Assembly (NCBI GenBank): GCA_963783385.1
Contig: CAWANJ010000006.1
Location: forward strand, 288,001-352,000
Length of the DNA: 64,000 nt
Direction: 5' to 3'
Source of the DNA: an uncultured Gemmatimonadales bacterium
Lineage (GTDB): Bacteria > Gemmatimonadota > Gemmatimonadetes > Palauibacterales > Palauibacteraceae
Notes under the pieces: model-generated
Database searches by the model: none
The model's input: the letters and a program-made list of their open reading frames with translations, nothing else
Told to the model about the DNA's origin: nothing
In this document: in pieces, positions 1 to 64,000 of the stretch
Layout of the letters: each line of letters begins with the position of its first letter
Position numbering within the stretch: position 1 is the stretch's first letter
Translations under genes and position numbers: made by a program

Positions 1-1291
1 AGGCCTCGGCCAGGAGATCTTCCTCGATGACGAGGGGAGGCGTGAGTGACAGGACGTTGCCGTCCGGTCCGCCGGCCAGCACGAGCCACCCCTCGCCGAG
101 CGCTCCCGTCACGACCCGGCGCGCCAGCCCGGGGTCGGGCTCGCGCGTGCGCCGGTCGCGAACCAGGTCGATCCCGATGGCCAGGCCACGGCCCCGTACG
201 TCGCCCACGCACGCATGAGCCTCCGCCAGGCCCCCCAGCGCGGCGAGCCAGCGGGTCCCGACATCCCGGGCGCGTCGGGCCAGCTTCTCCTCCTCGAGGA
301 CGTCCAGGCTGGCGATCGCCGCGGCGCACGCCAGCGGATGGCCCAGGTAGGTGGAGGTGTGGATGGCCTCCCCGCCCGAGGCCGGCCACGCGTCCATCAG
401 TCCAGCCGGACCGGCGCACGCCGAAATCGGCATCCCGCTCGACAGGGCCTTGCCCACGCACAGGAGGTCCGGCACGACCCCCTCCGCCCCGGCCGCGAAC
501 CACGAGCCGGCGCGGCCGAAGCCGGTGTAGATCTCATCGGCCACCAGGACGAGTCCACGCTCCCGGCACAGGTCGCGGACTCCCGCGAGGAAGCCGGGCG
601 GGGGAACCACCTCGCCGCCCCGTCCCTGGATCGGCTCCAGGATGACCGCGCCCACCTCCTCGCCTCCGGGTCCGTCCAGGAGGGCCTCCAGCGCCTCGAG
701 GGCAGCGGGTCCTGCCGCGGAGCCACGCGGGAGGCCAGCCGGCGGCCGGTACGGGTGCGGGAACGGGGCCCGGAGCACGGTGCGGTTGAGTTGCGCCTCG
801 AACGGCGCCCGGAACCGCGACCCGTCGGTGACCGAGAGGGCACCGTAGCCGAGGCCGTGGTACGCCCCCGTGAACGCCACGACCCCGGGCCGGCCGGTGG
901 CCAGAGCCGCCGTCTTGAGGGCGGCCTCGACCGCGTCCGACCCCGTGACCCCGAGGAGGACCCGGGGCTCGTCGTACGGGAGGAGCCCCGCCAGCCGCTC
1001 CAGGAGCTCCACCTTCACCGCCGGCGGGTGGACGTCACCCATCCCGTGTACCAGGCGGCCGGCCTGCTCCCGGATCGCGTCCACCACCCTCGGGTGCCCG
1101 TGGCCGCACGCGGCCACGGCGAACCCGGCCGTCAGGTCGACGTACTCTCCGCCGTCCACGTCCACGACCCGGCAGCCGGAGGCGCGCTCCCAGAACACGG
1201 GGAACGCATCACCGAGCCAGGTCACGTTTCGGGACTCCACCCGCGCCAGCCGGCGCGCCAGCGCATCCGAGCGCGGCCCTCGCCCGCTCAT
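1..1291 (-). CDS. Class III PLP aminotransferase (4-aminobutyrate/acetylornithine aminotransferase-like); 3' end runs off the window
   Basis: Manual translation from ATG 1291: MSGRGPRSDALARRLARVESRNVTWLGDAFPVFWERASGCRVVDVDGGEYVDLTAGFAVAACGHGHP, later LVADEIYTGFGRAG and PDLLCVGKALSSGMP (class III motifs). Absent from the ORF track because no stop lies in the window. Confidence 0.9.
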   Translation of the reverse strand, partial: MSGRGPRSDALARRLARVESRNVTWLGDAFPVFWERASGCRVVDVDGGEYVDLTAGFAVAACGHGHPRVVDAIREQAGRLVHGMGDVHPPAVKVELLERLAGLLPYDEPRVLLGVTGSDAVEAALKTAALATGRPGVVAFTGAYHGLGYGALSVTDGSRFRAPFEAQLNRTVLRAPFPHPYRPPAGLPRGSAAGPAALEALEALLDGPGGEEVGAVILEPIQGRGGEVVPPPGFLAGVRDLCRERGLVLVADEIYTGFGRAGSWFAAGAEGVVPDLLCVGKALSSGMPISACAGPAGLMDAWPASGGEAIHTSTYLGHPLACAAAIASLDVLEEEKLARRARDVGTRWLAALGGLAEAHACVGDVRGRGLAIGIDLVRDRRTREPDPGLARRVVTGALGEGWLVLAGGPDGNVLSLTPPLVIEEDLLAEA

Positions 1292-1362
1292 GCTCTGGCC
1301 CGAATCTTGTTCACCGCAGGCGCCACCCGCACGACACGCACACCGACCGCGAGGAGAGCCGC

Positions 1363-2089
1363 GTGAAGGAACTCGAGGACCGCGTCGCGATGATCTCCGG
1401 GGCTTCGAAGGGCCTCGGAGCGGCCCTGGCCCGCCGCTTCGCCCGGGAGGGGGCCGCCGTCTCGCTGTGCGCCCGGGGAGGGGATGACCTCCGCCGCATC
1501 GAGGCCGAGGTCCGCGAGCTCGGCGCCGCCTGCGTGGCCGTGGAGACCGACGTCACCGACCGGGCCGCGGTGGAGCGCTGGGTCGCGGCCACGCTGGAGG
1601 AGTTGGGCCGCGTGGACGTGCTGGTGAACAACGCCTCCATCCTGGGGCAGCGGGTCACGATCGAGGAGTTCGACGATGACATTCTGGCGTCGAACGATCG
1701 AGGTGAACCTCACGGGTCCCTACCTGTGCATCCGCGCCGCGCTGCCGGCGCTGCGCCGCTCGCGCGGCTCGATCGTCAACGTCTCCTCGGGCGTGGGGGA
1801 CCACGGTCGACCGCGCTGGGGCGCCTACTGTGTCTCCAAGAACGGGCTGGAAGCGCTCACCGAGATCCTCGCGGGAGAGCTGGACGGGAGCGGCGTACGG
1901 GTGAACACGGTCGACCCCGGGGCCATGCGGACGGAAATGCGCGGCGCCGCCTACCCCGAGGAGGATCCGGGCACGGTGGCCACGCCCGACGAGGTCACCG
2001 ACGTGTTCGTATACCTGGCCTCCCAGCGCAGCCGAGCCGTGAGCGGCGAGCGCTTCCGGGCGCAGGAGTTCGAGGTGGCCCGTCGCTGA
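1363..2089 (+). CDS. SDR family oxidoreductase (YciK-like), frameshifted at ~1683
   Basis: ISGASKGLG and LVNNAS in ORF 1363; NVSS, YCVSK (YxxxK) and DPGAMRTEMR in ORF 1676..2089. Removing one base joins the halves; probable sequencing indel. Confidence 0.88.
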
Positions 2090-2136
2090 GGCCGGCCCCC
2101 CGTCCGGGGCCCCGGTCCGGCTCCGGGGTCCCGGCC

Positions 2137-2373
2137 TCACCAATCGTAGACCGTCCACCGGCGGCAGTCCTCCGCCGTGCACACCAACCGCACCCGGAAG
2201 GGCGAGCTTCCGCCCCGCGGGTACGGATGGCGCTCCACGCGGCGCACCATGGGGGCGCCGCACGCGGGGCACTCGGGCTCACCGCCCGGAATCGGCCTGG
2301 CCCGGTCCCTCTCCTCGACCTCGGCGGCTTGCTCGAGGTCCAGGAGAGGCCCGAGATTGTTGTCCTGAGTCAT
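2137..2373 (-). CDS. Small zinc-ribbon-like protein (78 aa)
   Basis: MTQDNN...CPACGAPM...RLVCTAEDCRRWTVYDW, with CxxC and Cx4C pairs; TATCGT -10-like hexamer 8 nt upstream of the ATG. Confidence 0.65.
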   Translation of the reverse strand: MTQDNNLGPLLDLEQAAEVEERDRARPIPGGEPECPACGAPMVRRVERHPYPRGGSSPFRVRLVCTAEDCRRWTVYDW

Positions 2374-3559
2374 GAGCCTCCACGATAAGCCGGGCCCCGA
2401 AGCCTCCGCCACCAGCGCGGAGCTGGCCGAGCGGTACCGGCCCGAGTTTCCCATCCTCCGGAGCAAGGTGTACCTGAACTCCAACTCGCTCGGCGCGCTC
2501 GGCCGTCGATCCCTGCGCGAGCGTCGGCGCTTCGAGCGGGAATGGATGGAGCTCGGGGCCTCCGCGTGGTACGAGCTGTGGCTGGATCGCCTCGACGAGG
2601 TCCGCGCCGCCTTCGGGCGCACCGTCGGCGCCCCGGCCGACCGCATCGCCCTCGTTCCCAGCATCTCGGCCGGCCTCACAATGGTGGCCGACGCGCTCGA
2701 TTTCGAGCGTCGACCCCGCGTGGTCACCTGCGAGCTCGACTTCCCCACGCTCCTCTACCAGTTCCTGGGGCGACGGGAGCGGGGCGTCGAGACCGTGGTC
2801 CTGGAGAGCCCCGACGGGCTCGAGGTGCCCCTCGAAGCCTGGGAGGAGGCGATCGACGAGCGCACCGCCCTCGTCGCCACCTCGCACGTGTTCTTCACCA
2901 CCGGCGCGATCCAGGACGTGGCCGCGCTGGCCCGGCTCGCGCACGAGCGCGGCGCCCTCTTCCTCGTCGACGCCTACCAGTCCAACGGCCAGATCCCGAT
3001 CGACGCGCCGGCGCTGGACGTGGACTTCCTGCTGTCGGGCGGGCTCAAGTGGCTGCTGGGCGGCCCCGGGATCGCGTACCTGTACGTCCGCCCCGGCCTC
3101 GCCGAGCGCCTGGCCGCCGGTCCGCTGAGCTGGTTCGGCGTCAGGGATCCGTTCGCCTTCGACCCGCGCGCGGCCGATCCCCGGCCGGACGCGCGCCGCT
3201 TCGAGCTGGGGACTCCGGCCACGGGCGCAGCCTTCACGGCGGCCGGCGGCCTCGAGGTCATCGAGGAGATCGGCGTCGAGGCCATCCGCCGGAGGAACGC
3301 GGCCCTGGCCGAGGACCTCCTCGAGCGCCTGCGGGAGGCGGGCCTCGAGCCGCACGTGGCTCCAGCCGAAGACCGGCGCTCGGCCATCGTGCTCGTGCAT
3401 CACCCCCGGCCGGCGGCGGCGACCGAGCACCTGGCCCGGGCCGGGGTCATCGTCGACCACCGTCCGGGCCTCGTCCGCTTCTCACCCCACTTCTACAACA
3501 CGATCGAGGACAACATGCGCGCCGTCGAGCGACTGATCAGCCTGCCGGGGGTCTCGTGA
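2372..3559 (+). CDS. Class V PLP-dependent enzyme (kynureninase / cysteine desulfurase-like)
   Basis: EFPIL..VYLNSNSLG, VDAYQSNG, SGGLKWLLGGPG, RFELGTP, RFSPHFYNT. Confidence 0.9.
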   Translation: MSLHDKPGPEASATSAELAERYRPEFPILRSKVYLNSNSLGALGRRSLRERRRFEREWMELGASAWYELWLDRLDEVRAAFGRTVGAPADRIALVPSISAGLTMVADALDFERRPRVVTCELDFPTLLYQFLGRRERGVETVVLESPDGLEVPLEAWEEAIDERTALVATSHVFFTTGAIQDVAALARLAHERGALFLVDAYQSNGQIPIDAPALDVDFLLSGGLKWLLGGPGIAYLYVRPGLAERLAAGPLSWFGVRDPFAFDPRAADPRPDARRFELGTPATGAAFTAAGGLEVIEEIGVEAIRRRNAALAEDLLERLREAGLEPHVAPAEDRRSAIVLVHHPRPAAATEHLARAGVIVDHRPGLVRFSPHFYNTIEDNMRAVERLISLPGVS

Positions 3560-4023
3560 GGGTCCGCGTCCGGCGCATCCGGGCCCGCACGGTCTTCCTG
3601 ATGGCCCTCCTCCTGTACGTCGTCGTGGGCCTCCTCATCGGCGGTGCGCTGTTCGTCCTCGACCGCCTCCACCTGGTCCCGGCCGCCGAGCAGACCGGCC
3701 TGGATCGGCTGGGCGGATGGATCCTCCTGCTGTTCCCGGCCGTGTACGGCTTCATCGGAGGCTTCTTCGGGGCCGTGGCGGCGATCTTCTACAACGGGAT
3801 CGCGGCCGTCATGGGCGGTGTGGAGGTCGACCTGCGTGTGAAAGACTGGGGATCGCGCGCGGGTCCGCCGGCGGCCGGTCCGGCGGCCGAGCCCGATCCG
3901 GCGGGTGAGAGGGCGACCGCCGGGACCACCTCCGACGTCGGGGTCGGCGGGGAGGGTGACGTCGGCGCGGAGGCGGTGGGCGCGGACGCCGACGATCAGG
4001 AGCCCGCGGCCTCCGCTTCCTGA
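3556..4023 (+). CDS. Membrane protein, DUF3566-like (2 TM plus acidic tail)
   Basis: GTG overlaps the upstream TGA; two hydrophobic segments ending in IFYNGIAAVMGGVEVDL. Confidence 0.65.
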   Translation: MRVRVRRIRARTVFLMALLLYVVVGLLIGGALFVLDRLHLVPAAEQTGLDRLGGWILLLFPAVYGFIGGFFGAVAAIFYNGIAAVMGGVEVDLRVKDWGSRAGPPAAGPAAEPDPAGERATAGTTSDVGVGGEGDVGAEAVGADADDQEPAASAS

Positions 4024-5228
4024 AGGACCGTGTCCGGGTCGTACCCGGCCTGGCGGAGAATTCGCTCCACCGTCTCGCCGATCTTGCTGTTGGGGGTCGA
4101 GGCCCCCGCCGTGAGCCCGATCTCCACGTCCCCTTCGGGCAGCCACCCCGGCGTCGTGAGCAGCTCCCGGCCCATGATCTCCTTGTGCCGGATCGTGGCA
4201 CGCTGGGGCTCGATGCAGGTCGCGTCCTCGATGTGGAAGGTGCGCGTGCTCTGCGAGCACAGGTGCGCCAGATGGTTGGTGTTGCTCGAGTTGTAGCCGC
4301 CGATCACCACCATCAGGTGGGGCGGGTCGACCATCATCTTCTGAACGGCGTCCTGCCGGTCCTGGGTGGCCGAGCAGATCGTGTCGAAGCTCCGGAAGCG
4401 CTCGGCGGCCTCCGCCTCCCCCCACCGGTCCACCATGGCCCGGTGCAGCCGGTCGGCGATGGCCAGGGAGTCGGAGGCGACCATGGTGGTCTGGTTGGCC
4501 ACCCCCACCCGCTCCAGGTCGCGGTCGGGGTCGAACCCCCGGGAGTGCTTGCCCCGGAAGCGCTCCAGGAAGGCCTCCCGTTCACCCTCTCCCCGGATGT
4601 AGGAGCACACGAACTCGGCCTCGTCCATGTCCCGGACGACCAGGTACCTGCCTTCCGGATACTTGCGGACCTGGGAGCTGGTGGCGCGCGTCTCCTCGTG
4701 GTAGTGCTTGCCGTGGATGATGGCCGTGAAGCCGTCCCGCGCGTAGCTCTCCACCCGCTTCCACACGAGGAGGACCGAGCCGCACGTAGTGTCCACGACC
4801 ACGCAGTCCATGGAGCGCAACCGCTCGAAGTCCTCGATTCCCACCCCGAACGCCGGCAGGATGACCACGTTGTCAGCTCCCACCCGGCCGAAGTCGAAGC
4901 GCCCGTCCTCGTCGGGATACAGGAACTCGATCCCCATCTCGCGGAGTTGGCGGTTCACGTGGGGATTGTGGATGATCTCGCCCACCAGAACGATGCGCCG
5001 GTCGGGGAACTTGCGGCGCGTCTCGTAGGCATACTCGACGGCCCGGTCCACGCCGTAGCAGAAGCCGAAGCTCTCGGCCAGCCGGAAATGGATACGCCCC
5101 ACGTCCAGGCGGTGGCCCCGAGCCTGGATGAGGCTCACCAGGGCGCTGCCGTACTCGGACTTGAGGAGCGGCTGGATCTCGTCCTTGAGTCCGAGGCCGC
5201 GGCGGAAGTAGGTCTCTTCGGTGCTCAC
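3996..5228 (-). CDS. ispH: 4-hydroxy-3-methylbut-2-enyl diphosphate reductase (long form)
   Basis: FGFCYGVDRA, EIIHNP, DTTCG, QTT, DTICSATQDRQ, GGYNSSNT, TAGASTP. Confidence 0.97.
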   Translation of the reverse strand: MSTEETYFRRGLGLKDEIQPLLKSEYGSALVSLIQARGHRLDVGRIHFRLAESFGFCYGVDRAVEYAYETRRKFPDRRIVLVGEIIHNPHVNRQLREMGIEFLYPDEDGRFDFGRVGADNVVILPAFGVGIEDFERLRSMDCVVVDTTCGSVLLVWKRVESYARDGFTAIIHGKHYHEETRATSSQVRKYPEGRYLVVRDMDEAEFVCSYIRGEGEREAFLERFRGKHSRGFDPDRDLERVGVANQTTMVASDSLAIADRLHRAMVDRWGEAEAAERFRSFDTICSATQDRQDAVQKMMVDPPHLMVVIGGYNSSNTNHLAHLCSQSTRTFHIEDATCIEPQRATIRHKEIMGRELLTTPGWLPEGDVEIGLTAGASTPNSKIGETVERILRQAGYDPDTVLQEAEAAGS

Positions 5229-5570
5229 TCTCGTGTCCCTACCCTCGGAGCGCGCTCGGGCGGCGGGTCCGGGCCGGAGGGGCCGCGATCCGCGTTGCGG
5301 CGCATGGAGTGGTCGCGCTGGAACGTAAGGATACCGGAGCGCGGGGTCGAGGTTCACCGCTCCGTGTGCCGTGTTGGCGGCAACCGGGGGTGGACGGGTC
5401 GCCGTGTGTGCCAGAAAGGCGCGCATGGGGCTACCGGCGGCGGCCTCGCAGCGGTCGCACGCGGCGCGGAACCTGCACCCGTGGAGACGGCCCCCGGTGC
5501 GCCCTCGCTGGCGGACCAGGGGCGTGACGCGTTCGGAGTCTCCGTCAACGGGCCGCGAGGCCGGAGCGAC

Positions 5571-8216
5571 ATGGATCCTACAGGCGACGAGAACCAGCAC
5601 ATCGTGTTCATCTCCACCGAGCCCGAGGGCGACGCCGGGGCCGGGGAGGGAGCCGAGGGCGAGCCGATGGGCTCCTCCGCCGAGCTCCCGCCGGAGGCAC
5701 GCCTGCGGCTCCCGGTCCTCCCCCTGCGCGGCACCGTCGTGTTTCCGGCCGTGGCGGCCCCCATCGCCGCCGGCCGGGACAAGACCCTGAGCGGGGTCGA
5801 GTCCGCCCTGGAGGGCGACAAGCTCGTGTTCGCGGTGGCCCAGAAGGACTCCGGGGTCGAGGAGCCGGTGCCCACGATCCTCCACCGGGTGGGCACGATC
5901 TGCCGCATCGCGCAGATGCAGCGGGTGCCGGGCGGCATCCAGATGGTCATCCAGGGCGAGGCGCGGGCCGCCGCGCTCCAGTACACCGAGCGCGACGGCC
6001 TCATCGAGGTGGTGTGCCGTCGCCTCATGGACATGCCCCCGCTCGACCCGGAGGAGTCGGCGTTCACCGCCCTGTACCGGGAGGTCCGGGAGCGGGCCAC
6101 CGAGCTCAGCCGCCTGCGGGGCGTCCCCTCGGAGATCGTGAACCACCTGCTGGGCGGCGTCTCCTCGCCTGGAGAGCTGGCCGACCTGGTCACCTTCTAC
6201 ACCGAGCTCGACGTCAACGAGAAGCAGGAGCTGCTCGAGACCCTGTCGGTGGAGGACCGGCTCCGGAAGCTGCTCGTCCACCTGCAGCGCCAGATCGGGG
6301 TCATGGAGGCGCAGGAGCAGATCCGCAGCAAGGTCCAGGAGGAGCTCGGAGAGCGCCAGCGGGAAGTCTTCCTGCGCGAGCAGATGAAGGCCATCCAGCA
6401 GGAGCTGGGCGAGGACACCGAGGCCCAGGAGATCGCGGACCTGCGCGAGCGCCTCGAGCAGCTCGACCTGCCCGAGGAGGCTCGCAAGGAAGTCGAGCGG
6501 GAGCTCCGCCGCCTGGAGCGGGTCAACCGCGAGTCGGCCGAGGCGCAAGTCATCCGGACCTACCTGGAGACGGTGAGCGACCTGCCGTGGAACGAGCGGA
6601 CGCTGGATCGCCTGGACCTCAAGCGGGCCCAGGAAATGCTGGACCGCGATCACTACGGCCTCGAGGACGTCAAGGAGCGCGTGCTGGACTTCCTGGCCGT
6701 GCGCAAGCTCCAGCAACTGCGCCAGGAGGAGGCCCCCGCGGAGGCGGAGGCACCACCGGAGGGCACCGCCTCCGGGACCGGCGTCCCGGAGCAGCCGGAG
6801 TCCGGCGCGCAGGCATCGCGGTCGCGCGAGGGCCAGGACGACGACCGCACCGGCTCGATCCTCCTGTTCGTGGGTCCGCCGGGCGTGGGCAAGACCTCGA
6901 TCGCCAAGTCCATCGCCGAGGCCATGGGCCGCGAGTACGTGCGCGTGTCGCTGGGCGGGGCCCGCGACGAGGCCGACATCCGCGGCCACCGGCGGACGTA
7001 CGTCGGGGCCATGCCGGGTCGGATCATCGAGGGGATGAAGCGGGCCGGCACCAAGAACCCGGTCTTCCTCCTCGACGAGGTCGACAAGCTGGGTATCTCC
7101 TTCCAGGGCGATCCCTCCGCGGCGCTCATGGAGGTCCTGGACCCGGCCCAGAACGATGCGTTCGTGGACCACTACCTGGGCGTCCCCTTCGACCTGTCGG
7201 ACGTCCTGTTCATCGCCACGGCCAACGTGCTCGGACAGATCCCGGGACCGCTACAGGACCGGATGGAGGCCATCGAGTTCCGTGGCTACACGGAGGCGGA
7301 GAAGCTCCAGATCGCCCGCCGCTACCTCCTGCCCCGACAGGTGCGCCAGTCGGGCCTCACCGACGAGCAGCTGGACCTGGAGGACGACGCGATCCGCGAG
7401 ACGATCGCCAGCTACACCCGCGAGGCGGGCGTCCGGAACCTGGAGCGGGAGCTGGGGACGGTGGCCCGCAAGGCGGCGCGGAAGATCGCGGCGGACGAGA
7501 CGGACCACGTCCGGGTCACCCGGGAGGAGCTGCGCGAGTTCCTCGGCCAGCCGAAGGTCCATCCCGAGGAGAAGCTCGAGGAGGACACGGTGGGGGTGGC
7601 CACCGGCATGTACTACACGCCCGCGGGCGGCGACATCATGCTGGTCGAGACCAGCGTCACCCGGGGCAACGAGAACCTGGTCCTCACGGGGCAGCTCGGC
7701 GACGTCATGAAGGAGAGCGCCCGCGCCGCCCTCACCTGGGCTCGGAGCCATGCGTCGGAGCTCCGCATCCCGGAGGAGCGGCTGCGCGACCACGAGGTGC
7801 ACGTGCACGTCCCCGCCGGCGCGGTGCAGAAGGAGGGACCGTCGGCGGGCATCGCCATGGCCGTGTCCCTGATCAGCGCCCTGGGCGAGCATCCGGTGCG
7901 CTCGGACGTGGCCATGACCGGCGAGATCACACTCACCGGCCGCGTCCTGCCGATCGGGGGGCTCAAGGAGAAGGTGCTGGGCGCCTACCGGGCCGGAATC
8001 CGGCAAATCATCCTGCCGGCGTCCAATGAGGGCGATCTGGAGGACCTGCCGGAGCAGGTGCGAGAACAGGTGACCTTCAGCCTGGTCCACTCCCTGGACG
8101 AGGTCGTCCCGGAGGTGTTCCGGGGGGTGGGCTGCGAGGACGGGCAGCTGGTGTTCCGGGACGGCGGCCCCGAGAACGAGGCCTCGCGCGAGGAGGCAAG
8201 GGCCACGGCTGGCTGA
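5571..8216 (+). CDS. lon: ATP-dependent Lon protease (endopeptidase La)
   Basis: LPVLPLR Lon N-domain, Walker [17 protein letters not shown], catalytic KEGPSAG and downstream GGLKEK. Start could alternatively be 5667. Confidence 0.97.
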
Positions 8217-8256
8217 CCGGACGCCCGCGCACACACGCCCATGAGCCGGTACCGTC

Positions 8257-8281
8257 AAAGCGCTTTACATTAGCGCTTTTC
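8257..8281. promoter_or_regulatory. Tandem AGCGCT-centred palindromes (LacI-type operator-like, or a terminator hairpin)
   Basis: AAAGCGCTTTACATTAGCGCTTTTC, an AT-rich island between the convergent lon and HAD genes. Confidence 0.35.
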
Positions 8282-8319
8282 TTCCGGCGGGACCCGCGGC
8301 ACGGCACGGAGCCGCGCCT

Positions 8320-8988
8320 TCACTCGTCGCCGCGCTCCAGCACCGCGTCCAGTGCGTCCAGCCCCTCGAGCCAATGGTCGGGCGCGGCGGGCGCGAGCTC
8401 CTCGCGGCTGTAGGGTCCCCACAGCGCTGCCCCGGTGTGCGTACCCGCCGCCCGGCCCGCGCGCAGGTCGTGCACGCTGTCGCCCACGAACAGGGAGCGG
8501 CCCGCCTCCCCCTCGCCGGCGGCCTCCAGGGCGCGGCGCACGGGCTCGGGGTCCGGCTTGAAGCGCTCGACGTCCGAGGCCGTCACCACGGCCGCGAACC
8601 ACTCGACCTCGAAGCCGCACAGCTCCAGGCCCCGCAGCGTCCCCTCGCGGCGCTTGCTGGTCACGATGCCGAGCCGGAATCCGCGGCCCACCAGCCCCTC
8701 CACGTACTCCCGCATGCCCGGGAAAGAGCGCAGCAGCCGGTCGTGCATGGCCGCGTTGTGCTCCAGGTAGGTCGCGAGCATCGCTTCAGCCTCTTCGGGG
8801 CTCCGGGCGAAGTCCAGGAATTGCGCTTCCAGGGGCTGCCCCATGGTGCGCAACCATTCGGCGTCCGGCAGCTCCCGGCCGAGGTGCACGCGCATCGTGT
8901 GGCGAAAGGAGCCCAGGATGAGCTCGGCCGAGTCGATGAGGGTCCCGTCCAGATCGAACAGGACCGTCCGCAGGTAGGCGGCCGTCAC
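8320..8988 (-). CDS. HAD-IA hydrolase (PpaX/Gph-like phosphatase)
   Basis: FDLDGTLIDS, VTSK, KPDPEP, VGDS..D. Confidence 0.92.
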   Translation of the reverse strand: MTAAYLRTVLFDLDGTLIDSAELILGSFRHTMRVHLGRELPDAEWLRTMGQPLEAQFLDFARSPEEAEAMLATYLEHNAAMHDRLLRSFPGMREYVEGLVGRGFRLGIVTSKRREGTLRGLELCGFEVEWFAAVVTASDVERFKPDPEPVRRALEAAGEGEAGRSLFVGDSVHDLRAGRAAGTHTGAALWGPYSREELAPAAPDHWLEGLDALDAVLERGDE

Positions 8989-9353
8989 GAGTCGGTGGCC
9001 GGCCCACCGCCCGCCGACTCGAGGCCGAGGATGGCCTCTTCCACGTCGAGCCCGGGCGCCTCCTCGCCGACCGCCAGGCGTACCAGGTCGAAGTGCAGGC
9101 GCGCCACCCGGCTCGAGGCCCGGCGCACCGCCCCTGGAGCGCGCTCCTCTTCCCTCGCCATGGAGGTCTCGAGCGCCCGAACCGCCTCGAGCGCCCGGCG
9201 TCCCAGGGCCTCGTGCTCGTCCGGGAGAGAGGCGATCGCCGCCTCCGTCCCGCGGCGAAGCTGGTGGAGACGCTCGACGGGATCCTCGTGCTCGGGCACG
9301 CCGGGCTCGTCCTCCCCGGGCTCCCCGAACAGCAGGGCCTTGATAGGGGTCAT
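8985..9353 (-). CDS. Hypothetical helical protein (122 aa)
   Basis: AAGGAGAG RBS before ATG 9353; stop overlaps the HAD start (GTGA). Confidence 0.65.
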   Translation of the reverse strand: MTPIKALLFGEPGEDEPGVPEHEDPVERLHQLRRGTEAAIASLPDEHEALGRRALEAVRALETSMAREEERAPGAVRRASSRVARLHFDLVRLAVGEEAPGLDVEEAILGLESAGGGPATDS

Positions 9354-9449
9354 GCGGGCTGCTCTCCTTCGTTGCGCGGACCGAACGTGGACGTGGGCGC
9401 GGCCGTCCGCGAGCTCGCCGCGGGACGGCCCGTCGACCGGAGCGAAACG

Positions 9450-9465
9450 TGCAAGAAGGTTACCA
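9450..9465 (-). promoter_or_regulatory. Possible sigma-54 (-24/-12) promoter
   Basis: Minus strand TGGTAACCTTCTTGCA = GG-N10-GC ending in TTGCA, about 100 nt upstream of the 9353 start. Confidence 0.3.
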
Positions 9466-9558
9466 TGTCGCGGCACGGCCGTGTACGAGACGGCACACGG
9501 ATGAGTTACAGTGTCGCCGCGGGATCCAGCACCACGCGCCACATGAAAGGAGCGGACG

Positions 9559-10671
9559 ATGGCCGATTCCTCTTCGCCGATTCGGAGGATCGCGATCAAT
9601 ACGGGAGGGGGCGACGCCCCGGGTCTCAACGCCGTGATCCGGGCGGTCGTGCTTGCCGCCTTGCGGCGCGGATGGGAGGTCTACGGGATCGAGAGGGGCT
9701 ACGGCGGGCTGCTGGAGGGCGACCAGGACGGGCTGGTACGGCTGGACGACGACAGGGTCCGGGGCATCACGCACGAGGGCGGCACCATCCTGGGCACCAC
9801 GAACCGTGGCAACCCGTTCGCCTGGCCGGAGCAGGGCGAGGAGGGGGAGCAGCGCACGCACGACCGCTCGGCCGAGTTCCTGCGGGCGTTCCGCGGTCAC
9901 GGGCTGGACGCGCTCATCGCGATCGGCGGAGACGGCAGCCTCGGCATCGCCCGGGACCTGTCCGAGTGCGGCCTGCCGGTGGTCGGCGTGCCGAAGACGA
10001 TCGACAACGACCTGGCCTACACGGACCTGAGCTTCGGCTTCCTCACCGCCGTGGACACGGCGACCGACGCCCTCGACAAGCTCCACTCGACCGCCGAGAG
10101 CCACCAGCGCGTCATGGTGGTGGAGGTCATGGGGCGCCACTCGGGCTGGATCGCCCTGTACAGCGGCCTGGCCGGGACCGCCGACGTCATCCTCATCCCC
10201 GAGATCCCGTACACGATCGAGCGCGTGTGCGAGAAAATCCGGGCCCGCGAGGCCCAGGACCGGCACTTCAGCATCGTGTGCGTGGCCGAGGGAGCGCACC
10301 CGGTGGGGGGGCCGATGGTCACCAAGACCGTGCGCGCGGGGCGGGAGGAGCAGGTCCGGCTGGGCGGCATCGGCGAGCGCATCGCCATCGAGGTGGCCGA
10401 CGCGACCGGGAAGGAGACCCGGGCCCTGACGCTGGGCCACCTGCAGCGCGGCGGCTCTCCCAACGCCTACGACCGCCTGCTGTCGCTGCGGTTCGGGACC
10501 GCGGCCGTGGATTGCGTGGCCGCGGGGCAATTCGGATGCGCGGTGGGCCTCGTCAGGGACCACGTGAAGCCGGTCACCCTGGACGAGGCCCTGCGCGAGC
10601 GGAAGTTCGTGGACCCGGACGGCCAGCTCGTGGCCACCGCCCGGGACCTCGGGATCAGCTTCGGGGCCTAG
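9559..10671 (+). CDS. pfkA: ATP-dependent 6-phosphofructokinase
   Basis: TGGGDAPGLN, GGTILGT, GGDGS, PKTIDND, EVMGR, LGHLQRGG. Confidence 0.95.
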   Translation: MADSSSPIRRIAINTGGGDAPGLNAVIRAVVLAALRRGWEVYGIERGYGGLLEGDQDGLVRLDDDRVRGITHEGGTILGTTNRGNPFAWPEQGEEGEQRTHDRSAEFLRAFRGHGLDALIAIGGDGSLGIARDLSECGLPVVGVPKTIDNDLAYTDLSFGFLTAVDTATDALDKLHSTAESHQRVMVVEVMGRHSGWIALYSGLAGTADVILIPEIPYTIERVCEKIRAREAQDRHFSIVCVAEGAHPVGGPMVTKTVRAGREEQVRLGGIGERIAIEVADATGKETRALTLGHLQRGGSPNAYDRLLSLRFGTAAVDCVAAGQFGCAVGLVRDHVKPVTLDEALRERKFVDPDGQLVATARDLGISFGA

Positions 10672-10704
10672 ACCGGGGCGTCCGGCCCGGGTCCCGGGGA
10701 GTCG

Positions 10705-11319
10705 CTAGCGGGACTCCTCGAAGTTCTTCGCGACCTGCGCCCAGTCGACCACGTTCCACCAGTTGGAGATGTAGTCGCCGCGGCGGTTCTGGTAGTGCAG
10801 GTAGTAGGCGTGCTCCCACACGTCCAGCCCCAGGATGGGTATGTGACCCTGCATGTACGGGCTGTCCTGGTTGGCGGTCGAGTACACGTGCAGGTTGCCG
10901 CCCCCGTCCAGCACCAGCCAGCCCCAGCCGCTCCCGAACCGGCCGGACGCGGTGTTCGAGAAGGTCTCCTTGAACTGGGCGAAGGAGCCGAAGGTGTCAG
11001 CGATGGCGGCGGCCAGGTCGTCGTCGGGCTCGCCGCCCCCGTCGGGTGACATGACCGTCCAGAACAGCGAGTGGTTGGCGTACCCGCCCCCGTTGTTGCG
11101 CACGGCCGTCCGGATGTCCTCCGGAACGCCGTCGATGCCGCGCAGGATCTCCTCGATCGACTTCGACTCGAGGGCCCCGTGCCCCTCGAGGGCCGCGTTC
11201 AGCTTGTTCGTGTAGCCCGCGTGATGCTTGTCGTGGTGGATCTCCATGGTGCGGGCGTCGATGTACGGCTCGAGCGCGTCGAAGTCGTAGGGAAGGTCGG
11301 GAAGGGTGAAGCCTGCCAT
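10705..11319 (-). CDS. sodA: Fe/Mn superoxide dismutase, Mn-type signature
   Basis: [30 protein letters not shown]. Confidence 0.95.
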
Positions 11320-11399
11320 GATCGCCTCCTTCTGGGGGATGGGCGGCCCGGGTGGGGGGGCCGGCGGCGGACGACCGCCGACGTCGCGGTCCTGACCCA

Positions 11400-11583
11400 G
11401 GGTCGCTGTATGGGACGCGGGTAGGCAGGGACGCAGCTTTCGGACCAGCGGCCGGGCCGGTGGGCGGCGTGATCGACACCACCGCTCGGGAGCCCGCGGG
11501 CAGCTCCCCCGGCGTCTTGCACGATGCCTCGACGTGTGCAGGAATTGCAGGCCCGCAGGGACTCCTTGGGCCTGTAGCGACCC
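11400..11583 (+). ncRNA. Candidate structured non-coding RNA (184 nt, rod with internal bubble; unassigned)
   Basis: Nested complementary segments with many G-U pairs on the + strand in a 430-bp intergenic region; terminal GGGTCGCT/AGCGACCC stem. Confidence 0.3.
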
Positions 11584-11748
11584 ATCTAACCATCTGCGTT
11601 ACGGCATCTTATGGCCACAGACTGTGCCCGGTGCGCGTCTTGCCGATGGGCACCGGTGCCGCCACCCGCACGGGGGCGTGCACACCGCGCATCCCCGCGC
11701 GGGAAATTCGGGAAATGCGGACGCACCACCCTGGCAGGAGATGACCCC

Positions 11749-12882
11749 GTGAACGATCCACGTTCGTTCCTCCGCCGCTGCACCGCCCTCGCGGCCGCGC
11801 TGGCGCTGTCGGCCTGCAGCAAGTCGGCCACGGGGCCGGGCGGCGCGCCGGCGTTCGACGCGCAGGCCACGGCCCAGAAGGCCGGCACCGTGACGTCCAC
11901 GTCCGGGTCCGATCCGAACCTGGCCCCCTCCCTCGCGCTCGTATCCGGGGCGATCTCGGGGGGCTCGGGCCTGCCGTCGGTCGCCGGGTTCTTCCTCGGC
12001 GACGGGCTGCGGCCCACCCTGGACCTCGGCCAGGTGCGCGCCATGACGCGCGAGCTGGGCGGCGTGGGCGGTTCCAGCGAGGTGCCCGCCCCGCGGCTCA
12101 GCCTCCTGCTGCCCGACAGCCTCATGGGCTCCACCCTCGCGTGGAACCCGTCGACCGGCGGCTACGAGGTGGACGCGAGCCGGACCGGCGCCCCCTCGAA
12201 CGGGATCCGCTTCGTCTACTACGCAGTCGATCCGGTGACGAAGAAGCCGGCGCTGCCCCTGAACGAGCTCGGATACATCGAGCTCACGGACCAGAGCGCT
12301 AGCACGAGCGGACTCCTGCTCGGCGTGAAGGTCGTTAACACGTCCGGCTCCTCGGACGTCACGCTGGCGGACTACACGGTGGAAGGCTCGGTCGTCCTCT
12401 CCGGGGATACCCAGCTCTCCGCGAGCGCCGGGGGATACATCACCGACGGAACGAACCGGCTCGACTTCACCCTGTCGCAGCAGGTCTCGATTCCGGCGGG
12501 ATCCTCGGCGGTCACGGGCACCACGCACTACGAGCTCGCTTCGGGCGGCATCACGCTGACTCTCGACGGTGACGGCAGCTTCGATCTCTCGACCGGTCAG
12601 GCCACTTCCGAGTCCCTGAAGCTCACCGTGACGGATGGCTCCGACACGGCCGTGGTGGACGTGACGGTGGCCGGTGACGGGACGCTGGACGGCAAGGTCG
12701 AGTACCAGGGCTCCACCGTGATCCTCATCGGCGGCACGGTGAGCCAGCCGACCTTCACGAAGCCGGACGGATCGGCGCTCACCGACCAGGACCGCCAGGC
12801 CCTCAAGAGCCTGGTGGACGCGATCCAGTCGATCGTGGACTTCGCCGGCTCGATCCTGGGAGTGTTCGGAGGCGGGGCTTAG
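11749..12882 (+). CDS. Hypothetical lipoprotein, S/T/G-rich and beta-rich
   Basis: GGAG RBS then GTG; signal peptide with lipobox LSAC. Confidence 0.8.
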   Translation: MNDPRSFLRRCTALAAALALSACSKSATGPGGAPAFDAQATAQKAGTVTSTSGSDPNLAPSLALVSGAISGGSGLPSVAGFFLGDGLRPTLDLGQVRAMTRELGGVGGSSEVPAPRLSLLLPDSLMGSTLAWNPSTGGYEVDASRTGAPSNGIRFVYYAVDPVTKKPALPLNELGYIELTDQSASTSGLLLGVKVVNTSGSSDVTLADYTVEGSVVLSGDTQLSASAGGYITDGTNRLDFTLSQQVSIPAGSSAVTGTTHYELASGGITLTLDGDGSFDLSTGQATSESLKLTVTDGSDTAVVDVTVAGDGTLDGKVEYQGSTVILIGGTVSQPTFTKPDGSALTDQDRQALKSLVDAIQSIVDFAGSILGVFGGGA

Positions 12883-13721
12883 GGCAGGGGCAGGTCCAGC
12901 ACGGCCCCGGCGCCTCCGGGCACCGGGAGCAGCGCGACCACGGGGGCGCGGCGCTCCAATGCGGAGCCGCCGCGCCCCCGCCGCGCATCGAATCGCAGGA
13001 TCACCCGGGTGCTCAGGATGCCGAGCGCCGCCCCGCCCACCACGTCGGTCACCCAGTGATCGCGGCCCACGACCCGGCTGGCGGCCGTCGCCGCGGCCGC
13101 GGGCCACGCCACCCACGGCACCCAGCGCTGATCCGGGAAGTCGGCCACCGCGACGGCAGCCAGGGCGAAGGCGCGGACCGCGTGTCCCGACGGGTAGGAC
13201 TGGTTCACCTCGTGGAAGGCCAGGGGCGAGAACTCGTCGGGGTCGCTGGTCGCATACGGGCGACGCCGGCCGAGGAGGATCTTCCCGCCCAGCAGCACCG
13301 CATCGGCCGCCACCAGCGTCTCCATGGCGTCGAGCCCGGCCTTCTCGATTCGCGGGCTGCCCGCCAGCTTGCCCCCTCCCCAGGCGGCCAGCGCCAGCCC
13401 CACATCCAGGTACGGGCTTCCGGCCACGTCCCCCGCGTCCACGAACGTCCTGTCGAAGCCGGCGGGCCTGGACGGCGTGTGGGACCTAACGCTCCGCTCG
13501 AATCCCTCGAGAGGCTCGATCAGGAGAACGCCGCCGAACACGACGCCGGCGTAGGCCAGGTCGGAGGTCCGGAACAGGGAGGGACGGGCGGCGCTGTCCA
13601 ATGCGGCCGGCCCCGGCGCCTGCGCGCGGGCCGGGACGGCCGGGGAGACGAGGGCGGCCAGAGCCATCGCCGCGGCCGCCAGGACCGCCGGCCCCCGGGC
13701 GGGCCCGGCGTGGCGCCTCAC
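12879..13721 (-). CDS. PAP2 family phosphatase
   Basis: KILLGRRRP, SYPSGH, SRVVGRDHWVTDV. Confidence 0.9.
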   Translation of the reverse strand: MRRHAGPARGPAVLAAAAMALAALVSPAVPARAQAPGPAALDSAARPSLFRTSDLAYAGVVFGGVLLIEPLEGFERSVRSHTPSRPAGFDRTFVDAGDVAGSPYLDVGLALAAWGGGKLAGSPRIEKAGLDAMETLVAADAVLLGGKILLGRRRPYATSDPDEFSPLAFHEVNQSYPSGHAVRAFALAAVAVADFPDQRWVPWVAWPAAAATAASRVVGRDHWVTDVVGGAALGILSTRVILRFDARRGRGGSALERRAPVVALLPVPGGAGAVLDLPLP

Positions 13722-13725
13722 CGGG

Positions 13726-14712
13726 TCACGCGGCGATCTCGCCGAGGGCCTGGCGGACCAGCACCGGGAGCATGGCCCGCCGCCATTCCTTGTCCACCAC
13801 GATGTTCTCGAGCGGGTGGCACTGCCGGTAGGCCTGCTCTGCCACCGCGTCGATGACGGACGGGGTGAGGCGGTTCCCGATGGCGGCGTCCTGGACGCGC
13901 CCGATGAGGCGCGGATAGGAGTTCATGGCCGAAGCGACCATGCGCAGCTCACGGATCACGCCTCCCTCATCCAGCGTGACCGCCACGGCCAGGTTGAGAA
14001 TGGGGAAGTCGATGGCCTGGCGCTGACGGAGTTTCTGGAACGACGTCCGCGTCCCGGCGGCGGGGCGTGGGAGGGAGATCGCCGTGACCAGCTCGCCCGG
14101 CTCCATGCGCCGATTCCACACCCCGTCCGAGGTGAAGAAGTCCTCCACCGGGACGGTGCGCCGGCCTTCGGGGCCCGCGACCTCGGCCGAGGCGCCCAGC
14201 ACCATGAGCATGGGGGGCGTGTCCGCCGAGTGGGCCGCCACGCAGCGGGTGCCGCCCGGCACCACATGGCAGGTGTCGCCCTCCTTCTTGAGACAGAAGC
14301 CGAGCGCCTTGCGCCAGAAAAAGCTCTGGTTGTAGTAGGTGCAGCGCGTGTCCAGGCACAGGTTTCCGCCGATCGTGCCCATGCGCCGGAGCTGGGGGCC
14401 CGAGATCTCGCCGCAGGCTCGTGCCAGCGCGGGGTAGCGCTCCCCCACCACGGGATCGGACGCGAGCGCATCCAGCGTCTCGCACGCACCGATCCGGAGT
14501 TCCCCGTCCCGCATCGCCGCGATGCCGTGCAGTTCCTCGACGCCCTTGAGGGCGACCAGGTGACCCGGCGTGAACAGCTTGTGCTTCATGTTGGGGACGA
14601 GATCGGTGCCGCCCGCGATGGGCATGACATCGCCGGCGTGCTCGGCGAGCAGCGCGAGCGCCTCGCTCACCGTCGAGGGGCGATGGTAGGTGTACGGGTG
14701 AAGTCGAAGCAT
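13726..14712 (-). CDS. Xanthine dehydrogenase family FAD subunit with Fe-S insertion (4-hydroxybenzoyl-CoA reductase beta / HcrB-like)
   Basis: AGGTDL, GTIGGNL, and the Cys-rich insert CLDTRCTYYNQSFFWRKALGFCLKKEGDTCHV..RC; start at MLRLHP. Confidence 0.9.
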   Translation of the reverse strand: MLRLHPYTYHRPSTVSEALALLAEHAGDVMPIAGGTDLVPNMKHKLFTPGHLVALKGVEELHGIAAMRDGELRIGACETLDALASDPVVGERYPALARACGEISGPQLRRMGTIGGNLCLDTRCTYYNQSFFWRKALGFCLKKEGDTCHVVPGGTRCVAAHSADTPPMLMVLGASAEVAGPEGRRTVPVEDFFTSDGVWNRRMEPGELVTAISLPRPAAGTRTSFQKLRQRQAIDFPILNLAVAVTLDEGGVIRELRMVASAMNSYPRLIGRVQDAAIGNRLTPSVIDAVAEQAYRQCHPLENIVVDKEWRRAMLPVLVRQALGEIAA

Positions 14713-14819
14713 GGTCGTGCCGAATGTAAGCGGACACCGCGGGGCGGACCAACCCGGCGACGCCGGCCGAGGCCCCCACGTCCGCTTCCCGCCGGGTGGT
14801 TCCGGGGAGCGACCCGGCC

Positions 14820-15935
14820 TCAGCCCGCTCCCAGCGCCTCCAGGCGCGCCGAGACCAGCTCGAGGGCGGCCTCCAGGGGGCCGCGCTCGATGCCGAAGCC
14901 GACGCGCAGATAGCCGTCCAGACCGAACTGGTCCCCGGGCACGACCAGCACCCCGTCCTCCACACGCAGACGCTCGACCAGCTCCGACGAGCCCACGTCG
15001 GCCGAGTAGCCCACGAAGCCAATGGCGCCGGCGTCGGGCGGCCGCCAACTGAGACGTCCCTGCGAGCCGCCCACCCACGCCTCCATCACGTCCAGGTTGG
15101 CCCGCACGATGCGACGCGTCCGCTCGAGAATGACGGCGAGCGCCCCTGGCTCCAGGGCGGCGGCGGCGAGGTGGTCGGAGAGAGCGGACGGACCGATGGT
15201 CGTGTAGTCCTTGTAGCCCCACAGCCTCTCGATCTCGGCCTCGGGGCCCACCAGCCACCCGATCCGGAGGCCGGGCAGGCCGTAGGCCTTGGACAGGGAA
15301 CCGGTCACCAGGACCCGATCGTATCGGCCCCACAGGCTCGGGGTACGCTCCCCCTCGACCTCCGCGCCCGCGTACACCTCGTCGGACAGGATCCACGCCC
15401 CCGCGTCCTCGGCGGCGCCGACGATCTCCTCGATCGCCTCGTCGGCCAGGACGGCGCCCGTGGGATTGTTGGGGTTGGTGACCACCACGAGGGCCGCCTC
15501 CCGGCCAACGGAGGCCTCGGCCGCGCCCGGCTCCGGCTGCCATCCGCGCGCTTCCATGAGGGGGATGCTCCGCACTTCGCCGCCGAAAGCCGCGGCCAGC
15601 CCCGGCGTCTGGCCATAGGTGGGAACCACGATCGCCACGCGATCCCCGGGCTGCACGTGGGCCCACACCGCCAGGAAGTTGGCCTCGGCGCCTCCCGTGG
15701 TCACGAGGACGTTGTCCGGCCCCGCGCCCGGGTACAGGGCGGCGATCCGCTCACGGAGCCGCCGCGTGCCGTTCGTCTGCGTGTAGCCGAGTCGCACCGG
15801 GCCGGGATCGGCCCCCGTGATCCCCGACAGCTCGGCCACCGACAGGGGGTGCACGCCGCTCTCGGAGAGGTTGAGCCGTACCGCGTGCTCGTGGAGCGAC
15901 TGCCACCGCTCCATCTCGAAGGACGTCACCTTCAT
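14820..15935 (-). CDS. Class I/II PLP aminotransferase
   Basis: NPNNPTG, SDEVY, GSLSKAYGLPGLRIGW; start at MKVTSFEMERW. Confidence 0.92.
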   Translation of the reverse strand: MKVTSFEMERWQSLHEHAVRLNLSESGVHPLSVAELSGITGADPGPVRLGYTQTNGTRRLRERIAALYPGAGPDNVLVTTGGAEANFLAVWAHVQPGDRVAIVVPTYGQTPGLAAAFGGEVRSIPLMEARGWQPEPGAAEASVGREAALVVVTNPNNPTGAVLADEAIEEIVGAAEDAGAWILSDEVYAGAEVEGERTPSLWGRYDRVLVTGSLSKAYGLPGLRIGWLVGPEAEIERLWGYKDYTTIGPSALSDHLAAAALEPGALAVILERTRRIVRANLDVMEAWVGGSQGRLSWRPPDAGAIGFVGYSADVGSSELVERLRVEDGVLVVPGDQFGLDGYLRVGFGIERGPLEAALELVSARLEALGAG

Positions 15936-16033
15936 GGGCCGCTCCCACGTGCCGGGGGAAGAAGAGATCGCTCGCCGCTCCATGTGACGGCCCGCCAGCG
16001 CCGCTCGTCAAGCGCACCGGCCAGCCGGAGGCG

Positions 16034-16990
16034 TCAGCCCCCGCCGGCCGCGTCCGACCCCCACCCCTCCGCCTCCACCCTCCCGAGCGGGCGCTCCACG
16101 CCGGTCGGCCGATACGCCATCCGGGTGGTGAGATCGAAGCGGTCCCCGGCACGCAGGAAGTAGAAGCGGCCACCCGAGTCGAGCCGGTGCGTGGGATCGT
16201 AGATGGCCACGTAGCTCGGACCGATCACACGGAACCCGCCGCCGTGGACCACGATGGCCGTGTTCTCGTCCAGCCCGATGCCGAGCAGCTCCGGGTGTTT
16301 CTCGATGACCGGGATGAGGTCGAACTCGCGGTTCCGGACGAGCACGTGCTGGTCGATGGCCACGCCGGGCAGCAGGCCGAAACCCCGCTGGTGGTCTCCC
16401 ATCATGATCGTGTTGGTCTTGGTGTCGCCCCGAACCAGGAAGGAGCCCTGGATCGTGGCGCCGGCCGAGGAGCCGCCCACCACCCCGCCGCGCGCCAGCA
16501 CCGAGTCGATCGCCGCCTCCGTCTTCGTGCCCAGGTAGGCGTCGGCGAGCCGCCACTGCCGCCCGCCGAAGAACCACACCCCCCGGGCGCGCCGCAGCGG
16601 CGCCACGAAGGCATCCGAGTTGGCCACGCTCCGGTCGCGCGTGTGGAGGATCGTCATGTTCTCGGCGCCCGCATCGCGGAACTTCTGCAGGCCCGGGAAG
16701 GAGAGGTCGAAGCGGTCTCCCTCCGACGCCGTGGGGATCATGACGATGGGAGCGTCGGGACCGCCCGCCAGCTCCAGGAACCGGCGGATGATGGCGGGAT
16801 CGTGGAGGTTACCGCCCACGATCACCAGCCAGCCCCGTGCCGGGCCCCCCGGATAGGCCGCGCTGTCGCGGACCGGGGCCCGGTGATCCAGTCCGGCGCC
16901 ATGGGTGGCCGCGGCCGGAGCGCCGCCCGGGACCGGGGTCCCGAGCAGGAGGAGGGGAGTGACGAGCAGCGTGCCGAGTCGGGGTCGCAT
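16034..16990 (-). CDS. Cyanophycinase (peptidase S51) with N-terminal signal peptide
   Basis: LVIVGG, IPTAS, FFGGRQ, nucleophile GGSSAGA, IDQH..R.R, GIGLDENTA. Confidence 0.88.
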   Translation of the reverse strand: MRPRLGTLLVTPLLLLGTPVPGGAPAAATHGAGLDHRAPVRDSAAYPGGPARGWLVIVGGNLHDPAIIRRFLELAGGPDAPIVMIPTASEGDRFDLSFPGLQKFRDAGAENMTILHTRDRSVANSDAFVAPLRRARGVWFFGGRQWRLADAYLGTKTEAAIDSVLARGGVVGGSSAGATIQGSFLVRGDTKTNTIMMGDHQRGFGLLPGVAIDQHVLVRNREFDLIPVIEKHPELLGIGLDENTAIVVHGGGFRVIGPSYVAIYDPTHRLDSGGRFYFLRAGDRFDLTTRMAYRPTGVERPLGRVEAEGWGSDAAGGG

Positions 16991-17205
16991 CCGTACCTCC
17001 GGTGAAGCGGATTCGCCGCCGGCCGCCGCCCGGTCGACGGCGGCGCGGCGACCGCCAACATGCGCCGGCCGCGGCGGACCCGGCAACGCGGGACGGGTGG
17101 GCTCGACCAGCGGAGGAGCCGGCCGGCCCCTGGACTGGCCGGAAGGAGGCGGTGGCCCTACGGTGGGAGCCGAGCCCGCGTCGAGCCTCCACCGGAGCCA
17201 CTGCC

Positions 17206-18652
17206 ATGCGAGAAGCCCGGCCACCTTCGCTCCCTCCCGCCCCGCCCTCCGTCGCCACATCGCTCGGAGCCCTTCTGCTCGCCGCGGCGGCGCTCGCCGG
17301 GGCGCTCGTCCCGGCCGGGTCGGCGCGCGCCCAGGACCCGCCCGTGGTGATCCGGGGCGGCTGGCTGTTCGACGGGACCGGGCACGCCCGCGTCCGCAAC
17401 CACGGGATCGTGGTGCGGGACGGCAGCTTCCTGGTCGTGGACGACAGCGCCCCCGACCTCGACCTGTCCGGGGCCCGGGTCGTGACGCTCTCCGACGACG
17501 AGACCATCCTGCCTGGCTTCTTCGACCTGCACGCCCACTACAACGTCCAGCTCATGGGCCGGAAGCGCACCGAGGAGTTCCTGGTCGAGCCCACCGTGTA
17601 CCTGGCCAACGGCGTGACCTCCACCTTCCCGGCCGGAGAGTACGACCCGGTCGGCATGATGCGCCTGCGCGAGCGCATCGACCGCGGCGAGCAGGCCGGC
17701 CCGCGCATCTACGACTCGGGTCCCTACTTCGGCTATGCCCGCCCGGGCTGGGACCCGAAGGCGATCGACCGGGACTCCCTCGACGCCGAGGTCGACTACT
17801 GGGCCGAGCACGGCGCCCGGGGGTTCAAGGCCAAGATCATCGACGCCGAGCACCTGCGGTGGCTCATCGAGCGCGCCCACCTGCACGGACTCACGGTGAC
17901 CGGCCACCTGGGCTCGGGCTACCACGATGTCGTGAACCCCCGGGACGCCGTGCTCATGGGCATCGACCGCGTCGAGCACTTCATCGGCGGGGACGCCTTC
18001 CCGGCGAGCCGCAGCGCCTACGCGTCCCTGGCCGGCATGACGCCGGATACCCCGGGCTACATGAAGGAGGTGGCGCTGTTCCGCCGCTACGGCGTGACCT
18101 TCGACGCCACCGTCACCGCCTATGGCTACTTCGCCCCCCACCGGGACTCGCTGTTCGACTACTGGACCGACGAGCGCCGCTTCTTCACGCCGGAGGTCCA
18201 GGCCTGGGTGAAGGCCCACCCGCGGCCCGGGATCCCCGCGTTCGACAGCATCTACCACGCGAAGTGCGCGTTGCTGGCGGCCTACTACCACGGCGGGGGC
18301 CGGCTCGGGGTCGGCACCGACCACCCGAGCTCGGGCGAGTTCCTGCCCGGCTTCGGCTACCACCGGGAGCTCGAGGCCTACGTGCGCTGCGGCGTGCCTC
18401 CCGCCGCTACCCTGCGGGCGGCGACCTTCGGCGGCGCGCGAGGCATGAACGTCTCGGACAAGCTCGGCACGATCGAGCCCGGGAAGTGGGCCGACCTGGT
18501 GGTCGTGGACGGGCAACCCGCTCGAGGACATCCGGACCACCCGCGACGTGCGGCTGGTCATGAAGGCGGGCCGGATCTACGACCCGAAGAAGCTCCTGGC
18601 GAGCGTGGTCGGGAAGCTCGGCCCTCCGGCGGGGAGCGGCGGCGGGCGGTAG
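17206..18652 (+). CDS. Secreted metal-dependent amidohydrolase, frameshifted at ~18512
   Basis: Signal peptide ARA-Q, PGFFDLHAH, GTDH, GTIEPGKWADLVVV; after removing one G it continues GNPLEDIRTTRDVRLVMKAGRIYDP to TAG at 18652. Confidence 0.88.
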
Positions 18653-18843
18653 AGCCAAGGCCGCGGCTCGGGTCCCATCGACATCCCGGGGGCGACCGCT
18701 TCGTGGCGGCCGCCCCCCTGCTTTTTCGCTCTTCCCTGTCGAGAGGGTCCGGGACGGGACCCGGCGGTGAATCGCGGCATCCGTGCAGCCCGCCGAGTCC
18801 CCGCCGATCCCGGGCCGACAGGCCACGAGCCAGGGAGGGAGCC

Positions 18844-19239
18844 ATGCCGCACTCCGATCGAGATCCGGAACAGCCCCGGCGAGAGAACGCGCCGGCGGCG
18901 GAGGACGCGTCCGCACCCGGCGGCGTCTCCAGGCGGGAGAGCCTCAAGCTCGCCTCCGCCCTCCTCGCCCTCGGCCCCGGGCTCGGCCTCGCGCTGCCCG
19001 AGACGCTGGGGGCGAGCGAGGCCGGTGGGAAGGCACGACTGGCCTGGTACACCACCGAGGACGGCAAGGAGTTCAAGGAGCTGGCCGTGCAGGCCGTGCC
19101 CGAGGAGGTGGCCCGGATCGCGGCCTCGCGCGGGGGGCCCCGGTTCGAGGTGGACTGGACCCTGGACCGGGACGGGGAGAAGCGTCCCGTGTACTCGCAG
19201 GGGATGCCGGCGGTCATGCTGAAGGTCGAGTGGGACTAG
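18844..19239 (+). CDS. Hypothetical Tat-exported protein
   Basis: GGAGG RBS; SRRESLK twin-arginine motif followed by a hydrophobic stretch. Confidence 0.65.
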   Translation: MPHSDRDPEQPRRENAPAAEDASAPGGVSRRESLKLASALLALGPGLGLALPETLGASEAGGKARLAWYTTEDGKEFKELAVQAVPEEVARIAASRGGPRFEVDWTLDRDGEKRPVYSQGMPAVMLKVEWD

Positions 19240-19961
19240 GGGGCGCCGTTTTCCGTTCCGGGCCGGGGCCCGGCCCGGACCCGGACGGCCTCCTCCTGCG
19301 CACGGCGGACAGCCCGTTCAGCTACGCCTGCCGCGCGTGCAGCCGCTGCTGCCACGGCCGCCGGATCCCCGTGAACCCCTACGAGATCCTGCGGCTCGCC
19401 GCCAACCGGGGGCTCGGCACGGGCGAGCTGCTCGACCGCTTCGTGACCGAAGACGGCACGGCGCTCCTGCACGGGGAAGGGGGCGCCTGCCTGTTCCTGG
19501 ACGAGGGCGGCTGCTCGGTCCACCCCGACCGTCCGCTCGCCTGCCGCCTGTATCCGCTCGGCGCCGTGACCCTCGGCGCCGGCCTGACGGCGTTCGTCGA
19601 GCTCGAGCCGCATCCCGACACGGAGGGCGAGTACGGGGAGGAAGGGACGGTGGGCGGCTACCTGGACGCGCAGGGGGCGGGGCCATACCTGAAAGCCGCC
19701 GCCCGATACCGGGGCCTGCTGGCGAGGGCCGTGGAGCGACTCGGGGCCGAGAGCCCCGCGGCCGGCGGCGGACCCGGCGCGGGTCGCGGCCCGGAGGACC
19801 GCCGCGCCTGGCTGGACGTGGACGCCACCGTCGAGGGCTACGCCGAGGAGGCGGGCCTCACCGTCCCGTCCGACCCGGAGGAGAAGACCCGCCTCCACCT
19901 GCTCGCCCTGGCCCGGGCTCTCGGAATCGGAGACGAGCCCGCGGCGCGACCCGGGGCCTGA
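19230..19961 (+). CDS. YkgJ family cysteine-cluster (Fe-S/Zn) protein
   Basis: CRACSRCC...CLFLDEGGCSVHPDRPLACRLYP; start codon uncertain. Confidence 0.85.
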   Translation: MGLGGAVFRSGPGPGPDPDGLLLRTADSPFSYACRACSRCCHGRRIPVNPYEILRLAANRGLGTGELLDRFVTEDGTALLHGEGGACLFLDEGGCSVHPDRPLACRLYPLGAVTLGAGLTAFVELEPHPDTEGEYGEEGTVGGYLDAQGAGPYLKAAARYRGLLARAVERLGAESPAAGGGPGAGRGPEDRRAWLDVDATVEGYAEEAGLTVPSDPEEKTRLHLLALARALGIGDEPAARPGA

Positions 19962-19971
19962 TGGACGGCCG

Positions 19972-21255
19972 TCACTCCTCAGCGTCGAGGATCCGGCGCG
20001 CCGCCCGGCGTCCGCTGTCCATGGCGCCGTGCACCGTGCCACGCCCGGGACCGGAGGCCAGCGCCTCGCCCGCGAAGTAGAGAGTATCCTCGACGGGCTC
20101 GGACAGGACCTCCGCCGCGTCGAGGCCACCCACCGGCACGTAGCCGTAAGCCCCCCGGGTGTAGGGATCCGACTGCCAGTCGTGCGTCCACGCCTCCACG
20201 AGGCGGCTCTCCAGCGCCTCGCGCTCGAGGCCCGGGACGGTGGCCAGCGAGTCGAGAGCGCGCTCGATCACGTACTCGTCCCGTCGCCCCGCCAGCCCGC
20301 GCGCCGAGGGACCCCCGGTCCATCCCGTGAGCTGGACGGTCGAAGGCTCCGGCTCCCCCACGGACGCGCTCCACCACACCGGAAAGTCCCCGTCCAGGCC
20401 GAGTACGAAGCCCGGAAGCCCCACCGGGAGCGGCGTCTCGAGGCGGAGAACGACACGGCACGCCGAGCCCATGGCCAGGCGCTCGAGAGCCCGGCGGGCC
20501 CGGGATGGCTCGGGCTCGAACCGCACGGCCCCGGGCACCCCCGAGGGCGCGTGCAGGACGCCCAGGGGGAGCGTGACCAGGACCCGGGTGGCCCGGTAGG
20601 GACGGTCGCCGGCCTGCACGGTCACCGAGCCGCGCTCCCAGTCGACGCGGGTCACCGGAGAGCCGAGCACGAGCTCGGCGCCGGCGCTCTCGGCGAGGTC
20701 TCGGAGCCGGCCGGGCACGGCGTCGTAGCCGCCCGGCAACCGGAAGCTGCGCTCGGCCTGCTCGGGTCCGGCGCCGATCAGGGAGCGTGCCGACACCCAG
20801 CGGGGGTCGGCCGCGTGGAAGCCCGCCACGAACGCCAGCGCCCGCCGCCTCGCCGCGGCCTGACCCCGCTCTCCGAGGATCCTCCCGGCGAACTCGGCCG
20901 CGGACTCGCCCCGTCGCGCCTCGTCGAGTCGATCGAAGAGCGCCTGGGACCCCGAGCCCTCTGCGGCGGGCCGCCGAAGCCGGCCTTGCTCGAGCTCCCG
21001 GAGCTCGCCCCCGGTCTCCTCGAGCTCCAGGCCGGACGCCTGCGCCAGCGACAGGAGTGCCGGCGGCTCCCCGTGGATGAACTCCGCCCCCAGCTCCACC
21101 GGCCGCCCGTCACCCTGGGGCCGCAAGGTGAAGACCCGTCCTCCCACGCGGTCCCGGGCCTCGAGGACGACCACCTGGCGGCCGGCGCGCGCCAGCTCCG
21201 CCGCCGCCGCCAGTCCGGCCACCCCGGCGCCCAGGACCGCGACGGACCCGCTCAC
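19972..21255 (-). CDS. Flavin monoamine oxidase family protein
   Basis: GAGVAGL, EARDRVGGR, ELGAEFIH, FAGEA..TVHGA..SG. Confidence 0.92.
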   Translation of the reverse strand: MSGSVAVLGAGVAGLAAAAELARAGRQVVVLEARDRVGGRVFTLRPQGDGRPVELGAEFIHGEPPALLSLAQASGLELEETGGELRELEQGRLRRPAAEGSGSQALFDRLDEARRGESAAEFAGRILGERGQAAARRRALAFVAGFHAADPRWVSARSLIGAGPEQAERSFRLPGGYDAVPGRLRDLAESAGAELVLGSPVTRVDWERGSVTVQAGDRPYRATRVLVTLPLGVLHAPSGVPGAVRFEPEPSRARRALERLAMGSACRVVLRLETPLPVGLPGFVLGLDGDFPVWWSASVGEPEPSTVQLTGWTGGPSARGLAGRRDEYVIERALDSLATVPGLEREALESRLVEAWTHDWQSDPYTRGAYGYVPVGGLDAAEVLSEPVEDTLYFAGEALASGPGRGTVHGAMDSGRRAARRILDAEE

Positions 21256-21580
21256 CGGAGCGATCCGGCCCCGGGGAACGGGGAGGGCTGCGGAACGGAG
21301 ATGTTACGCATGATGCGTAGCCATCGTACGAGGGATGGTCCGAGCCGGTCGTTTCGAACACGCGCGACCCGGCCGCGGGCGGCGGTTCCTCCATCCGGCC
21401 GCCATGGGGCTGCGGACGGGGTGTGCGTTCGGTGCGCCGCCCGAGGGAGCGTCTTCCGTTCGGCCGGGCAAGACGCGGGCCGCCTCTCCGGCCGCCAGCC
21501 GGCCGACCCTCGTCCCGGGGCCGATCTCCGTTTACGATCAGCCCCGGCCGGACCGGCCCGTTACTTCGTGGAGGTCAGCC

Positions 21581-22662
21581 ATGTGTACGTCACGCTTCCG
21601 CCCCGTCTTCGCCGCCGCCGCCGCGCTCCTCGTCCTGGTCCCAGGAAGGGGACGCGCCCAGGACCACCCGATCGCGATTGTGATGCACGGCGGAGCCGGC
21701 ACGATCCTCCGCGCGAACATGACGCCGGCGCTGGAGGCGCGATACCGGGCCAGGATGACGGAGGCCCTCGAGGCCGGGTACGCGGTCCTCGAGCGGGGGG
21801 GCCGCGCACCCGACGCGGTGGTCGCCGCCATCTCGGTCCTCGAGGACTCCCCGTTGTTCAACGCGGGCAAGGGCGCTGTGTTCACCGCCGACGGTCACAA
21901 CGAGCTGGACGCCGCCATCATGGACGGCGCCACCCTCAACGCTGGAGGCGTGGCGGCGGTCGAGCACATCGCCCACCCGATCCGGCTGGCGCGACTGGTC
22001 ATGGACAGCTCCAGGCACGTCCTCCTCATGGGCTCGGGGGCCGAGGAGTTCGCGCTGGAGCACGGCATGCGCCTCGTGCCGCACAGCTACTTCTTCACGC
22101 AGGAGCGCTGGGACCAACTCCAGAAGGCGCTGCGCGGTGAGCGGGAGGAGGGAGCGCTGGGCGACACGGCGGGAAGGAGGGGCTCCGGCGGCGGGCGCGG
22201 GGCGGGCGCCGGAAGCGAGGCAGGAGCCCCGTCCCACTTCGGCACCGTGGGCTGCGCCGCGCTGGACCGCTACGGCCATCTGGCGGCGGGCACGTCGACC
22301 GGCGGCCTCACGGCCAAGCGCTACGGGCGAGTCGGAGACTCCCCCCTGATCGGGGCCGGGACATACGCCAACGACTCGACGGTGGCCGAGTCGGGCACGG
22401 GCATCGGCGAGGACTACATGCGCATGGACCTCACCAAGGAGGTGTCGGACCTCATCGCCTACGGGGGCTGGCCGCTCCGCAAGGCGGCCGACTACGAGGT
22501 GAACCAGAAGCTGGTACGGCTCTATGGGAAGAACACGGGAGGGCTGATCGCCCTGGACCGTCAGGGCGACATGCCATGCCGTTCAACACGCCGGGGATGT
22601 ACCGGGGCTACATCGACACCAGCGGGAGGCTGGTGGTGAAGATCTACGCCGACGAGGAGTGA
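21581..22662 (+). CDS. iaaA: Isoaspartyl peptidase / L-asparaginase (Ntn hydrolase) with signal peptide, frameshifted at ~22572
   Basis: HGGAG, LEDSPLFNAGKG, G|TVG autocleavage site, TSTGG, GRVGDSP; the C-terminus MPFNTPGMYRG is in the next frame, ending at TGA 22662. Confidence 0.9.
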
Positions 22663-22668
22663 ACGGAG

Positions 22669-22697
22669 GGAGGCCGGGCCTTCGGGGCCCGGCCTCC
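22669..22697. terminator. GC-rich hairpin between convergent genes
   Basis: GGAGGCCGGGCC-TTCGG-GGCCCGGCCTCC, a perfect 12-bp stem; no U-tract. Confidence 0.6.
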
Positions 22698-22737
22698 GCC
22701 GACCCGGACGCGTCCGTCCGGCGTTCCCTGGCTCCGT

Positions 22738-24210
22738 TCAGACCTTGGCGATGCGGAAGACGGCCAGGCTGCGCATCGCATTGTAGAAGCTGAAGTTCGG
22801 GTTCCCCGTGAGGTCCGCCTCCATCTTCTTCGCCTCGGCGCCCCGCTTCATGGACTGGAGGCACGCGGCCTGCACCGACCGGCCCATGTCGTCCCCGGGC
22901 TCTCCCAGGGCCGTCAGCGCCTCCTCGTGCTGGCCTGCGTTGTGGAGCATCATGGCGCGACCGGTGCGCACGAGGCTCAGGAGTCCGGCGTTCCCCGCCC
23001 CCGTCTTCTCCAGCCGGTCGAGGGCGGCGCCCGCCTCGGATCGATTGGCGCTCGCGTAGGCCAGAGCGGTCCAGGCCTGGTGGCCCGGCGTGTCGGCGCC
23101 GCCGAGGGCGGCCGCTACCGACAAATGATCGTCGATGTCCTTGCCCTTGTTGAACATGGCGTCGGCCACCGCCAGCTCGTGGTGGATCGCGGCCGCCAGC
23201 CCCTTGTTTCCGGACGCCTCGGCGTCACGCGCCGCCGCGGTCAGCCCCGACATCGCCTCCTTCGACTTGCCGTCCATCAGGTACGCGTGGGCCAGGGCGC
23301 GCTCCACCTGGACCCTCGGCGTCCCCTGCGGAGCCGTGGCCAGGGCGTCCTTGATGTGGCTACGGGCTTCCTCGTGCTCGCCGGCCAGCCAGCTCAGCTC
23401 GGCCAGCCCCATCGAGGCCTCGTAGAAGGACGGATCGATCTCGAGGGCCTTCCGATACTCGGCGGCCGCCTGATCGTACTGTCCGTCCCACTGCAGGAGC
23501 TCGGCGTACGAGTCGTGCGGGTTGGGATGGTCCGAGCGCAGCTCGGCGTACTTGCGGACCGCCGCGAGGGCGGCCTCGTGGTCACCGGCCGCCCAGGAGG
23601 CGTAGGCCAGGTTGTTGTAGGCCGGAGCGAAGTCCGGGTGGTCCTGAACGATCGACCGCATCGTCGCGACCTGATCGCTCCCCGGAGCGCCCGGTGCGGT
23701 GAGCTGCGCGAGCTGGAACGCCAGTCGCGCGTCATCCGGCGCCAGTTCGGCCGCGGCGTGGGTCGCCGCGATCGCGCCCGGAAGCCTCCCGGCGTTCCAT
23801 TCCCTCCACGACAGCGCGAGGAACATCTCCTGGGCGGGAGCGTCCTTCAGCATCTCCATGCCGCGCTCGACCTCCCCGTTGCTCTCGTCCGGACTGAGGC
23901 CCGGCGCTCCGAACCCGTACAGCACGTGTGCGAGGCCGAAGCCCGGATCCAGGGACATGGCCTGCTTCAGGTGCGGGACCGCTCCGGCCGGATTGACGTT
24001 GTTGAGCTCGTCCCAGGCCATCCAGAAGTGCTGGACGGCTTCCTTCGAGGAGGACGTCACTGTGAGCGCCTGCGCCGTGCCGGACGCCTGCGCCCGGACC
24101 CCCGGGACGAGGAGACAGGCCAGCAGGGCGGCGACGAGCATGCCCCACATGGGATGGACACGGGTGGAGCGGGGTGGCGCCTCCGGGCGCCGGGAGTGAG
24201 GACGGGACAT
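22738..24210 (-). CDS. Secreted tetratricopeptide repeat protein
   Basis: GGAGG RBS, signal peptide VRA-Q, TPR-like PDFAPAYNNLAY and YRKALEIDPSF. Confidence 0.85.
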   Translation of the reverse strand: MSRPHSRRPEAPPRSTRVHPMWGMLVAALLACLLVPGVRAQASGTAQALTVTSSSKEAVQHFWMAWDELNNVNPAGAVPHLKQAMSLDPGFGLAHVLYGFGAPGLSPDESNGEVERGMEMLKDAPAQEMFLALSWREWNAGRLPGAIAATHAAAELAPDDARLAFQLAQLTAPGAPGSDQVATMRSIVQDHPDFAPAYNNLAYASWAAGDHEAALAAVRKYAELRSDHPNPHDSYAELLQWDGQYDQAAAEYRKALEIDPSFYEASMGLAELSWLAGEHEEARSHIKDALATAPQGTPRVQVERALAHAYLMDGKSKEAMSGLTAAARDAEASGNKGLAAAIHHELAVADAMFNKGKDIDDHLSVAAALGGADTPGHQAWTALAYASANRSEAGAALDRLEKTGAGNAGLLSLVRTGRAMMLHNAGQHEEALTALGEPGDDMGRSVQAACLQSMKRGAEAKKMEADLTGNPNFSFYNAMRSLAVFRIAKV

Positions 24211-24357
24211 TTCGACCTCCTTTGGGATGGCTTGTTCCCGTCCGCAGTCCGCGGCGGGTCAGTGGAGCGGAACAACATAGTTAGGTGGCCCTAATTTGGG
24301 AATACCCCCGCCGTCCCCTCCTGTACGGAGACGCGCCTTCCGCGTATCCTGCGAGCC

Positions 24358-25866
24358 GTGATGCACGACCGAATCATCCGGCTGTTTCGATCCCACTTCG
24401 GGTCGGACCCCGTCACCGTCACGGCGCTGGCGGGCGACGGATCGGCCCGCACCTACCTGAGGCTCATCGGGCCGGACGGGCGGGGAGTCGTGGGAGGCTA
24501 CGGACCCGAGCGCGAGGAGAACCGGGCCTTCGTCGCCTACGCCCGCGCCTTTCGGGAGGCCGGCCTTCCCGTTCCCGACGTCCTGGCGGCGGACCTGGAT
24601 GCGGGCGTGTGGCTGGAGGAGGACCTCGGCGACGTGACCCTGTTCGACGCGCTGCGCGCGGCCCGCGAGCGGGAGCGGACGACCGGGGCCGACGACGCCG
24701 CGAGCACCGGCGGCGCCGGCCGAGCGGCGCTCCCCGCGGAGATCCGCGGCGCATACGGGCGGGTGGTCGACTGGCTGCCACGCTTCCAGGTCGAGGGGCA
24801 CCGGGTCGCGGACTACCGGCTGGCCTATCCACACCGCGCCTTCGACCGGCAGTCCATCCTGTGGGACCTGAACTACTTCAAGTACCACTTCCTCAAGCTG
24901 GCTCACGTCCCCTTCCACGAGGCGCGGCTCGAGCGGGACTTCCGGAGGCTCGCGGCCTTCGTCCTGCGTGCCCCGGCCGACCACTTCCTCTACCGGGACT
25001 TCCAGTCGCGCAACGTGATGCTCCGGGAGGGCGAACCCTGGTTCATCGACTTCCAGGGCGGGCGGCGCGGCGCCCCACAGTACGATTTGGCCTCGCTGCT
25101 CTTCGACGCGAAGGCCGACCTCCCGGCCGTCTTCCGGACGGAGCTCGTGAATCGTTACCTGGATGCGAGGGCGGCCCTCGAGCCCGTGGACCGGAGCGGC
25201 TTCCTGGAGCTGTTTCCGGGCTTCGTGCTCGTTCGGCTCATGCAGGCGATGGGGGCCTACGGGTATCGAGGCTTCTACGAGGGCAAGCCCCGCTTCCTGG
25301 AGAGCGTGCCCTACGCGGCGCGCAATGTGGCCGGCATCCTGGAAGAGGGGCTACCCGTCGAGACGCCGGAGCTCGAGGCCGTCCTCGAGAGGATCGCCGA
25401 GCGCTGGAGCGTCGAGGGGGGCGCGGAGCCGCGTCGTCGCGGCATGACGGTCCACGTCACCAGCTTCAGCTACCGGCGCGGATATCCGTCCGATCCTGCC
25501 GGACACGGCGGCGGCTTCGTGTTCGACTGCCGATCGCTGCCCAACCCCGGCCGCGAACGGGCCTACGTGGAGCTCACGGGACTGGACGAGCCGGTGCAGG
25601 CCTACCTCGAGGCCGAAGCGGTCTGCCGCGCGTTCTTCGAGCACGCGGCCGCCCTGGTCCAGGAGCAGGTGACCAGCTACCGGGCGCGCGGCTTCACCGA
25701 CCTGGCCGTGGCGTTCGGATGCACGGGCGGCCAGCACCGCTCCGTCTACCTGGCCGAGCGCCTCCGGGCCGTCCTGCGGGAGCGCTTCCCGGAGGTGGAC
25801 GTGGACGTGACCCACCGGGAGCGGCCCTTCTGGCCGAACGGCGGGCGGGACACGGCGGGCGCGTGA
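24358..25866 (+). CDS. AmgK-like anomeric sugar kinase (APH family) fused to a RapZ C-terminal domain
   Basis: GDGSARTYLR, YRDFQSRNVM, IDFQG, YDLASLL; C-terminal SFSYRRG, FVFDCRSLPNP, GCTGGQHRSV. Confidence 0.88.
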   Translation: MMHDRIIRLFRSHFGSDPVTVTALAGDGSARTYLRLIGPDGRGVVGGYGPEREENRAFVAYARAFREAGLPVPDVLAADLDAGVWLEEDLGDVTLFDALRAARERERTTGADDAASTGGAGRAALPAEIRGAYGRVVDWLPRFQVEGHRVADYRLAYPHRAFDRQSILWDLNYFKYHFLKLAHVPFHEARLERDFRRLAAFVLRAPADHFLYRDFQSRNVMLREGEPWFIDFQGGRRGAPQYDLASLLFDAKADLPAVFRTELVNRYLDARAALEPVDRSGFLELFPGFVLVRLMQAMGAYGYRGFYEGKPRFLESVPYAARNVAGILEEGLPVETPELEAVLERIAERWSVEGGAEPRRRGMTVHVTSFSYRRGYPSDPAGHGGGFVFDCRSLPNPGRERAYVELTGLDEPVQAYLEAEAVCRAFFEHAAALVQEQVTSYRARGFTDLAVAFGCTGGQHRSVYLAERLRAVLRERFPEVDVDVTHRERPFWPNGGRDTAGA

Positions 25867-26708
25867 GGCTCGCCGACCGGCCGGACGCCATGGTGTTCGC
25901 GGCCGGCCTCGGAACCCGTCTGCGGCCCCTCACCGAACGGGTGCCCAAGGCGCTGGTCGACGTCGGCGGCCAGCCCGCCCTCGGCCGCGTCCTCCGGCGT
26001 CTGGCCGCGGCCGGTGCCGGCCGGATCGTGGTCAACGCCCATCCGTTCGCCGACCGGGTGGAGGCCTACCTGCAGGAGATCTCGGCGGAGCTCCGAACCG
26101 AGAGCCCGGGCCCCGGTCCGCTCCTCCTGCTGTCGCGCGAGCCGGAGCGCCCGCTCGAGACGGGCGGCGGTCTCCTGCGCGCCGCTCCGCTGTTCAACGC
26201 CGACCGTCCCATCCTCCTCCACAACGTCGACGTGCTCACGGGCCTCGACCTCGGCGTCCTCCTCGCGGCCCATCGGGGCTCGGGCGCGCTGGCCACCCTG
26301 GCCGTTCAGGACCGGCCCTCCGCCCGCCGGCTCCTGTTCGACGAGGCCGGGCTCCTGGGCCGCGAGGACGAGCCCCTGCGCGAAGCGCGCGGCGCGGTGG
26401 TCGCTCGGGCCTTCGCGGGGGTGCACGCGGCAGCACCGGAACTGCTGGGCGCCGTGGAAGCGGTGGCGGGAGAGGTGGCCCGCGGGCCACAAGCAGGACG
26501 GACCGCGGTCGGGGCGGGCCCGACCGGGGAAGCGGCGACCGCCCCCGGGGCCGCCCCCGTGTTCTCGATCGTGGATGCCTACCTGGAGCTGGCCGCCCGC
26601 GGCGCCTCCATCCGGCCCCACGACGTCACGGGCGCTCCGTGGTACGAGATCGGAACGCCCGAGCGACTGGAAGAGGCGCGAAGCGCGGTGGAGGCCGGGC
26701 GGGTCTAG
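25863..26708 (+). CDS. MurU-like nucleotidyltransferase
   Basis: AMVFAAGLGTRLRPLT..PKALV, LETGGGL, WYEIGTPE; coupled to the kinase by GTGA. Confidence 0.88.
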   Translation: MRLADRPDAMVFAAGLGTRLRPLTERVPKALVDVGGQPALGRVLRRLAAAGAGRIVVNAHPFADRVEAYLQEISAELRTESPGPGPLLLLSREPERPLETGGGLLRAAPLFNADRPILLHNVDVLTGLDLGVLLAAHRGSGALATLAVQDRPSARRLLFDEAGLLGREDEPLREARGAVVARAFAGVHAAAPELLGAVEAVAGEVARGPQAGRTAVGAGPTGEAATAPGAAPVFSIVDAYLELAARGASIRPHDVTGAPWYEIGTPERLEEARSAVEAGRV

Positions 26709-26727
26709 GGATCGGCCCCGGCGCCTC

Positions 26728-27282
26728 TCAGGAAGAGTCGGCCGTGGCGTGGCCCGCCATCGCGTGGCCGGCCGCGTGGTGGTCTTCCCGCTGGAAGGCG
26801 AGGAAGCGGTGGATGGCCGCGACCGCCTCGGGGTCGCTGGTGGAGATCCGCACCGCGCCACCCCTCGGGAGCTCCTCGAACTCGTAGCGGATCGCGTCTC
26901 GCTTCGCGGTCATCACGTCCGTGCCCGGCACGTCCGCGCGGTCGTGCACGAAGGCGGGGATCCGGAAGTCCCCGGCGGCGAAGGCGGCCGCGATGTGACG
27001 CAGGTGCTCCCGGATGCGCTCGACGCCGGCCGGGTCCTCGACCTCCCGCTGGAGCTCGATCCGTCCGCCATCGGAAAGGTCGTCGAAGTGGTGCGCGGAG
27101 GTGTACTGGTCCACGCCCATGGCCGCCGGCGAGGCGCCGCGCCGCTGGAGCGCGGCGAAGGCGGAATCGGAGTCGGCCCGCGGCGTGTCCGCGCGGTTCC
27201 CGGCCTCGTGCCCTCCGCATCCCAGGAGGGCCGCCGCCAGCCCCAGGGCCATGATCGCCGGAACCCTTCCATCTCGCCGCAT
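26728..27282 (-). CDS. Hypothetical His-rich lipoprotein
   Basis: Lipobox LLGC; GDFRIPAFVH and IHRFLAFQREDHH..H..GH tail; start at 27282 or 27288. Confidence 0.75.
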   Translation of the reverse strand: MRRDGRVPAIMALGLAAALLGCGGHEAGNRADTPRADSDSAFAALQRRGASPAAMGVDQYTSAHHFDDLSDGGRIELQREVEDPAGVERIREHLRHIAAAFAAGDFRIPAFVHDRADVPGTDVMTAKRDAIRYEFEELPRGGAVRISTSDPEAVAAIHRFLAFQREDHHAAGHAMAGHATADSS

Positions 27283-27346
27283 CCCCATCTCCTCCCCGGA
27301 TTCGGTCCGCTGCCTACGTGCTCGATTCCCTGCGTCCCGCCCGCCA

Positions 27347-28540
27347 CTACCCACCGACCCCTCCGAGCGCCCGCTCCAGGTCCGCTACCAGGTCCTCCGC
27401 GTCCTCGACGCCCACGGAGTAACGGATGAGCCCCTCCGGGATGCCCATGGCGGCGCGCTCGGCGGGGGTGCACTCGCAGTGACTCGTGGTCGCGGGCGGG
27501 CCCGCCACCGTCTCCACCGAGCCGAGGTTGGCCGCCAGCCGGGCCCAACACAGCCGCTCCAGCACCCGGCCTACGGCCTCGAGGCTGGACTCCTGGAGCT
27601 CGAAGCTCAGCACGCCTCCGAAGCCGCGCATCTGCCGGCGCGCGATCTCGTGCCCCTCGAACGACTCGAGCCCGGGATAGTGCACGCTGGCCACCGCCGG
27701 GTGGGACTCCAGGAAGCGGGCGACCCGCAGGGCCGTCTCGTTCTGGCGCCCGATCCGCAGGTGGAGCGTCTTCATCCCGCGCAGGAGGAGGTAGGCGGCC
27801 ATCGGGTGCAGCGACGCCCCGTGGATCTCCCTGTAGTGGAAGATCCGCTCGATGAGGGCCGACCCGCCGCAGGCCACGCCCCCGAGCGCGTCGGCGTGCC
27901 CGCCCAGGAACTTGGTGGCGCTGTGCAGGACCAGGTCCGCCCCCAGCTCGAGCGGCTTCTGATTGATGGGCGTGGCGAAGGTGTTGTCCACCATCACGAC
28001 GGCCCCGGCCGCGTGCCCCGCCTCGGCCAGCCGGGCCACGTCCACCACCTTCAGCGTCGGGTTGGTGGGGCTCTCCAGGTAGAGCACCTGGCAGCCGGCC
28101 GACACCTCGCGCTCGATGGCCTCATGGTCGGTGGTGTCACACAGGGCGACCTCGATCCCGAACCGGGGCAGGAACTCTGTGAACAGCCGGTTCGTGCCCC
28201 CGTAGCTGTCCTTGATCGACACGACCCGGTCTCCGGGGGAGAGAATGGCGTATAGGGCGCTGCTGATGATCCCCATGCCGGTGGCCGCGCTGGTGGCGGC
28301 CTCGGCGTCCTCCAGCTCCCGGACCTTCTCCTCGAAGGCGGCGACGGTCGGATTCGAGTTCCGCCCGTAATTGTGTCCCGGCGCCTCGCCCCGCGCCACG
28401 CGCAGCCACTCGTCCAGGTTGTCGTAGCCGAACGAGACACTGTGGACGACCGGCACCTGGGTGGCGTTGGTGTCCAGGCGGCCGGACTCCCCGGCCCATA
28501 CTGACAGGGTGCCGGGACTCGGGCGGCGATCGTCGGGCAT
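27347..28540 (-). CDS. Cystathionine gamma-synthase / Cys-Met metabolism PLP enzyme
   Basis: YGRNSNPT, YLESPTNP, DNTFATP, HSATKFLGGH, RYSVGVED. Confidence 0.93.
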   Translation of the reverse strand: MPDDRRPSPGTLSVWAGESGRLDTNATQVPVVHSVSFGYDNLDEWLRVARGEAPGHNYGRNSNPTVAAFEEKVRELEDAEAATSAATGMGIISSALYAILSPGDRVVSIKDSYGGTNRLFTEFLPRFGIEVALCDTTDHEAIEREVSAGCQVLYLESPTNPTLKVVDVARLAEAGHAAGAVVMVDNTFATPINQKPLELGADLVLHSATKFLGGHADALGGVACGGSALIERIFHYREIHGASLHPMAAYLLLRGMKTLHLRIGRQNETALRVARFLESHPAVASVHYPGLESFEGHEIARRQMRGFGGVLSFELQESSLEAVGRVLERLCWARLAANLGSVETVAGPPATTSHCECTPAERAAMGIPEGLIRYSVGVEDAEDLVADLERALGGVGG

Positions 28541-28623
28541 GGCATCTCCTTCATCGGGCGCGGCGGGACCGGATCGCGCGTGTCGGCCCCGGACAGGGTG
28601 CGCAGCTCCTCCTCGCGAGTCCC

Positions 28624-29577
28624 CTACTCGATCGGGATCCTGTCCCCGTACTTCTCGAGCCACGCGTCGAAGGAGAGCAGGTCCGGGTTCAGGTCCCGGC
28701 TCTCCTCGAGGCTGCGGCGCCCACAGTAGTACTCGTTGAAGTCGCGCTTGAACTGGAACATGTTGCCCAGGTCGTCGGCGCCCGGGAAGCCCAGGCCCCG
28801 GTACACGTCGGGGCTCACCGAGTTGTAGACGACCTCTTCCCCGAGGGCCCGCGTGAGGCCCGCTGCCATCTCGTCACCCGTCAGGTGCCCGCCGGTGATG
28901 CCCACCGTCTTCCCGATGTACCGGTCTCCAGCCTTGAAGATGCCGTAGGCGCACTTGCCGATGTCCTCGACGGCCATCGAGGGGAGCTTCGCGTCGCCCA
29001 TGCACATCGTGAGGGCCAGCTTGCCGTCCGGGCCGCGCTGGGGGCCCGAGCCGAAGTAGATGAAGTTGTCCCAGTAGAACGAGGTCACCAGGAAGGTCGT
29101 CGGCACGCCGGCGTCGGTGAACAGGTGGTTCGCCTCCCCCTTCGCGTCGAAGTGGGGCACCTTGTACTTCTCCATGAGGGTGGGCATGCGGTCGTCGTCG
29201 AGGGGCACCCAGTTGCGCGTGTCCTCGAGCGTGGACCAGATGACGTGCTTCAGCCCCTCCGCCTTCGCCGCCTCGGCCATGTTGGCCGCCTGCGCGAGCT
29301 CCTTCTCGGGCGAGAAGTGCTCCCAGTAATTGGTGACGCAGTAGGCGCCGTACGCGCCTCGGAAGGCGCGCTTCAGGCTCTCCACGTCGTCGAGGTCCGC
29401 CTGGACGACCTCGGCGCCGAGCCGGGCCAGCTCCTTCGCCGCCTCCGAGTCGGGCTTCCGGGTCAGGGCCCGCACGCGGAACCCTCCCTCCGGATCGTCC
29501 AGGATGGCGCGGGCCAGCCCGCCGCCCTGCGCGCCCGTCGCTCCCACGACGGCAATGATCTTCTGCTGCTCGGACAT
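28624..29577 (-). CDS. NmrA/HSCARG family NAD(P)-binding protein
   Basis: VVGATGAQGG, RALTR, VIWSTL, VPHFDAK. Confidence 0.92.
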   Translation of the reverse strand: MSEQQKIIAVVGATGAQGGGLARAILDDPEGGFRVRALTRKPDSEAAKELARLGAEVVQADLDDVESLKRAFRGAYGAYCVTNYWEHFSPEKELAQAANMAEAAKAEGLKHVIWSTLEDTRNWVPLDDDRMPTLMEKYKVPHFDAKGEANHLFTDAGVPTTFLVTSFYWDNFIYFGSGPQRGPDGKLALTMCMGDAKLPSMAVEDIGKCAYGIFKAGDRYIGKTVGITGGHLTGDEMAAGLTRALGEEVVYNSVSPDVYRGLGFPGADDLGNMFQFKRDFNEYYCGRRSLEESRDLNPDLLSFDAWLEKYGDRIPIE

Positions 29578-29680
29578 GGTCCTTCTCCCTGTCGGACGGC
29601 GATCGCTGCAACGCGCACCCACGCGCTATCCTGTCGGGTCTCTCTGTGCCAGCCTCGTGCCAGTATCGGGGCCGCTCACC

Positions 29681-31517
29681 TCAGAAACCCTTCGGCCGCT
29701 CCTCCGCCACGTCGGCGGCCCGCTCCATGGCCAGCCCCACGCGGACGAGGGTGCCCTCGTCGAACAGGCGTCCCACCAGGGTGACCCCGTACGGCACACG
29801 GCGCGGCGGGGAGAAGGTCGGCAGCGGATGGTCCGGGTTCGGCGCCCAGTCGCTCCTCGCCTTCGACACCTCCACGAAGCCGGTACGGAGGGTGAGCGAC
29901 GGGTGGCCCGTGTTGTTGGAGATCACCAGCATCTCGTCGCGCAGCGAGGGCACGAGGAGGAGGTCCACCTCCGACATCAGCCGGTCCATCTCGGCCGCTA
30001 CCTTCCGGCGCAGGCGGTCGGCCTGCACGAAGTCCACCGCGGACAGGAAGCGCGACTGGCGGAACAGGTTGGGCCAGGCGTCGGGCACCTGGGCCCGCAT
30101 GTCATCGACCTTCCCGCTCAGGGTGAGCTCCTCGAACGCCGCCGCGGCCTCGGCGAACAGCATCACGTTGAGCCCGTCGTACGGCCAGTCGGGGATCGAC
30201 ACCTCGGTCGGCACGAGGCCCAGCTTCCCGAGCACCTCGAGCGCCGCCCGGTCGACGTCCGTGGCCGGCGGCTCCTCCATCCAGTCCGGGAAGTAGCCGA
30301 CCTTGAGCCCCTTCACCGGCCCGGACGCGTCGTAGTCGAGGCGGGATGGAACGCTGGCCGGGTCGCCGGCGTCGGGGCCGCCGATGGCGCGCAGGACCAG
30401 CATCGTGTCCTCGACGCCGCGCGCGATCGGGCCGAGCTTGTCGAGGGTCCAGCACAGCGTCATGGCGCCCGTCCGCGGCACCCTCCCGTAGGTGGGGCGC
30501 AGCCCGTCCACGCCGCAGCGCATGCACGGGTCGATGATGCTTCCCTGCGTCTCGCTCCCGATCGCGAACCCGACCAGGCCGGCCGCCGTGGCCGAGCCCG
30601 GGCCGGCGCTGGAGCCGCCGGCGCCCTCCTCGGTCAGCCACGGGTTCATGGTCTGGCCGCCGAACCAGAATGTCGTTGAGGGCCAGCGCCCCCATGCTGA
30701 GCTTGGCCACCAGCACGGCGCCGGCCTCGTTCAGGCGGCTGACGACCGCGGCGTCGGCCTCGGGGACCCGGTCCCGGAAGGGCTCGGCCCCGTAGGTGGT
30801 CGGGATCCCGGCCGTGTCGAGGAGGTCCTTGGCCCCCCACGGGATCCCGTGCAGCGGCCCCCGGTACCGGCCGGCGGCGATCTCCCGGTCGGCCCGCTTC
30901 GCCTGCTCGAGCGCGTGGTCCTCGGTGAGCGTGATCACGCACCGCAGCTTCGGGTCGAAGCGCTTCAGGCGCTCCAGGTAGATGCGCGTGAGCCGCTCGG
31001 AGGTGAGCTTTCGGCCCTCGATCCAGCGGGACAGGCGCCACACCGGCGCGAAGGCGATGTCCTCGTCCTTCCCGGGCAGGGAGCCGGGATCGGCGGAGGC
31101 CCGCACGAAGCGGTCACGGGACGGCCCCACCTTCATGCCGGGCAGCACGGGGTCCCACACCGTGGCCGGGGCCAGCGCCTCCTCGAGCGCGATCTTCCGC
31201 GGACCCGTCCGGCGCTCCATGAGCCCGGCCATGGAGGTGCGCCAGCTGTCGGCCGCCATCTGCCGGTGCGCCCCGGTCATCTCGACCCGCGCCAGTTTCT
31301 CCGCCTCGGCGAAGGTGGCCACGGACACCTCGGGACCGGCGGCCGAGGACGTGTTGAAGGCCGGCGTGGCGCCGGGGGTGGTGTCTCCGGCCGCGCCGGC
31401 AGCGGCCTCGGCGGAATCGGCGGAGCCGGGGGCCCCGGATTTCCCGCCGCGGCAGGCGGCGACGAAGCCGGCGAGGCCGACGGGGGCGCGAATGAGGAAC
31501 TGGCGTCGGGTGTTCAT
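29681..31517 (-). CDS. Tat-exported amidase (amidase-signature family), frameshifted at ~30670
   Basis: TRRQFL Tat motif; GPLHGIPWGAKD, GGSSAG, GSETQGSI split over two frames; removing one T restores DIWFGG. Confidence 0.9.
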
Positions 31518-31552
31518 GGATCGTCCACGCTGGAGAATCGGGTAGCGGAGGC

Positions 31553-31774
31553 CTACTCCGGCCGGGCGTAGGACTCCAGGTAGCCGCATCCGGGACACCG
31601 GTATGTCACGACGGGCAGTCGCTCCAGGTCCCGGGTCTTGACGCCGAACCAGAAGCTCCGCTCCGGTTTGCCGGAGGCCCACTCCTCTCGGCGCACCTGG
31701 CCGTAACCGTAATCCGGCCGGTAGCCGGGGTTCATCTCCTTTCGACAGCGGGGGCACTCGTGGGAGTCGATCAC
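31553..31774 (-). CDS. Small zinc-ribbon protein (DUF6487-like)
   Basis: CPRC...M..G...YRCPGCGYLESYA. Confidence 0.75.
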   Translation of the reverse strand: MIDSHECPRCRKEMNPGYRPDYGYGQVRREEWASGKPERSFWFGVKTRDLERLPVVTYRCPGCGYLESYARPE

Positions 31775-31792
31775 TTGACCCTCTCCTGGTTC

Positions 31793-32371
31793 TCAGGCGC
31801 CTCCTGCCTCGGCGAGCGTAGCGCCCTCCGGGATCTCGTCCGGTGGCAGTCCGGAGGCGGCCTCGAGCCGGCCCGTGAAGTTGAAGAAGGAGGCCAGGGC
31901 CGTGATCTCCCAGATGGCGCTCTCGTCCCAACCTGCGGCTCTCAGCTTGTCAATGTCGGTCTCGTCCACGAAGCTCGGGTTCTCGGTCAGCTTGCTGGCA
32001 TAGGAGAGTAAGGCCCGGGTCATCGGGTCCAGGTCGTACTCGGGCCACGTCGTGGCGAACTCGTGGCTCAGGTGCTCATCGCCCGTGAGGCGGCGGACCG
32101 CCGCCGTATGCAGGCCCAGTCAGGGCGCGCCGCCCACCTTTCCGTTGACCACGGTGGCCAGCATCTCCCGCTGCAGTCGACTGAGCGGCGAGGACTTGCG
32201 CAGGTGCAGGTGGCGGTACAGTGCGCCCGCCGGGCCGGCGACGCCGAGGTCGACGGCGAGGACCTGGAACACGCCGGGGATGACCCCGCCGTACTGGCCG
32301 CGAACCCAGCGGTAGAACAGGGCGCGGAGCCCGGTGGCCCGCTCCGGAGCGACGGTCTTGATGTGCGTCAC
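31793..32371 (-). CDS. AhpD / carboxymuconolactone decarboxylase-like peroxidase; putative selenoprotein (UGA at 32122-32120)
   Basis: ORFs 32120..32371 and 31793..32023 share a frame and are separated only by one TGA. Read-through gives LSRLQREMLATVVNGKVGGAP-U-LGLH...RALLSYASKLTENP...ASFFNFTGR (192 aa). Confidence 0.8.
32081..32115 (-). promoter_or_regulatory. Putative bacterial SECIS element
   Basis: UGA CUGG GCCUG CAUAC GGCGGC GGUCC GCCGCC UCA CGGGC: lower and upper stems, with a GGUC-containing apical loop 20 nt after the UGA. Confidence 0.7.
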
Positions 32372-32501
32372 GCGTTCCTCTCTCGGTGCGTGGGAGGCCG
32401 CGGGCCCGGTGGCCGGCGGCGGGGAAATGTGGGATCGGCGGTTCCGGCCGGCAACGCGCTCCGACCTCGAGGCCGGAGACCACGGGCCGAAGCCCGCGGC
32501 G

Positions 32502-32543
32502 TTGACGCTCGCGCCGGAGCTCGTTATACATAGATGACTATGT
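32502..32543 (+). promoter_or_regulatory. Sigma-70 promoter overlapped by a putative PadR operator
   Basis: TTGACG-17bp-TATACA; perfect inverted repeat ACATAG-ATGA-CTATGT (32528-32543) across the -10/+1 region. Confidence 0.65.
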
Positions 32544-32575
32544 GAAGCTGTCTAGGCATGACCGGAGGGAGGCGC

Positions 32576-32911
32576 ATGACACCCCGCGGCAACAACATCC
32601 TCCAGGGAACCCTGGGTCTCCTGGTGCTGCGCACGCTGGAGGCCCGTGGCCCACTCCACGGCTACGCGATCACCTCGGCCATTCACGGGCTCTCGGACGA
32701 GCTCCTCCGCGTCGAAGAGGGCTCGCTCTACCCGGCGCTCCACCGCATGGAGCAGGAGGGGTGGCTCGAGGCCAAGTGGGGCGTCACCGACAAGAACCGA
32801 CGAGCCCGCTTCTACACCATCACCGCCCCCGGCCGGCGGCGGCTCGCGAGGGAGCGGGAGAGCTGGAACCGGCTGACCGAGGGCGTCCGGCGCGTGCTCC
32901 AGTTCGCCTGA
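32576..32911 (+). CDS. PadR family transcriptional regulator (acidobacterial, ADOP-associated type)
   Basis: ILQGTLGLLVL, HGYAI, VEEGSLYPALHR, W....NRRARFY. Confidence 0.95.
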   Translation: MTPRGNNILQGTLGLLVLRTLEARGPLHGYAITSAIHGLSDELLRVEEGSLYPALHRMEQEGWLEAKWGVTDKNRRARFYTITAPGRRRLARERESWNRLTEGVRRVLQFA

Positions 32912-32963
32912 CGACCCCCCGTCCGACCACGACGCCCGGCGCGGACCGGGCTCCGGAGGACTC

Positions 32964-35333
32964 ATGACGTGGCATCGCCGCTGGCTCAACCTGCTGAGCC
33001 CCGGCCGGGTCTGGCGCGACATTGACCGCGAGATGGCCTTCCACCTCGAGGAGCGGGTCGACGAGCTCGTGGCTTCCGGCATGAGCCCCGAACAGGCGCG
33101 GCGTGAAGCCAGGCGCCGGTTCGGCCGCGTCGAGACGATCCGAGGCCGCATCCGAGACGTGGACGTGGTGGGGTGGCTCGAGTCGCTGCTGTTCGACATC
33201 CGGTATGCGCTCAGGGGACTCCGGGCTCATCGGGGCTTCACGGTGGTCGCGGTGGCGTCGCTGGCGCTCGGCATCGGGGCCAACACGGGCATCTTCAGCC
33301 TCATCGACGCCGTGCTCCTGCGCTCCCTGCCGGTGCGGAACCCCGGGGAGATCGTCCGCCTGTCGATGGGGGACGGAACCACCAACTTCACGAACCCCCT
33401 CTGGGAGCAGATCCGCGACCGACAGCACTTCCTCGCCGGGACGGCCGTCCTCAGCCACGACTTCTGGGAGAGGGAATACGGCGGAGCTGGGGACATCGTC
33501 GGCCGGACGCTCTCGCTGGACGGCCATCCCTTCCAGATCGTCGGAGTGGCGCGCCCGGGGTTCTCCGGCATCGACGTGGCCCGACCGGCCAAGATCTTCG
33601 TCCCGCTTTGCACCGCCGCCATCCTCCGACCCGGCCGCGACGTTCTGGACGCGCGGAGCACGTGGTTCCTGAACGTCTTCGGCCGGCTGCGGCCGGGCGA
33701 GACGCTGGCGCAGGCCCGCGCCGGCCTGGCGACCCTCTCCCGGTCCGCCTTGGAGGCGACGGTGCCCCGGGACTGGAGCCCCGCCGAACAGGAGAACTTC
33801 CGGGAGAGAACGCTCACGGCCGAGTCCGCGAGCAACGGCATGTCCCTCCTGCGGAGCCGGTACGACCACGCCCTCTACGTGCTGCTCCTCGTCGTGGGGG
33901 TGGTGCTTCTGATCGCCTGCGCCAACGTGGCGCAGCTCCTCCTGGCCCGGGCCACCGCGCGCAAGCACGAGGTGGCCGTCCGACTCGCACTCGGCGCCGG
34001 TCGGGCCCGGCTGGCACGGCAGACCCTGGTCGAGAGCCTCCTGGTGGCGCTGGCGGGCGCGGGCCTGGGCCTTCTGTTCGCCCGCTGGTCCAGCCGAGTC
34101 CTGGTCGGATTCCTCGCACGGGGAGGGCACGGGGTCCGCCTCGACCTGTCCCTGGACCCCAGGGTGCTCGGCTTCACGGTCGGCGTCGCCGTGGTGACCG
34201 CTCTCCTGTTCGGACTGGCGCCCGTCGTCCGCTCCAACGAGGTCCGTCCAGCGTCGGCCATGCGGGGAACCGGGCGTGGGGTCGTGGGCGACGCACGTCA
34301 CGGCGCCGTTCGCGGGATCGTCGTCGCGCAGGTCGCTCTGTCCTTCGTGCTGGTGGTGGCCGCCGGACTCCTGGTCGGGAGCTTTCGCCGGCTCGACACC
34401 GAGGACCCCGGCTTCCAGCGCCACGGCGTACTGGTGGTGACCGCTGACTGGTCCAACCTGCAACTGTCCGGCGCCGAGCAGCAGGCCTTTCCGCGCCGTC
34501 TCCTCGATCGGATGCGGAGGCTGCCGGGAGTGGCGGTCGCCGGAGCCGCGGAGTTCACGCCCGTGAGCGGCACCTCCTGGAACGAGGTGGTCTCGGCGGA
34601 CGGCCGCGTGCCCGCATCGCCTCGGGACGCGATCCTATGGTTCAACGGGGTGACGGACGGCTACCTGGGCGCGCTCGACACGCGACTGCTCGCCGGCCGG
34701 GACTTCACGCCGGGAGACGACTCCGCCTCCGGGAGGGTGGTGATCCTGAGCCGAACGGCGGCCCATCGCTACTTCGACGAACCCGCGCCTCTGGGCAAGT
34801 CGATCCGGCTGGTCCGACACGACACTTTGGGTGCCTCGCTCCGGATCGTGGGGATCATGGAGGACGCGAAGTACCGCCGCATGGACGAGGAGATGTTGCC
34901 CACGGCGTACGTCCCGCTCGAACAGACGGGCACGGGGTCGACGATCCGGCTGACGCTCCGAGCGGACGGCCCGACGAAGACCCTCATCCCCGAGGTCACC
35001 GAGTCCATGCGCGCCCTGAACCCCGGCATCGCGCTCGAGTTCACCACGCTCGAGGACCAGGTCGCCGCTTCCCTGGCCAGACCCCACCTCCTGGCCACGC
35101 TGTCGGGCTTCTTCGGCGCGCTGGCGCTCCTCCTCGCCGTGATCGGGCTGTACGGCACGATGTCCTACGCCGTGGCCCGCCGCCGCAACGAGATCGGGGT
35201 CCGAATCGCGCTCGGCGCGACCCGGACCCGCATCCTCCGCATGGTGGCGCGCGGCGACCGTGAACCCGATGGTGGCGCTTCGGGAGGAATAGGCGACCGG
35301 CGGGCCGAAGGAGTGTGTGGATGCATGCCCTGA
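32964..35333 (+). pseudogene. ADOP family (duplicated MacB/FtsX) ABC permease, apparently internally deleted and 3'-truncated
   Basis: EMAFHLEE, LALGIGANTGIF, LLIACANVA, RRNEIGVRIALGA. The usual segment between QIRDRQ and AVLSH is missing (~33438), and the family-like sequence stops after RILRMVAR (~35253). Confidence 0.7.
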
Positions 35334-35393
35334 GACCTCCCTGTCCGCTCGGGGAGAGCGTGCATACGGCGAAGGCTCCCGCGGCGGGCCCTT

Positions 35394-35556
35394 GCGATCG
35401 CGGACCTCCGGCCGGGCCATCGCGTGTTCGACATCGGCTGCAAGCGCTGCGAGCTCCTCCGCGAGCTCCGTGACTCGGGCTCCCCGATCGACTTATACCG
35501 GCGTGGACATCGCCGCGGAGAACGTGAGGGCGTGTCGGGAGGCGTGCCCGGATCCT
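35394..35556 (+). pseudogene. Class I SAM methyltransferase fragment
   Basis: Across a frameshift reads DLRPGHRVFDIGCK...PID/YTGVDIAAENVRACRE; no start codon or C-terminus found. Confidence 0.5.
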
Positions 35557-35613
35557 GGAAGGCGTCGGCGGGGCCGGGCGGCGCCGCGTCGATCGCAGGC
35601 GCCTCTTCCCGAC

Positions 35614-38007
35614 TCAGCCCCTCGGGGAGTATTCGGCCGGGGGCGGCCCGGTGACTTCCGCCCGCAGCAGTGCCGCGAGCTCGTCCGCGGGAACCGGCCG
35701 ATTGAAGAAGAAGCCCTGCACCGCGTTGCAGGCGTGCTCGCGCACGTAGTCCGCCTGGTCCCGGGTCTCCACTCCCTGGGCGACGAGGGAAGTTCCCAGG
35801 CTGCGGCCCATCGCGACAATGGCGTCGGTCACCTCGCGCTCCACCCGGTCGCTGCCGGCGGCGCGGATGAAGGTCCGGTCGATCTTGACCATGTCCGCCG
35901 GGATCTGCCGGAGGACCGCGAGGGTGGAGTAGCCCGTCCCGAAGTTGTCGATCGTGATCTTGACACCGACCTCCTTCAGGGCCCTCAGGATCGACAACGT
36001 GCGGTCCGCGTCGCGCGTGAGGACGCTCTCGCACACCTCCAGCTCGAGCAGCTCGGGCGCCATCCCCGTGGCGACCAGCGTGTCGCGGACAGCGTGCACG
36101 AGCCCCTCGTCGAAGAACTGCCGGGCGCCGAGGTTGATCGCCATGGCCAGACGCGGGAGGCCCTCCTCCACCCAGGCCACGCTCTGCCGGCAGGCGGTGG
36201 CGAGCACCCAGCGGCCGATGGGCACCATCAGTCCGGTCTCCTCCGCCAGCGGGATGAACTTCATCGGCTCCACCATGCCCAGCTCGGGATGGCGCCAGCG
36301 TAGCAGCGCCTCCATCCCCGTGATGCGGCTGGTTCGCACGTCCCGGCGCACCTGGTAGTGCAGCTCGAACTCCTGCTTCACCAGCGCCTGGCGCAGGCTG
36401 GCCTCCAGGGCCAGCCGCTCGCGGGTGTGGCTCGTCATGGCGTCCGAATAGAAGCGGATGTCGTTCTTGCCGGCGTCCTTGGCCTGGTACATCGCGATGT
36501 CGGCGTTCTTGAGGAGCGCCTGCTCGTCCTCGCCGTCCCCCGGATAGACGCTCACGCCGATGCTCGCGGTCACCTGGAACTCCTGGCCCAGGATGTCGAC
36601 CGGCTCGCTCAGGGCATCGAGCACCTTCCGGGCGACCGTCGCCGCCTGGCCGGCGTCCTTGAGCTCCGGCAGCAGGATCACGAACTCGTCCCCGCCCATC
36701 CGGGCCACTGTGTCGCTCTCGCGAAGAGTGCCCTCGAGCCGCTCGGCGACCTCGCGGAGGAGCTGGTCGCCCGCCTCGTGACCGAGCGAGTCGTTGACCT
36801 CCTTGAAGCGGTCGAGGTCCAGGAAGAGGACCGCGAGCCGCCGACCGTAGCGCCGAGCCTCGCTGACGTGCCGCTCCACCAGCCGGCTGAGGAGCGAGCG
36901 GTTCGGGAGGCCCGTGAGCCCGTCGTGATAGGCCAGGTGCTCGACGCGGCGCCCGTAGGCGATTCGAACCTCGCTCTCCCGCTCCCGCAGCCGGACGATC
37001 TTCCAGTTGAGGCGGCCCACGACGGCGAGGACGAAAACGAGGAGCAGGCTGACGCCGGCGGCGCGCCACCGGTAGAGACGGGCCAGTGACGCCGCGGGCG
37101 CCATCCGCTCCTCCTCGGACAGCCCGACGACGACGGCCAGGGGCAGGCCATAGAGGTCGCGGGCGCTCGTGAACCGCGGAACGCCGTCCGGCGCCTCCCC
37201 GGAGAGCCGGACCTCGGCTTCCCCGGTCTCGCCTTCGGGGACGATCGAGGCGAAGTCGACGTGCTCCCCGGCCGAGACGCGGTCGCCGGTGCGGAGGACG
37301 CGGAAGTCCCCGTCCGAGCCGAGCACGCCCAGGAGGCCGTGCTGGCCGACAGCGGTCGTATCGTAGCCGCTTACGAAGAAGCTCGCATCGACGCCGACGA
37401 CGGCGACGCCTCCGTAGGACCCGTCGGTAGCGGTGAGCCGCCGGGCGAAGCGCAATCGCCACTCTCCGGCGCCCTCCCGCCGAACGGAGCGGCCGACGGC
37501 CAGCGTGTCGGCCGCGCGGGCCGCCCGGAAGACCTCGTCGTCGGCCAGGCTGGCCGGTCCTCCGCCCACGTCGCTGGCCGTGACGGTCCCGTCCGGCCCC
37601 GTCACGCTGACCGTGAAGACCAGGGACGGGGGCAGCAGGCCACGGGCGCGGAGATCACGGAGGGCAGCGTTCCCGCTTCCCCGCAGACGGTAGGCGTATT
37701 GCACGGACTTGAGGGTCCGGTCGATCTCGCGGACCACCCGCACCACCTGAGCCTCGTACGTGTTGAGGTTGTCGCGGGTCGCGGCCACGGCCGCCGCCCG
37801 GGCGTTCGAGCGCTCCACGTCGATCCGGTTGAGCGTGGCGAACCACACGACCGTGAGCACCGCGACCCCGATGAGCGAGAACAGCGCGGGCGGGGCCGAG
37901 CGCCGCTGGAGCCACCCGCGCGGCCGGTCGTCGGCCGGGACGAGCGACGCGGCCGGCTCGGAGGACGAGCCGGCGCCGCCGGTCGGTCGATCGCGCCCGT
38001 CGCTCAT
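35614..38007 (-). CDS. Membrane Cache-GGDEF-EAL protein (diguanylate cyclase with degenerate EAL)
   Basis: Two TM segments around a periplasmic domain; RESD I-site and GGDEF; EAL domain with DNFGTG and AQGVE. Confidence 0.92.
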   Translation of the reverse strand: MSDGRDRPTGGAGSSSEPAASLVPADDRPRGWLQRRSAPPALFSLIGVAVLTVVWFATLNRIDVERSNARAAAVAATRDNLNTYEAQVVRVVREIDRTLKSVQYAYRLRGSGNAALRDLRARGLLPPSLVFTVSVTGPDGTVTASDVGGGPASLADDEVFRAARAADTLAVGRSVRREGAGEWRLRFARRLTATDGSYGGVAVVGVDASFFVSGYDTTAVGQHGLLGVLGSDGDFRVLRTGDRVSAGEHVDFASIVPEGETGEAEVRLSGEAPDGVPRFTSARDLYGLPLAVVVGLSEEERMAPAASLARLYRWRAAGVSLLLVFVLAVVGRLNWKIVRLRERESEVRIAYGRRVEHLAYHDGLTGLPNRSLLSRLVERHVSEARRYGRRLAVLFLDLDRFKEVNDSLGHEAGDQLLREVAERLEGTLRESDTVARMGGDEFVILLPELKDAGQAATVARKVLDALSEPVDILGQEFQVTASIGVSVYPGDGEDEQALLKNADIAMYQAKDAGKNDIRFYSDAMTSHTRERLALEASLRQALVKQEFELHYQVRRDVRTSRITGMEALLRWRHPELGMVEPMKFIPLAEETGLMVPIGRWVLATACRQSVAWVEEGLPRLAMAINLGARQFFDEGLVHAVRDTLVATGMAPELLELEVCESVLTRDADRTLSILRALKEVGVKITIDNFGTGYSTLAVLRQIPADMVKIDRTFIRAAGSDRVEREVTDAIVAMGRSLGTSLVAQGVETRDQADYVREHACNAVQGFFFNRPVPADELAALLRAEVTGPPPAEYSPRG

Positions 38008-38501
38008 TGGATCTCGACCGCGTGAACGCTGACGTCGAGCTGGCGGCGCTCCAGGTAGCCGATCGCGCCCGGAGTGCGGGCCACGAGCTTTCTCAAGGCG
38101 ACGCCGTCGGGCACTTCGCGGGGGGGCTCGCCGCGGCCCGTGAAGATGATCCTGGACCAGTGCGCCTTGACCTCCGCCAGCGTCCGCCCCAGGTACGTCG
38201 CGTAGAAGGTGGCCCGGTCCGGCGACCCCGGCGCCTGATCGATCGGCTCGGCCTGCCTGCCGTCGGCGAACCGGCTCGTCCGCCCCAGGTACAGGTCCTG
38301 TAGCCGCAGCCGGTCCATCCGGATCAGGGGATTGTCGGCCGAGACCACCACGACCAGGGAGTCCGGTGGAGGCGCGCCCGACGGGGCGGCCGCCGGTCCC
38401 GGCATCAGGGTCGGGGCCAGGAGGAGCATCGCGGCCGCGATCCGCGCTCGTGGCCGGATCGGGGGCCTCGCCTCGCGCCGGCACCACGCCCGGAGATTCA
38501 T
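38004..38501 (-). CDS. Small periplasmic protein of the phosphate-ABC-SBP-like family
   Basis: Signal peptide; LVVVVSADNP, LYLGR, WSRIIFTGRGEPP, PGAIGY; overlaps both neighbours. Confidence 0.85.
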   Translation of the reverse strand: MNLRAWCRREARPPIRPRARIAAAMLLLAPTLMPGPAAAPSGAPPPDSLVVVVSADNPLIRMDRLRLQDLYLGRTSRFADGRQAEPIDQAPGSPDRATFYATYLGRTLAEVKAHWSRIIFTGRGEPPREVPDGVALRKLVARTPGAIGYLERRQLDVSVHAVEIQ

Positions 38502-39967
38502 CAGAGCACGAACACGGCTGCCAGGCTCACGAGGGCCGCGGTTCCGCCCGGCTTGAAGCCCGGCTGCGGGTTCGCGTACGTGCCCGGCGAGTGATCCAGC
38601 CGATCGATGAAGTCCACCTGGCCCTTCAGCGCCATCCCCGTCCGGAAGTCCCAGCGGCCCCCGAGCGAGACGCTCTGCTGCTGGACCATTGACTGCAGGA
38701 TCGCGTTCAGGGCCGCGTTCAGGCCGGCGGCGGCCGCCGCCCGCTCGGGCGGTAGCCCGGCCAGCGAGAGTCCGGCGGTCGACGTGTTGCTGAGCAGCTG
38801 CGAGCGCGAGTAGGTCGCGTAGGGAGCGAAGGGCCCGAGGCGGACGCCGGCCGTCACGTAGCCGGCGGCCGACTCCCCCAGGATCGAGTGCGAGTTCGTC
38901 CATCCCAGCTCGCCCATTGCGAACCACCGGCCCGGATCGTACCGCACACCCACCGTGGCGAACTCGAAATGGCGGTCACGCGGCTCGAGGCGGGCCGCGA
39001 GGGCGGCGCCCTGCGCCCCGAAGGAGCGAACGGCGGAGAACAGCGACTCGAAGGAGGTGATCGTCAGGTCAACCCGCTCCAACGCGGCCCGCGCGGTGAG
39101 GCCGCCGCGCTCCGCCGTGAAGCTGACGGCGAGCCCGTTCTCCCCCCTGACCTTCGCTCCGCCCGGGGCGTCGGCGGTCGCGCGGCCGAAGGTGGCGTGG
39201 ACCCGGGTGGTCCAGTCGCCGGCGCGCCACCGGTAGGCGGCGTCCGCCCCATTGACCGAGAACAGCGGGACCAGGTCGTAGAACTCGACGGGCGGACGGA
39301 TCCACGGGTTCGCGTAGGAGACCTTCCGGTAGTCCGAGGCAAGGAACACGTCCAGGACGGTCCGGCCGACCCTGACGCTCAGATTCGGGGTGAGGCCGTA
39401 CTCGACGTTGGCCCATTCCACGTGCGGAGTGTAGTGGTCCTCGGCGTTCTGGTCGGCGACGACCTGGAGCACGGCGGTCAGCCGCGGCAGGAGGGTCGCG
39501 GTCAACTGTCCGCCGAGGTTGGTGTCGAGGTCGAGGCTCACCCGCTCCCCGAAGCCCGGGCCGTCCGGGCGGAGCGGATTCCACACGTAGTTGGCGCGGC
39601 CGTCGGTGGAGTAGGCGGCCCCGAGGGTACCGAACGCGTTGAAGCGCAGGGACGGCGTGTGGCGCTCCTGGGCCCGCGCGGACGGGACGGCCACGGCCGC
39701 GGCCGCCGCGCACAGGAAGAGGCTCACGGCGAGGCGTCGTCCGCCCGGCCGGGCCGCACGGAGGCGCCACGCTCGCGCGGGCGACCGGCCGACGGGAACG
39801 GTCGGATCCGGGTCGTCCTGCGCCCGCGGGGCTCCGGCCGTGATCAGCCGTCGGTCGCTGTCGTTGAACGTGAGAATCCCGGGCCTCCTTCGCTTCCGCC
39901 GCGCTGGGCGACTCCGAGACGCGGGGGGACCCGCGCGCTGGGACCCGGACTCCGGGACGGACCGCAT
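38501..39967 (-). CDS. Putative outer-membrane porin-like beta-barrel
   Basis: Signal peptide ARA-Q; FGTLG, EWANVEY, VRVGR, PWIRPPVEFY, GGRWDF, amphipathic C-terminal strand. Start uncertain. Confidence 0.8.
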   Translation of the reverse strand: MRSVPESGSQRAGPPASRSRPARRKRRRPGILTFNDSDRRLITAGAPRAQDDPDPTVPVGRSPARAWRLRAARPGGRRLAVSLFLCAAAAAVAVPSARAQERHTPSLRFNAFGTLGAAYSTDGRANYVWNPLRPDGPGFGERVSLDLDTNLGGQLTATLLPRLTAVLQVVADQNAEDHYTPHVEWANVEYGLTPNLSVRVGRTVLDVFLASDYRKVSYANPWIRPPVEFYDLVPLFSVNGADAAYRWRAGDWTTRVHATFGRATADAPGGAKVRGENGLAVSFTAERGGLTARAALERVDLTITSFESLFSAVRSFGAQGAALAARLEPRDRHFEFATVGVRYDPGRWFAMGELGWTNSHSILGESAAGYVTAGVRLGPFAPYATYSRSQLLSNTSTAGLSLAGLPPERAAAAAGLNAALNAILQSMVQQQSVSLGGRWDFRTGMALKGQVDFIDRLDHSPGTYANPQPGFKPGGTAALVSLAAVFVL

Positions 39968-40407
39968 TTCGTTCTAAGTGCAGTAGTCGTGCCGGGGAGA
40001 GCGACCCGACCGGGAGGCCATGGGAGCCGGCGTCGATCCGCCCGGGAGACTCGGTCGCGCGCGCTCCGGCCGGGAGGGCGCGACACGTGGTGCCGCCATC
40101 CAGCTCCCTTTGCGACAATGCGTTGGGACAGATCAGCGCCGGTCGGTACGGGGCGTGCCGCGATCGATCCGGGGGCAGGCGGCGGGCGCCGGCCGGTCCA
40201 CGACCGCCGCCTCCCGCAGCGGGAAGGGACCGCCGGGAACTCTCATTCTGCGGCGCCCTCCGCACTTCAAGGCGGGCGGCCGCGGCCCGCTGTCGCCGGA
40301 CGGCCGCCCGCGACACGCGCCCATCGGGCCATGTTTAGTCTAGCGGAATGTCATTCGCGAGACTAGACTTCCGCTCCCTTTCCCACCACCTCAGACGGGA
40401 GCCGGAC

Positions 40408-40695
40408 ATGAAATTCATGGTGACGTGGCGCGTTCACGAGGACCAGCGACACGAGGTGCTCAAGGGGTTCAGCGAGATGACCGCCGAGGACGACCGCGCG
40501 GACCACGGCGACAGGGTCCGCCTCATTGGCCGCTGGCACGACGTCGTCAGCTTCACGGGCGTGCTCATTCGTGAATCGGACGATGCGGCGGCCGTGGCGG
40601 GCTGGCTGCTGAACTGGAACGGCGTCCTCGACGCCGAGGTCACGCCGGTGCTCGACGACGAGGAGACCCGCGCGCTGGGTCGGGCCAGGAGCTGA
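40408..40695 (+). CDS. DUF3303 family protein
   Basis: MKFMVTW, IGRWH, ESDD, WNGVLDAEVTPVLDDEE; GGAG RBS. Confidence 0.8.
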   Translation: MKFMVTWRVHEDQRHEVLKGFSEMTAEDDRADHGDRVRLIGRWHDVVSFTGVLIRESDDAAAVAGWLLNWNGVLDAEVTPVLDDEETRALGRARS

Positions 40696-40741
40696 CTTCC
40701 ACGGCGCCCCGTGGTGGACGGACGCAGCACTCGACCGGTCC

Positions 40742-41452
40742 TCATCCTCCCGGCCCGGATCCCGGCGAGCCCCGCGTCTCTTCCGCGCGCGGGCCGCCCG
40801 TTCGCTCCGCGACCAGCGCCTCCGAGGAGATCCCGAAGGAGGTGATGACGGCGTCCTGCAGGACGCTCCACCGCCCTTCGGAGAGGAGCGAGCGGAGGTC
40901 GAGAGCCCGGCAGCCACCGACGAGGGCGGGCCGCCACGCCTGGACCCGGCTCCAGAGCCTCTCCACTGCGCGGGCCGGCCGCGTCGCGCCGTGGGTCAGG
41001 CTCACGAGCGCCACGCGTCCCCCCTCAGCCAGGACCCGGTGGGCCTCGGCCAGCACCGCGCGGATGTCGGACGGCGACAGGAGGTCGAGCACGTAGGTGG
41101 ACAGGACGCGGTCGAAGCTCCCGGCCTCGAACGGGAGCTCGGACGCTCCGTCGGTGAGGAGGACCCGCGCCCGGTCCCCGAAGCCCTCCAGGCGCCGGCG
41201 AGCGAGGTCGACCATGGTCGGGCTCAGGTCCACGCCGACGTAGCGGGCCTGCGGTCCGAGGAAATGCACGAGGAGACGCTCGGCCAGGCGGCCCGTCCCG
41301 CAGCCGAACTCCAGCACGGATGCGGCATCCTCGAAGCCGCCGTGCCGCACGAGTTCCCGGACCGCCGGTCCCTCGTAGAAGCGCTGCGTGTCCTGCCACG
41401 CCCCGATCCGGTCGTAGCAGGCGCGTGCCTGCGCGTGGGTGAGGATGGGCAT
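40742..41452 (-). CDS. Class I SAM-dependent methyltransferase
   Basis: VLEFGCGTG, GVDLSPTM, LPFEAGSFDRV. Confidence 0.92.
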   Translation of the reverse strand: MPILTHAQARACYDRIGAWQDTQRFYEGPAVRELVRHGGFEDAASVLEFGCGTGRLAERLLVHFLGPQARYVGVDLSPTMVDLARRRLEGFGDRARVLLTDGASELPFEAGSFDRVLSTYVLDLLSPSDIRAVLAEAHRVLAEGGRVALVSLTHGATRPARAVERLWSRVQAWRPALVGGCRALDLRSLLSEGRWSVLQDAVITSFGISSEALVAERTGGPRAEETRGSPGSGPGG

Positions 41453-41465
41453 CGCCCGCTGCGGC

Positions 41466-41729
41466 TCAGGCTCGTCGCCGCCCGCGCGCCGGCGAGACGT
41501 CGATCATCAGCGCCACCACCAGCCCCACGATCGGCCAGAAGGACCACACGCCCCCGAACCAGTGCTGCACCGCCGTATACCAGAGCAGCGTCGTCGGCAG
41601 GAACACGAAGCCGAGGATGGGCCACAGCACGGAGTCGAACACCCCGCCGAACCAGGTCGTGAAGAACCACAGCGCGGCCACCACGAGCCGGGGAGCGGCC
41701 AGGGCGAGCAGGGCGAAGAGACACGACAT
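41466..41729 (-). CDS. Small integral membrane protein
   Basis: GGAGG RBS; three hydrophobic segments with PRL and WPILGFVFLPTT. Confidence 0.8.
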   Translation of the reverse strand: MSCLFALLALAAPRLVVAALWFFTTWFGGVFDSVLWPILGFVFLPTTLLWYTAVQHWFGGVWSFWPIVGLVVALMIDVSPARGRRRA

Positions 41730-41776
41730 TGGATATCCTCCTGCGGAGAGCGGTCGAAGCTGCGCTGGGTCGGCCC

Positions 41777-42143
41777 TCAGCTCACCGGGTCAGAGCGGCC
41801 CTCCTCTGAACCTTCCTCGAGCCCCCACACCGCCGCCGTGGCCAGCTCGATGCTGTTCCCGGCCGGGTCCCTGAAGTAGATCGAGTAACCGCCCCCGGGC
41901 CACCGCCCCTCCGACTCGATCGGCACGCCAGCCTCTTCGAGGTGAGCCCTCCAGCGATCGACCTCCCGCTCCGGGAGCCGGAAAGCGAGGTGGCCGGGGC
42001 AGTGGGCACCGTGCGGAGGCACTCGGACGCCTTCGTCGGCGGAGTCGTCGCCGGCGCTCGGCCGCTTCCAGGTCCCGGCAGTAGAGCGAGCTCTCGAGCA
42101 CGCCGGGGGGACGCAGGGGTGGAGCGGGCTGGCCGGCTGCCAC
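41777..42143 (-). pseudogene. VOC/glyoxalase family protein with an internal deletion and frameshift
   Basis: GVLESSLYCRDLEAAER in one frame, PPHGA..GHLAF...SIYFRDPAGNSIELA in another; the expected FY..VLG...LLF block is absent. Confidence 0.7.
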
Positions 42144-42147
42144 CCCC

Positions 42148-44551
42148 CTACGCCACCTCCGCCTCGCCCATCTCCGCCGCCCGCTTCTCCCGGATGGCCC
42201 GCCACATCCGCGGCGGGGTGAACGGGAGCCGGTCCATGCGCACGCCGACCGCATCGTAGATGGCGTTGGCGATGGCGGGGAGGGAGGGGTGGAGCGGGCC
42301 CTCGCCGGCCTCCTTGGCGCCGTAGGGGCCCTCGGGGTCGTTCTCCTCGACGATCAGGGCCACGAAGTCGGGGCAGTCCTTCGAGGTGGGGATGCGGTAG
42401 TCGAGCAGGGACGGGCCGTCGTGGAGCCCGGCCTTCCCGTGCGAGCCGAGTCCTTGAACGGTCTGCTCCTCGAGGATGGCCTCGGCGAATCCCATGTAGG
42501 CGGAGCCCTCGATCTGGCCCTCGACGAGGGTGGGGTTGAGGGCGTGGCCGCAGTCGTGCGCCACCCAGATGGTCTTCACGTCCACGAAGCCGGTGTCGGG
42601 GTCGACCTCGACCTCGGCCACGTGGGCGGTGGAGCTGTAGGCAGGGGAGGCGCCGATCGTGCCGCCCCGGTAGTCGCCGTGCGTGTCCTTGGGCGTGTTG
42701 TAGTGGCCCACCGAGCCCAGCGTGCCGTGCTCGGCCTCGGCGGCCTGGAACGCCTCGGCGATCGGCATGCGGCGCTCGGGGTCCCCGGTGTCCACGGCCC
42801 ACCCGCGGCGCAGGCGGCACGCGCTCCGCCGGGACCTCCCACCCGGCCGCGACCGCCGCGCCTCACCTTCTCCCCGAGCTGGCGGCAGGCGGACAGGCAC
42901 GCGTTCCCGACCATGAGGGTCTCGCGCGAGGAGTAGGCGCCCAGGTCCACGGGCACGAGGTCGGTGTCGGCCGAAAACACGCGCACGTAGTCGAGCGGGA
43001 CGCCCAGCTCCTCGGCGGCGATGTAGGCCATGGTGGAGTCGGACCCCTGGCCGATCTCCGAGGCGCCGTGCAGGACCGTGACCCGGCCCGAGCGCTCGAT
43101 CTGCACCTGCACGGCGGCCTGCGGCATCGGGTTCGGGTAGATCGGGTAGTTGGTGCCCGAGATGTAGCTCGACCCGGCCAGCCCGATCCCGCGCCCGTGC
43201 GGCATCCTCCGGAACTTCTCCTTCCAGCCGCTGGCCCGCTCCACGGACTCGAGGCAGCGCAGGAAGCCGTTCGACTTCACCGTGAACTCGTTGATCGTCT
43301 TCCCGGTGCCGAGGAAGTTGCGGCGCCGGATCTCGAACGGGTCGAGGTCCAGCGCCTCGGCCATCTTGTCGACCGTGATCTCGAACGCGAACCGCGGCTG
43401 CACGGCTCCGTGCCCCCGCTTGGGGCCGCACGGGGCCTTGTTCGTGTATACGCGCGTCGAGTCGAACCGGTAGCTCTCCATGCCGTACGGGGCGGTGAGG
43501 AGCTGCCCGCTGTAGTAGGTCGTCACCAGCCCGAAGGAGGCGTACGCGCCGCCGTCCAGGATCGTGTTCGCGTCGAGGGCGAGGAGCTTCCCCTCCTTCG
43601 AGGCGCCGAGCTTGTAGCGCATGATCATCGGGTGGCGGCCGCGGTGGGAGTAGAACACCTCCTCGCGCGTGTACAGGCACTTGACCGGCCGCCCGGTGCG
43701 GAGCGCGTGCAGCGCCACGCAGAACTCGAGGTCGAAGGGCTCGGACTTCCCGCCGAACGCCCCGCCCACCGCCGGCTGGACGACCCGGATGCGGGCCACG
43801 TCCAGCTCCAGCACCCGCGCCAGCTCGCGCTGCAGGTAGTGGGGCACCTGGGTCGAGGAGTGCACGGTGAGGACGCCGTTCTGCTCGACCCGCCCGATGG
43901 CGCAGTGGGGCTCGATCGGGGCGTGCGTGGTGCCGTGGAAGTAGTACTCGCCCTCCACCACCTGGTCGGCGGCGGCCATCTTCCCATCCACGTCCTCGAA
44001 CTCCAGGTGGACGTGCTTGGTGACGTTCCCGTTCCGGCCCGGCTTGTGGGGCTCGTGGATCGGGTTCGAGCCGTCGGCGAGCGCCTCCTCCGGGTCCAGG
44101 TGGACGGGGAGGGGCTCGTACTCGACCTCGATGAGGTCGAGGGCCCGGAGGGCGGTGTCCTCGTCCACGGCCGCCACCGAGGCCACCGCGTCCCCGATGA
44201 AGCGCACCTTCTCCAGGGCGAGGGCGTGCTCGTCCCGCGTCCAGGGGATGATCCCGTAGGGGATCGGCATGTCCTTGCCGGTGAGGACGTCGTGCACGCC
44301 GTCCAGCGCCTCGGCCTTCGAGGTGTCGACCGAGAGGACCCGGGCGTGCGCCTCGGTCGAGCGCAGCAGGCGGCAGTGCAGCATCCCCGGAAAGGACAGG
44401 TCGTCGGCGTAGAGCTCCTTGCCGGTCGACTTGCGGAGCCCCTCCACCCGGCGGTTCCTGCGCCCGAGGACGCCGTCGCCCTCCTCGGCCGCGATCTTCT
44501 CCGGGTCCTCGGCGCGCCCGCCTGGAGCTCGTTCAGCTCCTCAGGTAGCAT
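42148..44551 (-). CDS. Xanthine dehydrogenase family molybdopterin subunit (HcrA-like), with frameshifts at ~44515, ~42860 and ~42816
   Basis: HAPIEPH, SSTQVPH, GGAFGGK, CGPKRGHG, EIGQG, VEGQIEG, GAKEAGEGP; GGAGG before ATG 44551. Confidence 0.9.
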
Positions 44552-45068
44552 CGGCGCGTCTCCCTCCATCTCCGCTCAGCACCTCGTCGGCCGGTCGGTC
44601 CTCACGCAGCGCCCGCGCCGCCAGCTCCACCGCGTCCAGGATCTTCGTGTAGCCAGTGCAGCGGCACAGGTTGCCGGAGAGCGCCTCCTGGATCTCCGCG
44701 CGCGAGGGCTCCAGGGTGTGGGACAGGAGGCCGTAGGCGCTGGCCAGGATCCCCGGCGTGCAGAAGCCGCACTGGGCCGCGCCGCACAGGTCGAAGGCGT
44801 CCTGCAGCGGGTGCGGGCGCGGTCCGTCCGCGATCCCCTCGACCGTGGTGACCTCGCGGCCCACCGCCTCGTAAACGGGCATGATGCAGGAGAGGTGCGC
44901 CTCTCCGTCCACCAGCACGGTGCAGGCCCCGCAGTCTCCCTTGTCGCACCCCTGCTTGGAGCCGGTGAGCCCGAGCCCGTAGCGCAGCGTCTCGAGCAGG
45001 GTCCAGTGCGTCGGGACCCCGACCTCGACCTCGTCGCCGTTCACGTGGAGGGTGAGGATGTCCTTCAT
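44541..45068 (-). CDS. (2Fe-2S)-binding small subunit of the XDH family (HcrC/CoxS-like)
   Basis: GCDKGDCGAC, QCGFCTPG, NLCRCTGY. Confidence 0.95.
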   Translation of the reverse strand: MKDILTLHVNGDEVEVGVPTHWTLLETLRYGLGLTGSKQGCDKGDCGACTVLVDGEAHLSCIMPVYEAVGREVTTVEGIADGPRPHPLQDAFDLCGAAQCGFCTPGILASAYGLLSHTLEPSRAEIQEALSGNLCRCTGYTKILDAVELAARALREDRPADEVLSGDGGRRADAT

Positions 45069-45099
45069 GCCGCAGTCTAGGCGGGCGGCGGCCGGCGAA

Positions 45100-45621
45100 T
45101 CAAGCCGGCGGGTCGGACGGGGCGGGCGGCCTGTCGGGCTCCGGGGGCGCCGGCTCGGAGGCGGCCGGGACGTCCTCCGGTGCCCCCGCGGCTTCATGCG
45201 AGACCGCGGGCTCGCCGTCGTCTACGGCCGTGGTCGCGGCCCCCGGGTCGTCTACAGCGGTAGACGAGATCGCGGGCTCCGCGTCGGCCGGAGGCGGCGG
45301 CGCCGGGCTCTCGGCCGCAGGAGTCTCGGCGGTGGCCGCGGGTCCACCCGTGGGAGGCGCGCCGGCGGTCATGTGGGGCGGCTCGATCGTGCCGCTGGGG
45401 CGCGGCTGGGTGTCCCGGGTGTCCTGCTTCCAGGCGGGGGAGTCGTCGGCCATGCCGGCCTGCTCCAACTCCCGCTTGACCTCGTTCATGCTCTTCCGGA
45501 ACTCGCGCATGGCCTTGCCGAGTCCGCGCGCGATCTCCGGCATCCGCTGGGGGCCGAAGAAGATCAGCACCAGCACGACGATGACGAGCATCTCCGAAAA
45601 GCCGAAGCTACCGATACCCAT
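45100..45621 (-). CDS. Twin-arginine translocase TatA/TatB family subunit
   Basis: GFSEMLVIVVLVLIFFGPQRMPEIARGLGKAMREFRK followed by a Pro/Ala/acidic tail. Confidence 0.92.
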   Translation of the reverse strand: MGIGSFGFSEMLVIVVLVLIFFGPQRMPEIARGLGKAMREFRKSMNEVKRELEQAGMADDSPAWKQDTRDTQPRPSGTIEPPHMTAGAPPTGGPAATAETPAAESPAPPPPADAEPAISSTAVDDPGAATTAVDDGEPAVSHEAAGAPEDVPAASEPAPPEPDRPPAPSDPPA

Positions 45622-45670
45622 GGCTCGGATTGCTACCCCCGGTCGCCGGAGCGAGGTCCGTACCTGAAGG

Positions 45671-45690
45671 CTCTACTTGTACAAGTAGAG
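45671..45690. promoter_or_regulatory. Perfect 20-bp palindrome, putative transcription-factor operator
   Basis: CTCTACTTGTACAAGTAGAG, 50 bp upstream of the tatA/B start. Confidence 0.55.
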
Positions 45691-45725
45691 GGGACCGGGG
45701 GAGGGGCGTCGGGAGCGGGATCCGA

Positions 45726-46274
45726 TCAGCCGCGGACCGCTCGCAGGACCTCCTCGCCGTAGAACATGCGGATGTACTTGGCCTGGATGGGCGTGACCCG
45801 CCGCACGGCCCAGATGAGCTGCACCTGGTCGGGCACGCGCGGCCGCGTGAGCAGGTGCAGGCCGGCCTCCTCCGGGAGAGCGTCGCCCTTGTGTAGATTG
45901 CACCGGCTGCAGGCCGTCACCACGTTCGTCCACCCGTTCCCGCCGCCGCGCGACACCGGGACCACGTGGTCCCGCGTCAGCGACTCGCGGTAGCCGAGCT
46001 CGGTGCGGTGGCGCCCGCAGTACTGGCACCGGTAGCCGTCGCGGGCGAACAGGAAGGTGTTGGTCACCTGGCGCCGGAACCGGCGCGGGACGTGCACGTA
46101 GCGCACGAGCCGGATCACGACCGGGGCCGGCATCTCGAGCGTCTCGGACCGGAAGGGCCGGTCCCGGTCGACCTCGAGAGCCTCCGCCTTGCGGTCGATC
46201 ACGAGCCTCAGGGCCCGCCGTACGGGCAGGATCGTGAGGGGCTCGTAGGACGCGTTGAGAGCCAGGCAGCCCAT
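45726..46274 (-). CDS. HNH endonuclease (McrA-like, LxLNASYEP type)
   Basis: LALNASYEPL, RDGYRCQYC, DHVVP..GG..W.NVVTAC..CN..K. Confidence 0.92.
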   Translation of the reverse strand: MGCLALNASYEPLTILPVRRALRLVIDRKAEALEVDRDRPFRSETLEMPAPVVIRLVRYVHVPRRFRRQVTNTFLFARDGYRCQYCGRHRTELGYRESLTRDHVVPVSRGGGNGWTNVVTACSRCNLHKGDALPEEAGLHLLTRPRVPDQVQLIWAVRRVTPIQAKYIRMFYGEEVLRAVRG

Positions 46275-46340
46275 GACGGGAGATCTCCTCCTTCGCTCCG
46301 CAGAGTCTAGAACGGCCCACAGAGAGGGTCAAGGACGCCG

Positions 46341-48936
46341 GTGACCGACCGCACGGATCGTTACTGCGACGTTGCACTGCCGCGCCCGGTGCGGAGCACC
46401 TTCGTGTACCGCCTTCCCGCGGACCTCACGGAGGCGGCGCGGCCTGGCATGCGGGTCCTGGTCCCCTTCCGCCGCCGACGGATGGTCGGCTGCATCGACC
46501 GCATCCGCGCCGAGACGGAGCTCGAGCGCGTGCGGCCGGTCCTCGACCTGCTGGACGATACCCCGCTCCTCCCCGAGAAGCTCCTCCAGCTGTGCCGGTG
46601 GGTGGCCGACTACTACGTCGCGCCCCTGGGCCTGGTGCTGAGGGCGGCGCTGCCGCCCGGCGTCCTGGCCGAGTCCTCCTTCCGGGTCGAGCGCGTGGAG
46701 GAAGCGGGAGCGAAGGGCGCCGATGCCGGGCCCCGGAGCGGCGCCGCGAGCCCCGGGCCGGGCGACGACCTCGGCGAGACTCGGCGACGACGAGCGCGCA
46801 CTCCTGGAGCGGCTGGAACGGGCCCGCGACGGCCTCCAGGCCACCACGCTCCGCCGGGACACGGGCGTCCGGTCGGTGTGGCCCGCGCTCCGCTCCCTGG
46901 CGGCCCGCGGCCTGGTCCGGATCCGCGAAGAGCCCCCATCGACCTCCTCGGGCGTGCGGACCCGGCAGGTGATCACGCTCGTCCAGGGCCTGCCCACCCT
47001 CATGGCGCGCCAGGAAGCCTTCGGCCGGGCCCACCGTCAGCGCGAGGCCTACGAGGCGCTCGAGGGGATGGACGGGAGCGCCTCGGTCGTCCACATGAGC
47101 CAGCGGCTCGGCTTCAGCCGCAGCGTGCTGCGCGGCCTCGAGGAGAAGGGCCTGGCGCGCATCACCGACGAAGTCGAGGCGCGCGACCCCTTCGCCGAGC
47201 TGGGTCCTCCCCCCGAGCGCCCCGACCTCGAGCCGACGCCGGACCAGGGCCGCGTGCTGAACGCGCTGGAGTCGAGACTGGAGGCCGCCGAGCCCGGTAC
47301 GGCGCTGCTCCGAGGCGTGACCGGATCGGGGAAGACGCTCGTCTACATGCGGCTCCTGCGGCGACTGCTGGAGCGGGGCGACCGCGGGGCCATCGTGCTC
47401 GTGCCCGAGATCTCGCTCACGCCGCAGACCGTGCAGCGCTTCCGGGCCGCGTTCGGGGACCGGATCGCGGTGCTGCACTCCGGGCTCTCCGCCGGCGAGC
47501 GGGGCGACGAGTGGCGGGCCCTGCGCGAGGGGCGGAAGCGCATCGCGATCGGGGCGCGCTCCGCGGTGTTCGCGCCCATACCCGCCCTCGGCGCCATCGT
47601 GGTGGACGAGGAGCACGAGGGGAGCTACAAGCAGAGCGACGTCCCGCGCTATCACGCCCGCGCGGTCGCCGTGGTTCGGGCCCGGCTGGAGGGGGCGCTG
47701 TGCGTGCTGGGCTCCGCGACACCCTCGCTCGAGAGCTGGCACAACGCGGCCGAAGGCCTCTACCGGCTCCTGGAGCTCCCCGAGCGGGTGACCGGCCAGC
47801 GGCTGCCGACCGTCGAGCTGGTGGACCTGCGCGAGGAGCGGGAGGCACGCCGTGCCCGCGCCATCGACCGGGCCGACGACGCGGCGCTCGGCGCCGGGGC
47901 CGGCGTCCACGGCGCCTCTGACGACGCGGGCCCCCTGGTCCTCTCGCGTCGCCTGGGCGACGCCCTGGCGCGCTGCCTGGACCGGGGCGAGCAGGCCATC
48001 CTGCTCCTCAACCGGCGCGGCTACTCGACCTTCGTACAGTGCATGGAGTGCGGGAAGGTGTGGAGCTGCCCGCGCTGCAACGTGTCGCTCACCTACCACC
48101 GGGACCGGGAGCGCATCGTCTGCCACCACTGCGGCTACGAGGCGCGCGTCCCGAAGGCCTGCGACGCGTGCGGCGCCGAGGGGCTCACCTTCTCGGGGCT
48201 CGGCACCGAGCAGGTGGAGCGCCGCGTCGGGGAGCTGTTCCCGGCCGCGCGGCTGGCCCGCATGGACGTGGACACGACCGGCACCCGGTGGGCGCACCAC
48301 CGCATCCTCGAGCGTGTCCGGCGACACGAGGTCGACATCCTCCTCGGGACCCAGATGATCGCCAAGGGGCTGGACTTCCCCGACGTCACGCTCGTGGGGG
48401 TGATCAACGCGGACGTGGGGCTGAACCTGCCCGACTTCCGCGCGTCGGAGCGCACCTTCCAGCTCCTGGCGCAGGTGGCGGGGCGGGCCGGACGGGGCGA
48501 GCGCCCCGGCGAGGTGCTCGTGCAGACGGCGCGGCCCGGCCACTTCGCCCTGCAGGCGGCCCTGCGCCACGACTACGTGGCCTTCGCGGCGCAGGAGCTG
48601 GAGGATCGGCTCGGACCCGGATACCCGCCGCACCGGCGGCTGGCGAACCTGGTGGTGAGCGGTCCGCGCCAGGAGGCGGTGGCCGACCTGGCCGAGGAGC
48701 TGGCCGCCTGGATCCGGGGGCTGGTGGCCCGGGAGTCGCTGGAGGGCGTGGACGTGGTGGGCCCGGCGCCCTGCCCCATCGACCGGGTGCGCGGCCGGTG
48801 GCGCTGGCACTTCCTGGTCAAGAGCGACCGGGCCGCGCCGCTCGGCGCCGTGCTGCGCTACCTGTCCGAGCGCCGCGGCCAGCCCTCGGGCGGGCTCCGC
48901 CTCGAGATCGACCGCGACCCCGACTCGCTCCTGTAG
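46341..48936 (+). CDS. priA: Primosomal protein N' (replication restart helicase), frameshifted at ~46779
   Basis: 3'-binding N-domain in ORF 46341; GVTGSGKT, VPEISLTPQ, DEEH, four CxxC, GTQMIAKGLDFP and QVAGRAGR in ORF 46723. Confidence 0.95.
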
Positions 48937-48955
48937 AAGCGTCGCCCCTGGCCGC

Positions 48956-49975
48956 CTACGCCCGGCCCACTCCGAGCCCGGGCTCCTCGCCCACCACGAT
49001 GCGCCCGCGCTCCAGGTGCGGACCCCGGAACGGATCCTCGCCCAGGAGCGCGGCGCCGTCCAGGTCGGCGAAGTCCAGCAGGGAGGCCATGTGGAGGGCG
49101 GGGGCCATCCCGAGGGTCGACCCCAGCATGCAGCCCATCATCACCCGCAGGCCGCACGCCCGCGCCGCATGCACCATGCGGAACGCCTCCCGGAGCCCGC
49201 CGCACTTGGGGAGCTTGATGCTGATCCCGTCCACGCGGTCGGCCAGTCGCGGGATGTCGGTGGCCACCAGGCACGACTCGTCCACCACGATGGGGAGCGG
49301 GGAGATCGCCTTCAGCTCGGCGAGGCCCTCGAAGTCCGCCGGCGGCAGGGGCTGCTCGATGAACTCCACGTCGTACTCCGCCAGCACGGGGATCCTCTCG
49401 GCCGCCTCCTCCACCGTCCAGGCCGCGTTGGCGTCGGCCCGCAGCCGCGCCGAGGGCGCACCCGAGCGCACCGCTTCGAGGATCTCCCGGTCCCGGCCCG
49501 TGCCCACCTTGACCTTGAGGATGGGCCAGTCCGCCGCCGCCCGCGCCTTGGCCTCCACCACGTCCGGCTCGTCGATGCCGATCGTGAAGGAGCTGGCCGG
49601 CGCCTCGGCGGGCTCCAGCCCCCACAGGCGCCACAGCGGCACCCCTCGCATCTTGCCCACCAGGTCGTGGAGGGCCGAGGAGACGGCCGCCCGCGCCGAG
49701 CCCGCCGCCGGAGCCCGCAGGGCCAGCTCGCGCTCCAGCGTCTCCAACCGGTCCGGGTAGCGGGCCTCCTCCAGATACGGCGCCACGCGCGCGAGGGCGG
49801 CATGCACGGTGGCGGCGGTCTCGCCGTAGTAGTCGGACGGGTCGGCCTCGCCCCAACCCACCAGCCCCTCGTGCTCGACCCGGACCCACACGCGCCGCAC
49901 GCGGGTCTGGACGGAGCGGCTGATGCGGAAGGGATGGGCGGGCTCGAGCTCGAGCTCCTCCCACTCGAGCTTCAC
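48956..49975 (-). CDS. L-Ala-D/L-Glu dipeptide epimerase (enolase superfamily)
   Basis: HPFRISR, KVKVG, DANAAW, EQP, VDES, KLPKCGG, DLDG. Confidence 0.92.
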   Translation of the reverse strand: MKLEWEELELEPAHPFRISRSVQTRVRRVWVRVEHEGLVGWGEADPSDYYGETAATVHAALARVAPYLEEARYPDRLETLERELALRAPAAGSARAAVSSALHDLVGKMRGVPLWRLWGLEPAEAPASSFTIGIDEPDVVEAKARAAADWPILKVKVGTGRDREILEAVRSGAPSARLRADANAAWTVEEAAERIPVLAEYDVEFIEQPLPPADFEGLAELKAISPLPIVVDESCLVATDIPRLADRVDGISIKLPKCGGLREAFRMVHAARACGLRVMMGCMLGSTLGMAPALHMASLLDFADLDGAALLGEDPFRGPHLERGRIVVGEEPGLGVGRA

Positions 49976-50613
49976 GCGTCCTGCTCCCCCGGTCCCGCGA
50001 CGGTCACGAAGTCGTACGGGGGCCATGGCCCGGTGACCCTGAGCTCCACCTCCGGGTGATGGCCCTCCCAGCGCGTCGCCTTCTCCACCAGCCGCAGCCA
50101 CTCCCCCCGGCCGACCAGGAAGGCCGCCACCAGCTGGCCCTCGTCCTCGCCCGGAAGCCGGCGCGCCGCCCGGGCCTGTCCGCGGAGGGAGCCGTGCAGC
50201 ATCCGGAGGAACCCCTGCAGCGCCTGCCCGTCGCCCCCGGCGCGCAGTGACACGTGGACCCGCATCTCGTAGCTGTTGTCCAGATAGTCGAGGGCGTCTT
50301 CGAGATCCTCCCGCCGGCGGGCCAGGAACTCCTGGACGGCGTGCTCGTCCCGGGCCACGAGCCCGAACGGCACGGGGACCAGCGTCGAGCGACGCAGCAG
50401 CGCCTCCACGACGCGCTCATGGGTGCGGAGCGCCTCGGGATCGGGCTCGGTCACGTCCCGGAAGGGAGCCTCGGTCACGGCCGCCGCCAGGTCGCCCCGG
50501 GGAACGAGCTCGTACTCGAGAGCCGACCCGCGCAAGTGCAGGGCATCCAGTGCCCGGTCGGTGCGGGTGTTTCGGACCACCGCGTGCACGGCCAGACCGG
50601 GCGCCTCGGACAT
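49972..50613 (-). CDS. GvpL/GvpF family protein
   Basis: HERVVEALL, LVPVPFG, AAFLV, TGPWPPYDF. Confidence 0.85.
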   Translation of the reverse strand: MSEAPGLAVHAVVRNTRTDRALDALHLRGSALEYELVPRGDLAAAVTEAPFRDVTEPDPEALRTHERVVEALLRRSTLVPVPFGLVARDEHAVQEFLARRREDLEDALDYLDNSYEMRVHVSLRAGGDGQALQGFLRMLHGSLRGQARAARRLPGEDEGQLVAAFLVGRGEWLRLVEKATRWEGHHPEVELRVTGPWPPYDFVTVAGPGEQDA

Positions 50614-50618
50614 GCGGC

Positions 50619-51815
50619 TCAGCCCTCCAGGGTCCAGGGCCGCCGCTGGAGTTCGGGCGGCGACACCTCGGGCCCGTCCTCTCCCAGGTGGATGTTGATC
50701 TCGGAGCGGATGCCCCAGCGCCCGGTCAGGTAGACGCCCGGCTCGATCGAGAAGCCGATCCCGGGAACGAGCGGGCGCTCGTCGCGCGTCTCGATGGAGT
50801 CGAGGTTGGGCCCGAACCCGTGGTTCACGCGGTCCATGGCGTGCCCCGTCCGGTGCAGGACCGCCTCGCGGTAGCCGCGCTCGAACAGGATCTCCCGCGC
50901 ACGCCGGTCCACCTCCGCGCCGGTGGGGGGCGGATCCTGGCCGAAGCGTTCGGAGAGGAGCTCCACGGCGCCATCGCGCGCGGCGACCACGGCGTCCCAC
51001 GCCTCCCCGAATCCCTCCGGCAGCTCCTCGTCGAGCACTCCCATCCACGTCTGGTCGGCGAACACCGCGTCGGGCTCCCCGACCGCGCGGCCCCACAGGT
51101 CCACGAGCAGTACCTCGCCCCGGGACAGGACGCGCGAGCCCTCCTCGGGCGGCTCGTAGTGGGGGAGGGCTGTGTTCGGGCCGGCGCCCACGATCACGCC
51201 GCCGCCCGTGAGGCCGGCGTCCCCCATGAGCTCGAGCACGCGGCCAGCCAGCTTCCGCTCGTTCAGCGGGCTCCCCGAGCGCACGGCGTCCGCGGCCTCG
51301 TCGAACGCCTGGCGGGCGATGCGGGCCAGGTCGGCGGCGGCACGGCGGTGGTGGCGCAGCCCCGCCTCGCCCCAGGTGGCGTAGGCGCGGGCGATCAGGT
51401 CGGCGGAGCTGACCACGCGCACGTCGAAAGACTCCACCAGCTCCACCACGCCGGCGGGCACGTAGTCCACGAAGGGCACGGCGTCCCGCTCGGAGATCTC
51501 CATGGCGATCCAGTCGCAGTGGGCCAGCATGGAGGACAGCTCCCCCTCCATCTCCTCCCAGCCCACGTACTCGCGGTGAGCATGGGGCCAGCCCTCCCAG
51601 CTCTGGCGCTCGATGCGATGCGACAGGGCCACGGGCTCCCCCTCCCGCGGCAGGAGCACGAAGTGACGCCGCGATGTCCCCTCCGGGAGGCCGAGGATCT
51701 CGGCGGCGACGCGATTGCGGCCCTCCAGATCGAACAGGAGCCAACCGTCGACCCCCTGGTCCTCCATGGCCTGGCGCGCGCGCGCCAGGAACGCCTCGGA
51801 CAGCGATGCACTCAT
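50619..51815 (-). CDS. M24 family (Xaa-Pro) metallopeptidase
   Basis: PHYEP, LVDLW, ADQTW, HRTGH, FSIEPGVY, GIRSE. Confidence 0.92.
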   Translation of the reverse strand: MSASLSEAFLARARQAMEDQGVDGWLLFDLEGRNRVAAEILGLPEGTSRRHFVLLPREGEPVALSHRIERQSWEGWPHAHREYVGWEEMEGELSSMLAHCDWIAMEISERDAVPFVDYVPAGVVELVESFDVRVVSSADLIARAYATWGEAGLRHHRRAAADLARIARQAFDEAADAVRSGSPLNERKLAGRVLELMGDAGLTGGGVIVGAGPNTALPHYEPPEEGSRVLSRGEVLLVDLWGRAVGEPDAVFADQTWMGVLDEELPEGFGEAWDAVVAARDGAVELLSERFGQDPPPTGAEVDRRAREILFERGYREAVLHRTGHAMDRVNHGFGPNLDSIETRDERPLVPGIGFSIEPGVYLTGRWGIRSEINIHLGEDGPEVSPPELQRRPWTLEG

Positions 51816-52801
51816 GAGTCTTCCTCCCTCGCGGCGTCGACCAGTCCGGCCACGTGCGCGGCCGCCAGGTCGCCCAGCCTCTCCGTGTTGTATCCACCCT
51901 CCAGGAGCGACACGGTCCTCCCCCCCGTCGTGCCGCGGGTCTTCCGCACGAGCTCGACCGTCATGGCGCGGAAGTCCTCGGGCTCCAGGGTGAACCCGGC
52001 CAGCGGATCGCCGCGCGCCGAATCGAAGCCGCACGAGATGAACAGCAGGTCCGGGGCGAAACGGGCCAGCGCCTCGTCCACCGCATCGTACAGCCCCTCC
52101 ACGTACCGCTCCCGCGGCAGACCCGGCGGCATGGGCCGGTTCAGGGTCGTGCCCTCGCCCGCCCCGGCGCCCGTCTCCTCGGCCGCGCCCGTGCCCGGGT
52201 ACAGGGGGGACTGGTGCACGGACAGGTAGAACACGTCGCCGTCCTCGTAGAAGTTGTCCTGCGTGCCGTTCCCGTGGTGCACATCCCAGTCCACGATGAG
52301 GGCCCGCTTCGCCAGGCCGTCCGCGAGGACGTCACGGGCGGCGATGGCCACGGAGTTGAACAGGCAGAAGCCCATCGACTCGGTGGGCGTGGCGTGGTGG
52401 CCAGGCGGACGGATGGCGCAGAAGGCGTTGGAGTGCCGGCCCTCGAGGACCGCGCGGGCCGCCGCCGCCGCCGTCCCGGCGGCGGCGAGTGCCGCGTCCC
52501 AGGAGGCCGCCGACACGACGGTGTCCGCCTCCAGGTGGGTCGGCTCCCCGCGGCGCCGTGCCTCTTCGACGCCCTCACGCACGTGCTCGATCATCTCCGC
52601 TTCGTGCACCAGGGAGAGCCGCTCCGGATCCAGCAGGCGTCCGGGGAGCGACCGGACCTCGGGCAGGAGGTCGGGCAGGGCCCTCTCCAGCCCGGCGCTC
52701 ACGGCACGCAGCCGACCCTGGTGCTCGGGATGGCCCCAGCCGGTGTCGTGCCGCGAGCAGTCCTCGTGCATGTACACGCCCACGGATCCGCGTGCCGCCA
52801 A
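51812..52801 (-). CDS. Histone deacetylase family protein
   Basis: HPEH..RL, RPPGHHA, GFCLFN, DWDVHHGNGTQ, GFD, LEGGY. Confidence 0.95.
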   Translation of the reverse strand: MAARGSVGVYMHEDCSRHDTGWGHPEHQGRLRAVSAGLERALPDLLPEVRSLPGRLLDPERLSLVHEAEMIEHVREGVEEARRRGEPTHLEADTVVSAASWDAALAAAGTAAAAARAVLEGRHSNAFCAIRPPGHHATPTESMGFCLFNSVAIAARDVLADGLAKRALIVDWDVHHGNGTQDNFYEDGDVFYLSVHQSPLYPGTGAAEETGAGAGEGTTLNRPMPPGLPRERYVEGLYDAVDEALARFAPDLLFISCGFDSARGDPLAGFTLEPEDFRAMTVELVRKTRGTTGGRTVSLLEGGYNTERLGDLAAAHVAGLVDAAREEDS

Positions 52802-52936
52802 CCACCACCTCCGCCTGTCGTGGGGAACCCGGCCGTGGCCACCGGGGCGTTGATGCCCCCGGCGCCGCCCCGTAGCTTCCGCCCTTCACGTGGCCCGCCC
52901 CGCGGCGCGGCCCTCCACCGGGAGACTCGGCTCACC

Positions 52937-54022
52937 ATGGCATCGAACACGCGACGCACGCGACTCGCTCTCACGGCCCTGCTCGTGGCCGCCAGCGCGG
53001 CGGCGTGCGACGTGAAGTGGGGCGGCGGCCACATCGCCCTCGAGCACCCGCGCTCGCCGCGCGCCGGGCAGGACTCGGCCGCCACGGCCGCGCCGCCGCC
53101 GGTCCCGCTCCCGAAGCCGCCGTTCGTCTACCTGGTCCGGTTCGAGGGGGATGGAAGCGCCTCGGCCGTGCCCTTCGCCCGGGCGGGAGCCGCCGGCCTC
53201 GAGACGCTCGGCTGGCCCGCCGGCGCCGACGCCGGCTACGCGGCCCGCTTCGACTCGAGCTTCGCCCGTCCGGGCGCCACGCTGGCGCTCCAGGTCGCCG
53301 CCCGCCGCGTGGGCACGCTCATAGTGACCGGAACCCGCATGGCGGTCAACGCGACGTGTCCCTCGGTCACGGACGTCCGCACCCTGGTGGCGCCCGGCCA
53401 GTCGACGCCCCGCTGGGCGTTCGCGGTCGGGCCGGGCCTTCCCGACAGCGTGCCGGCGCGCGTGGACCTGCCGTCCATGGACGATCGCATGCGTACCTTC
53501 GGACCCATCCTGGCGGAGAACCTCCTGAAGACAGCCGGCGTGGAGCACGCCTACCTGGCCCAGCGGGCGGAGCTGCAGGCCGTCCCGCTTCCGGGTGACA
53601 CCCTCGCCGGCGCGGCGGCGCGCGGCCTGGCCGCCACTTACCTCATCGGCGACACGCTCGCCCCCGTGCCGCCCTCGTCGGAGTCGGCCGTATCGCTCTT
53701 CTACCTGGCCGTTTTTGATCCCGCCCGGGGTTACGTGCCCGAGTGGAGCTCGGTGCACCGGTACGGGTCGGCCGCCGACAAGCGGGTCCTCTCGTGGCTG
53801 GGCGCCTTGCGGCTCGGGACCCGGCGGCTGGACATGCTCAGGGAGACGGACGGGTCGGCCGCGCACGTGGCGGCGCACGAAGAGGGGAAGAGCCGGGACA
53901 TCGCCTGGACCGAAGAGGGGCTGTGTCCGGCGCTTCGGAGCCTGCTCGAGGCGCCGCGCGCCGAGAGCGGCACGGCCTCCGACTCGGCGGCGGGCGCCGA
54001 CCCGGGCGCGGGAGGCGGCTGA
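52937..54022 (+). CDS. Hypothetical lipoprotein
   Basis: Signal peptide with lipobox AAAC; GGAG upstream. Confidence 0.75.
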   Translation: MASNTRRTRLALTALLVAASAAACDVKWGGGHIALEHPRSPRAGQDSAATAAPPPVPLPKPPFVYLVRFEGDGSASAVPFARAGAAGLETLGWPAGADAGYAARFDSSFARPGATLALQVAARRVGTLIVTGTRMAVNATCPSVTDVRTLVAPGQSTPRWAFAVGPGLPDSVPARVDLPSMDDRMRTFGPILAENLLKTAGVEHAYLAQRAELQAVPLPGDTLAGAAARGLAATYLIGDTLAPVPPSSESAVSLFYLAVFDPARGYVPEWSSVHRYGSAADKRVLSWLGALRLGTRRLDMLRETDGSAAHVAAHEEGKSRDIAWTEEGLCPALRSLLEAPRAESGTASDSAAGADPGAGGG

Positions 54023-54061
54023 GCGGAGGGACCCGGCGCGCCGCCGGGCGGTGGGGCGGCG

Positions 54062-54937
54062 TCAGGCCGCGTAGGTCTCGAGGACCTTGCCCAGCTCTCC
54101 CTGCCGGAGCTCCCGGAGCGCCCGGTCCCGGAGCTGCCGCACCCTCTCCCGCGTGATCCCGAGGACCTTCCCGATCTCCTCGAGGGTGTGCTGGCTCTCG
54201 CCCTGGAGGCCGTAATACAGCCGGACCACCCGGGCATCCCGTGGACGAAGGAGACGCAGGGCCCGATCCACGTGCTGGACGAGCAGGGCGTCCTCGAACT
54301 CCCGCTCCACGTCCGTCTCATCGAGGAGGATGCGGTCCTGGAGCTGGTTGTCGTCCGAGTCTCCCACCGGAGCGTCCAGCCGCACCTCTCCCACGTTGAG
54401 GGCCTGGAGCATCTCCACCGTCGCGGGGTCCAGCTCCGCCGCCTCGCCGATCTCACGGCTCGTGGGCTCGCGACGCAGGCTCTGGCGGAGATTCTCCCGG
54501 GTGCGCAGCACCCGGCCGAGCTCGGTCGCGCGGTTCAGCGGAAGCCGGACGGATCGACTGTGTCGGGCGAGGGCGGCCAGGATGGCCTGGCGGATCCACC
54601 ACACGGCGTAGCTGATGAACTTCACGCCCTGGTCGGGATCGAACTTCTCGGCGGCCGTCACCAGCCCCACGTTCCCTTCCTGGACCAGGTCCGAGAAGGA
54701 CAGGCCGCGGTTCTGGTAGCGCTTGGCGACCGACACCACGAAGCGGAGGTTGGACCGGATCAGGGTCTCGAACGCCGAGCGGTCGCCCGCACGGGCGCGG
54801 CGCGCGATGTCGTCCTCCTGTCCTGAATCGAGCAGGGGGTAGCGACCCAGCTCGTCCAGGTAGAGGTCGATCGCGGTGGAGCCCCCCGGCTGACGGGTGG
54901 CGAGCGGGGTGGCGGCAGGACGGCCGTTTCGGGCCAT
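54062..54937 (-). CDS. RNA polymerase sigma-70 factor, RpoD/SigA-like without region 1.1
   Basis: YLDEL..YPLL, NLRFVVSVAK, DLVQEGN, FISYAVWWIRQ, TLEEIG..TRERVRQ. Confidence 0.95.
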   Translation of the reverse strand: MARNGRPAATPLATRQPGGSTAIDLYLDELGRYPLLDSGQEDDIARRARAGDRSAFETLIRSNLRFVVSVAKRYQNRGLSFSDLVQEGNVGLVTAAEKFDPDQGVKFISYAVWWIRQAILAALARHSRSVRLPLNRATELGRVLRTRENLRQSLRREPTSREIGEAAELDPATVEMLQALNVGEVRLDAPVGDSDDNQLQDRILLDETDVEREFEDALLVQHVDRALRLLRPRDARVVRLYYGLQGESQHTLEEIGKVLGITRERVRQLRDRALRELRQGELGKVLETYAA

Positions 54938-55139
54938 GATGGCGATCCGGTCGATTGCTGTGCGAGGAGGGTGAGGCCGGCTTTCCCCCGGTCCAACCCG
55001 CGGGGCGCCGGTCGTTCACCGGTTCGAAAAGTTAGGTGGGCCTACGCGGCCCGTCAACGAGGTCCCCGGAGCGCCGTCGCGGCCCGGCCGCCGACGGCGC
55101 GTCTTTCGTCACGGCCGTACGGCTCCCCAGTATGTGTCC

Positions 55140-55913
55140 ATGGAGCTCCAGCTCGCGCATGCGGCCGCAACGGACGTGGGTCGAGTCCGTGACCAGAACG
55201 AGGACGCGTGGCTCGCCGTTCCCGACGGCTGGCTGTTCGCGGTCGCCGACGGCATGGGTGGGCACGCCGCGGGCGAGGTCGCCAGCCGCGTGGCCGTCGA
55301 GACCCTGGCCGAGGAGCTGAAGGGAGTCTCGCCTCGCGACGTGGAGGCCGCCCGATCGGAGCTCGAGCGCGCCGTGCTGCACGCCGGGCGGCGCATCCAC
55401 GAGCAGTCCGCGCGCGTGCCGGAGCGGCACGGGATGGGCACCACGGTGACCGTCCTGCAATTCCTGGAGGCCGGCCGCGCCGTGCTGGCCCACGTGGGTG
55501 ACAGCCGCGCCTACAGGCTCCGAGAAGGGAGGCTGCGGCGTCTCACCCGCGACCACACCTGGGTCCAGCAGCAGATGGACCGCGGCCTCATGTCGGAGAG
55601 CGGGGCCCGCCGCCACCCCGCCTCGAGCGTGCTCACGCGGGCCCTGGGGACGGCGCCCCAGGTGTCCCCCGATCTGTCCGTGGTCGACTGGCGCCCGGGC
55701 GACGTCTTCCTGCTGTGCTCGGACGGCCTCACCGGACCGGTGGCCGAGGCGGACATCGAGCGGACGCTGCGGGAGAGCCCCGATCCGCAGACCGCGGCCG
55801 CCGCGCTGGTGCGCCTGGCCAACGACCGGGGCGGACCGGACAACGTCACGGCCGTGGTGGTGCGAACCGGAGCGGAGTCGGCGCAGGAGGACGATCGAAC
55901 CCCGGCGTCGTAG
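55140..55913 (+). CDS. PP2C-type Ser/Thr phosphatase (Stp1/PrpC-like)
   Basis: TDVGRVR..NED, ADGMGG, MGTT, VGDSR, LCSDGL, GGPDN. Start at 55134 or 55140. Confidence 0.94.
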   Translation: MELQLAHAAATDVGRVRDQNEDAWLAVPDGWLFAVADGMGGHAAGEVASRVAVETLAEELKGVSPRDVEAARSELERAVLHAGRRIHEQSARVPERHGMGTTVTVLQFLEAGRAVLAHVGDSRAYRLREGRLRRLTRDHTWVQQQMDRGLMSESGARRHPASSVLTRALGTAPQVSPDLSVVDWRPGDVFLLCSDGLTGPVAEADIERTLRESPDPQTAAAALVRLANDRGGPDNVTAVVVRTGAESAQEDDRTPAS

Positions 55914-55916
55914 CGC

Positions 55917-57260
55917 TCAGCCGTAGATCGGCCGGTCCTCCGCGAGCCGGTCGGCGGCCTGGCCGGGTGGCGCCTCGAGCAGCTCCAGCAGGGGAGCCGG
56001 ATCGCGGGGCTCGGTGCCCGGGAGGGTGAACACCCGCAGCACCCGCGCCGAGTGGTGCAGCCCGCGGCTCAGGCGCGGAAGGTCGAGGATCCCCTCTGCG
56101 CCTGCCGAGGTCAGTCTGCGTACCTCGCCGCGTGCCCTGACCAGGAGGAGGCGCAGGTCCAGCATGGCCGGGTAGGATGGGTAGTCCAGCAGCACGATCC
56201 CATCTTCCAACCCCCACTCCCGCGCCAGCCTTCCCTCCAGGCGACGCGCCAGGCCCGGCTTCTCATGGAGCCAGGTCGGCGTGTCGGGCGGCAGCTCGTC
56301 CCCGAACAGCTCCACGCAGCGCTTGGGCAATCGCCGGTCGGTGAGCGCCGCGACCATGTCGCGGACGCGCCCGCCGGCGGCCTCGCCCGCGCTTCCCGCC
56401 CCCGCCTCGACCCGGTGCCGCAGCGTTCCGAACAGCTCCTCGTCCGTTCGGCCGGGAAGCTCGTCGCGTCCCAGCACTCCGGCCTCCAGGGCGGTCTCCA
56501 CCAGCCGGCGGAACAACGCCGATGCCGCCCGCACGGTGTGGTGCCAGTAGACGTTCCGAAACATCTGGTACTTGGAGAACAGCAGCGACTCGAGAGCCGT
56601 GATGCCCTTCTCGGTCACGGCGAGCTCCAGGGGAGCCCCGGGCGCCTCGCGGGCCAGGGTGAGGGAGTCCAGGAGCCGATCCACGTCGACGGCCCCGTAG
56701 GGCACGCCGCAGAAAAAGCTGTCGCGGGCCAGATAGTCGATCTTGTCCAGGTCCAGGGAGCCCGCGATCAGTCCCTGGAGCGGGTGGCCGGATCGGCCCC
56801 GGATGAAGTCCGCCACCCGTGCGGGGCCGTCGGGCCGTACCTGCTCGAGGGAGCGGCGGATCGGGTCGGCCCCGAGGAAGAGGGCCGCGAGCTCCTCGTG
56901 GTGGCCGGGAAGCGAGTCCGGCTCGATCTCCTCCATGGCGTGGGAGAAGGCGTAGTGTCCCACGTCGTGGAGCAGGGCGGCGAGCGGCACGAGGGGAAGC
57001 TCCTCGCGCTCGGGAGGCGACAGGCTGGCCAGCGCACCGGCGCTCTCCAGGAGCCCCAGGGCGCGCTCGGCCAGGTGGTAGACGCCCAGGGCGTGGAGGA
57101 AGCGCGTGTGGACCGCGCCCGGATATACGAGGTGCGCGAAGCCGAGCTGCTTGACGCGCCGCAGGCGCTGGAACTGCGGGCTGTCGACCAGGGCGGCCGC
57201 CCGTGGACGCAGGCGGATGTTGCCCCACAGGGGGTCACGGACCGTGCGGGCTCGGACCAT
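55917..57260 (-). CDS. HD-domain protein (SAMHD1/YdhJ-like phosphohydrolase)
   Basis: FQRLRRVKQLG, HTRFLHALG, LLHDVGH, DLDKIDYLARD, VYWH. Confidence 0.92.
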   Translation of the reverse strand: MVRARTVRDPLWGNIRLRPRAAALVDSPQFQRLRRVKQLGFAHLVYPGAVHTRFLHALGVYHLAERALGLLESAGALASLSPPEREELPLVPLAALLHDVGHYAFSHAMEEIEPDSLPGHHEELAALFLGADPIRRSLEQVRPDGPARVADFIRGRSGHPLQGLIAGSLDLDKIDYLARDSFFCGVPYGAVDVDRLLDSLTLAREAPGAPLELAVTEKGITALESLLFSKYQMFRNVYWHHTVRAASALFRRLVETALEAGVLGRDELPGRTDEELFGTLRHRVEAGAGSAGEAAGGRVRDMVAALTDRRLPKRCVELFGDELPPDTPTWLHEKPGLARRLEGRLAREWGLEDGIVLLDYPSYPAMLDLRLLLVRARGEVRRLTSAGAEGILDLPRLSRGLHHSARVLRVFTLPGTEPRDPAPLLELLEAPPGQAADRLAEDRPIYG

Positions 57261-57340
57261 CCGGGAGCCCCGGTCTCGCCGTCAGCTCCGCGGCCGTCGC
57301 CGGCGGGCGGATGCCCACCCGGGACGGCGACGTTCCCGCC

Positions 57341-58861
57341 TCAGTAGACGGCCTCCTTGAGCTCGTCCGGGAAGGTCGGGAACCGGTCGAGCCACTCGCA
57401 GCGCGCCGCGCGCAGATCGGCCAGCCTGTCGGAAAGCTCGGATTCGCTGAAGTGCGCCGTCAGGTCGAACTTGGAGCCGCTCACGCCGGGCACCGACTTC
57501 GGCACCTCCATGCGGGACGCCTCGTCCGGGACCCATTCAATCTGGTCCCGCGCCACGGCCCTCAGGATGGCCACCGTGTCGAGGAGCCCGATCTTCTCGG
57601 CCCGCTCGCCCTGGCCGATCGCCCCGGTGTTGAGGATGTAGCAGTGCAGGTCCGGGTTCTCCTCCAGGATGTCCCGGAACAGCTCGCCTTCCCGTCCCTT
57701 CGGGCCCACGATGAACGGGTTGGTGCCCACCACCCGGACCGGCTCGCCCTTCGCGTTCGGGTCCGCGGCCGACGTCTTGATCGACTCGCCCAGCATGAAC
57801 GCCACCGCCGCCTGATCGGCCGTGAGTCGGCCGATGGCGGGGACGAGCGGGTTGCGGGTGATGAAGAAGATGTCGGTGATCTTCTGCACGTCAATGGTGC
57901 CGTCCGTGTTCCGGACCTCGTCGATCGGCACCACGGCGCGGCCGTTGGAGGTGAGCTCCTCGTTGTAGAAGTCCACCGTGCCGTCGTCCTCGACCCACAC
58001 GTTCTCGAAGATGGCGCGCTCGCTGGTGGCGGCGCCGTACAGCGCCTCCTGGTCGCGGGGGTTGAGCCCGTCGGTCTTGATGTAGAAGCCGCCGCCCTCG
58101 GTGCCCTTGCAGAACGCATCGGGCGTGAGCACGACCACGTCGTCCTGGCGGACGCGGACGTGCTCGCCCTTTCCCTCGTCGAGGTCGAAGTCGTGGCAGG
58201 TGAGGCTCGTCTTCCCCGTCCCCGAGAGGCCGAAGAACAGGAAGCCCTTCTCCACGAGCTCACCCGTGCGGGCGCTGTGGCTGTGCACCAGCTTGCTGCC
58301 GGCGTGCAGGCCGAGCCCCTTCCCCCGCGCCTTGGCCAGGTACATGGTCAGGCGCAGGAAGGACTTCTTGATCTCCCCGTAGTAGTCCGATCCGAGGACC
58401 CAGGTGACTCCCTCCTCCGGGTCCACGAGGATAGCCTTCTCGTGCGGCCACTCGGGGATGTCGATGGTGACGAAGTCGGGCTGGCCGTCCGGGTTTCCGG
58501 ACTCGGTGAGGCTGGCGTCGAACATGTGCGCGAGCCTCGCGAACGGCCGCGTCACGTAGAGCCTGCAGTGGAGGCAGCCGAACCCGCTGGCCTCGCCCAT
58601 GCACCGGTCCACGCGGATCAACTCGCGGCTCTCCAGGAACCGCTTGGCTTCCTCGATCGTCCCGAGGTCCGCCTGCGTCACCTCGCCGTCGACCGTGTTG
58701 CGGGTGTCCTTCGCGCTCCGGGCACGGTTCTGGGTGATGTAGGACGGGCTCCCGTACTCGGTCGTGCGCTCGTCGGAGCGAGCGAGCCCCCGGAGCTCCT
58801 CCCGGTCCGGATTGTCCAGGATGCCGCGGCACTTCGGCGGTGCGTCCGTGGCGATGCTCAA
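57341..58861 (-). CDS. pckA: Phosphoenolpyruvate carboxykinase (ATP)
   Basis: GSDYYGEIKK, LHAG, FFGLSGTGKT, QDD, TEGG..IK, FENV, NGR; GGAGG then TTG start. Confidence 0.9.
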   Translation of the reverse strand: MSIATDAPPKCRGILDNPDREELRGLARSDERTTEYGSPSYITQNRARSAKDTRNTVDGEVTQADLGTIEEAKRFLESRELIRVDRCMGEASGFGCLHCRLYVTRPFARLAHMFDASLTESGNPDGQPDFVTIDIPEWPHEKAILVDPEEGVTWVLGSDYYGEIKKSFLRLTMYLAKARGKGLGLHAGSKLVHSHSARTGELVEKGFLFFGLSGTGKTSLTCHDFDLDEGKGEHVRVRQDDVVVLTPDAFCKGTEGGGFYIKTDGLNPRDQEALYGAATSERAIFENVWVEDDGTVDFYNEELTSNGRAVVPIDEVRNTDGTIDVQKITDIFFITRNPLVPAIGRLTADQAAVAFMLGESIKTSAADPNAKGEPVRVVGTNPFIVGPKGREGELFRDILEENPDLHCYILNTGAIGQGERAEKIGLLDTVAILRAVARDQIEWVPDEASRMEVPKSVPGVSGSKFDLTAHFSESELSDRLADLRAARCEWLDRFPTFPDELKEAVY

Positions 58862-58910
58862 ACTGCCTCCTCTATGCTTGGTACCGGCGGGATGCCGGCA
58901 TCGTACCCTT

Positions 58911-61205
<2,295 letters not shown>

Positions 61206-61484
61206 GCTCCTCCTCCCTGTGGGCCTGTGGTCCGATGAACCCGTGGCCCTCGTCTTCCCGCAAGCCTTCGGCCAGCCATCCCCGGGGCGCAGCGGACCGT
61301 CCGCCCCGAGGCCGGGGGCCATCGTAACCGGACGCGCCCCCACGCTGCCAGCCATCCGCCCGGCGCTTGACACCTTCCGATCCGCCGGGGAAGTTACCGG
61401 CGCAACCCGAAAGAAGGCTCTCGCGGCGCCGGGGCGTGCCTCCTCCCGGGGGTCGCCACGGCCTTCCAGCGAAGCGGAGGTCCC

Positions 61485-61883
61485 GTGGAGAACCGATCCC
61501 ACCGCATGGTGCATCTTGGCTACGGCAAGTACTGGCGCTCCGACCACATCGTCGGACTGCTGCCGATCGAGGAGGGGCGCGGGCCGGGCCGCAGAACCGA
61601 GGTGTACGTGACCAGCCGCGCGGAGCCGGTCATCGCCTCGCGAGCCGAGGACACCCTCCTGGACGACATGTCCGCGGGCCCGAGCCAGGAAGCCCGCGCC
61701 GACGAGCTGCGCTCGGCGGTCGAGGAGCTGCAGGGCGTGCTGCAAGGTCTGTCACCGGTCCTGCGTCGGATGCTTCGGAACGAGGGGGATTTCGACGTCA
61801 ACGCCTGGTTGCGCCGGCTCGGCTCCCTTTCCGCGGGGGACCCGCCGGACGACGGTCAGGAGGAGCTCTTCCCGGCGGACTGA
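61485..61883 (+). CDS. Hypothetical protein, possibly RemA/DUF370-like N-domain plus coiled coil
   Basis: GGAGG RBS; [17 protein letters not shown]...GRRTEVYV...VIASR; TTGACA at 61367. Confidence 0.7.
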
Positions 61884-61988
61884 GCCCTCCCCCGAGCGGC
61901 GCTCGGGGCGCGTGGCCTGTCTCTTGCCCGTCACGTCGATCCTGGAACGAAGAGCACTCCGACGATCCCCGCGCGGGCGCCGTTCGAG

Positions 61989-63285
61989 ATGGCCGAAAAC
62001 CAGCGCATGGAGATCCTCGATCTCCTGGTCCTGCGCGCACCCGACGAGAAGAGCTGGAGCTCCCTGAGGGAGGCCGCCCGCGAGTTCGGCTGCACCCTCG
62101 AGCCCTTCACCGGTGACCAGAATGCCCGCGCCGGCGGGCTACGTGCCCGCCGGCACCCCGGGTCTCGAGGATTCCGCGGCGCTGTGCCGTGCGCTGCTCG
62201 ACGGTACCCGCGACGAGGTGCTGGTCGCGGACGAGAACGGCACCGTCACCTTCGCCAGCCGCAAGCTGGCGTCACTGGCCGGTCACGAGCCCGAGGCGGC
62301 CGTGGGCCGTCCCGCCGACGACATCCTGCGGGCCATCGACCTCCCCTCCTTCGATCGCCTCCGCGGCATGCTGACCCGGGTGAGCAGCGCGCGCACCGAG
62401 GCCACCCTGGTGGACCTCGAAGGGCGAAGCCGCCCCGTGCTGCTGCGCGGCGTGAGCACCCGTCTCACGGGCGACCGGCGGCGGTTCGTATGGTTCATCA
62501 CCGAGCTTACGCGGGTGCGCAGCGTGGAGCGGGCCAACCGCATCCTGCGCTCCGAGCTCGAGACGCAGTCGCGGCTCCTGGCGCTGGTCAGCCACGAGCT
62601 TCGCACGCCGCTCAACGTGATCCTGGGCCAGCTGTCGCTCCTGCAGGCGGGTCTGCGGGGAGAACTCGGGGCGGAGCAGAAGGACTCCGTCCAGCGCGCG
62701 GCGCGGGCGGGGCAGAGCCTCCTGGCCCTCATCAACAACCTGATCGACTTCGCCCGCCTCGAGGCCGAGGAGCTGGAGGTCGAGGACACGCCCTTCTCCA
62801 TCAGCGAGATGCTGGAACAGGTCGTCGAGACCACCGACTCCCTGCTCTCGGAAGGCGGCCTGCGGCTCGTGGTGCACGCCGATGCGCCACGCGATCGAAT
62901 GCGGGGCGACCCGGCGCGTACGCGGCAGATCCTGATGAAGCTGGTGACCAACGCGGTCAAGTTCAGCGAGCACGGGATCATCCGGATCGAGACGCGCATG
63001 GTGGAGGACCCGTCGGCCGAGCCCGCCAACACCCTGCCGCCGGCGACCCGTTTTCTGGCCCTCGACGTGCGCGATCCGGGGATCGGGATCGCCCCCGAGG
63101 AGATCGAGCGGGTATTCGAGCCCTTCCAGCAGACGGCCGGCCTTCTGAACCGACCGCAGGAGGGGACGGGGCTCGGCCTCACGATCGCTCGCCGGCTGGC
63201 CAGGCTCCAGGGCGGCGACCTCGTGGCCACGAGCCGCCCGGCCCAGGGATCGCTATTTACGCTGTACCTGCCCCTGGCGGACTGA
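61989..63285 (+). CDS. PAS-domain sensor histidine kinase, frameshifted at ~62120 (or starting at 62113)
   Basis: PAS-like segment, SHELRTPLN, NAVKFS, DPGIGI, FEPF, GTGLGL. Confidence 0.92.
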
Positions 63286-63330
63286 CCCCCGGCCGGAACG
63301 CGGGCCCGCCCGCGGGCGTACCCTCCATCC

Positions 63331-64000
63331 GTGTTCGAGCGAGCATCCCGAGCGGTGACGGCCGTGCTGGCGGTCGGTGTCCCGGCGGCGGCCGCCCTCG
63401 CGGTCCGGCCCCGCCCGGCCCGGGCCGCTTTGCTCGTGGCCGAGCCTGTCGCGCCCGGGCGCGCGACGGCACGGGACGGGCCGCCCGCAGCCGCTCCCGA
63501 CACGGCTCCCTGGGACGGGCCCCGAGTCGAGGCGCTCGTGCGCGGCGCCATCCGGGCCCGCCGTGACGCCTGGTCGGACTCCAGCCTCCGGAATTTCGAG
63601 GCTCGGGTCGACGCCCACGTCTACTTCCTGGCCGGCGTTGGACCCGAGGAGGAGGTAGGCCGGGGGGAGGCCTCGCACGAGCGCGTGATCCGGGCCGACC
63701 AGCTCGCCCTGCGCGTCCGGTGGCAGGCTCCCGATGGCTCGGTCCAGACGATCATCGGCCGTCGCTCCCGTCAGCGGCTCCCCACGCCCATCCGCTACCA
63801 CCTGGACCATCTCAGCCTGGTGATGGCCAACTTCGGCGACCGGATTCGCATAGGGGAGGGAACGGAGGTGCCGGGCGTGCTGCATCCGATCGCGCCCGGC
63901 GGACCCTCCTTCTACCGCTACCGGCTCGCCGACTCCATGACCATCCGCACGGCGGACCATCGGACCACGCTCTACCGGGTGGAGGTTCGTCCCCGGGACC
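63331..64000 (+). CDS. Hypothetical exported protein, partial (runs off the window end)
   Basis: Open frame from GTG 63331 with a signal-like N-terminus, then DQLALRVRWQAP, IRYHLDHLSLVMANFGDRIRIGEG, YRYRLADS; TACCCT 6 nt upstream. Confidence 0.75.
   Translation, partial: MFERASRAVTAVLAVGVPAAAALAVRPRPARAALLVAEPVAPGRATARDGPPAAAPDTAPWDGPRVEALVRGAIRARRDAWSDSSLRNFEARVDAHVYFLAGVGPEEEVGRGEASHERVIRADQLALRVRWQAPDGSVQTIIGRRSRQRLPTPIRYHLDHLSLVMANFGDRIRIGEGTEVPGVLHPIAPGGPSFYRYRLADSMTIRTADHRTTLYRVEVRPRD

What the first reader, a model, noticed from the sequence alone, without database searches (positions are those of the whole stretch)
31793..32371. Hidden AhpD/CMD-family selenoprotein: in-frame UGA plus SECIS-like hairpin
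Seen: the two small ORFs 32120..32371 and 31793..32023 are one reading frame interrupted by a single TGA (32122-32120). Read through, it gives a complete AhpD-like protein (...QREMLATVVNGKVGGAP-U-LGLH...). Immediately 3' of the UGA lies GCCUG-CAUAC-GGCGGC-GGUCC-GCCGCC-UCA-CGGGC, with the apical loop 20 nt from the UGA. Known: AhpD uses E...CxxC-x3-H, and this UGA sits at the second Cys, four residues before the His. The E. coli fdhF SECIS has a GGUC-containing loop at similar spacing. Inference: selenocysteine recoding, which gene callers would miss. The other apparent errors in this window are indels, not substitutions.
Basis: partly seen in the sequence, partly recalled or inferred. Interest (0 to 1): 0.85.

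Follow-up and report, generated by a model that had tools for sequence, protein, structure and literature searches.

The report
Cysteine-free AhpD-like selenoprotein gene
The two small reading frames are one gene for an AhpD-like antioxidant-type enzyme whose internal UGA very probably encodes selenocysteine; the family is already known, but this widespread branch lacks the usual partner cysteine and is routinely mis-annotated.

Summary
On the minus strand, 32371..31793 is one frame with a single internal TGA (32122-32120).

**Evidence for selenocysteine**
- Read through, the protein passes NCBIfam TIGR01926 (97.9 bits, cut-off 81.8) across the TGA.
- TGA sits at this column in 12 of 12 orthologues from related genomes, in 80 of 80 loci fetched from species-representative genomes, and in 62 of 80 metagenome loci. 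Of the other 18, 15 carry Cys codons and 3 carry TTA.
- A 6-bp stem with an N-G-U-N-C loop follows the UGA at nt 18-34. It is 98.7% paired, shows compensatory changes, and has frozen synonymous sites.
- The 15 Cys-codon homologues form only 1-3 of the 6 stem pairs.
- The genome has tRNA-Sec, selA, selB and selD. selD carries its own in-frame TGA.

**Caveats**
- selB is frameshifted in this assembly.
- Incorporation of selenium is not shown.

**Novelty**
AhpD-like selenoproteins are known, with a CxxU motif. This gene belongs to a separate branch with a GxxU motif. The partner Cys is Gly, and the window's protein has no Cys at all, so an external reductant is implied. Interest is moderate.

The parts
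31793..32371 (-). Whole coding sequence of the AhpD-like (TIGR01926) selenoprotein: 192 codons plus the TGA stop at 31795-31793, GTG start at 32371-32369.
   Evidence: frame. (TIGR01926 97.9 bits, residues 29-178, spanning the TGA). (single tblastn matches over residues 1-192 in relatives).
32375..32384 (-). Purine-rich Shine-Dalgarno-like stretch (GAGAGAGGAA) ending 3 nt before the GTG start.
   Evidence: Read directly. No sigma-70-like promoter or intrinsic terminator was found in 31400-32700.
32120..32122 (-). In-frame UGA, codon 84, read as selenocysteine.
   Evidence: TGA at this column in 28 of 28 loci from relatives, in 80 of 80 genome-contig loci and in 62 of 80 metagenome loci; the remaining 18 are 15 TGC/TGT and 3 TTA. 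It aligns with the second Cys of the CxxC in PDB 3c1l, 2pfx and 6k40.
32089..32105 (-). Conserved SECIS core. 5' arm 32105-32100 (GGCGGC), loop 32099-32095 (GGUCC; family consensus N-G-U-N-C with G and U invariant), 3' arm 32094-32089 (GCCGCC).
   Evidence: 98.7% of cells paired, and 2 of 6 pairs show G-C to A-U double changes; 60 of 62 TGA loci form 6 of 6 pairs, against 1-3 of 6 in the 15 Cys-codon loci; synonymous third positions inside the stem are frozen (entropy 0, 0.97 and 0.54 bits, against 1.2-2.0 bits at nearly all other degenerate codons scored).
32081..32115 (-). Present in this window but not conserved.
   Evidence: it folds in the window. (helix 1 has only 52.6% of cells paired).
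32165..32167 (-). Glu69 codon, 15 residues before Sec84 (the Glu of the AhpD-type Glu/His relay).
   Evidence: Nearly invariant in the family alignment (E of QREM). It served as an anchor in 136 of 138 distinct sequences.
32108..32110 (-). His88 codon, four residues after Sec84.
   Evidence: Invariant in alignments A1 and A3.
32129..32131 (-). Gly81 codon, at the position of the first (resolving) Cys of the CxxC in the wider family.
   Evidence: aligned with the first Cys of CYYC, CFYC and CVYC in solved structures. (154 loci carry Gly at this position before the TGA).

Best explanation
Window 32371..31793 (minus strand) is one intact gene for a 192-residue AhpD-like 'peroxidase-related' protein (NCBIfam TIGR01926, CMD superfamily). 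Its codon 84, UGA, is recoded to selenocysteine. SelB with Sec-tRNA(Sec) is recruited by a short SECIS hairpin that lies inside the coding sequence, 15 nt after the UGA: a 6-bp G+C-rich stem and a 5-nt N-G-U-N-C loop. Sec84 sits where the wider family has the second Cys of the CxxC, which by recall is the nucleophilic one. It keeps the family's Glu (-15) and His (+4). The partner Cys at -3 is Gly, and the window's protein has no cysteine at all.

Inferred mechanism: the selenolate, activated by the His88/Glu69 relay, attacks a peroxide or an oxidised partner. Because there is no internal resolving thiol, the resulting selenenic acid or selenenyl-sulfide must be recycled by an external thiol, either a low-molecular-weight thiol or a thioredoxin/glutaredoxin-type protein. 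That is a glutathione-peroxidase-like or 1-Cys-peroxiredoxin-like cycle on an AhpD scaffold.

Shown here: the frame, family membership, conservation of the UGA, RNA-level selection on the hairpin, and presence of the machinery. Inferred: actual Sec insertion, the substrate and the reductant.
For: Gene and family:
- One frame with a single TGA.
- TIGR01926 at 97.9 bits against a cut-off of 81.8, over residues 29-178.
- A profile of the family hits solved AhpD-like proteins 3c1l (8e-34), 2pfx, 6k40, 2oyo and 2prr, with U84 on the second Cys of the CxxC.

Codon conservation:
- All 12 related genomes that hold an orthologue (59-93% identity) have one TGA. Of 71 match rows in 61 genomes, 60 have one TGA, 1 has two and 10 have none.
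- The TGA is at the same column in 28 of 28 loci that gave a tblastn match, out of 30 fetched.
- 80 of 80 genome-contig loci have TGA. These are the best 80 of 157 relatives found. Their record titles name Gemmatimonadota, Acidobacteriota, Ignavibacteriales, Rubrobacteraceae, Acidimicrobiia, Calditrichaceae, KSB1, Binatia, Myxococcales and others.
- Cys homologues exist at the same column.

SECIS:
- The upper stem is 98.7% paired over 76 distinct sequences, with G-C to A-U double changes at two pairs and 24 G-U wobbles at a third.
- Natural control: 60 of 62 TGA loci form 6 of 6 pairs and 2 form 5 of 6, whereas the 15 TGC/TGT loci form 1-3 of 6 although they also encode ...RRL.
- Synonymous sites: the Ala codon at +6 is GCG in 124 of 124 sequences, and the Arg codons at +9 and +10 are CGY only. 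Four other conserved Arg codons in the gene use all four third bases.
- A small apical loop containing G is the stated common feature of bacterial SECIS elements (PMC1088965, passages read).

Machinery:
- tRNA-Sec 76 bits (cut-off 47), anticodon TCA; selA 535 bits; selB.
- selD at 363 bits with an in-frame TGA in G-A-G-U-A-C-K, followed by a hairpin.
- selA was found in 60 of 61 related genomes.

No code change: TGA ends 15 of 27 long frames in the window, and it ends this gene itself.

No sequencing error: contigs of runs X1 and X8 bridge the codon unchanged.

No internal resolving Cys: Gly at -3 in 154 loci, 101 of which have no Cys at all.
Against: - selB in this assembly is split over two frames by one extra base. 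If that is real and not an assembly error, this strain could not insert Sec and would make an 83-residue fragment. selB is intact in 4 of 4 relatives checked. The assembly has at least one other single-base indel relative to a same-genus genome.
- The single-sequence fold of the hairpin is no more stable than shuffles (z = 0.21).
- No Rfam family matches the element.
- The Pfam CMD match is below its gathering score (20.1 against 23).
- The covariation rests on few events (4 cells with double changes in the upper stem), and the sequences are related.
- No RNA, selenium-labelling or peptide evidence exists.
- The catalytic cycle and the peroxidase role are inferred from relatives that have a CxxC, which this protein lacks.
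- Three metagenome loci carry TTA (Leu) at the column. Two database proteins show Gly there. So the redox residue is not indispensable in every lineage.
Confidence: 0.9

Rival explanations
1. The gene is intact in the family, but this strain cannot make the selenoprotein. Its selB carries a real +1 frameshift, so UGA84 terminates and only an 83-residue fragment (or nothing useful) is produced.
For: selB matches the model in two frames, model positions 2-218 and 218-575. One extra base sits between the codons for ...T-A-R and V-R-T-L-Q-V-H-G.
Against: The AhpD-like gene, its SECIS and the Sec-containing selD show no decay. selB is a single open frame in 4 of 4 relatives, two of them in the same genus. 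The assembly has another single-base insertion that breaks an amidase which is intact in the same-genus relative, which points to assembly indels.
Confidence: 0.05
2. UGA84 is read through by a near-cognate or suppressor tRNA (giving Trp or Cys), or the organism reads TGA as an amino acid, so no selenium is involved.
For: 18 full-length database proteins of this branch carry W at the column. UGA followed by C, as here, is by recall a weak termination context.
Against: TGA is the commonest stop of long frames in the window (15 of 27) and ends this gene. None of the 160 loci whose DNA I read at this column has TGG, so the W's are most simply TGA read under another code by gene callers. I could not match any W protein to DNA in hand, so this is inference. 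The conserved hairpin, absent in the Cys forms, and the complete Sec machinery have no role under plain read-through. Trp at the catalytic Cys position is chemically implausible.
Confidence: 0.03
3. It is a pseudogene or a sequencing or assembly error: a nonsense substitution in an ordinary Cys-type AhpD-like gene, or two truly separate small genes.
For: Gene callers split it. The representative library holds many fragments that end at residue 83 or begin at about 87-92. P0083 is exactly the C-terminal fragment of locus L069.
Against: TGA at the same column in 80 of 80, 62 of 80 and 28 of 28 loci. Protein conservation continues undiminished across and after the stop. Independent contigs keep TGA. 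The family model spans the stop.
Confidence: 0.01
4. Sec is inserted, but the enzyme is not a peroxide- or disulfide-handling AhpD analogue. A lone selenol on a CMD fold could carry out other chemistry, for example reductive dehalogenation, as in the CMD-family debrominase Bmp8 and the Sec-dependent deiodinases.
For: The family profile weakly hits the debrominase Bmp8 (6ohj, E = 0.001). The dithiol motif that defines AhpD-type redox cycling is absent. A long branch (1.31, support 100) separates this branch from the CxxC/CxxU forms (FastTree only).
Against: The closest solved and studied relatives are CxxC peroxidase-related proteins. Loss of DR1765 (6k40) makes D. radiodurans sensitive to H2O2 (PMC8945050, passages read). 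The Glu/His relay of AhpD is kept. Gene neighbours give no hint of halogen metabolism: histidine kinase, TetR and a TTHB210-like lipoprotein in other loci; PadR, a permease and an amidase here. The parallel between Bmp8 and the deiodinases is recalled, not read here.
Confidence: 0.1

Closest known systems
AhpD-like selenoprotein family (COG2128 / TIGR01926), described from the Sargasso Sea and GOS metagenomes
   Same: Same NCBIfam model (TIGR01926). Sec at the second position of the AhpD redox motif, with a SECIS directly after the UGA. The literature lists the family with TIGR01926/COG2128 (PMC1088965, PMC2398784 and PMC13188914, tables and passages read). Related genomes hold true CxxU paralogues (C-[FHR]-Y-U-xxx-H) with their own hairpin.
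   Different: All three papers give the motif as CxxU. Here it is G-A-P-U, with no Cys at -3 and none elsewhere in the protein. In a FastTree tree this branch lies across a long branch from the CxxC/CxxU forms. Identity to the CxxU paralogues is only 30-39%.
Solved CxxC 'peroxidase-related' AhpD-like proteins: Mlr4105 (3c1l), 2pfx, 2oyo, 2prr, and D. radiodurans DR1765 (6k40)
   Same: They align over about 165 residues with the family profile (E 8e-34 to 9e-16). The Glu-x14-[C/U]-x3-His register is shared. DR1765 is linked to H2O2 tolerance, and both of its CxxC Cys matter for complementation (PMC8945050).
   Different: They are dithiol (CxxC) cysteine proteins with no UGA and no SECIS. The window protein replaces the first Cys by Gly and the second by Sec.
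M. tuberculosis AhpD (Glu118 ... Cys130-x-x-Cys133-x3-His137)
   Same: Same spacing of Glu (-15), the nucleophilic position and His (+4). The residue numbers and the role of Cys133 are recalled, not read here. The general role of AhpD as an AhpC reductase fed by lipoamide proteins is in PMC8945050.
   Different: Very distant in sequence; the review gives 12% identity between DR1765 and Mtb AhpD. Mtb AhpD recycles through its own Cys130, which has no counterpart here.
E. coli fdhF SECIS (the textbook bacterial SECIS)
   Same: A hairpin inside the coding sequence, directly after the UGA. It has a small apical loop with conserved G and U at about the same distance. By recall these are G23/U24 in fdhF. 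Here they are G25/U26, both invariant in 81 sequences.
   Different: The conserved stem is shorter (6 bp). No conserved bulged U was seen, and the lower helix is not conserved. No Rfam model recognises it.
Selenocysteine glutathione peroxidase and 1-Cys peroxiredoxins (mechanistic analogues only)
   Same: A single redox-active chalcogen residue with no internal resolving Cys, so recycling depends on external thiols (established enzymology, recalled).
   Different: Unrelated fold (thioredoxin fold against the all-alpha AhpD/CMD fold). No homology is claimed.

Membership tests
Bacterial selenoprotein gene (UGA-Sec recoding) | In-frame UGA at a conserved column where homologues carry Cys | tested here: met
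   TGA in 80 of 80 loci, 28 of 28 and 62 of 80. TGC/TGT at the same column in 15 of 80 loci, and Cys in full-length database homologues.
Bacterial selenoprotein gene (UGA-Sec recoding) | SECIS hairpin directly 3' of the UGA, with a small apical loop containing G | tested here: met
   Stem at nt 18-23 with 29-34, 98.7% paired. Loop N-G-U-N-C with G and U invariant. Absent in the Cys forms. Synonymous sites frozen. The single-sequence energy is not significant, and there is no Rfam match.
Bacterial selenoprotein gene (UGA-Sec recoding) | tRNA-Sec, SelA, SelB and SelD encoded in the genome | tested here: met
   Caveat: selB has a one-base frameshift in this assembly, and is intact in 4 of 4 relatives.
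Bacterial selenoprotein gene (UGA-Sec recoding) | Selenium actually incorporated at the UGA | not testable with these tools
   Needs 75Se labelling or mass spectrometry.
TIGR01926 peroxidase-related enzyme (AhpD/CMD superfamily) | Score above the curated cut-off of the family model | tested here: met
   97.9 bits against 81.8, residues 29-178 of 193.
TIGR01926 peroxidase-related enzyme (AhpD/CMD superfamily) | Pfam CMD domain (PF02627) above its gathering score | tested here: not met
   20.1 bits against 23, residues 60-94 only. The domain model is short and general; the NCBIfam full-length model passes.
TIGR01926 peroxidase-related enzyme (AhpD/CMD superfamily) | Glu ... [C/U]-x3-His catalytic register | tested here: met
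   E69, U84 and H88. H88 is invariant and E69 nearly invariant.
TIGR01926 peroxidase-related enzyme (AhpD/CMD superfamily) | All-alpha AhpD fold | not tested
Only sequence-profile matches to solved AhpD-like chains are available.
AhpD-like selenoprotein as described in the literature (CxxU) | CxxU (or CxxC) redox pair: a Cys three residues before the Sec | tested here: not met
   Gly81 aligns with the first Cys. Gly is at -3 in 154 loci. 43 of 64 wider-family representatives are CxxC. The paralogues in related genomes do meet this feature.
AhpD-like selenoprotein as described in the literature (CxxU) | Thiol-dependent peroxidase or reductase activity | not testable with these tools
   Needs an enzyme assay.

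The most novel reading that the evidence does not exclude
The GxxU branch may be a distinct monoselenol enzyme class on the AhpD scaffold that has not been described as such. It is usually cysteine-free. By record titles it is spread across about ten phyla of soil and sediment bacteria, with one nearly invariant SECIS. Its chemistry cannot be the dithiol cycle of AhpD, so it would run either a GPx-like two-step reduction with an external thiol or non-peroxide chemistry such as dehalogenation. Because gene callers split it, or read the UGA as Trp, it would be largely invisible in current annotation.
Probability: 0.35. Interest if true: 0.55.

Novelty: new variant of a known kind. Interest (0 to 1): 0.4.

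Why it matters
For annotation: this gene and at least 150 relatives whose DNA I read are one protein, not two fragments. Public sets hold them in three wrong forms: N-terminal pieces ending at residue 83, C-terminal pieces of about 106-108 residues named 'hypothetical protein' or 'peroxidase-related enzyme', and full-length proteins with W at the active site. A simple rule would recover them: TIGR01926 match, then G-A-P-TGA, then the nt 18-34 stem.

For biochemistry: a natural AhpD-fold protein whose only redox-active residue is Sec is a clean system. It could show what selenium buys when the resolving thiol is gone, and which external reductant serves such enzymes in Gemmatimonadota, Acidobacteriota and Rubrobacteraceae.

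It does not change what is known about Sec decoding, and it does not reveal a new selenoprotein family. That keeps the score moderate.

Tried and rejected
- **Rfam scan** of 31700-32500 at E up to 10: only three chance-level hits (sR49, COG3860 RNA, mir-6790) and no SECIS family. I treat this as uninformative, because by my recollection bacterial SECIS elements are poorly covered by Rfam.
- **Single-sequence folding**: the hairpin is predicted, but the energy equals that of shuffles, so folding alone cannot support the claim.
- **Conserved gene neighbourhood as a functional clue.** The window's neighbours recur only in the same-genus genome. They are a 73-aa Zn-ribbon-like ORF, PadR, an ADOP-type permease and an amidase. 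An all-against-all clustering of flanking ORFs in 93 loci was noisy, because high G+C gives antisense ORFs. It yielded only a histidine kinase, a TTHB210-like lipoprotein and a TetR regulator in subsets. No redox partner emerged.
- **Matching the W-containing database proteins to DNA in hand**: none matched at 99% identity or more. So 'W = TGA miscalled' stays an inference.
- **Expression**: no RNA holder listed.
- **Read laying**: in runs X4 and X11 the contigs end at or within about 20 nt of the codon, so they are not counted as bridging it.
- **Careful tree**: the 'quick' IQ-TREE run returned no answer. The tree used is FastTree only, so branch supports are weak evidence, and a few motif labels in it are regex mislabels (for example L033 and L045).
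- **Structure prediction and fold search**: not possible.
- **Papers.** Supplementary tables of the selenoprotein papers and the BSepDB website were not visible. They may already list GxxU members under 'AhpD-like protein'. The statement that a GxxU AhpD-like form is not in print rests only on searches and on the passages read.
Full report
**1. The observation**

Read on the minus strand, the window has a GTG at 32371-32369, preceded by a purine-rich GAGAGAGGAA. A frame runs from there to TGA 31795-31793 with one internal stop, TGA at 32122-32120. The read-through product (P0001, 192 residues) reads ...QREMLATVVNGKVGGAP-U-LGLHTAAVRRLTGDE... Counting from the U of UGA, nt 18-23 pair with nt 29-34 around a GGUCC loop, and an outer GCCUG/CGGGC stem encloses it. 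On this sequence alone the fold is not remarkable. The z-score is 0.21 against dinucleotide shuffles, which is expected in a window of 72% G+C.

**2. What the protein is**

- P0001 passes the curated cut-off of NCBIfam TIGR01926, 'peroxidase-related enzyme' (97.9 bits against 81.8). The match covers residues 29-178, so it spans the UGA.
- Pfam's short CMD model is just under its threshold (20.1 against 23).
- A profile of the family finds solved AhpD-like chains: 3c1l (8e-34), 2pfx, 6k40 (D. radiodurans DR1765), 2oyo and 2prr.
- In those alignments U84 lies on the second Cys of their C-x-x-C, H88 on their His, and Gly81 on their first Cys.
- Glu69 lies 15 residues before U84, the spacing of the Glu in the AhpD relay. 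The M. tuberculosis residue numbers are recalled, not read here.

**3. Is the UGA conserved?**

- *Related genomes.* A six-frame search of 61 related genomes gave 71 matches: 60 with one TGA, 1 with two and 10 with none. The 12 genomes with a close orthologue (59-93% identity) all have one TGA.
- *Same column.* In the 28 of 30 fetched loci that gave a tblastn match, the TGA lies at the same column. They fall into two groups. The window's group has G-A-[PA]-U-L-G-x-H. A paralogous group (30-39% identity) has C-[FHR]-Y-U-x-x-x-H.
- *Species-representative genomes.* A scan found 157 relatives. The best 80 were kept, and 80 of 80 have TGA at the column. Their records are titled Gemmatimonadota (most), Acidobacteriota, Ignavibacteriales, Rubrobacteraceae, Acidimicrobiia, Calditrichaceae, KSB1, Binatia, Myxococcales and others. 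A few titles may reflect mis-binned contigs.
- *Metagenomes.* A scan seeded with Cys-type relatives kept the best 80 of 379 loci. Of these, 62 have TGA, 15 have TGC or TGT and 3 have TTA.
- *Database proteins.* Full-length homologues with Cys at the column exist at 47-57% identity, for example proteins titled Gaiellaceae and Dormibacteraeota, and there is one at 70%.

This is the classical Sec/Cys pair.

**4. Is the hairpin real?**

In an ungapped alignment of 81 sequences (76 distinct), the upper stem is paired in 98.7% of cells. Two pairs show G-C to A-U double changes, a third shows 24 G-U wobbles, and the loop is N-G-U-N-C with G and U invariant. The outer stem is paired in only 52.6% of cells and is not part of the conserved element.

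Because the region also encodes H-T-A-A-V-R-R-L, I looked for RNA-level constraint in two ways.

- *Natural control.* 60 of 62 TGA loci form all six pairs and 2 form five. The 15 Cys-codon loci encode a similar ...E-A-[ML]-R-R-L but form only 1-3 of six, using CGG, CGA and AGG Arg codons freely.
- *Synonymous sites.* I scored 136 distinct, indel-free Sec-type sequences.
  - Third-base entropy at conserved degenerate codons is 1.2-2.0 bits nearly everywhere in the gene. Two conserved Leu codons outside the stem (+1 and +30) lie near 1 bit.
  - At the three third positions inside the stem it drops to 0 (Ala +6, GCG in 124 of 124), 0.97 and 0.54 bits (Arg +9 and +10, CGY only).
  - Four other conserved Arg codons use all four bases.

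A small apical loop containing G directly after the UGA is what the selenoproteome literature gives as the common feature of bacterial SECIS elements (PMC1088965, passages read). No Rfam family matches.

**5. Machinery and code**

The genome (9 contigs, 3.54 Mb, 92% complete) has:

- tRNA-Sec at 76 bits (cut-off 47), with anticodon TCA;
- selA at 535 bits;
- selD at 363 bits, with an in-frame TGA in G-A-G-U-A-C-K followed by its own hairpin;
- selB.

selB is the weak point. The model matches in two frames, and one extra base separates them. selB is a single frame in 4 of 4 relatives checked. The assembly also has a single-base insertion that breaks the neighbouring amidase, which is intact in the same-genus genome. 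I therefore read the selB shift as probably an assembly indel, but I could not check reads there. selA is found in 60 of 61 related genomes. TGA is the commonest stop of long frames in the window (15 of 27) and ends this very gene, so there is no genome-wide reassignment.

**6. Sequencing error?**

Contigs from two other public runs bridge the codon with ample flanks and show no difference at 32120-32122 (X1 and X8). The X8 contig differs at 25 other places, so it is a distinct strain. X1 may be the source sample.

**7. How it probably works**

*Recoding.* SelB with Sec-tRNA binds the nt 18-34 hairpin as the ribosome reaches UGA84. This follows from the established bacterial mechanism and the evidence above. 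Insertion itself is not shown.

*Chemistry.* Sec sits at the family's nucleophilic position with the Glu/His relay intact, but the partner Cys is Gly.
- Of 154 loci with the G-x-x-TGA motif, 101 encode no Cys at all. The window's protein has none.
- The wider family is mostly CxxC (43 of 64 representatives).
- The oxidised selenium therefore cannot be resolved inside the protein. An external thiol must do it, as in Sec glutathione peroxidases or 1-Cys peroxiredoxins. This step is inference.

*Role.* A peroxide-related role is suggested by the nearest studied relative, DR1765. Its loss sensitises D. radiodurans to H2O2, and its CxxC Cys are needed for complementation (PMC8945050, passages read). 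Gene neighbours give no further clue.

**8. Comparison with what is known**

AhpD-like proteins (COG2128, TIGR01926) have been among the abundant known bacterial selenoprotein families since 2005. Every table I read gives their motif as CxxU:
- PMC1088965 and PMC2398784;
- the 2026 review PMC13188914, which lists 'AhpD-like protein, TIGR01926, CxxU'.

The CxxU paralogues in related genomes are that family.

The window's gene passes the same model but belongs to a branch without the first Cys. In a FastTree tree of 117 sequences, 79 rows lacking the first Cys (61 labelled GxxU, 13 with Cys, and a few others) sit across a branch of length 1.31 (support 100) from the 38 rows of the CxxC/CxxU side (24 CxxC, 10 CxxU, 4 others). 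This was the fast method only, and the careful run failed.

I found no mention of a GxxU AhpD-like form. Supplements and the BSepDB site were not visible and may list such members.

Public protein sets hold this branch in three wrong forms:
- fragments ending at residue 83;
- fragments of about 106-108 residues, one named 'hypothetical protein' in an NCBI record;
- full-length proteins with W at the site.

**9. Verdict**

The gene is a genuine selenoprotein gene with about 0.9 confidence. It is of a known family, in a variant branch (monoselenol, Cys-free) that appears to be uncatalogued in the texts I could read and is systematically mis-annotated. Interest is moderate (0.4): useful for annotation and a neat enzymological case, but not a new principle.

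Noticed in passing
Own genome contig 9, about 420,100 (locus L010 near 2159); outside the window: selB matches its model in two frames. One extra base sits between the codons for ...L-L-P-G-G-T-T-A-R and V-R-T-L-Q-V-H-G. selB is intact in 4 of 4 relatives.
   Followed up: partly
window about 30670 (minus-strand amidase-like gene, 29684-31559): A single extra T relative to the same-genus genome (L105) splits a gene with a twin-arginine-type leader into two frames. The 'amidase' label is recalled from the motif and was not tested against Pfam. In L105 the same region is one open frame, 794 codons from stop to stop. There is also a 9-base length difference near the N-terminus.
   Followed up: partly
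L153, L154, L156 (metagenome contigs); protein P0008: Three contigs carry TTA (Leu), one step from TGA, at the Sec column, while keeping all six SECIS stem pairs. This may be a recent loss of the redox residue, or a variant of unknown function. Two database proteins (P0030, P0032) show Gly at the column; their DNA was not seen.
   Followed up: no
L036-L052 (related genomes): Paralogous AhpD-like genes with the classical C-x-x-U motif, each with a hairpin whose loop begins about 17-27 nt after the UGA, built from quite different sequences (CGGAGA.., CGCGGAG.., CGACCUC..). L045 has two in-frame TGAs. The window's own genome has only the GxxU gene (1 match).
   Followed up: partly
Own genome contig 9: 735480-736403 (L018): selD is itself a selenoprotein gene here (G-A-G-U-A-C-K), followed by a hairpin. 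It serves as a positive control for Sec use in this genome.
   Followed up: yes
window 31553-31774 (minus strand): A 73-aa ORF with two C-x-x-C pairs starts 18 nt after the selenoprotein's stop and has its own GGAGAGGG. It matches DUF6487 weakly (20.4 bits, below the cut-off of 24). It is found next to the gene only in the same-genus genome, so it is probably not a dedicated partner.
   Followed up: partly
window 32558-35333 (plus strand): A divergently placed PadR-family regulator (74.6 bits) is followed by a long permease-like ORF. I recall it as the acidobacterial 'ADOP' type; this was not tested.
   Followed up: no
Database proteins P0002-P0014 and others: 18 full-length public proteins of this branch carry W at the Sec column, although none of the 160 loci whose DNA I read at this column has TGG there. 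Probably gene callers switched to a TGA=Trp code on short contigs. P0007 carries Cys and nests inside the Sec branch.
   Followed up: partly
window 32121 (table 8): Contigs of two independent runs (X4, X11) end or begin exactly at 32121, inside the Sec codon. This may reflect strain variation breaking the assembly graph there.
   Followed up: no
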